Assembly: GCF_000315625.1 (NCBI RefSeq)
Contig: NW_005434541.1
Location: 90,401-154,400, forward strand
From: Guillardia theta CCMP2712
Lineage: Eukaryota; Protista; Cryptophyta
Direction: 5' to 3'
DNA: 64,000 bases
Below are positions 1-64,000 of the stretch, piece after piece. Below the pieces are notes generated by a model. It made no database searches. It was not told the origin of the DNA and saw nothing but the letters and a program-made list of their open reading frames with translations. The first letter of the stretch is position 1. Each line of letters starts with the position of its first letter. Made by a program: the position numbers and the translations under genes.

Positions 1-719
1 GCCACCACCACCACCACCACCGCCATCACAGCATCAGGGCTGGCCACTGATAAGACAGAGCTTAAAGCCACTGAATCGGGAAATGAACTTCTACTGATAC
101 GTTTGGTTCACTGCAGCCATTTCTAGCGTGCCCACCATGCTTTGAAGAATGAGTATAACGTCATCCTGAGGGTCAACCACCATGAAGGTGCCGACCGCCA
201 TCCCTGAAGAACCGCACATGAACTGGTCACTTGCCGACGGTTGGACCCCGAGTGTCCAACTCACTTCCTTTTCAATCGTTCCTGTAAGAGACACACAGCT
301 TTTCTTTGCTCCTCTGGAACTCATGGCTTCAATAATATGTATGGCCTACACCCCCCCAGAATATCGTATACCTCAGTCAACATGCATACCTGTCAAGTTC
401 CAGCCAATTGCTATGACCTACTGTATGTCGACCGACATATCAGTCCAGAAGCTTGCCGCTACTCCCACTCCTCGCCGCCTCCCCCACCCCCCCCCCTCCC
501 CCCCCCCCCACCTCACACCTTACCTTACCCGCGCGCGCGCTTTCCTCCTTCCCCGCGCGCTCCCCCCTCCTCTTCCTCTTCCCTCTCACGCTTTCCTCCC
601 CCTGCCTGCCTCTTGCCATCATCCCCTGCTTCCGTTTCTTTCCTCGTTCTTGCTCTTTGCTACTTGTTGTCTCCTCCCTGCTAGCTCCCCTTGCTCCTTC
701 CTTCCATGCTCGCTCCCGC

Positions 720-1300
720 TGCTGAGGAGTACCAGGAGGGTCTCCGTGACGTCCTGCGGAGCCTCTCACTCCGCCATCCTTGCGCGGGGGAGGAGGACAG
801 TGCTCTGCTTCGGACGAGGAGCTGAGGGGCAGGTGGGGAACGTCCAGCTGAGGTGGAGGAGTGAAGCTGTGCTGCAGCTCGGAAACCTCTCGAGCATGTC
901 GGACTCGCACCCGGCGAGAGTCGCTGCTGTGGACGGCGAGGAAGTCATGGTGAGGGAGCAGGGAGCAGGGAGCAGGGAGCAGGGAGCAGGGAGCAGGGAG
1001 CAGGGAGCAGGGAGCAGGGAGCAGGGAGCAGGGAGCAGGGAGCAGGGAGCAGGGGGAAGGGAGCAGGGAGCAGGAGGCAGGGAGCAGGAGGCAGGTGGAA
1101 GGAGGGAGGAGAGAGGGTGTTTGAGATGGTGGATGGAAGGGGAGGGAGGAGTAGGGGAGAGATAAGTGGGGACGAAGGAGGGAGGAGGGAGCAAGGGGCG
1201 TGATTTCCTTACAGGATATCGTGTGCTCAAAACATTCAACCCTTGCAGTCACCAACTTAGGAGGGCGACTGTTCTCCTGGGGAAGCATCCGACTGCACAG
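720..1300 (+). CDS. RCC1-repeat protein, partial (start unresolved, runs into N-gap)
   Basis: Frame reads VSVTSCGASHSAIL..VLCFGRGAEGQVG. After a (GGGAGCA)n-filled GT..AG intron (about 949-1214) it reads DIVCSKHSTLAVTNLGGRLFSWG. Both segments match the RCC1 repeat pattern. Confidence 0.6.
950..1095 (+). repeat. (GGGAGCA)n heptamer repeat inside intron
   Basis: Directly visible tandem repeat; it produces the spurious REQGAGS ORF. Confidence 0.95.
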
Positions 1301-1318
1301 GTTTGAACCCTCCTCGCT

Positions 1319-1418
1319 NNNNNNNNNNNNNNNNNNNNNNNNNNNNNNNNNNNNNNNNNNNNNNNNNNNNNNNNNNNNNNNNNNNNNNNNNNNNNNNNNN
1401 NNNNNNNNNNNNNNNNNN
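1319..1418. other. Assembly gap (other gaps at 3823-4037, 5441-5540, 29646-29745)
   Basis: Runs of N. Confidence 1.
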
Positions 1419-1810
1419 GGGGCAAGGTGGTGACAGTCTGTTGATTCTCAGGGTCACTTGCGTCATCTCAGGACCGACTTTCGTCGCACGCGATCATCAT
1501 CGCACAAGTATAGTGAACCAACAGCTTCATTACATAATCCTCTCCTCCTCTCCTCCTGCCCTCCTTACCTCCTCTCCTCCTCTTCCTCATCACCCGTCAT
1601 GATTCATGACTCCCTCGCTCTTGTAATCCCTCCTCCCTCCCTCCCTCCCTCCCCTTCTCGTTTCCTTTCTCGTCTCGTCCTCGTCTTCAGAGTTTTGTAG
1701 CTCTTGCTCGCCGTCTCGCTCCCTGCTCTTCGCCTCTGAACCCTAGAGAAACTCTCAGCATCTCCCTCCACTTCCTGCCCTTCACTTCTCCTCCTCCTCT
1801 CTCCCTTCCT

Positions 1811-3021
1811 CTACTCAGCTCCTCCCATCCTCCTCTGCAGCTTCGCGCGCAGCTCGTCCTGAAAGTCGAATCCTCCTGCTCCCTCCTTGGGCTTAGGCTT
1901 CGTTCGTTCAGCCTCCCCTCCCTCGCTCCCTCCCGCCGGCTTCGAAGGTGACGGTGACGCTTTTTTTGCCGGTGAGTAGGAAGGAGGAGGAGGGGGAGGG
2001 GGTGGGGGAGGAGCCCCGCCAGCAGCAGGAGGTGGAGGAGCGCGTGGGGGTCCACCGACAGGAGGAGGAGGGGGGGGGTGGAGGAGGGGCCTCCGCCAAC
2101 GGGGGAGAGGGGGGAGGGGGAGGGAGGGAGGAGCAGACGAGATGGCAGGAGGAGGTTGAGAACGTTGGGCGTGAGAGGCTGCGGGAGGGGCAGGGGGCGC
2201 GACCGCCGTTATCTTGGAAGGGGAGAGGCTCTGAGGTAGAGGACGAGGAGGAGGAGGAGAAGCTGATGCAAGAAAGTCAGCAGGGGCCCCTGGCAACTTC
2301 GTCTCCTCTTGACCTGCCGCGTGATCGCGCTGCTCCTTCTCTCCTCCGTCAGGCACGAAGTTCTTCTTCAGCCGCGCCTTCCCCAAAACATGAGGACAGC
2401 AGCACACAAGAGGAAGAAGCAGAGAGGAAGGAGGGAAGAATGGGAGAAGAGGAAAGATAGGAGGAGGGACAGAAGGAGGGGGAGGAGGGAGAGAGGAAGG
2501 AGGGGAAGGGGGAGGATCAGACGGGCGATTGAGGAGAGAGGAGGAGAACAGTCATGAATACCGCAAGTTCATCTTGGAGGCTCATTCCCGGAGCGACAAC
2601 CTTCTTGATCTTCATCTTGGGTGCGGCTTCCTTCATCGCTTCCTCGTGCTTGTCAGCCTCTCCTCCTTCTTGCTGCTGCTTCTGAGCATCTTGTTCTTCC
2701 TTCCTCCGAGCCTGCTCCTGCTCCTCCCTCCTCTGAGCCTCCTCCTGTTGCCGACGGCGGGTTTCCTCTTCCTCCTTCCTCCTGGACTCCTCCCTCCTCC
2801 TTTCGTCTTCCTTCCTCGTCTCCTCCTCCTCTTCTCTTCTGCGAGCTTCTTCCTCGACCTTCGCGTTGTTCGTGTCCTCCTCCTCCCTCCTCTGTGCAGC
2901 CTCCTCCTCCTCTATCCTCTTGCGGGCTTCTTCCTCCCCGTCCTCTCTTCCCTCCTCCTGCATCATCAATCAGCACCACGAGACAGACGGGATCGGTCAC
3001 GGCTACCTGTTCTTCCTGCTC

Positions 3022-3068
<47 letters not shown>

Positions 3069-5267
3069 CGCTGTCGTGCGGATGCAGGGGGACTATGATA
3101 CCCGGCGTCAACCTTCTCTCCTCCTCTCCTGCGGCAACTTCAGCATCCCCATGACTTCACGAGCGTCGTCGACCTGCGAGAACCGCGCGCAGCGTCTCGT
3201 TCAGTTTCGATTCAACAGCTGCAAGCAACATTAGGGGACGCGAGGAAACTGGTCCAGAGATTCACCAAGTTCTCCTGCTGCTGCTGCTGCTGCTCCTCCT
3301 CCTCCTCCTCCTCCTCCTCCCTCTCCTCCTACTTCTCCTGCTTCAGTGACAGAGCTCATCGTTCGAGCCTTCGGAGCAGATGGAGCTGGAGGCTTGCGAG
3401 GAGGAGGAGGCTTGTTGGGAGACGAGCCTTTCCCAGGTGGGAGGTTGACAGGAGGAGGAGGTTTCGGCTTCTTCCGTGACGCTCGACTCGCAGCGTCCCC
3501 AGGCAGGCCCTGCGTCCTTGCAGGAGGCGTCAGATTCTACCGGAGCCTCATGGCTGTACTGACTCTGAGCTAGAGGAAGGAGCAGGAGGAGGCTTCGGAA
3601 GCTTCCCAGCCCCTTCCAGCCCTCTCGGACGGTCTCCACTCCCGTAGGAAAGTGGCCTCGGCAGGAGGGGCTCAACGGCTGGATGAAGGAGGTTCAGCAC
3701 TGCGAGAGAACGAGGGGTACGATGAGACCATTTGCCGCTGCCATGGTCGGCCTCCTACTTTGCCGTGTCCTCCTTGAGTCTATCAGACACAATCAGGCCC
3801 TTAGATCAGATAGCAACACCCGNNNNNNNNNNNNNNNNNNNNNNNNNNNNNNNNNNNNNNNNNNNNNNNNNNNNNNNNNNNNNNNNNNNNNNNNNNNNNN
3901 NNNNNNNNNNNNNNNNNNNNNNNNNNNNNNNNNNNNNNNNNNNNNNNNNNNNNNNNNNNNNNNNNNNNNNNNNNNNNNNNNNNNNNNNNNNNNNNNNNNN
4001 NNNNNNNNNNNNNNNNNNNNNNNNNNNNNNNNNNNNNGGCCGACGGAATCACTCACAACAAGTAGGAATGATTTATTTGCGGCAACACGAACATGTTCAT
4101 CCCTTGCAACGGTAGAGAAGCCCAGCCCTCCACACATCCTCTCCTCTCTCCTGCTTCCCTCTCGCTCCCACCCTATCCTCCTTCCCCAGGCCTGCACTTT
4201 CTCCCTCCTCTCTTTCATAGCACGGCCTTACGGTTGTTGCCAGGAGTTGTGGGCCAAGTTGGTAGAGCGAGCGTGTCTCGGAAGCACGCTGTCGTCGAGC
4301 TGATGCTGCTCTGCACTGCCTGCTCACCGACAAACTCAGGTTGAGGAGGAAAAGTGAGAAGCAGAACAAGACGAGTGGAGAACAGCAGCAGCAGCAGCAT
4401 TCGCACAAGCAGCAGCAGTGTGGCTGTATTAGTAATGAAGGGCGGGGGCAAGGGGGCAAGGTAGTGCAGGTAGTTGGAGGAAGAGACTGGCATGTGAGAA
4501 GTACCATCAGCAGGCAGCAAGTTCCTGCAAGAGCGGTCAACATGGCCTCATCGCAAACAGCACATCGCTCACGGCTTCGTCGCTATCCTACTTGCTTCGA
4601 GGTGCTTGAGGCTCCGCATTCTCTTGCATGCCGCGGCTCTGTGGCAGATGGAGTCCGTGCTGTTGGTGATCGACTCGATTGCAAGCTCCTGTCCTTGGAA
4701 GACAGCCTCCATGGTCTGAACGAGGTGATCCAGATATGTCACTGTAGTGATGGTGGAATCTATTATGTAGTCTCGTCCCTGGTCGATCAAGCTCTCTGCC
4801 GACTGCGGTTCTTCAGCATAAGTGCTCTCGATGTAGTCGGCCATCTACAAAAGTTGTCAGAGGGTCTTGCAAGCGTCGGGACGACTTGATACAGATCAAA
4901 GGCCCCCAGCCATTGACAAATCTAGTTCAACAACGGTCCTTCCTGCTAAGACATCGTCTCTTCTGCACTACCACCATGTCTCGACACGGAGCAGAGAACG
5001 CAGTCCACTCTCTCGCTATAATCTCGCTGTTCTTTCTTGCTGGTCTCGCATACTCCAACCCATCATGCAGTTTGCTCCGCTAACCTCATTGCTGGAACGA
5101 GCTGCTCTCTCCCTTCACTTCCCTCGCATGCCCACCATCTCCCCATCTTCACCTACCTGGCTGATGTAGTCGGCGTTTTCCTTCAGCGTCGCCATGCTCG
5201 GTCTCGCCTCCTCGATCGTCTCCTGGAGGAACTGTCGTCTCCGCTCGTCCCACCTGACCGCCTCCAT
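1811..5267 (-). CDS. ABI/ABIL (Abl-interactor)-like N-terminus followed by Pro-rich, charged and WH2-like segments; multi-exon
   Basis: Exon 5267-5157 spliced (GTAGGT..TGTAG) to 4844 gives LKENADYISQMADYIESTYAEEPQSAESLIDQGRDYIIDSTITTVTYLDHLVQTMEAVFQGQELAIESITNSTDSICHR, which resembles the ABI N-terminal helices. Downstream exons are poly-Pro and E/R-rich and end in FQDELRAKLQRR. Continuity across the gap at 3823-4037 is assumed. Confidence 0.55.
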
Positions 5268-5773
5268 TGCACCCTGGTTGCTCCCTACCCCACCCCACTC
5301 GTCGGTACTTCTTGTACACTGGGACCCCTTCATGAACAATTGATTTGAGAATTTGGAAAATATTGATCAAAAAACAAGCAAAATCAGGAAATTCTTAGAC
5401 AAAAATTAAGTTTTCTCAAACGATCCTTCTCAAAAATGACNNNNNNNNNNNNNNNNNNNNNNNNNNNNNNNNNNNNNNNNNNNNNNNNNNNNNNNNNNNN
5501 NNNNNNNNNNNNNNNNNNNNNNNNNNNNNNNNNNNNNNNNCCCTCCCCTCCTCCCCCCTCCCCCCCCCTCCCCTCCTGCCCCTGCCCCTGCTCCTGCTCT
5601 CCCTTCCCAACTCCTCCTCCTGATTTCGCCCCTCCTGCTCTTCCTGCCCCTCTTCCTGGCCCCTGCTCTTGCTCTTGTTACCCTTTTGCATTTTACCGCC
5701 CATATCTGGCTGCTCGATCCCTGGCTCCACTTATCTCCGTATCCTCAATCCCACGTGTCCTCTCTTGTCGGCC

Positions 5774-6687
5774 ATGCACGTGGCACAGGGATTCGTAGCC
5801 CAATCGTGCTTGTTCTTGATCATGCTGAGTTTCAGCGAAAGATCCTACGCTCTCCTGTCGTCCAATTTTGTGTCACATCCAGCACTACATCAGGGAAGTC
5901 CAGCACATCGTCCTACATGCACGGAACGGCGTGGAACAATCGGTCTCAGCTGTTCTACAGGAGAAGCGGCCGGACAGAGCAGGTTCTTCTCCTTCGAAGG
6001 CATCATAGGGGCAGGCAAGAGTACTCTATTGCGGAAGCTTCAAGAGAACGGGGTAGTTGTGATACCTGAGCCTCTCCAAGCGTGGCAGGACAACGGAATC
6101 TTTGAGGCCTTCTACAAGGACATGTCGAGATGGAGCTTCACCTTCCAGATTGCTGCGTTCACGACACGTGTGAAGTCGGTTGAGGAGGCCATCTCCTCGA
6201 CCTCCTCGTCCTCCTCGCCTTGGATGGTGGGAGAGCGATCATGGTTTGCAGACTCGTATGTCTTCGAGCCGCTCCTGCACAGGGACGGACATCTCAACAA
6301 CATGGAGCACGACAGCTACAAGCTGTGGTGGCAGTGGGCAGAGCAACGAGCCCCCCGGACCTCGGGTATCATATACCTTCGAGCATCACCGCGCACGTGC
6401 CTTAAGAGAATCCAGAAGCGTTCAAGGGCCGAGGAGGCGGACATTCCACTGGGGTACCTGGAGGGGCTCTTTGAGAAGCACGAAGACTGGCTCATGCACA
6501 GGAAGACGCCGTACGGGAGGCACGACATTCCAGTCCTCGTGTTGAATGCCGACGTCGAGTTCGAGTCCAACGAGGAGGTCACGCAGGTGAGTCGGAGGTG
6601 GACTGTGTTGATATGGTTGACGGTGAGATTCAGGAGATGTTAGCTTCTATCTTGAACTTCATGAAGGAGAACGGAAGCGCATCTTGA
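5774..6687 (+). CDS. Deoxynucleoside kinase (dCK/dGK/dNK family) with N-terminal signal plus transit-like leader
   Basis: P-loop EGIIGAGKST, PEPLQAW, FTFQ, ERS, DSYVF and lid RIQKRSRAEE. Intron 6587-6633; stop TGA at 6685-6687. Confidence 0.92.
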
Positions 6688-6870
6688 TCGTTGAGGGATT
6701 TTCACTGAATCTCTTCCGACTAGTTGCATGTCATCCTGCGGTTTTCCTCTGAAACCAACTAGGACTTTTCCACCCGTTGCATGAATTTCTCTTCCTCCCC
6801 TTCCTTCTCATCCCTTCCACACAAGACGCTCTATCGCTTCGTGAATATGTTCTCCGGAACGTTCTGATCA

Positions 6871-8625
6871 TCAAGAGTCAGAGCACGAGACACAGGACAC
6901 GAGCCGATTTACCGCAGCGAGCGGTGTTGGCTCCTCCGCGTTCACCGGTACGGGATACACCCCGGTGAAGCAAGCTCTGCAAAAGCCATAGCGGGCCCCG
7001 GAAGCTTCTATCGTGGACTCCACAAGTCCGTTGGCACTGAGATACCCCATCGTCTTCACACCCAGCCAGGCAGCCATGGACGGGATGTCACCATGGTGCT
7101 GGTTGAACAAGAGCTCTCCCTGCAAGAAACAGTGAGGGGATGAAGCAACGGAAAGGACGAAAGACCTTGGAAGGAAAGTCCATGCCGAAGAAGCACGGGT
7201 CTGTGACGGGAGGGCTTGCTACTCGGAAGTGTACTTCCTTCGCTCCCGCAGAACGGACGAGCCCGATGAGCTGCCGAGCTGTCGTGCCTCTCACAATGGA
7301 GTCGTCCAGGAGCACGACGACTCTGTCCTTGCAGACGTGCGTCAACGGATTGAACTTGCATCTAACTTTGAGGTCCCTGTACTCCTGGGATGGAGCGATG
7401 AAGCTTCTACCCACGTAAGGATTTCTGAAGAATCCCAGATCCTGAATGCAAGCTCTGCCGAGCCTCACCGACTCCTCCACGAAGCCGATCGTTGCGTGAG
7501 TGGCGGAGTCAGGGACTGGGATGACGACAGGAGGAAGCTCTCCCTCGCCAACCTCGGGGACAGGATGTTCTCGCGCAAGTTGCCTACCATGAGCACGGCG
7601 AACTTTGGTGACGTAGTCTCCGAATACCATCGAGTCCGGGCGAGCGAAGTAGACGTATTCAAAGATGCACTGGGAGACACCGAACTTGTTCGGGAGGTGA
7701 AGGGAAGCAAAAGTTCCCGACTTGACCGACTTGAAGTTGATGACGATCATTTCTCCTGGCTCCACGTCTCGGACATATTCAGCTTTGCAGAGATCCAGCG
7801 CGCAAGTCTCTGAGGCCACACAGAAGCCGTCTGTTCCATTTACACCTCTCTTGGGCAACCTGCGGGCAAGTCAGCAACAAGGTTCTCTGTCCGAGGTTTT
7901 TGATCGACTCACTTCCCAAGCACGAGCGGACGGAAACCGTTGGGGTCTCGCACGCAGATCATGCTCTCGTCGGTCATGACGACACAGGAGAAGGCCCCCT
8001 CTGCCTGCGTCATGGCATCGAAGATCTGATCAATCTGACTCCTTCGCTTGCTGTGCGAGATGAGGTGCAAGAACAGCTCTGAGTCCACTGAGGTCTGCAT
8101 CAGCACCCCGTGATGCTCGAAGAACGTCCTCAGCTCATTGAAGTTCGACAAGTTTCCGTTGTGCGCCAGCGCCAGATTCCCCAGAGCGTAGCGAACAGCA
8201 AACGGCTGGTACCCGGCCAGCTGTGTCTTCCCCCCAGCCGTCGAGTACCGCGTGTGTCCCACCGCACAGTTTCCCTTGAGAGTGTTGAGCACCTCAGGGG
8301 TGAAGGTGTCAGTCACGAGCCCCATCCCCTTGTGGATGTCAAACTCCTTCCCCATCCCACTCTTCAACTCAGGCAGGATATCTCCCGTGACCATCCCGGA
8401 CCCTTCCTGTCCACGATGCTGCAGCCCCACCAGCCCATAGTAACACGTGTGAGAGGCCTTCTCAACGTTGAAGACGCCAAAGACTCCACACTTCTCGTTG
8501 TATCTCCTCTCGCTCATTTGCTCCAACCCCTCTGCCACCAGGGGGCCAGCTCGGGTCGCCAGAGGGTCTTGCCTCGACGCTGCATTGTAAGAGCTCGACG
8601 AGTGAGCCAGGTCCTCTATGTCCAT
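6871..8625 (-). CDS. PPAT: Amidophosphoribosyltransferase (glutamine PRPP amidotransferase), 4Fe-4S type
   Basis: Propeptide followed by EKCGVFG (N-terminal nucleophile Cys), LQHRGQE, GHTRYST, AHNGN, RDPNGFRPL, CIFEYVYFARPDS, LDDSIVRGTT, PCFFGMD and CRACFTG. Introns 7860-7912 and 7120-7165. Confidence 0.97.
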
Positions 8626-9639
8626 ACTCGCTGTATCTAGAGAGTTTGGGTCTGAGTGATGAAGCAAAGTAGAATCTCAACCTGAGACAGCTGTCAGCAA
8701 GCGCTATTTTCACCTACGAGTAGCGCCCTCTTAAGGCAATTTGCATCGAGCCTGTTGAGATTCGGACATTTTTGCTCGTACTGGACGTCTCGCACTATAC
8801 ATTCGACTCAAAGATATCCTTCATTGTCCTGCTCACTCTAAGAAGACCTCATCGGTTTCGCCTAAGCTGCTTCGTATTCGTGCTTGGTTGTTGGGTTCGT
8901 TCAATCTAAGTCTACCATACGTTCACCTCTGCCTATCTGCTACCTCTTGTATGCTCTTGTTCTCTCATATCTGCTGTTCCTCTTCGCCATCGGCTCTCCT
9001 GCTTTCTCCCCCCCTCCTTGCACGAAGCCATGTGCGAGTTCCGGATGCTTTCTCGCGTTCAGTCTGCATACCAGCGGCCACAGAAAGTGGGGGGTCAGGG
9101 TGGTGTTGTGTGCATACAAAGCAGGTAGGGTGATGCAGAAAGAACTGTGTAAGGGGGTAGGGGTTTAAAAAGTCAATCACTCGCCATGGGTGGGGTACTT
9201 CAGAATGGTCATCTACTACCGGGTGCTTAGTAGATAAAAGAAGGGTGTTAAGAGAATTTTAGTCTTGACTGGTTGTTCATTGCTGTGGTACGGTGGTAGC
9301 AGGGATGAGAGGGTGATGTAGGAAAGGGGTTCTTCATAGGGGTAGGGATGGTGTTTTACAGGGTTACGTCCAGTAGAGGGTACGTACCAAATTAAAATAT
9401 GATATTGAGATAAAATCTATAAATGTCTTGTAGTACCAATAGTGTTAAAAGGATATTACTTTTAGCAAACACGACAAAATATTGGAAGTAAAAAGTCTTT
9501 ACCTATAGAGATATGAAAGGAAGACAGGTCATAATAAGTATTTTTGTAGTAGTATTTTGGTACCGGGAAGAAAAATCAATTGTTTTAAAAGTTTATCTAC
9601 TTCAAGGCTTGGTACTGTTTACGAGTACGGTACTGTACA

Positions 9640-10063
9640 AGTTCGAGCGCCCACACTTCACGTGCGCGGCATCAAAATAAAGTTCAGTGCCTGACTCGTC
9701 GGACTCCGGAGTCCGAGTCAGAACTCCCGGAGTCCGGGCCGGGGCCGAGTACACGAAGTGGCGGGGGCCCGGCTGATTCCTTAATCCAATCTCAGAACTA
9801 AAACCTACCGTGACTGCCGACTCACCTGACTAGGGACGTGCGGTACTCCATTCCGGTACGGTCGGACGGTCGGACGGTCGGACTATTCGATGGCCGGGCC
9901 CGAAATGCCATCATGACCAGAGCCTCGGACTGACTCGAAGCATCCTCGGGGGCGGACCGTATTGAATCATCGGAATCAATACCCCTGGTTATCTGTCATG
10001 TCACTATATAAGCATGGGGTCCAGTCTTCCTCGCCGAGTCTCTCGGAGGCTCCGACTCTCGGG

Positions 10064-10132
<69 letters not shown>

Positions 10133-10600
10133 CTCTCTCTTTCTTTCTTCTCATTCTCTCTCTTCTCACTTCCTTTCTCACTATCTCTTTTAACCTTTTT
10201 CCGAAGATACTCTTATCTCAGAACTTCGGAAGTCAATTACCTGTCGCTACTGCATACAATCCATCTAAGATCATCGATGGAATCAGAGCTGATTGTCGAA
10301 GTGTACTGTACGGTACGGTCCGAGGCTCGCACCGTACTGATGATCTTGAACTTAACTTTGAGTAAAGCAAGCTCAGTGCCGGCCAAGCCTGCGCGGCGGG
10401 CCGCTGCCGGCGGTGACGGACGGTCGGACTACAATCATTGCCCCCAGTTTCAAGTTTAATCAAGTAAGCTCCGGGCCGCATCGCCGCAAACTTACACGGT
10501 TGAGCCGGTTGCCTTTACAGCCAGCCCGTCGACGATGCGGCCGCAATGGCGTCAGTAGCCGCAACTAGCAGCCCGAGAGCCAAACCCCCGGGTCGCCAAT
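9640..10600. other. Intergenic CCGG/GACTC-rich GC island (contains a (CT)n tract at about 10066-10140), flanked by AT-rich then GGGTA-rich zones
   Basis: Dense CCGG, GGCC, GAGTC/GACTC and CGGTAC words; no credible ORF. The same composition recurs elsewhere in the window. Confidence 0.7.
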
Positions 10601-11393
10601 ATTTGACTTGTAGACATGGCCGTACAGAGTACTTTTCTTTTAAAATTATGTGAAGTACCGTCAAATATACTTTTATGTTAAAACTCAGGCCATTGGCACA
10701 AAAAGGTTTTTGAAGATGATTTTAAAAGCAAAACTTTAGCTGTAGAATTACTTCAAAAACAATTTATTCCTTGTAAAGCGATTTTTGGATAGAAGATTTA
10801 TTTTTTGAAGATATAAAAATAAATTAAGCCATAGCACTAACTTCAGTCAAGTATAATTAAAACACACCTTTTAATCAAAAAGTCCACGTGCGGTGGCCGC
10901 ATGTCTGACCCTGGGGGTGGTCATTTTCGATTCATTCAGAGGGTGGGTACCCGTTAATGAATGAGGTGGTACCAGTGCTGACAATTTATCTACCCGTACA
11001 CTTCATATTGAATATACGGTACTATGAAGGGTTCATCGGGAAGAGCTTCTTGTTTGAGTAGGGTAGGTTGTGGCTGGAATGATTTTTCCCAGTCGGCATG
11101 GGGTAGGGTAGTCAAGACTTGGGGTTAAGGGAGAGAGGGGGGTTGTTCGCATGTGCGGGCGGGAAGCAACTAGTGAAGGAGCGGCGAGTACAAGCAGGTG
11201 AAGGACGAGGAAAACGAGGAAAGATAACCGTTATTCTCAGCCCCTTCTCTTTCTCATCCATCCCACAGCTCACAGGTCCAGCTGTTCTTGCTCTGGCAGC
11301 TTGTTCCCTGACATTGAGGGCCAGGACAACGAGCTACGAGCTACAGGGCGGATTTCGAGTTGTGAGGAAAGGAGCAGACTTGGCTGAAGAAAT

Positions 11394-14300
11394 ATGGGCG
11401 CGAAGAAGTGCGTTCTTGTGCTACAAGATGGAACGAGATGGGAGGGAGAAGCGTTCGGCGCGGAGGTCAGCGTTACAGGAGAAGCTGTCTTCCAAACAGG
11501 AATGGTCGGATATCCTGAGGCCCTGACGGACCCTTCCTACTGCAAGCAGATCCTAGTCATTACATACCCTCTTGTAGGAAACTATGGCGTTCCAGGAGAT
11601 GACAAAGATGAACTGGGCATTCTCAAATATTTCGAGTCGAACAAGATTCACATTGCTGCGCTAGTGGTAAGTCGAAGAAAATTCCATTCACCGCAGAGGC
11701 CTGACGTAGCCTTCAGGTTTCTACTCTGAGCGAGGACTACAGTCACTGGCGAGCAAAGAAATCTTTGTCAGACTGGCTGAAGGAGCAGGGGATCCCAGGC
11801 ATCTCAGGGGTTGATACCAGAGCGCTGACCAAGACTCTGCGTGAGCATGGCTGTTGCTTGGGAAAGCTGGTCATGGATGGAGATAACGAGAACCAGATCC
11901 AGTTCGCAGACCCCAATAAGCTGAATCTGGTTGCCGAGGTCTCTTGCAAGCAGCCGCAAGTCTACAATGCTGGAGCAGCAGTCAAGGTCACCATGGTGGA
12001 CTGCGGAATGAAGCTGAACCAGCTCCGCTGTCTCTGCGCGCGAGGAGCGGAGGTCACTGTAGTCCCCTGGGACTATGACTTCGTGAGCAACGCTAGCTGG
12101 GATGGTCTCTTCATCAGCAACGGGCCTGGTGACCCAGAGATGGCGAGCGTGACCGTCTCGAACATCAAGAAGGTGCTGGAGGGCATGAGGACAGGAAAGA
12201 TGCCGGTGAAGCCTTTGTTTGGAATCTGTCTTGGCCACCAGCTCCTGTCCCTCTCTGCAGGGGCTACGACGTACAAGCTTCCTTACGGGAATCGCGGACA
12301 CAACCAGCCCTGCATCCAGGTGGGGACGAAACATTGCTTCATTACTTCCCAGAACCACGGGTTCGCTGTTGATGAGAGCAAGATGCCTGAGGGTTGGCTG
12401 CCTCTGTTCCGCAATGCCAACGACAACACCAATGAGGGAATCGTCCACGAGAGCATGCCCTTCTTTTCTGTGCAGTTTCATCCTGAAGCTAGAGCTGGAC
12501 CCGAGGACACGGAGGGATTGTTCGATGTTTTTGTGAACGCCGCCAAGACTTACAAATCTGGAAACACTGTGGATATGCGCAAGAGCATCACTCAGAAGTG
12601 TACGGAGATAATTGGGAAGGATAGCAGCACAGTGGTGCTCCATCCCAAGCCTAGGAAAGTTCTTGTGTTGGGCTCGGGAGGGTTGTCCATTGGTCAGGCT
12701 GGAGAGTTTGACTACTCTGGCTCTCAAGCGATCAAAGCGCTGCGCGAAGAAGGAGTACAGACAGTTCTGATTAATCCAAATGTCGCTACAGTGCAGACGG
12801 CCAAGGGATTGGCAGACAAAGTTTACTTCCTACCGGTGACTCCAGACTACGTGATCCAGGTCCTGAAGCACGAGAGGCCCGACGGCCTGCTGCTGTCGTT
12901 CGGAGGCCAGACTGCCCTCAACTGTGGGATTGCTCTCTATCGCAAAGGCGTTTTGGAGCAGTACGGCTGCCGAGTTCTCGGAACTCCCGTGGAAACAATC
13001 ATCTCGACTGAAGATCGACAGATCTTCTCCGACAAGCTTGCAGAGATCAATGAAAGAATCGCTCCAAGCTTCTCCGCTGACTCGCCGCAGGAAGCAGAAA
13101 AAGCAGCTCTCAAACTTGGTTTCCCTGTCATTGTACGAGCGGCATATGCTCTTGGTGGTCTTGGCTCTGGATTTGCCTACGACATGGGCCAGCTCAAGAG
13201 TTTGGTCGCCGTCTCCTTCTCGCACTCGCCGCAGGTTCTTGTGGAGAAGTCTCTGCGTGGCTGGAAGGAGATCGAGTACGAGGTCGTTCGTGACGCCTGG
13301 GGGAACTGTATCACTGTCTGCAACATGGAGAATTTCGACCCTCTCGGCATCCACACCGGCGAGTCGATCGTCGTAGCTCCCTCACAGACGTTGGACAACC
13401 ACGACTACAACATGCTGCGCAACACTGCTGTCAAGGTCGTGCGGCACCTCGGGGTGGTTGGAGAGTGCAACATCCAGTATGCGCTAGACCCTCACTCCAA
13501 CGACTACTTCATCATCGAAGTCAATGCCCGTCTCTCTCGCTCCTCAGCGTTGGCCTCCAAGGCAACTGGCTACCCGCTGGCGTACGTGGCTGCCAAGCTC
13601 GCGCTGAACTACCCTCTTCCCGACCTGAGAAACTCAGTGACGGGGAAAACGACTGCCTGCTTCGAGCCTTCTCTTGATTACTTGGTCGTCAAGATCCCCA
13701 GATGGGACCTCAAGAAATTCTCCAAAGTGTCGAACAAGATTGGCAGCCAGATGAAGTCTGTCGGAGAGGTGATGGCGATTGGAAGGAGGTTCGAGGAGGC
13801 GATCCAGAAGGGGTTGAGAATGGTCGACTCCAACGATGGCTTTGTTAGCGATATCATCCCGGCGTCCGAGGACGAGATCCGGGACGCCACAGACCAGCGC
13901 ATCTTCTCTCTGGCAACGGCGATCGAGGAGGGCTGGAGCGTCGCCAAGCTCCACGAGCTCAGCAGCATTGACAACTGGTTCCTGAACCGCCTGAAAGGAA
14001 TCATCGATTACAACCACCACCTGTCTCAGTACAAGATCGAGAGTCTTCCCGCTGACGTTCTGCGCACCGCCAAGGCCCTCGGCTTCTCTGACAAGGTCAT
14101 CGCCAAGTGCACTCAGTCATCCCAGCTCGCCGTCAGGCAGCAGAGGAAGAACTTTGGCATCCTTCCCGTGGTGAAGCAGATTGATACGGTTGCCGCCGAA
14201 TACCCAGCATGCACCAACTACCTCTACCTCACCTACAACGCAAAGGAGCACGATCTCGAGCCGTCGAACCAGGCCGTGTTCGTGCTGGGCTCGGGAGTCT

Positions 14301-17300
14301 ATAGGATCGGATCTTCGGTGGAGTTTGACTGGTGCTCCGTGTGCTGCATTCGTGAGCTGCGCAAGCTCGGGCACGAGACGATCGTGCTGAACTGCAACCC
14401 GGAGACTGTGAGCACGGACTACGACGAGTCTGAGCGGCTCTTCTTCGACGAAATCTCCTTCGAGGTTGTCATGGACATCTACGACCGTGAGAACCCCCTC
14501 GGCGTCGTGCTGTCTGTGGGAGGTCAGGCCTCCAACAACATCGCCATGCAGCTGTTCCGCCAGAACGTCAAGGTGCTGGGAACTTCCCCGGAGATGATCG
14601 ACAACGCCGAGAATCGCTACAAGTTCTCGCGCATGCTTGACAAGCTGGGCATCGACCAGCCGCAGTGGAAGGAGCTGTCGGACGTGGAGAGTGCCAAGGA
14701 GTTCTGCAACAGGGTCGGCTATCCTTGCCTCGTCCGTCCCTCCTACGTCCTCAGCGGCGCCGCCATGAACGTAGCACACTCAGACTCAGACCTGGAGTCG
14801 TACCTTGGAGCTGCCGTTGCAGTGTCCAAGGAGCACCCAGTGGTGATCTCAAAGTTCATCGAGAACGCCAAGGAGATCGAGGTGGATGCCATTGCCAAGG
14901 ACGGCGTCGTCGTCGCCTGTGTGATCTCGGAGCACGTGGAGAACGCTGGTGTTCACTCCGGAGACGCAACCATCGTGTCTCCTGCTCAGGACCTGACGGA
15001 CAGGACGCTGGAGGGCATCAGGGACATCATGTTTGCAGTAGCGCAAGCTCTCTTCATCTCGGGACCCTTCAACATGCAGCTCATGGCCAAGGACGACGAG
15101 CTGAAGGTCATCGAGTGCAACGTCCGCGCCTCCCGCTCCTTCCCCTTCGTCTCCAAGGCCCTTGACCTCCCCCTCATCCCCATAGCCACCAGGATCTTCA
15201 TGGGCGTCTCCGAGGGAGTCCCGACGACGCTGGCGGTCGGTCAGGCCAACTGGGTGGGTGTAAAGGTGGCTCAGTTCTCCTTCAACCGCCTCCCCGGCAG
15301 CGATCCCCAGGTGGGCGTTGACATGATGAGCACAGGAGAGGTAGCGTGCTTCGGTGAGGACAGGAACGAGGCGTACCTCAAGGCGCTCCTCTCCACGGGC
15401 TTCAAGGCTCCCCCAGCCTCCAAACCCATCCTCCTCTCGATCGGCACCTACAGGAACAAGATGGACTTCCTGCCCTCCGTGCGGCTGCTGGTCGAGCTGG
15501 GATACAAGCTCTTCGGCAGCAAGGGGACAGCTGACTTCTACCTCGAAAACAACCTCGAGATCACTCCCGTCGATCTCCCCACCGATAGTGAGGGAGGTTC
15601 CCAGCTCAACCTCAAGGAGAGCCAGTTCGGCCTCGTCATCAACATCCCAGCCAAGAGCAGGTTCCGCCGTCCAGCCTCCTACAACTCCCAGGGCTACCTC
15701 ACCCGCACCATGGCTGTCCTCCACTCTGTCCCGCTCATCACGGACATCAAGTGCGCCAAGATCTTCGTCGAGGCCATCTTCAAGTACGGCCTCTGCCCCC
15801 CCGTCCGCCCCATCGTCGACTGCCGCACTGCCAACCGCACAGTCTCGCTCCCTGGCCTCATCGACATGCACGTGCATGTTCGCGACCCTGGCGCCACCCA
15901 CAAGGAGGACTGGGCGTCTTGCACGGCCTCGGCAGTCGCTGGCGGCGTCACCATCGTCTGCGCGATGCCTAACACAACCCCAGCTACCGTTGACAACGCG
16001 ACCATGCAGACGGTGAGGAACCGGGCGGCGACCATGGCCAGGTGCGACTTCGCTTTGCTGGCGGGGGCGACCATGCTCAACGCTCAGAGCGTGAAGACCA
16101 TCGACGGGGCTGTCGGGCTGTGTATGGAGTTGGACTACGCGACGAGCCACGAGTTGAGGATCGAGGACCTGACAGTCTGGATGGCTCACTTCGAGAACTG
16201 CCCTCCCAACATGCCCATCGTGGTTCGCGCAGAGTCCAAGACACTGGCAGCCGTGCTGATGATGGCGATGATGTACGACAGGGCGATCCACGTGTGCGCT
16301 CTCTCGCGCAGGGAGGAGATCATGGTGGTCCGCGAGGCGAAGAGGAGGGGCGCCAAGGTAACGTGCGGGGTCTGCCCGACGCATCTCTTCCTGGTGGAGG
16401 ACGACATCGAAAAGATCGGAGACAAGCTGTGCTCCATCCGACCTCGACTTGCCACCTCCCAGGATCGCCAGGCTCTTTGGGAGAACATCGACATCATCGA
16501 CGTCTTCTCCTCCCATCACGCCCCCCACACCAAGGAGGAGAAGGAGAAAGAGGCTGTTCCCGGATACCCAGGACTCGAGACCATGCTCCCGCTCCTCCTC
16601 ACCGCCGTCAACGATGGACGGCTGACTATCGAGGACCTCGTTCTCCGCCTGCACACCAACCCGCGCAAGATCTTTGGGCTCGCGGAGCAGCCGGACACGT
16701 TCGTGGAGGTGGACCTCGACAGGACTTGGGAGATCCCTGAGTCTCTTCCTCACACCAAGTGCGACTGGACGCCGTTCAAGGGACACAAGGTCCGGGGGGC
16801 TGTCTCGCGCGTCGTCATTCGTGGAGAGCTGGTCTACCTGGATGGGCAAGTGTTCTCCGATCCTGGTTCAGGCAAGGAGATGAGAGTCGAGGTGGTGCCC
16901 AGCAGCGAAGCTCTGCTGGCAAGTCAACACTCTCTGTCTCCTCTCCTCCCTGTCTCCTCTTCCCTCCTTCCAACCTCCTCCTCCTTCCCCCTTCCTCCCT
17001 TGCTCTCGCATCTCCTCACTTGCCCTCGCAGACTTCAGGCCAGCAGCGCATTGCTCGTGCTGAGGGCATCACATCGCCCAAGAGAGTCTCGCTCGTCACG
17101 CCAGCTGCCACCCGGCAGCTTCCTGAACGATCTCCCGATGTTCACTCGGGCTCGGGAGAGTATGGCCCAACTCCAGGTTGCTCCCCCCCCGCCCCCCCTC
17201 CTCCTCCTACCCCTCGTCCTCTTCCTCGTCCTCATTGCTCATTTCCTTATCGCTCCCTCAACTTCTTCTCTCCTCTCCTCTCCTCTCCTCTCCTCTTCTC

Positions 17301-18996
17301 CTCTCTTGTCTGAGACTTTCGCAGCTTCACCAAAGGCTCCTCCATACGTCGACCGTGTGGTGGTGCCGCAGAAGCAGCAGCCCAACATCCACCCCTACAA
17401 GAGCCCCCTCCTCGCTCCCGAGAGCTCTCTCACCCAGCCCAACGCGCTGGCTGACTTCCGGGGTCACTCCATCTTGTCAGTCTCGCAGTTCACCCGCGCG
17501 TTCATGCACCAGCTCTTCAACCTCGCGCATGACTTGCGCATCTTCTCGCAGCGAGGCCCCCTCGACATCCTCCGTGGCATGTCGCTCGCCAGCATCTTCT
17601 ACGAGCCCTCCACTCGCACCAGCAGCTCCTTCACCGCTGCCATGCAGAAGCTCGGGGGCACCGTCGTGGCTGTGCACGTGAGTCGCGAGTGTCGCAATGG
17701 TGTGCGCCTGACGGCTGCTGCAGGAAACGAACTCGTCGTCGGTGGTCAAGGGAGAGTCGCTCGAAGACTTCGTTCGGTACGCGGAGGAAGAAAGCGCACG
17801 GGCCTTGATGACTTTGACTTCAGCGTGATGGAACGATATTGCGATGTGGTCGTGCTGCGACATCCAGAGAAAGGGGCCGTGCAGCGAGCACACAGGTGAG
17901 GGAGGAGAGGAGGAAGGAGGAAGGAGAAGAGGAAGGGGGAAGGAGAGGGGGAAGGAGAGGAGGAAGGAGAGGAGCGAGAGGCGAGGAGGAGGAGTCTAGT
18001 GCTGGGGCGCTAACTCTGTGGCACAGCAAGATGAGGAAGCCCATCATCAACGCGGGGGATGGCACGGGCGAGCATCCGACTCAGGTGAGAGGCGATAAGC
18101 AGCGGATGATGAGGAGATGACGAGGGCGGCAGGCGCTGCTTGACATCTTCACCATCCGGGAAGAGATCGGCACCGTCAACGGGCTGAACATCGCTCTAGT
18201 GGGAGACCTCAAGCACGGGAGGACGGTGAGGTCGGCGCGGGAGCAAGTCAGCCTCGTGATGTCTTGCTGGTCTTCAGGTCCACAGCCTGGCGGAGCTCAT
18301 CACCTTGTATGATATCAAGCTGCACCTGGTGGCCCCTGAAGGTACTGTCCTCTCCAACCCCTTCCCCCCCCTCTGCCTCCCCCCCTCCCTGTCTCTCCTC
18401 GTCCATGCCTCTCCTCCTCGTGTCTGCGAAACCTGACCTGACGTATCAGGCCTTGAGATGCCTCGAGACATCGTTGAGAGGCTCAGTCAGAAAGGAGCTA
18501 AGGTGCATCAGACAGGAAGGGGGAAGAAAAGTCTGAGACAGGAGCAGGTGAAGGAGCACAGGAGCGTGGATGACGTCATCGCTGAGGCCGATGTTGTCTA
18601 CGTGACGAGGTGAGAGGAAGGAGGGAGGATCGAGGAGCGGGAGGATTGAGGAGCTGACATGCCGTTCAGAGTTCAGAAGGAGAGATTCACTGACCCGAGC
18701 GTCTATGAAAGTGTCAAGTCTGCTTACAAGGTTTCTCCTCCTACACCACCCACCACCACCACCGCCTCCTCCTCCTGCCTCTTCTCTTCTCCCTCCTCTT
18801 CGCTTGCAGCATTTTTGACGAGCAGCAGATCACCGCCAAGACGCTGGCACGAGCGAAGCCCAACATGATCTTGATGCACCCGCTCCCGCGTGTCGACGAG
18901 ATTCACGAGGAGTGCGACCTTGACCCGCGTTCCGTATACTTCCGCCAGGTGACGGCGAGCTGGACTCTCTCTCTCTCCTTCTCTTTCTCCTCGTAC

Positions 18997-19051
<55 letters not shown>

Positions 19052-19200
19052 CCTCTCTCTCTCTCTCTCTCTTCTCTTACCTCTCTCGCCCAGGCCGAGC
19101 ATGGCATGTTCCTCCGGATGGCGATACTGACAACGGTAAAGACCCTCGGCCGCTGCTCTGCTCGTCTGACTTGCTGGTTCAGATCCTGGGGAAAAGCTAG
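11394..19200 (+). CDS. CAD: CAD/URA2-type multifunctional protein: GATase-CPSase, dihydroorotase-like domain (apparently inactive), ATCase
   Basis: GATase GICLGHQ and FHPE; [27 protein letters not shown] and GVHSGDA; DHO-like [15 protein letters not shown]; ATCase [12 protein letters not shown] and HPLPR. Introns include 11667-11716, 16919-17031 (GC-AG) and 17177-17324, plus several in the ATCase part. Stop TAG ends at 19200. Confidence 0.97.
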
Positions 19201-19635
19201 GCTCCCTCGACCATGTGATGCATTCTTAAGTTTGCGTTGTAATCCACTCTTTGATCTGTATTCCCCGACCTCTCTCTGCTCCTCTCCCGCCCTTTCGTCT
19301 CGTCTCGCCAGTCAGTGAGAGGAAGGAGAGTAGCGACCATTACAACTGCCATGCTGTTTCCAAGAGGCGAAATGCTCAGAATAACTCTGATTCATGGGTG
19401 GAAAATGAAGCTGGAGATGTTGTGTAGGCGGCAGATTTCATTCACATGGATGGGCGAAAGGAGGAGAAGTGAATGCGGTGATGAGAAGGACGATGGCAAC
19501 AACTAACGGGACGAAAACTTCAGAGTTGAACTTGACCCCATCTCACCATATCACATCGCACGACATCACATCTCATTGTTATGGCATTAAATCTAATCAC
19601 TGACGTCTGATGTCTCATCTCTCATCTCTCATCTC

Positions 19636-19745
19636 TGATTGTTTATCTCTGATTGTTTATCTCTGATTGTTTATCTCTGATTGTTTATCTCTGATTGTTT
19701 ATCTCTGATTGTTTATCTTTGATTGTTTATCTCTGATTGTTTATC
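19636..19745 (+). repeat. 14-nt minisatellite (CTGATTGTTTATCT), about 8 copies
   Basis: Directly visible tandem copies. Confidence 0.95.
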
Positions 19746-19959
19746 GCTCATCGCCATCTCGCTCTTTTCTGTCGCATGGTTTTGCTTCCAATCCCACAGC
19801 TGACCTGGGGTGGTCAAGGAATCCAGGGTTTGGGCTCTTCAAAAGGGTGGGTATGATTAAGAGAATGAGGGGGTGGGGGTAGAGAATACAACGGGTAGTA
19901 AAATCTCAGCAGAAAGCAGGCGTTGCAGTTGTCGGAAATGAAATGCAGATGAACGAGTG

Positions 19960-20205
19960 GAGAGGAGAGGAGAGGAGAGGAGGGGAGAGGAGAGGAGAGG
20001 AGAGGAGAGGAGAGGAGAGGAGAGGAGAGGAGGGGAGAGGAGAGGAGAGGAGAGGAGAGGAGAGGAGAGGAGAGGAGAGGAGAGGAGAGGAGAGGAGAGG
20101 AGAGGAGAGGAGAGGAGGGGAGAGGAGAGGAGAGGAGAGGAGAGGAGAGGAGAGGAGAGGAGAGGAGAGGAGAGGAGAGGAGAGGAGAGGAGAGGAGAGG
20201 AGAAG
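19960..20205 (+). repeat. (GAGAG)n pentamer microsatellite
   Basis: Directly visible; explains the spurious GEERR/SSPLL ORFs. Confidence 0.97.
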
Positions 20206-20419
20206 AGATAGAAGAGAGGTGGGTGTCATGAACACAGAAGGGGTTTGATGTTCACGATGAACTCCAGCCGCTAGAACAATCTGAGATCCTCCTCCTCCTC
20301 CTCCTCCTTCTGCTTCCGCTTCTTCTCCTTCTGCTTCAGACAGAAGGGAAGATAGTCAAGTCAGATGAAAACCTCTTAATTGCTGCTGAGCGAAGTATCA
20401 AAATTTGTTGAGTTCCATC

Positions 20420-23400
20420 ATGAACTTCCCGACCATTCGTGAGAATCAACATGAGAACGCGTTTGGGATGGCGATGGCGAGGATGGGAGATATGTTTGGA
20501 ACGAAGAAGGCGGGCTCTCTCTGGAAGAACACCACAGCACAGCATCATAAGCTCAAGGAGCTGGAGCTTTCAAACCTTGACCAGCTCAAAGACTGCTTCT
20601 TTCGTATCAATCACTCCGGTGGGCTTGATCCACAGCAGTTTGTTGAGGCGTAAGTAGCCTCCTCCTCCTCCTCCTCCCCCTCACCCTCACCTTCCTCCTC
20701 CTCCTCCTCCTCCTCCTCTCTCCCGCCTGATGTGCTGCAGATTCAAGACGGTCTTCCCTCCCTGGAGCCGAGCAGTCGATCCTGCTGTCTCCCGATTCTG
20801 GCTCTCACGCTTGTACCCCCTCCCCTTAACCTTAAACCCTTCGCTGACTCGCGTGTCGCAGCTTCTCCAAGATAGACGCGAACGGGGATGGACGGGTTTC
20901 ATGGGAAGAGTTCTCTGACTACGTGCTCTCCGAATCCCTCCAGCGTAGCGAACAGCTCCATGATGGGTTGGAGTTCAAGATCTTTGATGACCCACAGCAA
21001 GGTACATCCTCCTCCTCTACCTCCTCTTCCTCTTCCTCTTCCTCTTCCTCTTCCTCTTCTACCTCCTCCTCCTCCTCCTCTTCCTCCCATGCTCCTTCTT
21101 CTCCACCTCCTCGAGACTCACTTGCAGTGCAGACGAGGAGGGTTCGACACAAAACCATCACCGCGACATGATACTGGGTATCGCTTACCTCAAGGAGCTG
21201 AAGCGATATGTCACCTGCAGCAAGGACGGCACCGTCAAGTCCTGGAGCAGCAGCAGCCGCAGGCTCATCGCTACCCTCGTCGTCTCTCACTCCAAGTGCA
21301 AGACATGGGCGACCTGCTGCTGCGAGATGGGAGGGCTCAACGTGCCGAGCCTGACGCAAGGAGCTCTGGCTGTCTGCACGTCCTCGAGGAAGCTCATCGT
21401 CATCGACGTCAAGGGCTTCCACAGCGTTCACACCATCGAGCTGCCGGAGAGCATGATCCCCTTGTGCTGTACCTCGTTCCACGTAAGCAAGGGGCAAAGG
21501 CAGGAGGACAAGGCTCAAGGCTACGAGCACTTGCTGGCTGTGGGAGACGAGGAGGGGAAGGTGACGGTGATCAAACAGTCTCCTCGGCTCTTGAGCGTAA
21601 CGAGAGTCCAAGAGCTGGACCCGTTGGTCCTCAAGCAGCACCAGGACCACGTCACTTACTGCTCCTACATCCGCACGCTCGACACCATCCTGTCCACCTC
21701 CCTGGACGGGTCCATCTGCCTGTACGAGATCCCCTCCAAGCAGACGAAGCGCTTCAAGGGTCATGCTAAGCCTGTCTTCTGCGCCGTCTTCTGCACTAAC
21801 TTCAACTACGTGGCCTCGGGTGGGCAGGAGCGGGTGATCATCCTGTGGAACCCGTACACGCTGAAGCGCATCACGTCGCTGCACGGGCACAACGCGTGTA
21901 TCACCTCAATCGTGTTCAACGCCAAGCACAGCCACATCATCAGCATCTCCTCCGACAAGGACGTGATGGTGTGGGACCCCAAGACCTACCAGCTCCTCCT
22001 GCGCGTGAAGGACCAGAATGTCTACAGACCAGAAAACGAGTTCTCATGCGCGTACTGGAACGAGAGCGAGACGCGGCTGGTGGTGGGTCACTCGAAGCTG
22101 CAAGTTCGACCGTACAAGGGAGACCTCAAGGATAGCAACCTGAGCCTCGCATCTCATAAAGCTCCCATCGTCGCTGCCATGCAGAACTCCGTCTTTCAGA
22201 ACATCATCACCGTCGACTACCTGGGCCTCGTCATCGTCTGGAGCCTCGACGACGGCGAGCAGATCACGGCGTTCAAGTGCAAGCAGAGCAAGAGCTTTGA
22301 CACGACGGCAGTCTCCTTTGACATCACGACTAGGCGACTCATCCTAGGAAGCGCCCACGGGAAGGTGTACATCTTCAACTGGAACAGCGGGGTGAAGCTC
22401 AACGAGCTTGTGAGCGATGCCGAGAAGGAGATCACTTGCATCTCCTTCTGCGAGGCGAGTCAGCGGACCTGTACTGTCGCGGCAGGATGGGACAGAAAGA
22501 TCTACCTGTGGATCGATCCTCCCGACACCTTCCACCAGCAGCCCATGAAGCGCATCGACCTCATGACCTCCATGGACGTCATGCGCATGGTCTGGATCCA
22601 GCCCATCGGCACCCTCGCGCTCGCCATGTACGACGGGAGCCTGCGAACCTGGTCGACGGTCGGGTCATGGAAGAAGGGCATCACGATCAAGCTCAAAGAG
22701 GCGGAAGACGCGACGTTTGAGAACCAAGGCTCGGCCGCCATCAACTGCATCACGTGGATGAAGAAGGCGGAGACGAAGGAGCCTTTCTTCGCGACCGCCC
22801 ACATGGACGGCATGATCCGACTGTGGCAGCCGCAGGACGGGAAGCAGCTGGGAGTCTTCGAGGCGGGCCATCGCGATCGTAAGATCAACGTGGACGGGAG
22901 CCGAACGGTGCTGCCTGCCATCGTCATGGACGTGGACCGGGAGAACCACCTGATGATCACTGGCGACGGGGTCGGGCAGGTGCGCGGAAGCGACTGCAGC
23001 AGCGTGTGCAAGCGGCTGGTCAAGCTGAAGATCAAAGTGGTCGAGGCTGCCGAGCTGCCAGCTGCTGACGCCAACGGGTTCTCCGACCCATACGCCATCC
23101 TGCACGTGAACAAGAAGAAGTTTCAGACGGAGGTTGTCTTGAAGGACCTCAATCCCGTGTGGGAGCAGGAGTTCGAGGTCGAGCTCGGGCTGTTCGACGA
23201 GAGCCAAGTCAACGCAACGGCCACGGCGATCTACATCCAAGTGCTGGATCAAGACAAGTTCGGCAGCGATGACCTCCTCGGTATCCTCCACATCGACACG
23301 GCCCTGGTGCAGGAGGGTCGCATCCACGACGCCTGGTATCCTTTGGAGGACCCGGAACCGGAGCTGAACAACTACAACGGCAAGTACGGGAGGATCCGCT

Positions 23401-25067
23401 TGCAGATGTCGCTGGAGGTGATGTGGAACAGCCCGAGCGTGATGTTCGAGTGGCAGGCGCACGAGGAGGAGCTAGTGTTCATCGCGATCTCTCAGTCCAG
23501 CGAGAGCTCCAAGTCGCTCATGGTAACGTGCGCCAAAGACAACTACGTGAAGCTCTGGACCATGAGCGGAGTTCTCATCGGATGCTTCGGGCATGACGTC
23601 TGGACGATCCAGCTGATCAAAGAAGCGATCACGCACGGGGCTGAGAGGCAGGCCCAGCTGATCCTCAACGAGAGGATGAGGCACGAGCTCGAGGAGCAGC
23701 AGCTTCGCAAGTGGAATGAGGAGCTGAGAAAGAACCAGGAGGACGCGCGACGACTGGAGGAGGAGCGCCAGCAGATGCTCGAGTACAGGGCGGCCAAGGT
23801 CGCAGACCGGGAGAAGCGAGAGGAGTACATCCGCGTGCTGGAGGAGTCGAACAATGTCAACGACCGGATCTACTCCAAGATCCTCCGCACTGGAATCCCC
23901 GAGGACACCTACCAGATTCTCAGCCAGCCGCTGCTGGACTCCATCATCGAAGGCAAGGGAAGGCCGACGGACTGGCGGTTCGCCATGGGCAGAACAGTCA
24001 GACCGCACGACGACGATGCTGCTGCGCTGCCTGCCAGGAGACGCCCACCTGTTGCAGAGCCCAGCAGACCGACGGGCTTGTCATTTGAGAGCGCCTACGC
24101 CAGCTACACGCTGACAGACGTTGACAACATTCCCTGGCAAGACCAGGCGAGCGAGCCCAGCACCATCCCTCGACGCCCCCACAACACTGTCGCTGCTCTC
24201 TATGAGAGTCAGGACGGAGAGCAGCCCGCGGGCGGCAAAATAAACTTCAACGAGGCGGTCAACTCTGCTGGTGCTGGCGGCTCTGCTGGAGCTGGCGGGA
24301 TGGCCAGCAAGGTCGAGCATCTGCTTGCAAGCCCGTCGCTTGTGTCGGAGGCGAACAGAGTCTTGAGCTCTACAGAGAACAGGACGGAGACGATCAAGCC
24401 GAGGGTGGTCGGAGCTCTCGAGCCGCAGGGCCTGAGCAGCAACGTGAGGAAACTGCTGACGACAAGCCTGCCGACAACGAGGCCGCGAGGGTCGTGGACC
24501 TTCGACGAGATCACCTTGAAGGAAAGCGGGCAGGGGAGGATGCGACGTCAGATTCCGCGCTTTGACCTCTCGGCGATCAACCAGGATCGGGATAGAACAG
24601 CAGCCGAAGCTGCATCCTCCAAGATGGAATCAAGCCACCTCTGGAGCCGATCCTCCTTGACTCCTGAGTCAGACTACAGGAACAGACCGGAATCTTGGCG
24701 GATGCCTTACAGTCCCGGCATGGGAGCAGAGGGTCGGCCTCACTCGCTCCTGGTGTCGGTGGAGGACGAGAGCTCGAGGGCGACAGGCTTGTCTCTTCGT
24801 GAGTTCGACTCTAGACCGCCGACTACTCCCCGGGTCGTGCGAGTGAAGAAGCTTGACCTCAGCAACCTCCGGCCCAGCGCCCAGCAGCATCGTACTCCAC
24901 ACCCCCCCTCAGCTGGACTGTCCACAGCGAGGACAAGGCCGCAAACTTCAAGGATGGCCTCCAGCAGGCTGGGAGAAGAGAAGAAGCCATCTAACTCGAG
25001 CTCGTCCATCCCTCGCCATCGCTTGCGGCCCTTCACAGCAAGAGACGGGAAATTCCGAGGGAGTTAG
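20420..25067 (+). CDS. EF-hand + WD40-repeat protein (WDR49/EFCAB8/WDR64-like) with an inserted C2 domain and a disordered tail
   Basis: A spliced exon gives FSKIDANGDGRVSWEEFSDYVL (EF-hand). WD repeats such as GHAKPVFC..SGGQERVIILWN and LHGHNACITSI..VMVWD. C2 domain: KVVEAAELPAADANGFSDPY..LNPVWEQEF..VLDQDKFGSDD. Confidence 0.85.
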
Positions 25068-25209
25068 GGGGGTGAGGAGGCTGAGGAGGAGGAATATGAG
25101 AACAATTTAAAAGATCCAGTGAATTAAAACAAATGTGACGATGAGATAAAACAGGATAGCACAAAATTATCTTCTCTTCGCACAATCTTCTTCTCCTCCT
25201 CAATCTGCT

Positions 25210-26073
25210 CTACCATTCGCCATTGTTGTTGTCGTCTGACCCGCACGCGACTCGATGGCGCAAGCTCGGAAGCTCCTTGTCATCACCGGCATGATAGCTC
25301 GAGCCGCATCGCCATCCTTCAGTGTCTTCCGTGGCCATCACGACGAAATCATTCCGCCTTGCCTCCTGTTGTATCGCATGCGAAGACCACAAGGAGAAGG
25401 CGCTGCCGTGCGGGTTGTATACGTTCGCCTCATGGCTGTTTCGAGTGACCTTCCTTCCAGGGAGCTCCTTTCCCACCCACCACGCTGACGAAGAGACTCT
25501 GCCGGACTCTCCGCCCTTGTCCTTCTTGTCCAGATGATCCAACGGCCTCGACAGCTGATCGTTGATCCGCCTCATGCCATGTTCCACAGTGTCCAAGACA
25601 GAGATCGAGCTCGGAAGTCGCGAGCCGACGAGAGCATTCACCTCCTCGCTGCCATCAACGGCTCTCGGCCGGCTAAGTCCGAGGGACAGACAAGCTTTCT
25701 GCCTTACGCTCGCTGCTTCTGTTTCATTCATGAGCTGCCATGAAGTATGAACCCCACGAATCGAAGCGAACACTCCCCCTCCAGTGCCATATCGCATTCC
25801 CTGCCCCCATGATGCGATGGCGTTCTTCGTTGCCACGTCAGACCCGTACGAGCAGTTAGCGGTGCCGCGAGGGACGTTGTCCCATGCCGAAGTCGCAGCA
25901 GCTGTGACACAAGTCGGAGAGGCCTCGTGCACTTGCGCTTGAGGCGGGGAGCCCAACCTTGGCTGCGTCATCTCCAGCCCCTCCCCCTGAGCCAGCGACA
26001 TGTTGGTGGGAAGCTTGCAAGGCCATGGGCCACGTGTCATTTTCGAGTAGATACAAACAAGGGAACAAAACAA
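25210..26073 (-). CDS. Hypothetical protein (single long ORF)
   Basis: 287-codon non-repetitive ORF with a promoter-like TACCC-rich zone upstream (26250-26480). No recognised domain. Confidence 0.45.
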   Translation of the reverse strand: MFCSLVCIYSKMTRGPWPCKLPTNMSLAQGEGLEMTQPRLGSPPQAQVHEASPTCVTAAATSAWDNVPRGTANCSYGSDVATKNAIASWGQGMRYGTGGGVFASIRGVHTSWQLMNETEAASVRQKACLSLGLSRPRAVDGSEEVNALVGSRLPSSISVLDTVEHGMRRINDQLSRPLDHLDKKDKGGESGRVSSSAWWVGKELPGRKVTRNSHEANVYNPHGSAFSLWSSHAIQQEARRNDFVVMATEDTEGWRCGSSYHAGDDKELPSLRHRVACGSDDNNNGEW

Positions 26074-26868
26074 AATCGAGAGTCTGATATGGAAGCTGAT
26101 GAGCAGAAGCTTTCAGAACATACGAGCCCTGCAGATGGCTCTCCCCTTAGACGATGTCCTCCTCTCCTTCTACTTGATGTCGCTCCTACTACTCTAGCTT
26201 CGAACCCCTTGACTTCTCACACTGCCATGAAACGGCCCCTCACCCTGTAGCTGCAACACAACCCCACCGGTTACCCTACCACCCACCTCCGATACACCTG
26301 CACACCCATCAGATGCTTTCCCTACCCCTTCTTTGAAACAAGTACCCTATCTTATCCCTCATTTCTCCAGTATAATCACCGGGTACTATTTACCCCCACC
26401 CACTATTTTTGGATGACTTCTCCAGGTTTGCACCTGCTGTTCACTCAGTTTCCACCCCCTTTCTGCCCCTTCGGTACCCGGACAGCATTTAAAATGAATT
26501 TATATAGTTTTTAGATCAGGTACCTTGCTAAAACTGATTTGACATATTTTCACTACCAAAAATACGTAATAATATTCTTATTAATTTTTTTCCTCAAGAA
26601 TTCATAGAAAGGTTTTAAAAAATGATCCATAGTGTAAATTATTTGATTGACACACAGTTGTGCACCAAGGATAATTTCAAATTTCCTTTGCAAGAAATAA
26701 ATTGTTGAAATTAGCTGGTTGACTCTTTGAAATATATGACTCCTCCCGCTCCCGAAAGCCAACATTTTAAAACTACTTTTGATATAATGCGTAGTGGAAC
26801 GTTACTGTGTAACGTTTGAATTCCAACGAGTCGTAACGGCCCCATCTGTCTGCAGGGATGATGAGGGG

Positions 26869-27408
26869 ATGTGGGCTTGGACCGAAGAGAGCGTGCGCAT
26901 GGCTAGTTTAATCCGCGTCGGGGCTGGCGCAGCTATGGTGTACACCATCGCGGGGATGCCGCCAATGGCGAACGTTCCGATCATAGCCAGCACAAGAAGA
27001 GCGGCAGAGTCAGTCTTCAACGTCATGTTCAAGACAGCCAAGGGAACAGGAAGGTGAGAGCGCTTGCGGGGATGGAGCACAGGATGAGGTGTCTTGAAGC
27101 TCATGCATGGAGGATGTGTGGATGATGGGTGCAGTGAGTTGAAAGATTTAGCCTAGGCATAGCTTCATGACAAGCTTGGTAGCCCCATACAGGATGATTG
27201 ACCACGTGCGCTGTCGAGAGGGGTTCCTTCAGAGCTGACCCGTTATGCCGCCCTGCTTCTGTTAACGCTGATCTGCAGAGCTGCATGGTATAGCGCGACA
27301 ACACTCTTCGTCATGGTGTGTCCGGTACTTTTCATCATGGACACAAGCGAGGCACCCTCTGATGCATCGGCGGCGTCGGCAGCTCTTCCACAGCCCGTAA
27401 AGGTTTGA
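26869..27408 (+). CDS. TOM22: Tom22/Tom9-like mitochondrial import receptor subunit (start uncertain)
   Basis: Intron 27054-27278 joins ..KTAKGTG-R-AAWYSATTLFVMVCPVLFIMD... The W-x3-TT-x6-P spacing matches the Tom22 TM segment (yeast AWTLTTTALLLGVP; plant STGKAAWIAGTTFLILVVP). Stop at 27406-27408. Confidence 0.6.
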
Positions 27409-27892
27409 TTTGAGGGCTAGTATCAGAATTGCAGCAACCCGCTTTATCGGCATCAGCTGCAAAGAACCTGATCCTTAGATAATCATCTAACAGGATCGTC
27501 AAGAAATATTTGTGCACATACATGAGACAATCGGATTGAAGTTTTACTCGTTAGCAAATGAAAACAATCGTTGACTTTGTGCTTGGCGTCTCCAACTTCT
27601 TGTTACAAATGCGATTCCGTCCCTACGACGAATTCATCGACTTCGACGAATGAGTCCTCAATCTGAATGTAGAAGAATAGCGAATAGCAAAATCTTTACA
27701 AGAGCTGTTCACAGCATATCTCAGCAGTTGTGATGAAGCTGAAGGGAGGTTGCAATAGTCATTGCAGATGAGTTAATCACTAGAACACCGGAGAGCAGTT
27801 CTTTCAGTCACTAAAAACACAAAGCCGAGTCAAGAAAGATGATATATACAAGTAGATAAGGGAGATAGGGAAGAATTCCGAGGAGGAGAGCA

Positions 27893-28928
27893 TCAACGGC
27901 GAGAGGTCAATCTGATCTTGAGGCCCTTCATGAATCTCCTGTTCGTTGCTCTGCCTAGTTCGAGGATGGTGCCTCTGTTCTCAAAACGCTTCAGCGGATT
28001 CTTGATGAGAGGTCTGCCACTGGGAGATGTCAGCCTAGTCGTCATGCTCTTAGACGGCGAAGAGAAAGCAGGGGATCGAGTTTGTTGTCGCTCACTACGA
28101 TCTCTGCACTCTTCCTGCATGCCACTAAAATCAGCGATTGGATCTCACTTACACAAGAACATGCACAACCTTGCTAACAACGAGCGTATCCTCCTTATGT
28201 GTCGTTGGTCTTGTCAGTTGTTCGACGGACTGGTCCAACACTTTGCCAAGATGCTCTTGCGAGGTGGATATCTCGTCGAAATAGACAGACCCGCGGTAGT
28301 TCACATGCGAAATCCTCTTCTTCGATACCCGGATAGCAAGACAGTCGTCTAGACAAGTCTGACTGCCATCCACCATGCTGATGCCGAAGGGGTCAAGGCA
28401 GAGATCTCGCTGGCTTGCCATGGGTGTTGCTGCTGAGTTCATGTCTTCCTCAAAATAGCAGGTCATCAGCCTATCCCCATTTACTTTGGTTGTCACCATT
28501 GCAGGTTGCTCTTGTAAAACTTTCATCCACTCAACAACGAGCGTGTTGGTCGTAAACACCTTCCTGTATGAATTGTCTATACAAGAACGTACATCCGACG
28601 CGCATTCAACACAATGCACAAAGTCGGGATCGTTGCAACATGATGCGCATGCCATGTGCTGGCAGGGCAAGGTCTTGGGCAAATGTTGTCCATGAATGCT
28701 GAAGAACCTGAGGCATCGGCAACATTTCGGCCATTCTTCATGTCTTTGAGCATCTGATAGATCATCGCTTGTGAAGACCTTGAGCGGTGTGGGAGCGCAA
28801 CTCAGATCTTGGCTGGTTTGAATCGGATTTCTCGTTTCGCGAGTTTTTTTCAATGCGTTTCCTTGCTGCTCCCTCTGCTTGAAGCATCTTCCCTGGGAAG
28901 GACAAGTTCGCGAATTTCTGCAAGGCAT
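27893..28928 (-). CDS. RING-type zinc finger protein
   Basis: CCRC..LPKTLPCQHMACASC..CVEC RING signature; probable short intron near 28125-28170. Confidence 0.65.
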
Positions 28929-29509
28929 CTTGTTGATGGTTTCTACTTCACCAGCCCTCTGAACAACGAACAAATACAACAAGAAATGGGAATATCTCGT
29001 TGACTGCACTGGTATTCGCCGAGTAGATTTGAGATAACTGAACTAGGCATAAAGGGCAGTTCTCCCACCTAAAATCTCCTCTCTCCTCCCTCCACTTCTC
29101 TCCCTCCCATTTCCTGTCTCCTCTCTTCTCACTCCTGCTCCCTCCCCTCTGCTCTCTGCTCTCTGCTCTCCCCTCTCTCCTCTCTCCTCTCTCCTCTCTC
29201 CTCTCTCCTCTCTCCTCTCTCCTCTCTCCTCTCTCCTCCCTCCCTGCTTCTAGTTCATCAGAAAAGAAGGGCAAATGGCGCATGGGTATTCCCGCCTTCA
29301 ACAACCAAGCTTGCCTCACTAGATTTGAACTGTGATAGAAAAGGCAGAAACAGTTCATGTATCTTCTTTCTTAGTCATTATGTTTTTTAAAAAAAAGGCA
29401 GAGCCTATTAGTGAGCTCTCCATCCATGAAAGTTCAGTGCATGCTCCCTTCTCCATGCCGCACAGGCTGTGTGCCGCAGTCATGTCTGCCGATCTATGAC
29501 CGTCATCTC

Positions 29510-29560
29510 TACCATCATCATCATCTCTACCATCATCATCATCATCATCATCATCTCTGC

Positions 29561-29618
<58 letters not shown>

Positions 29619-29841
29619 GCAGTCTAGGTAGACGATGTGGCCGATNNNNNNNNNNNNNNNNNNNNNNNNNNNNNNNNNNNNNNNNNNNNNNNNNNNNNNN
29701 NNNNNNNNNNNNNNNNNNNNNNNNNNNNNNNNNNNNNNNNNNNNNATCATCATCATCATCTCCTCCACTATCATCGTCATCGTCATCTCTGCCATCATCA
29801 TCATCATCATCATCTCCTCCACTATCATCATCATCACCACC

Positions 29842-29872
<31 letters not shown>

Positions 29873-29883
29873 CCACCACCACC

Positions 29884-29914
<31 letters not shown>

Positions 29915-30040
29915 CCACCACCACCACCACCACCACCACCACCACCACCACCACCACCAGCATGTTGATCTCCATCATCACCACCATCACCATCACCATC
30001 ATCATCTACACCCTCATCCTTATCATTATCTCCATCATCA
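29510..30040 (+). repeat. (CAT)n/(CAC)n compound microsatellite spanning a gap
   Basis: Directly visible; source of the poly-H/D/M/V ORFs. Confidence 0.97.
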
Positions 30041-30248
30041 CATGTACTATGGAATAACTTTCTCGGACTTTGCAGGTATCATGCTACTGAGTTCGAAGTC
30101 TTACAGCAGACCTGGACGTGAATGTGACGGCCTGCCTCTTCGATTACTTGGAGGCCAGCCTCAATGCAGACTGGTCGGTGACCAGTGGGCAGAAGCAGCT
30201 ATGACGTGTCGTTGAACAGGTCAAACAAGTCACTTTCCATCGCTCGAG

Positions 30249-32441
30249 ATGGCAGAGATGAGCAGGCAAGCAAGAGCTCCGATGACGCGCTACCAGACGC
30301 TGGTCTTTTTCATCGGTCTGATGGCTGTGCTCGGGATCTTGATTCTTTTCCCTGCCCTCCTCTCCTTCATGGATCCAATTGAAACACTTCCCCATGAGCT
30401 TCCTCGCACTACTGCTCGCAATTCGCCGACAAGAAACGCTAGTTTGGCGACTTCCCCTTCAACATCCCATTGGAGATCGAGAATAAATCCAGCAGAAGCT
30501 GGAAGCAACATGTCTGAGAACAGAGTGTTGCTCGTAGCAAACAGACGACAGCCGCTGGCGGAGGAGAGGATTGTTATAGAGAGGGATGAAGATTTCTCGC
30601 AGAGGCTCAAGGCGTTGGGCTTCTCCGTGACGGGACCGAGGACTTGGGTCAATGTCACCCGAGGGGACAACGAGGATTGGATCAATCACACGATCCAGCT
30701 GTGGAAGATCCCAGCTTTCCGTCTGTCGCACCATGTTGTCAGGGACCTGGTTGCCCACCACGAGCCCACCTTTCAAGAGCTGGGAAGAGCACAGGTGAAC
30801 CAGCAGGAGGGGCGAGGTATTCTTTCTCTCTCCTACTACCCCATGATGCCGGAGACGCTCCCCGGCGTCGCTACTCTCAGCGACGTGATTGTGCACACCC
30901 ACGGGCAAGTGAGAGACGAAGAGGAAAGAGGAGGGAGGGACGGAGGGACGGAGGGACGGAGGAAGCAGTTGAATGCGGGAAGGGAGGGGGGAGGGGGGAG
31001 GGGGGGAAGTGGGCAAGGAGAAAGCGAACGAGGAAGTGGAAGGAGAGCGAGGGAGCGAGGGAGGGAGAGAGGGAATGCTCTAACTGTCATGTGGTAGATT
31101 CAGATTGATTCTGCGACGAAAAGGACACTGCTAGTCCTCAAAGGTTGTAAGATTGTCAGCACTCGTGCAGCTCACTTCCTCCATCGCCTCGGCCTCCCCC
31201 ACCTCCACCGCGTCATCGTAATCTCCCAGGTCATCCTTTGAATCGTACATGAGCTTTCCTGAGGCAACAAGTCAGTACTGGGGCGACAACTACTATCACT
31301 TCATGATCGAGTGCCTTCCAAGGTGATCCCTTGCCGTGTCTCACCTCCCCCTCCTGCTCCCTTACAGCATATCCCTGATGTTTGCAGGCTTGCGCTTGTG
31401 ACGAGGCTGCTGGAGGAGCAGAAGGAGCTCGGCTGGCATGTCCATGTCATGCGTAGCAGAGTCTCACGTCTTGTGCTTCCTCTCATGGGCGTCAAGGCCA
31501 ACAAGATCGGTTAGTCTCACAGAAGTCGTGCAGTCATGAACGTTTACTTCCTCCAGTCAGCGGCAGCATCTTTGCATCGCTCGCGCTCGTCCCTGAGCCT
31601 GTGCCCTGTGCTCGATGTCCTGCCAGTATGCTGTACGAGCAGCCAGTTCAACGCATCCTGCTGACTTGGGTGCAGAAATCTGCTCAGAAAGACGCTGCTT
31701 GCCAGTCCTCAAATTGCGGTGCATCCGAGAAGGTGAAGATCGACAAGGGGACGCAGCAGCAGGGGCCTGACATGATTCAGCGACAAGTGCTCAGTCGTGC
31801 TTCTCAAGAGGAAAGGTGTAGCTCGTCAGATCCTCAACCACGACGAGTTGATGCTGACTGCACGTGCGGCTCCTTCGACCCTGCTGCAGCGGCTGACACG
31901 TGCGGTCAAGGTCGAGAGCTGCCGGCATGTGACATTCGCGAGCACAACCAGAACCTGCCGCTCTCTTCTCAGCTTGCCATCTTCCGTGACGCTCGTGCGG
32001 TATGTGACCTGCCCATGATGGTCGGAAGATCATGACGATCTTAAGGTGTTGGCTCCACACGGTGCGGGCCTGTCGAACATGGTGCAGCAACAGCAGCAGG
32101 GCAGCAAGGGAGCTTGTTCCTGACCCAACTTTCAGGTTGTCTGCAAGCCTTTGACGTTGGTAGTCGAGTGTCTTGTGGCAGGAGAGCATTCTTCTGCTTG
32201 AAGTACCCTTCACGTTCCTGATGCTTGACGTGCAGGGTCAGAGATCAATATCGTCTATGCTGTCATGGCCTACAAGCTGCAGTTGCGATATATCGGTCAC
32301 TCCGTCAGACAGGCTCGCCAGGTGCCCCTGCCCTTTTTCTTCTTGTTCGCACAGCCTTTCAATGATTCAAACATTCCGTAGGATGGCCCAATGCGAGTGA
32401 GTGTAGATGTGGTAGTGAATCTGTTGAAAAGGAATGTCTGA
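30249..32441 (+). CDS. Glycosyltransferase family 61 (DUF563)-like type II membrane protein, multi-exon
   Basis: N-terminal TM LVFFIGLMAVLGILILF. Later exons encode YWGDNYYHFMIECLP, LSSQLAIFRDARAV and LAPHGAGLSNM (GT61 hallmark). Confidence 0.8.
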
Positions 32442-32728
32442 CTTGCATCATTGACGTCTATGAGATCGCATGCACACGGTCACATGCAATCTTGCTTCTC
32501 TTCTCTTTGAAATGCTCTTTGATGTTTGTCCTTTTGTTTTATTTCAATCAAGAACGATGAAAACTTACTTGACCTGTTTGCCTCCAAAATGTACAAAGGT
32601 CGTTATTTCCTTCCAAAAATCCTCCTCAGCTTCGACAACATGCGCTTCTAGTCCCAACAATGTCTCGCCAACTAGCTGTACTTGAAGTACCACTAACTAT
32701 ACTGCGCATCCTCTCAATCATTGAAGTG

Positions 32729-33258
32729 TTAACAATCCTCTTCCTCACAACAGTGCCTCATCGCATCCTCCATCAGCTCCCCCAGCTCCAGCGATGTCGT
32801 CGCCCACTGGCTCCCCTCCTTCTCCTTCCCCTTCCCCTTCTCCTTCTCCGCCTCTGCTGGGCTCGTCCTCATGTAGGGCCAGCGCGGCAGCCCCAGCTTC
32901 TTGCACGCCATCTTGAGAGCCGTCAGCGAGATCCCCTGCGGCACGAGCAGTCAGCGGGGAAGCGAGGAGGGGATAGGGGCACGAGGGCCTGGCCTACCAG
33001 CTTGTCGGCGGCAGACTTTTGCTGCATGTGGAAGAGCGCCAAGATGTCCTTGCTGGTGAGGAAGACGGGGCGCTTGACGGGGTCAGCATGAGGAAGAGGG
33101 GAGCCTTTCCTGCGCCGAGGGAGGATGGTGACACAGGAGCCTTTCTGAGCGGCTTCTTCGTTTTGATTGCGGTTGGTTGTGCTCAAGCACATTTGCTCTT
33201 GAGGATTTGATTCATGCACGCTGTAGTCTCTTGCGAATGAGTTTACATCTAAGAGCAT
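32729..33258 (-). CDS. RWP-RK transcription factor, copy 1
   Basis: LTSKDILALFHMQQKSAADKL|GISLTALKMACKKLGLPRWPY; intron 32936-32997. Confidence 0.9.
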
Positions 33259-33539
33259 CCCTTGAATACAGAGACGTAGGGGAAGGTACGTGGAATGAGG
33301 GAGGATGGAGAGGGTCGGAGAGATGGATACAAGGAAACCTTAAGGCTATGGGGCAGCAAGAGGCGGGAGGGCAGTGAGGGATGTTTGGGGAAGAGACGTT
33401 GTAGCAAACGTGAGCGGGTCCCGTCCAAGAGGAGCTGAAGGTGCTGAAGGAGGTCTACTAGGCGTGAGATACGAGGGTACTTAAGTCACGGTCACGAGGT
33501 ACAACACACGGAGACCACCCCTACCACTCGTTCCATTCC

Positions 33540-34240
33540 TAAAGTGACCGGTGTCACACAGGCAGCGCCGGAAGCTGCGGCTCGCGGCCCGGGACTCCTG
33601 GGGCTGGCGGCATCGGAGTCCGGTTGCCGGCCCGCCGCCGGCCCGCCCGGCCAGGCCCGGCCCACCGTGGGCCAGCCGGGCGGCGAGCCTAACTAGTAAC
33701 GCGCGGCGCCCCGGTCACCGTGCTGATCTATTACTTAACCGTCTTTGAGTAAACTTCACACCGTGACCGGGTCGGACTCGGACGCGGGGCACGGCGGTGC
33801 GGGTTTCACAACCGTTGCTTGACTACGGTGAGTGAGTTCAACTTGCAAGTCCGATCACGGCCGACTGACTCGGCGGCCGTCCGATCGGAACTTCCGTTAC
33901 CGTGGCCGGGTACGGTATCCGGCCATGGCCCGGGCGGCCGGTGAGCAGTCACGCGGCAGTGCCCGGGGGCCCGGCGGCCGGCGGCCCGGCCGCGGCCCGG
34001 CCCAGCGCGGCGGAGTCCAACGACTGGCAATAAACTTCAAGTTTCAGTTGTCAAGTTTCAAGTTTCGAGTCAAGTTTGGCCAGCAGTGCCACCGGATGTT
34101 CTCTTTCGGAACTGAACTCGGGAACTTCCGTTTCCGGTGTTGACGGTGACTTCAGATAACTAACCGTGACCGTTATTGGCCGGGTCACCGATGGCGGAAC
34201 TTCGGAACGTTGGCAGCCTGGTTCAACGGTTCCGAAGTTC
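33540..34240. other. Intergenic CCGG island
   Basis: About 23 CCGG counted by eye in about 640 bp; the Arg/Pro/Gly ORFs here are compositional. Confidence 0.75.
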
Positions 34241-34563
34241 TACTTACATCTAAATATTCAGTGACTTGCCGCGAGGCACTTCAACAGATGCCAGTCCGAA
34301 AATTGCAATGATTTGAAAGGGATTACTAATGTGTCACTTTGTTTTCACAGTGTACGATGACAAGTGGCGGCCGAATTCTTTGCCAACGCACTCAGCGGCA
34401 ATGATCCAGAAAACAGAGCCTCGGAACAGCTCCAATGCTATCCTTTCCCATCCTTGAATTTCATGACATAGTAATTCATTCCACACATTGAAGATGAAGT
34501 GTTAAAGATATATGCTAAGTACTGTACAGATGAAACAAACTATACTTGAAGCTGCTCTTCCTC

Positions 34564-35075
34564 TCAATCTTCTTCCTCACAACAGTGCCTCATCGCATCC
34601 TCCATCAGCTCCCCCAGCTCCAGCGATGTCGTCGCCCACCTCCCCTTCCCCTCCTTCTCCTTCTCCGCCTCTGCTGGGCCTGTCCTCATGTAGGGCCAGC
34701 GCGGCAGCCCCAGCTTCTTGCACGCCATCTTCAGGGCCGTCAGCGAGATCCCCTGCGGCACGAGCAGTCAGCGGGGAAGCGAGGAGGGGATAGGGGCACG
34801 AGGGCCTGGCCTACCAGCTTGTCGGCGGCAGACTTTTGCTGCATGTGGAAGAGCGCCAAGATGTCCTTGCTGGTGAGGAAGACGGGGCGCTTGACGGGGT
34901 CAGCGTGAGGAAGAGGGGAGCCTTTCCTGCGCCGAGGGAGGATGGTGATGAAAGGCTCCATCCGTTTTTTCGAGAAAGATTCATTTGCAAGCTGTCCTCC
35001 ATTGATATGCGTGAGTGCTATAGTAGCAGGATTTGCTGTTTCAATACACTGGCTAGAAGAAATGTGCTGCAGCAT
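34564..35075 (-). CDS. RWP-RK transcription factor, copy 2
   Basis: Same RWP-RK domain and an identical intron to copy 1; different N-terminus. Confidence 0.9.
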
Positions 35076-35646
35076 GATGCGGAGGCCTCAAACCTTTTTT
35101 TGATTTCTCGTGTTTGGATACAAATGGGATGGAAGGTTTCTACTGTAGTGTGACAGTGATATGATGCGGAATGAAATTGATGTGAATCTTTGAGACAGGA
35201 CAGTCAGGTACAACCGCACAGGAAGCTTCTGTCGCAAAAGCTAGCAGGGGAGAATTAAGAAGGGTGCGGGGGGGGGCAGGAGAAAAACAATCACGACGAC
35301 AGGGGGGCGCTGACATGATATTTCATCCCTGGTCTTAACAGTTGTCAGCAGGTCACACGATGAAACCAGTTAAACCCCCAAAAATTCAACAATTTTCAGC
35401 AGATATTTGAAAATATCACGTTACCGACTAGTTTTGGCGGCAACCTATCACGGTACGGTCTGTCACTGCTCAGTCAAAACGTGTAAACTCTCAAAACAAG
35501 CCTTGAAGTATGCCAGACAAACAGTCATCGGCTCTACTTCTACGACTCTATATCCAGTCGTCACAAGAAGTTTTCTACACTGACAAGTTTATATAAGACA
35601 GTAGGCTGACTTCTTTAGTAGGAGTCCCCGCCGGGTTCCGGTGAAC

Positions 35647-36300
35647 TCAGAGCAGGACTCCTGAAGCCGAGCGGCCCGTGACTCTAATAAAAGCCGCGGC
35701 CCGCCGGGCCCAGACTGAAGGATCTGCTACAGCTTTGCTACAGTTCGATACGCCTGCTCTAGAAATTTCTGGAAGATTGAGAAAGGGAAAAAAAAGCAAG
35801 AAGACGAGTACATACCAAGAGAAGAGCGCTATCATCGGGGGTGTTCGAGATATTGATATCCTATTGATATCATGAACTCCAAGGATAACTCCAAGGACAT
35901 CCTTGGAGTTCATGAAAGTGATCCTGTTATCATCATCGCTATGTCCTGAATCTTTTATGAAAATCATGTTTGTACAGGCCTGAGCTTGTAATACACAGAG
36001 CGTCAGTTTAAGAGAGACGAGCGCGTAAAAGACTCCAGCACTTGGAATGCAGTCAGAAGACCCCCCCTCTAGCGTTGATGAAAGGTCTGCCGGAGAAATG
36101 AAGGTTTTCAGTCGCACCGGGATCCCGGAAGTGTCCAACTGGAGTGAAGAAAAAGAGTGTTGCCGGCATTTCATTTCTTCCGTTCTGAGTGTCGCCCTGT
36201 TTGTGCGGGTTGTATCTTCAGGATACAAACTGACACCACGCTCAAATTTTTCACATTTGGACTATCAAAGTGTGAGCTGCGCGTTCGTTGATCCTGAGAT
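35647..36300 (-). CDS. Hypothetical multi-exon protein
   Basis: 193-codon open frame containing apparent short introns; no recognised domain. Confidence 0.3.
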
Positions 36301-36772
36301 GTTGTACGCATCCACCTGTGAGAGTAATGAGAATACTAGAACGATCATTGCTGCATTTACTGTAACATAGCATGTTGAGCAGTACTTCTCACTGAGAATT
36401 TGAGCCGTTTTCCTAGCAGCACGTGAAACACATCTCTACTCCTGTCCTTTGTCCTATCATACTATCAGTCTTGGAACAAAAGCACACAGCATGGCGGGTT
36501 TTACTGCGCTTGTAAAGAATCAGCAAAAACCGGAATCCTGCAGGTGAGAACCTTTGACTTGCGTGATTGATTGTCTTTCGTCATTGCATACAACAAATCT
36601 TTCCTAGTTTAACATCAACATCTCTTAACCTTGATCATGTAACGAAATACCCGTGTTTGATCTGGACCTCGAACTTGGAAATGTGTTGGTAAGTTGGAAT
36701 ACACCTCGAAAACTCATCTCGATATTCAACAAAACTTCATTTAAGCAGGACAATATCAGAACAAAAATCTAT

Positions 36773-37352
36773 CTAAGGAAACTCGCAGTGTTTCAAAGCC
36801 TCATCCATCCACAATGCTTGGCCTACGGAACTCAGGCCCCAACTTGTGAGGCTGCGCTCAAGGATCTCTTGATCCCTAAACGCGAGCTTATGCTTGTCTT
36901 GCAATGAGTCAATCGGCCACCACAGTCTTTCAGAGACCACAGAGCTGCTTTCGGCATCGGAACCTGGGGTTCTTGCAGATTCGTCGTCCGAAGTGTTGGA
37001 TCCCTTCGCACTGGCTTTTCTAATGTAAGGCCATTTGGGCAACCCCATTCGCCGACATGCAACTTTGAGAGCCGTTAAGGATATGCCCTGTCCCAATTGT
37101 CAGATCCATAAAATCTCACTTCGAAACACTTCTTACCAGGAAATCTGCGGCCTCTCGCTGCTGCATGGTGTATAGCTTGATGATTTGTTTCGGAGTCAAA
37201 GCAATTGCTGCCTTGCGATGTCCATCTGATGGAGGGTCATTTCTTTTCCGTCTTGGCACCACGAAAACTGTATCTGTCGTCTTCAGAGTTTCGGGAGAAT
37301 CAACAATTTCGCTGCTGTGAGAGCAGCTTGCAACGCTTTCAGAGTCTGACAT
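36773..37352 (-). CDS. RWP-RK transcription factor, copy 3 (diverged)
   Basis: VVPRRKRN..LTPKQIIKLYTMQQREAADFL|GISLTALKVACRRMGLPKWPY, with the intron at the same position as copies 1 and 2. Confidence 0.88.
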
Positions 37353-38584
37353 CGATGTCTGTTTCAGGATTTAAGGAGCAAGAAGCCTTCGAAAGAGCAG
37401 CTTTGGGAAGGTTTGGGAATAAGTACTACGCAGGAAGCAGAAGACAAGATATCGGGTGACGCGAGTAGCTCGAGGGAAAACGCTCTTGGTTTCACTTTGT
37501 GCGTGTGCAAGCAGCCACAGATGAGAAGCGAGGGGAGTCTCGTAAGGTTTTAAAGAGGAAGTCCGCGTGACTGATCCGTGATGACAGTCAGCAGTCACGG
37601 AGGCCTTTTGTTAATACCTTTCCATAGCCCCCACCTCAATTTTCCCACACAAAGTACCGGTGGTATGAGTCCTCTGAAAATCTCGAGGACTTTCCGTCCG
37701 CATCTCTTCGATCGCATGGGAGGCTCAGGTGTTGTGACCTTTCTGCACAGCCCCCACCCCCACCCCCAAATTTCCCAGAGAAAAGTTACCACCCTGCGGG
37801 TGGCTCGGAGTTCTGTTCCCTCTGTCGCGATATCTGGGCTTCTAGAGTATTCTGCTGCTGATTCTTTGCGTCAGCTCCCGCGTGACATTGCTGCGGCGCG
37901 GGGATGAAAAACTGTGGTATTCAATAGGTAAGAGAGACTCAGATACTTCCGCAATCTGAAGCGTTGTAGTAAACTACCACTAGTCACGATGGAATCAGCA
38001 GGTCACGAGCTTGCGAATCGTTGTTCACGGCATAAGGCTGGAAACAGTCGGCCCGGACCTCGCCGGGCCCGCCGGACCCGGCCGTCACTGAAGTGAGAGT
38101 AGTACTGCCGGGTATCCTGATGGGCGTCAGAGGTTACCTGTTAGACCGGTGTTTAGACTGGGAAATGACAGGGTGGTCGGTGTAGGGGTGGTCAAAAGCG
38201 CGGGAAACAAGCGTGCCAGACAACTAAAGGGAGGAAAGGAGGGGAGGAATGGCGGAGGAGAGGAGGAATGGCGGAGGAGGGAGGAATGGCGGGGGAGGGG
38301 AGGAATGGCACTCATGGGCGAGATCCAGGAGAAGTATTCATGACACGAGAAAATGATTTGTTCTCAAGGCGCTTGTTGATTGCATAGTGAAAAAACGATC
38401 GTTCAGAGCAGGGTGCACAAGTACATTCATGGAAGATGAATATCATATCCTTAGGCATATGAAACATCGAAGACAGGATATAGCTTACAGGGCAATACTT
38501 TGAGGGCTAGCTTTCCGCAGAGTATCTCACAATCATATGCTCTTGTGCGCGCAGAGAGTTGACACTGGTCTGCAGCAGCTTGCA

Positions 38585-41305
38585 ATGCCCACGGCCAGGG
38601 CTACGCGCAGCAGAAAACAAGCGAGTGCGGAGTGTAAGAATACAAGGTGACTAGTCGCTAAAGCATTCGAGATGTCTGATTTCAGTTGTTTCGGCAGCTC
38701 CAGTGGACTGAAGAAGTTCTTTGCAAAGGAAGAAGACAAGCAGAAACCGGAGATCACTGTCGATGACTCCACTCTGTCAGCAAACCTCAGCACAGCCTCG
38801 ACACCGGCAGACTCCAAGAGGAAACCCGAGGAAAAGGTGGAGGTGGTGGCTGTCGAGGACGGACGAGCTCTCGAAGGAGAGTTTCAAGAGAAAACTGAGG
38901 AAAATGACGAGGAAAAACTGAAAGAAGACGACGACAACGAGGATTCGCAGGATACGGATGATGCCGGTGCTGACGCTGATTGGGCCGAAGAGGAGAGGAA
39001 GCTCCGTGCAGAGAATGACCTTCGAATCCAAAAGCAGCGTAGCAAAGGCAAAAAAGTAGGGATGAAGGAGAAGGTTGCCCTGTTAGATAACCTGCTTCAG
39101 AAGGCAGCAGCGTACACAGCTTTCCTGAGAGAACGCATGAGGGAAGTTCATCAGGATAACGATAACTCCAAGTCCGGTCCCACAGGCAGCGCAAAAGGGA
39201 ATGATGAAGAAAGGGATCCTCGCCAACCCAAAATGGTGACAGGCGGAGTTATGCGCAAGTATCAGATTGAAGGCATGATGTGGATATGCTCTCTTTATGA
39301 AAATGGATTGAATGGAATCCTCGCGGATGAGATGGGGTTGGGGAAGACCATTCAATCAGTTTCCTTTCTGGCACACTTGTACAGTATGGGAGTGAAAGGC
39401 CCGTTCATGATCGTTGCACCATTGAGCACTGTGACGAACTGGCAACGAGAGTTTGCGAGATGGACACCATCGATTGAAACAGTGCTTTATCATGGGAGCA
39501 AGGAGGAACGAAGGGCGCTCAGAGAGCAGATTGGGTTTGAAAACAAGGTCAAGCATCCTCCAAGCAAGAGCTTTCCTGTGATCATCACCTCATTCGAAGT
39601 AGCAATGAACGATGCAAAGAAGTTGGCGAATCTAAACTGGAAATATTTGATTGTAGATGAAGGACATCGCCTGAAAAACAAGGATTGCAGACTGCTCCGA
39701 GAGTTGAAAAGTCTTAACTCCGACAACCGGCTCTTGTTGAGTGGAACTCCTCTCCAAAACAATCTGACTGAGCTCTGGTCCTTGCTCCATTTCATCTTGC
39801 CAGACATCTTCCAGGACCTTGCAACATTCCAGACTTGGTTCGATTTTGATGAAGAGCTCCATGCTGAGAAAGGAACGGCAAGAATCATTGAAGAAGAGAG
39901 TAAGAACAAGACAGTCTCTAAACTCCATGCTATCTTGGATCCCTTCTTGCTTCGACGCCTCAAGACCGACGTCTTGATCAACCTTCCGAAGAAAAGAGAA
40001 TACATCCTGATGGCACCACTCACTGAATCTCAAGAAAAAATCAACAAATCGATTGCGGACAAGAGCCTTGACTCATTCCTGTCGGAGCAAATCACGGAGT
40101 TTGAAGTTACAGATGGAAATTGGGAAAGACAAGGCGCTGTAAACAACAAGGCGATGTCTCTTATGAACGTCCTTATGCAAATGAGAAAGAACTGCAACCA
40201 CCCTTATCTTTTTACAGCCCCTTTCGATTCATTAGGCAACATCGTGGTGGATGAGCGACTTGTCAAATCTGCTGGGAAGCTGCAGCTGTTGGACCGAATG
40301 TTGACTATTTTGAGGAAGAATGGACACAAGGTGCTCATCTTTAGTCAGGTGAGGGCAGAACCGTCTGTTGCTGTCTCTGAGATGTTTTTGTAGATGACAA
40401 AGATGTTGGACCTGCTGGAAGATTATCTCGAGCTTCGGGGATGGCCCTCCCACCGCATTGACGGGACTGTGAATTGGAAAGACAGACAGGTACAGCATTG
40501 GTCAGCTTGCATTAAGATTTGACTTGCTTGTAGTCGCTGATGGATGACTACAACTCGCCGACGTCAAACTCTTTCGTGTTTTTGCTTTCAACGCGCTCTG
40601 GAGGGCTGGGGATCAATCTGACGACGGCAGGTGGATGAGTGAATGGTTGTTGACTTCAAGCCTCGCTCACGTCTTGTTCTACTAGATACCGTCATCATCT
40701 ACGATGGAGACTTTAATCCGCAACAAGACCTTCAGGCCATGGATCGCTGTCACCGTATCGGACAGACAAAACCAGTCAGTGTCTTCCGTCTCATCACAGT
40801 CCAAAGTGTGGAATCAAAGATTTTCGAGAGAGCAAGCAACAAGCGCAAGCTGGAGTTGGTGGCTATTGCAAGGAAACGATTCAAAGTGTCCGACAAAGTT
40901 GAACACGCTGCCGACATCAACCAGCTACAGGCTGCCGGTCAGGCTGTTTCCGAGGAAGACAAGCGTTCTTTGGTATGACATGAGATGTGCCGTCCCTCGT
41001 TTGATTTTGTGTCTAGGTGAAGAACTTGACTGAGATCCGACAGTCGATCAGCTCGACCGAGTTGGTTGAGTTGCTGAAGCCCAAGGTAACGGTTAAATAA
41101 CTCCCTGACCTCGAGCCCTGAGCGTTCGCAGTCTCTGGATGACGTGAACAAGGAGGTTATCAGCGAGCCTGACTTGGAAATGCTGCTGCTGAAGCGAGGA
41201 GGTAAGCGACGCTTCGGCTTGATGTCGCCCCTTGCATCTGACGCCATCCCGTCAGACGATGGGTCGGAGGAGGACGGGAAGGGCTGGCACTTCATTCCCT
41301 CATGA
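38585..41305 (+). CDS. DDM1: SNF2-family chromatin remodeler, DDM1/HELLS (LSH) subfamily
   Basis: N-terminal [20 protein letters not shown] coil typical of HELLS/DDM1. [49 protein letters not shown] and [15 protein letters not shown]. Confidence 0.9.
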
Positions 41306-41349
41306 GCTTTGTTTGTCTATACTTCTACTTGTAGTCAACCTTTAAACCC

Positions 41350-43464
41350 TCAACATCGGACGAGAGTCCCGTTCTCCTGCAGGGCTGCCATGAAGCCCAA
41401 GACTCCCGCAGCTGAGAGGCCGCAACTAGCAACGTTCACCACCTGGAGGTTCCGGAGCCTCCCGAGGTAGCGCGAGATCTCACCGGAAGCTTCATCGCCC
41501 AGCTGGTTGTCCGAGAGGTCGAGCTCGCGCAGCATTGGGTTGTACATGAGGGCATGGGCGATGCGTAGGCAGCCATCAGGCCCCAGCTGATTCGAGGAGA
41601 CGTCAAGAGCGACCAGACTCTCGTTGCCTTGCAGAACCTCCGCCAACCTCGTCGCGCCCGTGTCATGCAACTTGTTTCCACCTAGCCACAGTCTCTCTAT
41701 GATAGAGTCGTGGCCCAGCACGCTTCTCAGCTTCTCTACTCCTGCGCTGCTTAGCTCGTTCTGGCTCAAGTCCAGCTGAGACACCCTGCAGTGATCCCCC
41801 TGCATGGCTTGAGTTAAAGTTTGCACGTCCGAGTCGCTCACGCGGCTCCCGCGCAAGCTGAGAAAGGAGGCGCCGGTTCGGATCCTCTGCATCGCTGTGT
41901 GCAGCGTGACCCGGAGCATAAGGTCCTCGTGCGACGCTGCCTTCCTCTGCCCTCCCAGCGACTTCTGCATATCTCTCGCCTCCTCCTCTACTTCCTCAAG
42001 ACGCCGGAGGAGCTCGGGCTCTCCTGCCTCCTCCCCAGCCTGCTTCCGAGCACGCGCAAGGCAGACCATGGCAGCTTCGAAGTCTTTCTCTTTGAGGCTG
42101 CTGAACCAGTCAGTCCTGCATGTCGCTGCTCCTCCACCCTCACAGCTCCTCTGCTTGCTCGATGCCCTTGATCAGCGACGCACGCCCAGCTGCTCTTTCC
42201 AACTCTCTCTGCGTCCAACGTCAATCAAGCCCGGCGACCAGACAGCTCTGACCTCCTGCTCCTCGAGCGCGTCCATAAGCAGCCGGTCCTGCGCACGCTT
42301 GACGAGGTGGAGGGTAAGAAGGAAACAGCACCAGGTCGGCATTGCCATGCAAGTCGACGCGCTCTATGAGCTCGAGGAGGTGAACGGGAAAGTCACTGCA
42401 GGAGTTGTTGCGCAGGCTGAGGACGAGCACGTCATCAAGACAGAGAGAGACAGCAACGACCTTAGCAGTCTCAGTGACGTCATCCTCCCTAGACATTCGG
42501 GGAACGCAGGGCCTATGCCGTTGCTGTCGAGGACCAACTCTCGCAAGGTCTGCAAGATCAGACTTGATGAGGAAAAGAGCAGAGGAGAGGGAGAGGGTGA
42601 GAGACCGGATGATCGAAGTTCGCTGTCAGCAGCTCACGCACTCCGTCATTGCGCAACTTGTTGCCCTTTAGATTCAAGCTTACGAGGGTGGAACATGTCT
42701 CTGAGTGTGATGGTTGGTCAGTCAACAAGAGAGATTCTGTTTCTTCTCTCACGCAAAAATGCTCCTAAGCCGCTCGCTCCTTCGCTCCCGATCGCGTTCA
42801 TTGACATGTCAAGCTTGGTCAGGCTCGTCGCTCGTTTGACATGCTGGAGTATGCTCGGAACTAAAAGGCAGACGTTGACCTAGGCCGGCGACAACCAAGT
42901 CCAAACCTTGAGGGTCATGAATGTGCAGGTGGGACAGTATCACTTCTGAGCTCTCCAGCTGGATCTTATTCAGCGTATGAGCCACCTTTTGTTCAACTTT
43001 CTCAGCTGCTTGACTCGCGATCCGTGCGGCCTCTTGCTCGAAATCAGCTTCAACCTGAGGCATCTGGAAGTGAGAAGTGCTGGTCGAGCAGCGACTGGTC
43101 ACCTTCCAAGGCGCAAAGTCGAGATTCTCTGTAAACGACCGCAAACTTGGACCCTCGTGGCTCGGAAGGTCCACGGGCTGTTGAAGGACATGCTGGAACT
43201 CAGCGATGATGGCTTCCTCTTGCGAGTCTTTCTTCATGTACTGCAAACACGGGTGACCAACGTCTTCACGGCCTCAATCACCTTGAGGAGAACAAGCCCG
43301 CTGTTTCCTGCTACTTCTTCGTCGTCACTTGAGAACTTCCCTTCTTCCGCCAATCGCTGAACACATACTCTCAGCATGATTCCTCTCAGGGTCGCCATTA
43401 CCTTGTTCCTCTCTTTCTTCTGTTGCAGCTTTGCACGTTCTTTCACTTGTCTGTACTTGCCCAT
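41350..43464 (-). CDS. Leucine-rich repeat protein (ribonuclease-inhibitor/NLRC3-like LRRs)
   Basis: Repeats LDLSQNELSSAG, LWLGGNKLHDTGA, LDVSSNQLGPDG, LDLSDNQLGDE and LNLKGNKLRNDG across several exons. Confidence 0.8.
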
Positions 43465-43936
43465 TGAGCCTCTTGTTGCCTCAAAACAACCTCAGCGGCT
43501 GACAAGTCTGGTTACATCATTAAATGCTCATCTGCAAAGATTGAAGTAAGATTCACAACTCGAGGCTGAGCTCACACTGAGCGGCAAGAGAAGCATAACT
43601 CTCGCATGATCATCTTCACAACTGATTGACTGCCGTCACCTCGATCTCAGCCCTTCTCCTCGTCTTCTCGTGTCCTCTCTTCCTCTCTTCTGCTCACACT
43701 GGTAGCTACTCCGCCATGTCGGAAATCTTCTACTGAATCTTCACTACTGCTTCACTATCTGTTTGGTTGGGAAGGAGGGCGATGAGTGATCCCACAAACC
43801 CAGGCAGATCAGCTCCAAGAGCATGGCGGGATAGGGGAGGGAGGTGGGGAGGGCGAGGAACAGAGGGGAGAAGAAGAGAGGAAGATGATGGAACAAGAGA
43901 CATGAAGACTTCTGCAGACAAGTTTCCTATCTGAGA

Positions 43937-44080
43937 GTGATCGGTTGTCGCTGTTGTGGTACAAACTTGCAAGTGATCGGTTGTCGCTGTTGTGGTACAA
44001 ACTTGCAAGTGATCGGTTGTCGCTGTTGTGGCACAAACTTGCAAGTGATCGGTTGTCGCTGTTGTGGTACAAACTTGCAA
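43937..44080 (+). repeat. 36-nt tandem repeat, 4 copies (GTGATCGGTTGTCGCTGTTGTGGTACAAACTTGCAA)
   Basis: Four contiguous copies with one substitution and no spacers. Confidence 0.97.
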
Positions 44081-44225
44081 GTGCAGGTGCGGATCTTTCA
44101 TGACGGCCACGAGGCATGCCTCCTCGCCGTGGAAGAGCGCATGCGTCTCTTGACATGAAGTCAGTCGGGGGTCAGGGACTGCCTTGCCGGGGTAATGGAG
44201 AGATGAAGCTCGTAGGAGCTGATGA

Positions 44226-47200
44226 ATGATGGTGGTAGTGTTAAGAAAGCTCCTGGTCGTGCTCCTGCTGGCCCTGACGAGCGCGAAGAAGAAGCGGCAT
44301 TCTACACGAGTGATGCCCATGAAGCAAACAAGTCAAGTCACTGACTGATCCTCAAGAATGCTCTCAAAGAAGCTTTCGACCTTCACCAGACTCAAAGGTG
44401 ACTCTTATTGAAATCCTCTCCATGACATCATGTCTTACCGCTGTCAGGTATGCGGAAGCTGAAACCGCATACAAACAAGCGATCGAGGTTTTCCGGAACA
44501 AGGTGAATGATGGAGACAGCAGGTAGATGAGAGGTCAACCCTTGCGATGCAAACCTTGTGCTTCAGTGTGTTGGAGCCCTACTCCATCGCTTGCCACAAC
44601 CTCGCGCACATATCACATCATAACTTGCATAAGTCAGAAGCTGCGAGAGGTGTTTACTTTCCTTCATCTCAAATTTTCTACACGTATTCAAACCTGGTGT
44701 CTCGAATTTCATGCCCTTGAAAATTTTACCTTGTCGTCTCATAGAATTCTTCCTGGAGGCGACGAGAATTTCTCCAAAATATTTCGAGGCCTATCACAAC
44801 CTGGGTAACTCGGTCAGATCGTGAGTCCTGTCGCTCAGACTATCTTAGGTCAGGTGCTCCAGGATATGCAGAGATACCAAGAGGTGCACTGCAACTGATG
44901 AGGATGATGAGGAGGAGGTTGAGCTTCGCTTCTAGGCTATCACGTATTTCAAGATAGAGGCGAAGATTCGGCCTGGTAGCTAAGAAGCTTTCTTGCCGGG
45001 TATTGTTGACACGTGTTTGTGCGTGAAGACATCTCAGCCCCGTTACTGGCCGTGGCTTCCTGCTACAATCATTTGAATGAAAGGGAGAAAGTATCGACAC
45101 GAAAACCATGTCATCCATGATTGACGTCACAACTAGGCTGCTAAGTTCGCAGTGAAAGCAACCAAGCTGGATCCAACCAACACAGCTGCTTGGTGAGTGT
45201 CAGGCACAAGCGTTTCTACTCTCTTCAGATTAAGTTGAGTTCTCACGCCGTGGGGAAGGAATGGAGCTGGATGGTTTCTGCACTTGGCGGGTAGGGATGT
45301 ACTTGAGCGACGATTAGGGTGACTAAAGAGAAAGGCCGTTCAAGAGATTCAGAGCGAGTTCTGAAGAAAGGAATCAGATTGCATCCAAGTGATGGCGGTG
45401 GTTTGGACCTTTCATCGGCTGACTCTTGGTGTTTGTAGACAACGCTCACATGTATCTCCATAGGTTTGAGACTGATTCGGTTCGAAGCTTTCAGTGACCC
45501 CTTGCAGAGGAAAGGCTTTGTCGGACCTTCACGACTGGGATGCTGCCGTAACATCAGCGGACAAAAGTATTCCAATCTGAAGTTGAACATAAAGGCCTCC
45601 ATGTTGCTCAAGTCCATCAAGCTGGAAAATAACAATCCGGAGTCGAAGCTGGCAAATAATACTTGTGTAAACACGCCGAAGTATGACACAGCTTGACAGC
45701 TGCTGGGAATGGTCTACTTTTCCAGTGCGGACAGGTATCGTCTATACAGCTGTTTCAGTCACTCAATCGCGAAGTGGGATCAAGAATGAAACTTCTGCTG
45801 TGTGGAAGCTGTGCAAGAGATAGTAAGTGGCGCTGCTTTTCAAACATCTCCTCATGACAACTTGTAGCCTACAAGAGGCTCTCAATGACGGACTGACGGG
45901 CAACAACGCATTGATTGCAATGAATCATATCGCACATGCTTCGTGGCAGGTAGAGGCAGCAAACGTTCCATTACCTGGAAGATGACGGGCCTTGACCGAC
46001 AGCTCGGAGAGCATCAGCATGCACTTGGAGTTGTGGCTGCTGGGTTGAGAATGAATCCGAATTTCTGCGATCTCCACGTGCAGATTGTCTCCTTCAGGTT
46101 TTCATGCTGAGAGTCTTCCAGGTCAGGAGGCTGCAGCTGCAAATGATCGTCTGTAATTTCACAAACATCGAGGAGGGTCGACGAGAAATTCTCCGGCTGG
46201 TCTCAGAGCAGGTTCCATGACTGAAATATGTTACCGTGAAGAGATTGATTTTGGTGTAGGTCAAACAAGGTCGGCCCCCGACCGTCAATCCTTTCACTCT
46301 GCTTGTACAAGCGACCTCTGCTCTACTCGCGATGACATTCGAGTAACTGCAATGGTGCAGATGTTGAACATCGGGACGCCTCTCGACAGACTTTTCTTCT
46401 ACAGAAAGTTCACCCTCGACAAGCAACTCGCTGCTACCCGGATGGTGGAATCGACGTTGGGGTCAAGGTTACGGAGGTTGTCAGTCGTTGAGCTCCGATG
46501 CGAGCTGACGAGGCACTACTAGGAATGGAGAACGAATAAGGGACCTTGAGACGTTTGCGATCAGAAAGTTGAAGATCGGCTTCTTGTCCGCCGACTTTCG
46601 CAGTCACCCCATGGGGTACATCATGTCCGACTTTTTCAAGGCAGCGAGAAGTGAGATGACGTGGCTTCAGGACTTTCAGGTCTCGTGCTCTCTCCTCGCC
46701 CCCTCTCTCTCGTTCACTCCTTGTAGGTGTTCGCGATCTCTTTGACTCAGGATGTCGATCATGTTGCAAGAGAGGTGCTGGCAGGGATCTGCTTCCTTTC
46801 CCCCAGTCTTTCGTGCGGTGTTTTACGAGAGTTCCTCTTGCTCTCATGATGGGCGTCTGTGTTCCTTCCGAAACCCTAAATCTATCCTTGGTTTACATTG
46901 TACAACATTTTTCAATCTCCCCTCTCTACGCGTCTCCTCTCCTCTCCTCTCCTCTCCTCTCCTCTCCTCTCCTCTCCTCTCCTCTCCTCTCCTCTCCTCT
47001 CCTCTCCTCTCCTCTCCTCTCCTCTCCATTGTTCTCGAATGTATCTTACAAACCAAACCAGGTCGAGCAAACAGTCGACGTGTTTCTTCGAGTTGGCCAC
47101 CTAGACGACGAGAGGGCTGCGATAGAAATCCAGCAGCTGCGCCTGGACCTTGTGATTGAGTTGGGAGGGCACACTCGCGGCAGTCGGTTTCGTCTGCTCG

Positions 47201-48141
47201 CCCTCGACCTCGCCCCAGTTGTCATGCACTTTCAAGGGTCCATCAGCCTCCAGACTCGTCTCACTTCTCTGACTCTTATGCAGGTTTGCAGACACCATGG
47301 GGAGCGACTCTGTCCGTTACATGCTTGCTGACAAGGTCGTCGCGCCCCCTGAACTCCGCTCCTTGTACAGCGAGCACCTCGTCTACCTCAGCCCCTCCTA
47401 CCACTTCTACGCCCCCGAGCTCAATTGCTTCTCCGACTGGAATGCTGATGCTCCTCGTCGCAGCTCAGAGCGCGAGTTTCCGCTCTTTGACTCGCAGGTC
47501 AGTCCCGACCGCATAGAAGAGCACATGTGGCTGGCATGGACCCGCATCCTTCGCACCTCTCAGGGCAGCATCAGGCTCAGGCAGGGGCAGAACTCGCATG
47601 AGGAGCACGAGCTTCTGGAGGCGAACTTGAAGGCTGCGGCAGCTCGAGCAGGTCTATCTGCTTCCTCTCTTGTCTTTGTCCGGCAGATCCCGAGCAAGGA
47701 GGCTCACCTGCATCGTTTGGCGTCTGCTGATCTCTTCCTCGACACGGACTCATACTCTGCTCACTCTACAGCCCTAGACGCTCTGTGGGCGGGGCTTCCT
47801 GTCCTCACTTTCCCTCGCGAATCGTTCTCAAGCCGCCCACCTAGCAGCTTCTTGCTCGCGTTGGGTGTGGGAGAGCTTGTGGCGAGAGGGTTGGGAGAGT
47901 ATGAGGCGATGGCCAAGAGCCTCGCTAACAGTACTGGTGTAATGCAACGCTGGAGAGAGAAAGTGTGGGCTCGGAGGATGCAGTCGACCTTTTTCGACTC
48001 CAGGAAGAAGTTGCGGCAGATGAGGGTATGTCCGTGAGGGTGCTATGCAGTGGTGACCTCACCGACGCACTACAGGCGGCTTTCAGGATGACGTGGGAAA
48101 TTGGAGAGGACATGCACATCGTTGTAAGTGAGAACATCTAA
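44226..48141 (+). CDS. TPR + glycosyltransferase family 41 (OGT/SEC/SPY-like) with predicted N-terminal signal peptide; many exons
   Basis: Spliced start MMVVVLRKLLVVLLLALTSAKKKRHSTR|NALKEAFDLHQTQ|RYAEAETAYKQAI (TPR). GT41 motifs LKIGFLSADFRSHPMG, DLVIELGGHTRG, LAPVVMHFQGFADTMG and ADLFLDTDSYSAHSTALDALWAGLPV. Confidence 0.85.
46933..47027 (+). repeat. (CTCCT)n pentamer microsatellite in GT41 intron
   Basis: Directly visible. Confidence 0.95.
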
Positions 48142-48171
48142 AGATCTGACAATCCAAGCAAAGGAGCTAGT

Positions 48172-48263
48172 AGGATCAAGACACTAAGTTAAGGATCAAG
48201 ACACGTAGTTAAGGATCAAGACACGTTGTGAAGGATCAAGACACGTGGTTGTGAAGGGTCAAG
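48172..48263 (+). repeat. About 20-nt degenerate minisatellite with core AGGATCAAGACAC, 4-5 copies
   Basis: Directly visible just 3' of the GT41 stop. Confidence 0.9.
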
Positions 48264-48641
48264 GAACCGGTCACTTCCTTTCCCTTATCTGCTGGCGGCT
48301 GCACACCGAAAAATGTTGCCCTACGAAGCTTAACAATCTTCTTCGTGACGTGGCAGCATAGCGCTACGGCTACCTGGTCTTGTCGGGGAAATAATTCCCA
48401 TGTCTCACCCTCTAAAACCAAGTCGCGCTCAGTGTTATACATGGCTGAGTAGTGAGGCAGTTCTGACTGGATGGCTGAAAAAAAAAGCACCAGAGATCAA
48501 GTGAGACAACAACATCCACTGTGAGACAACAACATCCACTGTGATCATGTGAATCTGCTAGCTGTTTGGGAGGAGAGACAATTCAAGATCAACTTGGCAT
48601 TTCAATCCCAATCACGCTTTGTGGTTTTGAGGTTCTCAGAC

Positions 48642-49073
48642 TTAGAGAAAGGCGGCAGTTCCCCTGTACCAGTGGGAAGGAGCAGGAACGGTGTATCCCA
48701 TACCAGCCTTGGAAGGATCAGCGAACATGCCACTGAGCTCTCCCGGGGAAGGAAGGCAGGAGGTCTCAGATCCACCAACGCAGTTGTGGGGAGCATCTAA
48801 ACGAAACAAGTTCACGAGAAAATTAGAAAGCGCAACCAATTAATTCACTTACACATGTTGTTGGTGATCTCAGGTCCGGCACCGAGAGCAGAAAGTGGGA
48901 CGAGAGCGAAGATCTGAGTTTCATAGAAATTAGAAAACAGACGCAAATGGATCGAACTCGAAACAGACAGCTCCGGCACCGAAGGTCAGAAATGACAATC
49001 ATCGAAAGAAGGCGAGCAGGTACAGCAGAAGGCGAACAGTTTGGAGATGAGCGCATGCAAGGACTCAAACCAT
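48642..49073 (-). CDS. 72-aa microprotein, paralog A (MIFALVPLSALGAGPEITNNMYAPHNCVGGSETSCLPSPGELSGMFADPSKAGMGYTVPAPSHWYRGTAAFL)
   Basis: ATG at 49073-49071, then introns 49070-48914 and 48852-48797. Colinear with paralog B (55/72 identical by hand alignment). Placement of the first exon is inferred. Confidence 0.8.
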
Positions 49074-49364
49074 CACATTTCACAACTTTCATCTCCGACA
49101 AGACTCCCTCCCTCCCTCCCTCCGTCGCTCCGGCGCGTTCCTCTGCTCACCATTGTAGACCTGACGATTCGTACACGCCGAAGAGTCAGTGTTCTTGTAC
49201 CCCACGTTCATACCTACCCCTCCCTCTTGGATTGTTTCAACTTTTTGGACCCCATAATGTCCCCAAATAGTACCCCACCTTTGAGCAAGTCATTATCGTT
49301 GGGTTGAAAAGGACCCCATCATTTTGACATACCCACCCCTGGGCTTCGAATCTCCGACACCGAG

Positions 49365-49394
49365 TTTAGGGTTTAGGGTTTAGAGGGTTTAGGG
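49365..49394 (+). repeat. Interstitial telomere-like (TTTAGGG) tract, about 4 copies
   Basis: TTTAGGG TTTAGGG TTTAGAGGG TTTAGGG. Confidence 0.85.
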
Positions 49395-50229
49395 AGAAAA
49401 TTGACCGTGAAACCTGCTCCTCCCCCCAATGACTACCCCTACCCCCCCACTAACCTTCAATCGCTATCTGTAGGTGGGTACAAGAAATATCTATTAGTCT
49501 ATTGTTGATGGTACACAAATCTTAAGAAAATTTACCTGTTGTCGTACAGATTAAAATATTTTATTTAGTTCTAGATTTTAAACCCACATCGCCTCTGAGC
49601 AACATCTGTACCCATATTCTATAGGGTAGTACGATATCAAATCGGTGGTGGGGGTGGAGGAGTGGGATGGTAGGGTGGGGTTATACAGGAAGTAAAACCA
49701 TGCCCGTGGTGGGGTACCCCTGGGTGTTATTTTTTCAAAGGGGCAATTCACTGAGACCGAGCGCGAGCGAGCGATTGGGTGGGTACCCTTGGCTAATACA
49801 GCGGTAGGGTAGTTTGCACCTGAGGGGTGGGTGATACACCGAAGAAACAGCGAAGAGTCAAGGAGATGGCGGCGGGAAGTCGAAATGAGACAGCGGGAGG
49901 GAGCGAAGGGATGAAGGAGAGTGGAGGGAGGATAGAAGGAGGAATAGAATGTCCGATTAAGCACGCCCAGGATCCAATCAATTGATGAAAACACAACTCA
50001 AATACATTGATGACTGCGATGGAGGTCGGATTGTTCGGATGAGATGCGGAGGGAGCGAGGAATGCTCGTTGCAGAATGAACAGTGCTGAGTTTTGAAGAG
50101 AAGGGACATTACAAGTGCCACATTTATGCCACGATACACCTGTGCATTGCAAGAATGACTGTGGTAGGAAGAGGGAACATTATGTTGTCATGTTGTGCGT
50201 GTGGTCATTCCATGAACCTTGCTTGCAGT

Positions 50230-50495
50230 ATGCTCTTCAAGATTGTCCCTCTTGCTGCTCTCGGAGCTGGCCCTGAAATCACCAACAACATGGGTACAAA
50301 TGGCACTGCTTACTATTTTGCGGGTGTAACTCAGTCGCAGCTGCCGTCCACAACTGCGTCGGCGGATCCGAGACCAGCTGCTTGCCTCCTCCTGGCGAGC
50401 TCGCTGTGATGTTCGCTGATCCCTCCAAGGCTGGACTTGGATACACCGTTCCTCCTCCTGCTCACTGGTACAAGTCTCAGGTTGCCATCTTGTAA
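50230..50495 (+). CDS. 72-aa microprotein, paralog B (MLFKIVPLAALGAGPEITNNMAAVHNCVGGSETSCLPPPGELAVMFADPSKAGLGYTVPPPAHWYKSQVAIL)
   Basis: ATG at 50230; phase-1 intron 50294-50340 at the same codon as paralog A; TAA at 50493-50495. Confidence 0.85.
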
Positions 50496-50839
50496 GACTG
50501 AAAATGTCAGTCGTCAAGTCTTGTATTTGAGACGCTATGTACTTCATATAAATTTCGTTACATGATTTGTGAGATGTTATGTTCTGAGATAACCTTTGGC
50601 CCTGTTCCCGTCAAGTCGCAGAGTCCACAAATTCGATTTGCTGCGACTCATTGTGTCACATATCATCCCCCTAGACTCCTCACTGAGGCTCTAGTCACCT
50701 CAGTATGATCAACCTAGTCATGCTGAACGGTCACAAGCAACCGTCCGCTAGACCTGCTGAAAGTTGAAACTTACAGTGTCAGGGTCTCCTACTATGATCG
50801 TGATTGGAAGATTTAAGTTTGTAGTACCACTAGTATCAT

Positions 50840-51400
50840 CACGGTCACGGCAGTGTACGCGGCAGCGGATGATCTGACTCGGACTCGGACTCGACTATTA
50901 AATAAGTTGCCGCCTCCAGGCTCCCCCTCCGTGATCGGAGTCACAGTGACGTAGCCTACTTACGGTCGCCGGGCCGCCGCCGGGCAAAACTCAGTAGTAC
51001 GGTACCGGCGGCACTGAAACCGTTGCCAGGAACCGTTGAACCGGCGGACGGCCCTTCACCGAAGCCCGGCGGGTTTCAGCCTGGCACTGCGGCAGGGGGC
51101 CCTGGGACTCAGTGACTCGGGAATACCGTACTGCAGAAAGACTGCGGCCGCCGTGCAGCGGCGTACGGTACCTCAGCCTAGTACCGGGCGCCGCGTACCG
51201 TCCCTGGCACTGTTAGTTTTAACTTAACTTTGAAGCCTACAGCCAGTACGGCCGCACAGGCTGCCACTCTGAGGCGGCCTCAGGCTGGCCGCATTTCACT
51301 CCGAGTCAAGTATCCCGAGTCATGCCACGGTATGGGCCGGGGCCGGGGCCCGGCCGGGCCCAGGTTGGCGAGGTCACTGAGTCAAGTGACTGTAGAACTA
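50840..51400. other. Intergenic CCGG/GACTC/GTAC island
   Basis: Same word composition as 33540-34240 and 58150-58575. Confidence 0.7.
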
Positions 51401-51500
51401 GAACAAGTGTATCAACATGTGCATGGAGGACGGGGGAAGCCATGAGGCCAGTCGGATCTCCTCTCAAGTCGCTTCCACCATAACCGCGCAAGCCCCCCAA

Positions 51501-51554
<54 letters not shown>

Positions 51555-51580
51555 AATGCTAATGCTCCTGCTCCTGCTAA

Positions 51581-51627
<47 letters not shown>
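51501..51627 (+). repeat. (CCTGCT)n hexamer microsatellite
   Basis: Directly visible; its complement (GAGCAG)n occurs at 54392-54473. Confidence 0.95.
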
Positions 51628-52065
51628 ATATGCAATATCCTCATCATCATCCACGCCATTATCCAGATCTTCACGCCACCAACTCCATTACCATTACTGT
51701 CAACACCGCCAACACAATTCTTCACCTTTCTTGCTTTCTTTCTCTAGCTCTGTGCCTTCAATTTCGTGGCAGTTCTTATTGGAGTATCCTGTAGCTGATA
51801 TTGCTCATCAGTGCAGGTCGTGAACGCCTCCGACTGCCCCCGTGTCCTCGCAACGTGGAGACGCTGCCTCGCATCCTCCCTCATTAGTCATTTTCCTGAT
51901 ACCTCGCAACCAACAGAAGTGTCGCAGTCACTCGACCGTCTCCTCCTCCTCCTCCTAATCCTACTCCTTCCCCTCCTCTCACAGTCCTCTGTCTCTGGTT
52001 CACCTCCACGCAGCCTCTCTGGTGGACGGCGTGGAGGCCTTGTCCCGCCGGCTGAAAGCTCTGAG

Positions 52066-54378
52066 ATGAAGACCAAGGATTCGAGCAAGAAACGGAAAAG
52101 AATCGACGACGATTCCGAAGAACATGTGAAGGGTAAGACTGGGATGGAAAGGGATTCCGACTCACTGAAACCTGGCGCGCTGAATGATTCCGAGTCCGAT
52201 CAAATGTTGAGGTCGAAGAAGGAAAAGAAGAAGCAAAAGGCTCAGAGAAAACTTAAGATCGTGCAAGACAGTCAGGAGGTGGTGGAGGAGGAGGTCAATG
52301 AGCAGACGAAGGATAAGAAGAAGAAAAAGAAGAAAAAGGAGTCTTCTGAATTGAAAACGTACACAGAAGACAAGGATGTATCTGTGCAAGTCAAGATTGA
52401 GAAGAAGGATAAGAAGAAGAACAAGAAGAAAGAGACGATGGAGGAGGAAGACGATGGAAGCAATGACAAGGATTCAGAAGAAGAGACAGAGAGAAAGAAA
52501 ATAAAAAGAGACAAGCAGAAGAATCTGAAGAAGAAGCAGAAGAAGCAGAGCAGCGAGAGCGAAGAGGACGAAGATTCTCATAACAGGACAAGAGAAGGTG
52601 TCGAGTCCCCGACATCGCAACCAGCGCTTGTACGACACTCATTTGAAACGACCGACGCTGACCACGCGGAGACGCCAAGAGAAGCATATGAACACATCCT
52701 GCCGCTGCTTCACAAGATGGCAGAGGCAGCGAGCAAGAAGCCGTCGGAGCTACGCATCTACGACCCTTTCTTCTGCACGGGCTCCATGAAGCGACACCTG
52801 GCCAGCCTGGGCTTCACCAACGTCTACAACAAGAACGAAGACTTCTATGAGATGGTGAAGAGCAAGAGAATCCCCGAGCACGACATGGTCGTCACCAACC
52901 CTCCTTACTCCCTCGACCACATCCCTCGCTTCCTCCGCTGGCTCAGCGTCAACGACAAGCCCTGGCTTCTCCTCGTGCCTAACTACGTCTACACCAAGGA
53001 CTACTTCTCCTCCTCCCTTCGCGGCCGCCTCCCCATGTTTCTCACGCCTCCTGGTCGCTACGTCTATGAGAGCCCCAAGCACGTGGCCAACGCGCAGGGC
53101 CAGGTGAGCAAACGAGCTAGAGAAGGAGGAAAAGCAGATGTGGGGAGAGCATGGATGAAGTGAAGAGCACAAGGAGCAGAGCCCTGATGGAGGTTGTGCC
53201 AGATACGTAAGAGTGGAGAGCATAAGACAGCCCCTTATGTGAGCTTCTGGTACGTCGAGACACGGTGAGTTCTTCCTGTCTCTCCTCTGCTCGGTCCCAC
53301 CACACTTTTTTCAGCTCCCCCTCCAACTCCCCCCTCCCCCCCCTCTTTGTCTGTCCCTCCCCTCCCCTCCTCCCTCCTGCCCGCTCTCTTGCTCGATTTG
53401 TGATGTGCCTACAATTTTTGATCTACCTGCGGACCCCCTCAATGTCTCTCCTTCGCTTTTGTCCTTTGCTTGCTTCTCATCGTCTAACTGTAATGAAAAC
53501 AGTCCCATCATTCAGCCCAATCAGGTTCACACCTGGTGGATGGCAGAAAAAATGTTTGACAAGACAAACTGCCGGTGATGATATAATCCCAGCTACCCTC
53601 CTCTCTGTCCTTGAACCGCATCATCGTTCTCTTCTTACTACTCTCTTCAAATCTCCTCGCTTTCCTTCCACTACTTTGTCTTTCTCGTCCTATTACTCTC
53701 TTTAGACCTTTCTCCCTTCTCCTCTTTACTCCCCATTCTCATCTATCCAGTATTCACGATCAGAATCCTTGGCTCTCTCTAGGAATCATCTGTCCCTGCG
53801 GTTGGACTTGTCACTAACTCTCATGAATTCGTTCTTTCTCACTTTCCATCCTCTGTCAAATCTTCATATTGTTCCTTCTCCTTCTCCTCCTCCTGCAACT
53901 GCTCCACCTTATCCTTCTCTTCTTTATGCTACTCCTGCTCTTCTTCTTGCTTCTCATGCTCCTCCTCCTGCTCTCTCCTTCCGTTCTCCCCTGCAGGTTG
54001 TGCAAGAATGTGGAGCAGCTGCCTGCCAACATGAGAGACTCGTTCGATCCTCTCCGCAAGGTTCGACTTGCTTTCCCGTGCCTGCCTCATCGAGTGAATC
54101 TCAGCGACTGCCCAAGCACATGAGGAAAGCGATGAAGAAGTCGCACACAGCAGATGGCAGGTTGATTCTGCTGCCCTCCTCCTTCGCTCCTCTTTGCTTC
54201 TCCTCCCTTGTCCTTCTCAGTCCCATCCTCTCGTTCTTGAGCGTTATCCCTCCTGCACTTCCTCTGCTCGTCTCTCTTCACCCAAACTAGCCGTACCTTC
54301 TTATGTTCCTCACCTCGCAGGCCGCTGTGCAAGCAGTGCGGACAAGTCCACGGCAATTGCAAGCACACGCGACAGTGA
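52066..54378 (+). CDS. Putative N6-adenine (amino) methyltransferase with Lys/Glu-rich N-terminus and C-terminal Cys/His knuckle
   Basis: DHAETP, motif I IYDPFFCTG, EDFY, motif IV VVTNPPY and KPWLLLVP. The last exon reads PLCKQCGQVHGNCKHTRQ with stop at 54376-54378. Confidence 0.75.
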
Positions 54379-54392
54379 TAGATGACTACGAG

Positions 54393-54474
<82 letters not shown>

Positions 54475-54661
54475 AAGAAATGCGGCAGGAGGGGATTACA
54501 CTTGATTTTGTTAAAGAAGAGTGGTCAAGCCTACTAGCAGCTTGGGGTGTGACAGGCAACTTGAAATGACGTTGGCAGTCGGCAGCTGAAATCCGAAAGT
54601 TTGCGGGATGTTTGTTGTACACCAGCTGGGAGAGTGGAGGAGGCAGCAGATGCCAGTGAAA

Positions 54662-57600
54662 TCAATCGCACTTGATGCTGCAGAGAAGTAAGTTGAAGCA
54701 CATGCGAAACTTGAAGGAAGAGCGTGGAGGATGGTAAACAGGCAGCGGGAGAGAGCCAAGAATAATCAGAGGAGGAGAAAACAAGCAACAAGCACGAGCA
54801 TGCAAAACGAGGATTCACGCACCACAAGGAACTAGAAAGGATGATGCAGCAGGGAAAACAGAGAAAGAGGAACAGGGATTGGGAAAGAGGAATTGATGGC
54901 AAAGCTGGAGATAAGGGAGAGAAGAGCGGTGGATGTTGAGGCAGATGCAGATGTAGAGAGTGGGGATGTTGGCAGGTACTGACCAGCGGTAGATGTAGCG
55001 GACAAAGGCGAGGGCAGAGAAGAAACCAACAGTTCCGAGCATGAGGAAAGCGCCATAGCAGACCATGCTCATGTACCTAGCACTAGCATCAGGCGCTGAA
55101 ATCTTCCCTCCCTCCTCGTCCTCTCACCCAAAGAAGAAGGAAGTTTGCATGAAACCTGTCATATGAGCTTTGAACCTGCAAGATGTCAGGTCAGGGGCAA
55201 CAGAATGACGAATAGGTCGACGAAGGAGCAAGAAAGGACAGTCCACAAGAAGGAAGCAACCGAAACGGGGGAAAGCGAAACAGCAGCCAGGAGGAAAAAG
55301 AAGAGGTACCGGAAGTAATAGAAGCAATAGGCAAAGATAAAGAAGCCTGTCGATCCTCCGCTGAAGATGCTCCTCCACCACCACCTGTAGTCCTCCACCG
55401 CCAGCTGGAAGTATGTCAAGGCGATGGTGATGAAGGAGGTAACGATGATGAGGATAAGGAAGACGAGGAGGAGGATCCCGTAGAGGGAGTAGAGCTGCCT
55501 GCCCCACACAGAGGCGAAGACATAGTAGAGCTCGATGTAAATGGCGCTGAAGGGGAGGAACCCAGCCATCACCATCTGGTAGGGTGCCTGTCTGTGCCAG
55601 TGGAGAGGAGGAATCTCTCGAGGAAGTTTGTTGGTTCTGCACGGAGCCTCAAACGGGCCCGCGAAGTTTCGCCCAGAGATTCCGCCAACGATGTTGAGAG
55701 GGAAGCTGACGAGAGTTAAGATGAGGAGAATAATGACAACGGTTCCAAAGGGAAGAGCAGCCGACGAGTTGTAGGCGACTGCAACAAAGTTGAGGAAGGT
55801 TGCCATTATGAAGAAGGGGCCAAGAAAGAGCAAGTAAGAGGTGACAAGCGCCCAGACCCAATTGGATCCCTCGATCTTGGTGTAAAGGTTACCGGCGACA
55901 TATCCATTTATGCCCGATGTCAGCGCAAAGATCAGCAGGGCTGCTACCAGCAGGGCCCCGCGGTTGTACCTCGTGTAAGGCCCGAGGCATGCGAGGAAGA
56001 GCACTCCAAGGCACATGCACAGCAGCTGAGCTCCATTGCCAAGGACGGCAGCGAAAAGCTCCTTGTGCTGGGGGAACCTGAAGACGTCGCCATTGACGAG
56101 CTTCCAGCCACTCTCATCCTGATCCATCCCTGTCTCCTCCTCCATGTGCGCATACCGAGCAAAGTCGTTCTTCAACACTCGCATCAGAATGGTCGCAAGG
56201 AAGCCGGTCAGCAGGAGGACGGTGACGATGGAATTGAAGATTGAGAACCATCGGATCTCAAGGTGCTGATGCGGAGACTCCTTGTGCTCTAGCACGTGGT
56301 CGCGTGTCTTGTGTACAGACTTAACCCACCTCGCGGAGTACATGAAGTGAACGTCGATTGGATTCGTCGAGTCCGTGATGTCAAGGTTCTGCTCTGGATC
56401 GTGTTCCCAGGTTATCTCCAGGATCTCCTCACCATTGTGTGCAATGGTGAAGATGTAGTTGGTGAACAGACTGTACATAGTCACGTTCTCGCCGTTCACA
56501 AGCTCGGAAGACTTGTCGCCGATGAAGCCCCAAAGAGGAATGTCATCTGATGAGCAAGAAAACGTTCACAGCAGGCACTGGCGCAAGGAAGCATTTGCTA
56601 CCATAGATAAACTCGAAGTAGTAGTCCTCGTCAATTGCCCGCTGGAACATCTCAATCTCCTTGGGCTTAAGAGTATAGGAACATAATGTTCTGGACTCGA
56701 AGGGAACTAGAAGTCACCACGTCAGAAGATACCACTCGTCCTATCAGCTTACTCAAGAAGGGAAGTGCAAACAGCGTCTTCATCATCCTGTCTCCGACAA
56801 GGATCTCCCCAAGATGATGAGGTTTCCTCTCCTCTTCCTGCGAACGTCCATTTTTATCATCTTCGATTTCTTTTTCTTGGCCATCACCATCACCATCTCT
56901 CCTCACTTCCTACATATCTTACTCCCTTGATGTGTTCGTCCCCTGGTCTCCTTCTGTCTAGACTACTACTCCTTCTTCACGTCACAATTGGGAGTACATA
57001 CCTTGGGCGCGCAAAAAGGAAGGGTATAGTACTCGTACTGGAACAACCGGGGTCAAGAATGCGGGGTGGATGGTAAGCGAGGCTCACTTGTTCAGAAGGA
57101 TTTCCATAGGGTCCAACCTACCCGAACAAGTCACGTACAGCATGTTGATTCAACAACTGTGATCTACCTTGTTCGCGTAAAGAGGAACATTATCCCCTCG
57201 ACGATATTTCGAGCCAAATACAACCTGCCATCAAACAAAATGAACATCAAGGTCTCGAAAGATAATCCTTGTATCAACAAAGGACAATTCTAACAATCCC
57301 GGAGGAGGGAAGGACTTCAATATCACGTCAAGAAGCATAAAAAAAACAATGCGAACTTCACGAGTCCGCTTGCTCCACCACTGAGGAATAACCATTCTGT
57401 ACTACAAGTTTCGGAAGAACCCTTTTGCCTACTGTATGCGAACAATGTACTGGAATACTTGATTTCCTTGCTGTTCTCAGACAGGTGGTTTCAATCCTGA
57501 GGCAGCAGCCTGAAAGTATGGCTGCCCAGTTTCCCTCTTGCCATTTTTCACAATTCATCGGCCTGACCTTCCCTACGCCCACCTCCTGGCTCTCAATGCA

Positions 57601-57717
57601 GTTTCCTCAACTCTTCAGCTGTTTGCTATCTCCTCTCTTCATTTGCTTAATTCTCCTCCTCCCTCTTACCGCAAGCGCCGCCATGATTGCCGTCCATCTC
57701 AGAGCTGCCGCTGCCAT
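54662..57717 (-). CDS. Transmembrane 9 superfamily (EMP70/TM9SF1-like) protein
   Basis: EIRWFSIFNS, ESGWKLVNGDVFRFP, PCRTNKLPREIP, GFLPFSAIYIELY, EDYRWWWRS and C-terminal IKCD. Confidence 0.95.
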
Positions 57718-58149
57718 GTTGGCCTGGCTCCACCTGGATGGAACTGGTGCAGGGAGGGGTGAGGGTGGTTGAACGGGGCAGGTGGGGTATGTCGATGTGG
57801 GGTACCGTTCGCAAAGCTTGTTTGGACCGGTGTTCTGAATAGAAGATTTCTGGGAAGAAAGGTGGGTATCATGATACACCCCTACCCTCAAATACCCCTT
57901 ACTACCCCATATATGTCTTTCAGTACCCCTTCTGAACCATCAGGCATGCCACGCAGGCCCAACGATTCATCCTTTAGCATTAACCCTACCCTCTGATTAT
58001 CCAACGAGTCGTGAGAAATTACGGGGTAGGGTATGACAACAGGTTTCGATGGTGGGTGATATCACCCATCTGATATTCTAAGGGTACTGAGCTGGCAATA
58101 GGGAGGGTATGAAATTCAAAGGGGTAGGTGGGAGACAGCAAACACCGAG

Positions 58150-58575
58150 GCTCATAACGTTCTTGCACTTTCAGTGCCAAGCACGCCCGGCGCAACGGCG
58201 CGGTGACCCGGGCCCGGCGCGGCGGCCCGCGGGCCCGGCCGCCAGCCGTTTCGGCCCGGCGGCCGGCCCGGGCCCTCACCGGAGTCCGACCACTGGGCCT
58301 GCCGGGCCCGGGGAACGGGCCCCGCAGCCAGGCACTGATCAGTGAGTCACCCGCCGCCCCGGCGGGCCCCCCGGGCCCCGGCCGGGCACCCGGTCGGGCG
58401 GGCCCGGCCGCCGGAGTCTGGCTGAGTCCCGGAGTCCGGTTGGACCGTGCCGGGCACAGGCTGGGTCAGTCGGCACTGAGTGAACTTCCGAAGCTTCAGG
58501 CCGGCTTTTTTTTGGCTCGCTCAAGGGTACGTGACTTTCACGACCGGCGGAGGGTCCGAGGCTCCGGGAGCCGCT
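58150..58575. other. Intergenic CCGG island between divergent genes, with GGGTA/TACCC-rich flanks
   Basis: About 23 CCGG counted by eye in about 380 bp. Confidence 0.75.
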
Positions 58576-59337
58576 ATCTTAACCGATCGAACGTTAACAT
58601 CAACGAGTAAGTTGAGGCCCCCATGACCCACCTCGCCGTAGGAGGTCCTAGCATTGCCTCGGACCCTTTGACTTCTTGTGATTGACTTTGGTGTACCCTA
58701 CCCCCGCTGAGGTATCACTACTAGTCCCCTCACGAACACCACTGGGGCTCCGTTGGGTACCCACCCTTTGTTCTCCCATCATTGGAAGGACCCCTACAAT
58801 GATAGTCTCCACGAGGGTACAAGTGCAGGGAAGTACCCTAGTACCCTCCCAGAATACCGTTCACTGGCCCGCACCGTCTATAAATGTCCTGCCTGGCGTC
58901 TCCTCTAGTGGATCTGATCCCTAACCCTTCCTCCTCTTTCCCATTCAGTCGCCTCTGCTTTTCTGGTCGATTGCTCCATTGATCACCTACATTTCGTTAC
59001 TTCTCAGACCCAGCCTCCCCCTCCTCTCTTACCCCATTTCCTCGTTCCTTTCTTCCTCTCCCATAAACTGATTTCTCTCCTTCTTCGCCCGGCTCATGTT
59101 GATCGTCCGGGTCTCACAATTCTCGCTCAAGAACAAGAACTGCCTTGCCTAGAGAGAAATATTTTCCCTCCGACCTTGTCTTGTGGCCCTGTGAATCACT
59201 CCATTGTTTGCAGTTATTTCAAAGATCGTTAAGTCCAGCGAATGTTTGGATTTCAGGACAGCTCATCGGTGATGAATGCGCTTCAATAGCTGAATTGCTG
59301 AGTGATCAAGATTCAGAACAGCACGGCAAGGTCTGAC

Positions 59338-60342
59338 ATGGGAAAGCAAGGAGTGGTCGGGGAGGAAATGGGCGTCTACTTGGTATGTGCCGTAAATTTT
59401 CTATTCATACATCACCAAAAATTTATCTGATTCATGTTGTATGATGCAGCAAGGTGCAGTGAGTTCCTTGTTCGAAAATGTCTCCGGCGCTTTCTCGCCC
59501 ATCTTGGTAAATCATTCCTTGCATTTCTTTTGAGATACCTGATGCTGCTGCAAGCAATCGAATTATAGCAAGAAGATAAAATCGAAAAAGGAACATGTAC
59601 ACCAGCAGGAGACAGGTAATTCTTCAATTGCTGTTGCATAGCAAAACTCATCACAACAACAGTTGCAGGCTCTCCCGAAGAATTGTCTAGCCACCGCAAG
59701 CTCAAATCTGCGTCTCTTGAGGCATCTGAACAGCAAGACGCTCCGTCGCCAACCTCACCTATCGGGAGATACAAGTCAGCGCTCAAGTCTCCAATGACCT
59801 CGTCTCCTCTCAATCGCTCAAACCTTCGCTCCCCTCTGGATAAAAAGCCTGACAGCAAAATTCGATCCGTAAAAATCAGATTCATTGAAGAGGAAACGCA
59901 GCACTCTCCAATCGCTTGTGCCAAGACGGACAAGTCAGCACCTGCCGAATCCACAGCACCGAAAGATCACAAGGACCATTTTGTGATCCAATCCTCCAAA
60001 CAGAAGAACAGGAAAACAAAGAAGGATGCGATGATCGCAGCCAGCTTGACCATCGAGGAAGAACACCCTCCAGCCGAGGTGAAGACGAATCTAAAGCGTT
60101 AGACCCGTGCTGATCATGCTGAATGTTAAGGCGGATGAGAAATTGATGAGGTTGAATTTAAATGTTCAGCTGACACAAGAAGCCAAAGAAGCAGCTCAAT
60201 TTCACGTCAACCAGGTGAGGAGTGACGAATGAGTGGTTGGTCAATGAGCGCTCTTGTCTTGTAGGCCAGGATGCTTTCGACGAAGAATCAGTTGCCTGAC
60301 GGATCCCCTCTCAATATTCGGGATGGAATCTTGTGGTTATAG
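59338..60342 (+). CDS. Hypothetical multi-exon Ser/Lys-rich protein
   Basis: Open exon about 59670-60095 (KLKSASLEASEQQDAPSPTSP..) plus plausible short introns; no domain recognised. Confidence 0.4.
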
Positions 60343-60469
60343 CGACGACACTCTATGCCATGACGCTAGATGTCAGACAACAACTTCTCGTCTTCTCTTC
60401 TCAGTAAAACTTTAACAAAATCTTGTGCACCTTGGCATTTGACGGGGAATGTCTTTTCAAAAGTAATCT

Positions 60470-62407
60470 CTAAGATGACTGTCTAAGAGAAAAGTAATGA
60501 ATTTCTTTAGCACATAGACACCTGCAACATGCTGAGTGTCCGCTCAACTTCTGCGCAACACTAACCTTCTGCTTTCTTGCCTCTCTGACCTTCTCCAGCG
60601 AGGAGTTTATCGCATGCTGTTGATGTGGCTGCAGCTCTTGTTGACCCAGCATGGCAACTTCCTCAAGGTAAGGGTCTTGTACTTTACTGGATCCATCAAA
60701 GATGACGACAGGAAGATGTCAGCAATTAGAATCAAACAGCCGAAAGTAGATATTCGAAAAATATGACCTCTTGATACCCGTGAGCTCCTCCATCACCGCT
60801 AGACCACAGAAAGGCGCGTACACTTCAGAGTATCCGCCCTGTATATGCATGAAGGGTTCAGATCGAAGCGAATCCATGCTCGTAAGACCTCGTGCAGCAG
60901 AATCAACTTGCCGGAGCAGCATCTGGCATAAATAAATTTCACATCATCGTCCAGACACTTCAAGATAAACTTACCGATCTGCTAGCTCCTTGACCTGTTG
61001 TGTAAGATACCTGAAGGTTTCTGGAAGGAAAATGATCGACAAGAACAAAACAAAACATCAATCATTACCGGAGTGACACATCATGGAACCGAGCGGATCG
61101 AAGAAAGAACAGTCAAATCCACAGCTGATCATAATCTGAAATACACAAAACAATCATCCTCGTGGGTATAAGTGAAAACACTAAGTAACGAAGATCAAGT
61201 CAAACCATCTCAGTCGTGCATCTTACACTCGTGCACATTACATCGACACGCGATGACAGAGCTCATGCAATTCAAGTACGCGCAATAGAAAGCGATTGAA
61301 CTTGCCAACTGCGGTTTTTCATCGCCAAAGCTGGTTTCAGCGAGAGAGCACGCAGCTCTGATAGCTTCCCTAACAGTTTCGTCATCTGCTCATGAGATCC
61401 TGCGCTTCTCCGCCACCTGTAGGCCCCATCGCCACTGCCAGGAGGAAGAGGTAGGTTGCAATTGAATCCAAGGCCAAGCCCCTTTGCAAAGAGTCAAACC
61501 CCCTCTCATCTCCTCACATCACCTGGCCAAGTTCATCAGCAAACCCACTGTCAAGAGGATAACTGCTTTCACGATCATTGCATGTCGTCAAAGCGGAGGT
61601 TTACTTGCGATCTTGATGGATACTGATGAACATTACTTTGTCTGAATCATCTACTTTATCGTCAGGCACGAAAACTACTTTCATTCACTTTACAGAATGC
61701 TTGTTGGGTTCCATTGCCATGATGTACATCCCAATCGATGATTACGATCCTCTCTAGTCCTGATGGGGTTCAATCCAATAGAACAAGAGGGAAGAAAAAG
61801 TCGTCACCTCTTACTTCGATCGCGTGCTTTGCTGCTATTGCAATGTTGTTGAGCAAACAGAAACCTCTGCCTCGGTCTCGCTCCGCATGGTGACCAGGAG
61901 GGCGTAGGAGGCAATATCCATTGACAATCCTTTCGTCCAAGACAGCGTTCACCATGCTAATGGCAGATCCAGCAGCAAGCAGAGCTATTCCAAGTCCACC
62001 TGGGCTGAAAGGAGCACAGTCTCCCGCATCACCACCTTCACATTCGCTCAATTCTGTGAGTTTTGCTTCGAATGGGCGTTAGAGTGTTTGTCGCAACAAG
62101 AAAGTTGATCTCACTCAAATACTCCTGGCTATGAACGCGAAGAACCTCGTCTAATGTTGCAGGAAGCGAGTCTATGGGGACAGTTTCTTTGAGCAACCCA
62201 CTGACTTGCAGGAGCGAATGGATTCTTCTCTTGCTCTCAGGCGTTTCCACGTGTTGGATCGGCTGAACGAATAGGGTGCGCTTGCATGGGCGCTCATGAA
62301 ATGACATTCCTACGAGTTTCTCTTATGGGCACGAAACGGAAAGGCTCCCTCCGTCCCTGTACCCCCCTTCCTCTCCATCCCTTTTCGCCCCTCCCTGCCT
62401 CCCAGCC

Positions 62408-62456
<49 letters not shown>

Positions 62457-62606
62457 CTGCCTGCCTGCCTGCCTGCCTGCCCCCTTACCTCTTCTGCCTC
62501 TCCTCTTCCTCACCATCCACAGCTCTCCTATCCTGTTACTCCTTCCCTTCTTACCGCCAAAATGCCATCCAAACGCTTCTTGCCATGCATAGCCTGTCGG
62601 AGCCAT
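60470..62606 (-). CDS. Zn-dependent histone deacetylase family protein, HDA8/bacterial HDAH-like (3' end approximate)
   Basis: [57 protein letters not shown] and HE|GGYS. Confidence 0.9.
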
Positions 62607-62706
62607 TCAACCTGGTTTTGGCAAATTAATCTGTAAGCTAAAAGAACTTTTTTTTTTTGCAATGACAGTTTGTTCGACATCAGCGTCATATCAGCGACTT
62701 GCAGGA

Positions 62707-63050
62707 GAGACTTGCTGTCGCTTCTGATATGAGACTTGCTGTCTCTCCTGATATGAGACTTGCTGTCTCTCCTGATATGAGACTTGCTGTCTCTCCTGAT
62801 ATGAGACTTGCTGTCTCTCCTGATATGAGGACTTGCTGTCCCTCCTGATATGAGACTTGCTGTCTCTCCTGATATGAGACTTGCTGTCCCTCCTGATATG
62901 AGACTTGCTGTCTCTCCAGATATGAGACTTGCTGTCTCTCCTGATATGAGACTTGCTGTCCCTCCTGATATGAGACTTGCTGTCTCTCCTGATATGAGGC
63001 TTGCTGTCCCTCCTGATATGAGACTTGCTGTCTCTCCTGATATGAGACTT
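62707..63050 (+). repeat. 24-nt hairpin-containing minisatellite, 14 copies (GAGACTTGCTGTCTCTCCTGATAT)
   Basis: 14 contiguous copies counted; a T/C variant occurs in units 6, 8, 11 and 13. Confidence 0.97.
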
Positions 63051-63399
63051 TTAGAATCTCGTCGTCATGAGATCATACATTGACATTTTGACATGACAAG
63101 AACTCTGCGTCTCATGCTCGCCGCCAAGATGGTCAAGTCAGAAGCATGTCAACCTGTCTCAACAGGCTCGACTTCGATGCTGCTGTCCAACGCTACTGTA
63201 TCAAGCCTCATTATTAAAAGTGACACCCTATCAGCAGTATCAGAAGTTTAGTTCATTAGAATGCTTAGTGGGCTTACAAGGTTGGTTAGAGCACCTAGTC
63301 TAACAGAGATCTCACTACTCGGCAGTGCCACCCGACTTGACTGTCCCACGTGGAAGCCTTGCTTCCCTCTCCGCCCTCTCCTCAGGTCTCAAAATTTAT

Positions 63400-63950
63400 A
63401 AGCGACGCCTTCAGGTACGTCAACTTCTGAAACTTCATGTCAGATCATTCCTGTTTTTTTCATCCTTTCCGTGCAAGTTCTGCTCTTTAACCATTCACCA
63501 CAAGCACTCTCGCCCGGCTCGTTTCTGGATCACTTGTCTCTATTCATCTGCGGGAGTAGTTTTATGCTACATCTACTACGAATGCCCCTCGTGGTCAAGG
63601 CGAGAGTAAACTCTCAGCGTGGAACCAGACTTCTTGTGCCGCATCATGGTGTTCACAAACTTGTCCTTGGCCTTTTCTTGGACTTTGTCTGTCTCTTCTT
63701 TGTCCGCGCCATCAGTCAAAACAAGGTCCACGGCACTGTTGAGAATCCCCCCGTCCATGAAGGAGTTCAAAGACAGCTTCCTCTCCAAAGTCGCAGATTT
63801 GAGCACCCGACCCACATCACTACTCCTCTTCTTTCGCGGCTTCGCTTTGGGTTCTTTGCCCTGGTCAAACAACGAAGTGAGGCACGCAAGGAGACAAGTG
63901 TCAGAGGCACTTACGTCGTCCAACGGAGATCGCTGCGGTTGTTCCTGAGA
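63400..63950 (-). CDS. Hypothetical protein, partial
   Basis: Open exon 63576-63923 (KEPKAKPRKKRSSDVGRVLKSATLERKLSLNSF..); no domain recognised. Confidence 0.4.
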
Positions 63951-64000
63951 GGGAGCTGATAGACGACAATGAGTAAGAGGTTGAAGTAAGTTACTTCTGC

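What the first reader, a model, noticed from the sequence alone, without database searches (positions are those of the whole stretch)
15838..16890. CAD dihydroorotase domain is a selectively disarmed pseudoenzyme
Seen versus human CAD (residues recalled from memory): the carbamylated Lys in GLKLY is Cys (GLCME, TGT 16121). The metal His in VAHAE is Arg (VVRAE, 16226), and the His in ICHVA is Ala (VCALS, 16298). The Glu in TCEVAP is Gly (16367), and the catalytic Asp in ASDHAPH is His (SSHHAPH, 16514). The HVHxR motif, CAMPNT Asn, HAPH His and PGxPGLET are retained, and the remainder aligns closely with the active enzyme. Known: fungal URA2 has an inactive but much more diverged DHO-like domain and relies on a separate URA4. 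Inference: an independent inactivation that keeps the substrate pocket and may create a His3 single-metal site, so it could act as a carbamoyl-aspartate/dihydroorotate sensor or an oligomerisation scaffold. It predicts a stand-alone DHOase elsewhere in the genome.
Basis: partly seen in the sequence, partly recalled or inferred. Interest (0 to 1): 0.82.

Follow-up and report, generated by a model that had tools for sequence, protein, structure and literature searches.

The report
Disarmed dihydroorotase domain in cryptophyte CAD
The alga Guillardia theta and its cryptophyte relatives keep a human-like dihydroorotase domain inside their large pyrimidine-synthesis protein, but its metal-binding and catalytic residues have been replaced while the rest stays tightly conserved, and a separate bacterial-type dihydroorotase gene elsewhere in the genome very probably does the chemistry.

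Summary
The window is Guillardia theta nuclear DNA. It carries a single CAD gene (GATase-CPSase-DHO-ATCase).

- **Similarity to the human enzyme.** The DHO domain (window 15818-16900) matches the human CAD DHOase at E 1e-127 and about 53% identity. An AF2 model superposes on it at 1.0 A.
- **Replaced residues (human numbering).** Kcx1556 is Cys, His1590 is Arg, His1614 is Ala, Glu1637 is Gly and Asp1686 is His.
- **Retained residues.** His1471, His1473, Arg1475, Asn1505, Cys1613, His1642 and His1690 are kept.
- **Shared across cryptophytes.** All 13 cryptophyte-clade CADs show the same pattern, including Geminigera, Rhodomonas and Hemiselmis transcripts. All 107 animal CADs are canonical. Fungal domains, including a chytrid's, have lost all 14 positions.
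- **Changes confined to the active site.** Only 10 clade-fixed differences from animals exist, and 9 lie within four residues of the five ligand positions (p = 3e-8).
- **Purifying selection.** dN/dS of the domain is 0.035-0.107, the same as the catalytic ATCase domain.
- **Replacement enzyme.** The predicted stand-alone DHOase exists. It is an intact multi-exon type II (E. coli PyrC-like) gene on contig C185.

My reading is an independently evolved CAD-like pseudoenzyme domain kept as a scaffold. A ligand- or metal-binding role is not excluded. Activity, metal content and G. theta RNA reads were not tested. I found no paper describing it.

The parts
11394..11672 (+). CAD gene, first coding exon (start of the CPSase small-chain / GATase part)
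   Evidence: tblastn of the public model P0001 (GUITHDRAFT_160213) on the window, 100% identity
11708..16891 (+). CAD gene, large exon: GATase, both CPSase halves, the MGS-like domain and the DHO-like domain
   Evidence: Pfam hits on the open frame: GATase, CPSase_L_D1/D2/D3, MGS, Amidohydro_1. tblastn of P0001.
15818..16900 (+). DHO-like domain (361 aa). TIM-barrel amidohydrolase fold, about 53% identical to the human CAD DHOase.
   Evidence: phmmer against the PDB, E 1e-127. AF2 model with pLDDT 94.3. VIA-align Z 58.8 and rmsd 1.0 A over 354 residues to 4c6c/6hfd.
15869..15883 (+). Retained HVHVR motif (His1471, His1473, Arg1475 equivalents)
16121..16123 (+). Cys codon in place of the carbamylated Lys1556 (Cys or Ser across cryptophytes)
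16124..16165 (+). Remodelled flexible-loop region, one residue longer than in animals, with the fixed changes Y1558E and N1560D
16226..16228 (+). Arg codon in place of the metal ligand His1590 (Arg in all 13 cryptophyte sequences)
16298..16300 (+). Ala codon in place of the metal ligand His1614 (Ala or Ser across cryptophytes). The neighbouring Cys1613 equivalent is kept.
16367..16369 (+). Gly codon in place of Glu1637 (Gly in all cryptophyte sequences)
16514..16516 (+). His codon in place of the catalytic and metal-binding Asp1686 (His in all 13 sequences; Gln in the extra metagenome representative P0164). The His1690 equivalent four codons downstream is kept.
16892..17419 (+). DHO-ATCase linker region. 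The public model removes it as an intron, yet it is open in frame and holds a motif (SPKAPPY, 17327-17347) that is coding in other cryptophyte transcripts.
   Evidence: Not settled without RNA reads.
17420..19138 (+). ATCase domain exons (STRT, HPTQ and HPLPR motifs present)
   Evidence: tblastn of P0001 and of cryptophyte transcripts. Precomputed Pfam PF00185 and PF02729 on P0001.

Best explanation
The domain is a catalytically dead dihydroorotase-like module inside a cryptophyte CAD-like protein. It arose once, before the sampled cryptophytes diverged, and independently of the fungal URA2 case. The binuclear zinc centre was taken apart residue by residue. The bridging carbamylated Lys, both Zn-beta His ligands, the Zn-gamma Glu and the Zn-alpha/general-base Asp were replaced. 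Neighbouring residues were re-tuned (Y1558E, N1560D, A1616S, C1682V, A1684S, T1685S), and I infer that Arg1590 and the new acidic residues fill the space the metals occupied. The barrel, the adjacent domain and the surfaces were preserved. As shown for the human and fungal domains, the module most likely serves as the dimerising spacer that joins ATCase trimers into the CAD hexamer. The conversion of carbamoyl-aspartate to dihydroorotate is carried out by a separate, intact type II (E. coli PyrC / yeast URA4 / plant-type) DHOase encoded on contig C185. Shown here: the substitutions, their conservation across the clade, purifying selection, fold retention in a model, and the presence of the second gene. 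Inferred: the loss of activity, the scaffold role, and that the C185 gene supplies the step.
For: - The five substitutions are confirmed against solved human structures.
- The pattern is shared by all 13 cryptophyte-clade CADs, while 107 animal CADs are canonical.
- D1686N and K1556T each abolish human CAD function in cells (PMC7521996).
- Type II divergence is confined to the active site: 9 of 10 sites, p = 3e-8.
- Per-domain identity of DHO-like equals ATCase, at 71 vs 73% among cryptophytes and 55 vs 55% to animals.
- dN/dS of DHO-like is 0.035/0.063/0.107, against 0.034/0.065/0.086 for ATCase and about 0.2 for the linker.
- The AF2 model has pLDDT 94 and lies 1.0 A from human DHOase.
- The genome has one CAD copy and no other type I DHOase.
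- An intact type II DHOase gene covers E. coli PyrC residues 8-344 and keeps HxH, Lys, His, His and Asp.
- The scaffold role of active and inactive DHO domains in CAD is described in PMC8442968.
Against: - No enzymatic, metal or oligomerisation measurement exists.
- The constraint is as strong as on catalytic domains and far stronger than the divergence seen in fungal DHO-like domains. A pure spacer role may not explain this.
- The alpha-carboxylate-binding triad (Arg1475, Asn1505, His1690), the HxH pair, Cys1613 and His1642 are all retained, and the replacement residues Arg, Gly and His are themselves conserved. This hints at a residual or new pocket function.
- The spliced C185 protein was examined exon by exon only.
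Confidence: 0.7

Rival explanations
1. The remodelled pocket has a new function, either alone or in addition to scaffolding. It could be a non-catalytic binding site for carbamoyl-aspartate, dihydroorotate or another carboxylate that regulates CAD or hands the intermediate to the free DHOase. It could instead be a new mononuclear (His1471/His1473/His1686) metal site with a different chemistry.
For: - The HxH pair, Arg1475, Asn1505 and His1690 are invariant in all cryptophyte sequences.
- The replacement residues are conserved: Arg1590 and Gly1637 in every sequence, His1686 in all but one.
- dN/dS is as low as for catalytic domains.
- A solved human K1556T mutant is titled as bound to carbamoyl-aspartate, so a disarmed pocket can still bind it (8pbe).
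- An unrelated metagenomic CAD fragment, P0183, lost the same ligands and kept the same retained set.
Against: - The retained residues could be kept for folding reasons.
- Position 1556 varies (Cys or Ser) and position 1614 varies (Ala or Ser) within the clade, and one sequence has Gln at 1686.
- The flexible loop that closes over the substrate is altered and lacks the Phe1563 equivalent.
- No coordinates were available to test the His3 geometry.
Confidence: 0.2
2. The domain is still an active dihydroorotase that works with an unconventional metal centre.
For: - Fold and pocket residues are well preserved.
- Some active DHOases replace the carbamylated Lys by an acidic residue. Glu stands at that column in several bacterial representatives. 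That these are active rests on my own knowledge of the M. jannaschii enzyme, not on a test here.
Against: - Five ligand or catalytic positions are lost at once, including the beta-8 Asp that is essentially universal in the superfamily.
- Single D1686N or K1556T changes already inactivate human CAD.
- A complete separate DHOase gene is present.
Confidence: 0.05
3. It is an artefact, a decaying pseudogene, or the same ancient inactivation as in fungi.
For: Only one genome assembly was read here, and no G. theta RNA reads could be laid on it.
Against: - The same substitutions occur in 12 other sequences, including MMETSP transcripts of three genera.
- The frame is open and dN/dS is 0.04-0.1.
- Fungal sequences, including the chytrid Blyttiomyces, form their own clade on a stem of 1.16, have lost all 14 positions and share none of the replacement residues. 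The cryptophyte clade has a stem of 0.22.
- Animals, the sisters of fungi, are active.
Confidence: 0.03

Closest known systems
Fungal CAD-like protein (S. cerevisiae URA2; Chaetomium thermophilum DHO-like domain, PDB 5nnl) with a separate URA4 DHOase
   Same: A GATase-CPSase-DHO-like-ATCase polypeptide whose middle domain cannot catalyse the reaction. The step is supplied by a free type II DHOase. The domain is thought to be kept for dimerisation and hexamer assembly (PMC8442968).
   Different: The fungal domain has lost every metal and substrate residue, including HxH, and is far more diverged (5nnl E 1e-54 against human 1e-127; stem 1.16 against 0.22). The cryptophyte domain keeps 9 of 14 key positions. 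It is 53-57% identical to animal enzymes and differs from them almost only at the metal centre.
Human/animal CAD dihydroorotase domain (PDB 4c6c and others)
   Same: Same position in the polypeptide and same fold (rmsd 1.0 A in a model). It has the same adjacent domain, HxH, the Arg/Asn/His carboxylate triad, Cys1613 and His1642.
   Different: It lacks Kcx1556, His1590, His1614, Glu1637 and Asp1686. The flexible loop is one residue longer and has no Phe1563 equivalent.
Bacterial inactive PyrC' (Pseudomonas aeruginosa type) bound to ATCase
   Same: A non-catalytic DHOase homologue retained as a structural partner of ATCase, while another DHOase does the reaction (PMC8442968).
   Different: PyrC' is a separate polypeptide of a different DHOase lineage, not a domain of a CAD fusion.
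E. coli PyrC / yeast URA4 / plant DHOase (type II), relevant to the C185 gene
   Same: The C185 gene matches TIGR00856 exon by exon and E. coli PyrC residues 8-344 at about 43-62% identity in most exons. All metal ligands are present.
   Different: It is split into about 11 exons. The joined protein was not searched or scored against the family cut-off.

Membership tests
CAD / CAD-like multifunctional protein | One polypeptide with the order GATase, CPSase (two ATP-grasp halves), DHO or DHO-like, linker, ATCase | tested here: met
   Pfam on the open frame. ATCase exons downstream. Precomputed Pfam list of P0001.
Active dihydroorotase (amidohydrolase superfamily, binuclear Zn) | HxH on strand 1 | tested here: met
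   HVHVR at 15869-15883
Active dihydroorotase (amidohydrolase superfamily, binuclear Zn) | Bridging carbamylated Lys (or an acidic substitute) | tested here: not met
   Cys at 16121; Cys or Ser in all cryptophytes
Active dihydroorotase (amidohydrolase superfamily, binuclear Zn) | The two Zn-beta histidines (His1590, His1614) | tested here: not met
   Arg at 16226 and Ala at 16298
Active dihydroorotase (amidohydrolase superfamily, binuclear Zn) | Strand-8 Asp (metal ligand and general base) | tested here: not met
   His at 16514. D1686N inactivates human CAD.
Active dihydroorotase (amidohydrolase superfamily, binuclear Zn) | Measured DHOase activity and zinc content | not testable with these tools
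   Needs protein expression and assay
Inactive DHO-like domain of a CAD-like protein (fungal kind) | Lies between CPSase and ATCase and lacks the catalytic metal centre | tested here: met
Inactive DHO-like domain of a CAD-like protein (fungal kind) | A separate active DHOase is encoded elsewhere in the genome | tested here: met
   Type II DHOase gene at G000:C185, about 74800-77300, minus strand, with all ligands present
Inactive DHO-like domain of a CAD-like protein (fungal kind) | Common descent with the fungal DHO-like clade | tested here: not met
   Separate starred clades, different residue patterns, and none of the replacement residues shared. The relation among the CAD-type clades is otherwise unresolved.
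Inactive DHO-like domain of a CAD-like protein (fungal kind) | Forms the DHO-type dimer that builds CAD hexamers | not testable with these tools
   Only a monomer model was obtained. Needs SEC-MALS, a crystal structure or cryo-EM.

The most novel reading that the evidence does not exclude
The cryptophyte DHO-like domain is not merely a spacer. It would be a repurposed pocket that still binds carbamoyl-aspartate/dihydroorotate, or a single metal at a His1471/His1473/His1686 site, and uses this to regulate CAD or to pass the intermediate to the free type II DHOase. That would make it an enzyme turned into a sensor within its own pathway. The same retained and lost sets recur independently in at least one other unidentified eukaryotic lineage (P0183).
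Probability: 0.2. Interest if true: 0.75.

Novelty: new variant of a known kind. Interest (0 to 1): 0.55.

Why it matters
CAD's DHO domain has two jobs, catalysis and holding the 1.5-MDa hexamer together, and they are hard to separate in the human enzyme. Cryptophytes offer a natural separation-of-function version. The domain is about 53-57% identical to animal DHO domains (about 53% to the human one). Its differences from the animal enzyme are almost confined to the metal centre, and it has been kept under selection as strong as on the catalytic ATCase domain across the sampled cryptophyte genera.

It is also a second, independent case of one evolutionary route: gain or keep a free type II DHOase, then disarm the fused one. 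The intermediate state is much better preserved than in fungi. The case also extends CAD-like proteins beyond fungi, whereas the 2021 review I read lists only fungi and calls protist enzymes mostly monofunctional. In practice, public annotations name these proteins as carbamoyl-phosphate synthase, CAD or 'dihydroorotase' without flagging the dead domain. Metabolic reconstructions for cryptophytes should assign the DHOase step to the C185-type gene.

Tried and rejected
- **Literature.** Searches for Guillardia or cryptophyte together with dihydroorotase, CAD or pyrimidine biosynthesis found nothing relevant.
- **His3-site geometry.** This could not be tested because structure prediction gives no coordinates.
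- **Naming neighbours.** Cluster look-ups gave no names for P0183, the P0168-P0173 clade or the P0232/P0264/P0294 clade. The deep placement of cryptophyte CAD among CAD-type clades is unresolved in the DHO-only tree.
- **A second CAD or a type I DHOase.** I considered that one might hide elsewhere in the genome and rejected it. Other Amidohydro_1 hits exist, but none matched the pyrC models.
- **Joined model of the C185 DHOase.** It was deliberately not built or searched. The gene was examined exon by exon only.
- **Earlier scan notes.** Notes on this genome contained nothing on this domain.

Full report
**What is there.** The window is nuclear DNA of the cryptophyte alga Guillardia theta CCMP2712. 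The 2113-residue public protein GUITHDRAFT_160213 (P0001) matches the window at 100% identity, and the genome handle is 87 Mb in 669 contigs.

The finding lies inside one very long exon (about 11708-16891, plus strand) of a CAD gene. Pfam finds GATase, both CPSase halves, the oligomerisation and MGS-like domains, and a weak Amidohydro_1 hit. ATCase exons follow at 17420-19138.

**The observation.** Translated in frame, window 15818-16900 gives a 361-residue domain. It matches solved human CAD dihydroorotase chains at E about 1e-127 over their whole length. Chain index plus 1453 gives human numbering.

- GLKLY becomes GLCME. Kcx1556 is Cys (TGT 16121).
- VAHAE becomes VVRAE. His1590 is Arg (16226).
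- ICHVA becomes VCALS. His1614 is Ala (16298).
- TCEVAP becomes TCGVCP. Glu1637 is Gly (16367).
- ASDHAPH becomes SSHHAPH. Asp1686 is His (16514).

I checked each codon on the raw sequence. His1471, His1473, Arg1475, Asn1505, Cys1613, His1642 and His1690 are kept.

**Is it real and more than chance?** A word search with the DHO region returned 120 full-length CADs. Thirteen form the closest group at 64-78% identity. Cluster look-ups name Geminigera cryophila, Rhodomonas abbreviata and Hemiselmis andersenii MMETSP transcripts among them. The rest come from metagenomes and metatranscriptomes.

- All 13 carry Arg1590, Gly1637, His1686, Cys or Ser at 1556, and Ala or Ser at 1614.
- All 107 animal sequences carry the canonical residues.
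- An exhaustive representative search added one more cryptophyte-clade fragment with Gln at 1686 (P0164).
- The fungal-type domains, including the chytrid Blyttiomyces (P0230), have lost all 14 key positions, HxH included.

The substitutions are therefore old, heritable and transcribed in relatives. They are not an assembly error.

**Selectivity.** I looked for positions at least 90% fixed in cryptophytes and at least 90% fixed to a different residue in animals. Only 10 of 361 qualify: Y1558E, N1560D, H1590R, A1616S, E1637G, C1682V, A1684S, T1685S, D1686H and D1808E. Nine lie within four residues of the five ligand positions (hypergeometric p = 3e-8). With the ligand positions themselves excluded, it is 6 of 7 (p = 9e-6). 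The divergence from the active enzyme is essentially confined to the metal centre and the base of the flexible loop.

**Constraint.**

| Measure | DHO-like | ATCase | Other |
|---|---|---|---|
| Identity, G. theta vs other cryptophytes | 71% | 73% | GATase 75% |
| Identity, G. theta vs animals | 55% | 55% | |
| dN/dS, Nei-Gojobori, three cryptophyte pairs | 0.035 / 0.063 / 0.107 | 0.034 / 0.065 / 0.086 | CPSase 0.049 / 0.054 / 0.073; linker 0.19-0.21 |

An AF2 model built on a 30-sequence alignment has mean pLDDT 94.3. It superposes on human DHOase at 1.0 A over 354 residues, Z 58.8. In a DHO-domain tree, cryptophytes form one starred clade on a short stem (0.22). The fungal DHO-like clade sits on a stem of 1.16. 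The domain is not decaying. It is maintained as tightly as its catalytic neighbours.

**Is it inactive?** This is inferred, not measured. The residues lost are:

- the bridging carbamylated lysine;
- both Zn-beta histidines;
- the Zn-gamma glutamate;
- the strand-8 aspartate, which is both a Zn-alpha ligand and the general base.

These role assignments come from my own knowledge of the human structure papers and from the review PMC8442968. In human CAD, D1686N is used as the standard DHO-dead control, and the patient variant K1556T fails to rescue CAD-knockout cells (PMC7521996). A domain carrying changes at both positions plus three more ligand positions is very unlikely to be a dihydroorotase.

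**The predicted second enzyme.** Searching the whole genome with the NCBIfam model for dimeric (type II) PyrC gave four exon-sized hits on contig C185. The type I model hit only the CAD gene, and the domain itself has no paralogue.

On the fetched stretch (L007) the motifs HLHVR, IMPNLVPP, VKWYPAGATTNS, LLCHG, EHITT and GTDSAPH are all present on the minus strand. E. coli PyrC, taken from the annotated K-12 record, aligns over residues 8-344 in about 11 exons, most at 43-62% identity.

**How it most likely works.** The free C185 enzyme performs step 3 of the pathway. The CAD-embedded domain is retained for the structural role documented for both the active human and the inactive Chaetomium domains. 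In those proteins, lateral dimerisation links two ATCase trimers into the hexamer (PMC8442968). I put this at about 0.7.

A bare spacer role does not easily explain several features:

- selection as strong as on catalytic domains;
- conservation of the replacement residues themselves;
- retention of HxH, Cys1613 and His1642;
- retention of the Arg1475/Asn1505/His1690 triad, which binds the substrate carboxylate (role from my own knowledge).

A PDB entry titled as the human K1556T mutant bound to carbamoyl-aspartate (8pbe, listed) shows that a disarmed pocket can still bind ligand. A residual binding or regulatory function, or a single-metal His3 site, therefore stays open at about 0.2. A still-active enzyme (0.05) and an artefact or shared origin with fungi (0.03) are unlikely.

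**Comparison with the known.** This is functionally the arrangement known in fungi since URA2: a CAD-like protein plus URA4. Bacterial PyrC' is a further analogue. It is not a member of the fungal DHO-like lineage:

- it forms a separate clade;
- it has a different substitution pattern;
- it is far less diverged (5nnl E 1e-54 against human chains at 1e-127).

The review I read states that fungi have CAD-like proteins and that protist enzymes are mostly monofunctional. Seven further literature searches found no mention of a cryptophyte CAD or its dead domain. The held library lacks many subscription papers, so prior mention elsewhere cannot be excluded.

**Limits.**

Expression and the exact codons in G. 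theta RNA are supported only indirectly, by orthologous transcripts.
- No coordinates were available to test metal-site geometry.
- The DHO-only tree does not resolve how cryptophyte, animal, fungal and other CAD-type clades relate.
- The lineage of the second partly disarmed sequence, P0183, is unknown.

Noticed in passing
window 16892-17419 (conserved motif at 17327-17347): The public G. theta model (P0001, 2113 aa) splices out the whole DHO-ATCase linker, leaving almost none. Other cryptophyte transcripts have linkers of about 110 aa. A motif of theirs (SPKAPxY) is encoded in frame inside the supposed intron, and the frame stays open throughout. The annotated intron is probably too large, or absent.
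   Followed up: partly
P0183 (ENA metagenome contig of 4262 nt; residues 736-1032): A CAD fragment from an unidentified eukaryote, about 50% identical to the G. theta domain on a long unresolved branch. It is also partly disarmed (Val, Gln, Met, Gln, Ala and Ala at positions 1556, 1590, 1613, 1614, 1637 and 1686). It keeps the same retained set (HxH, Arg1475, Asn1505, His1642, His1690). This may be a third independent inactivation.
   Followed up: partly
G000:C185, about 74800-77300, minus strand (L007 2812-5334): Stand-alone type II DHOase gene split into about 11 short exons separated by low-complexity, repeat-rich introns. The first coding exon starts only about 9 residues before the HxH motif, so no long targeting extension is visible. 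A cytosolic location is inferred, not tested.
   Followed up: partly
(DHO-domain tree): After other cryptophytes, the cryptophyte CAD DHO-like domain is closest to sponge and other animal CADs (55-57%). It falls in one clade with animal and fungal CAD domains. Three other full-length CAD-like representatives (P0232, P0264, P0294; unnamed) sit apart, nearer to bacterial DHOases. This bears on the old use of the CAD fusion as a marker for unikonts.
   Followed up: no
G000:C4:784978-786087, C27:717623-718771, C38:272446-273374, C3:525585-526569: Several other Amidohydro_1 genes in the genome, some with long intron-free frames. None matched the pyrC models. Their identities were not determined.
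   Followed up: no
L011 (ENA contig NODE_591789, a Geminigera-like cryptophyte): In this relative the whole 2247-residue CAD is one uninterrupted frame on a 13.7-kb genomic or metatranscriptomic contig. G. theta has at least six introns in its gene.
   Followed up: no
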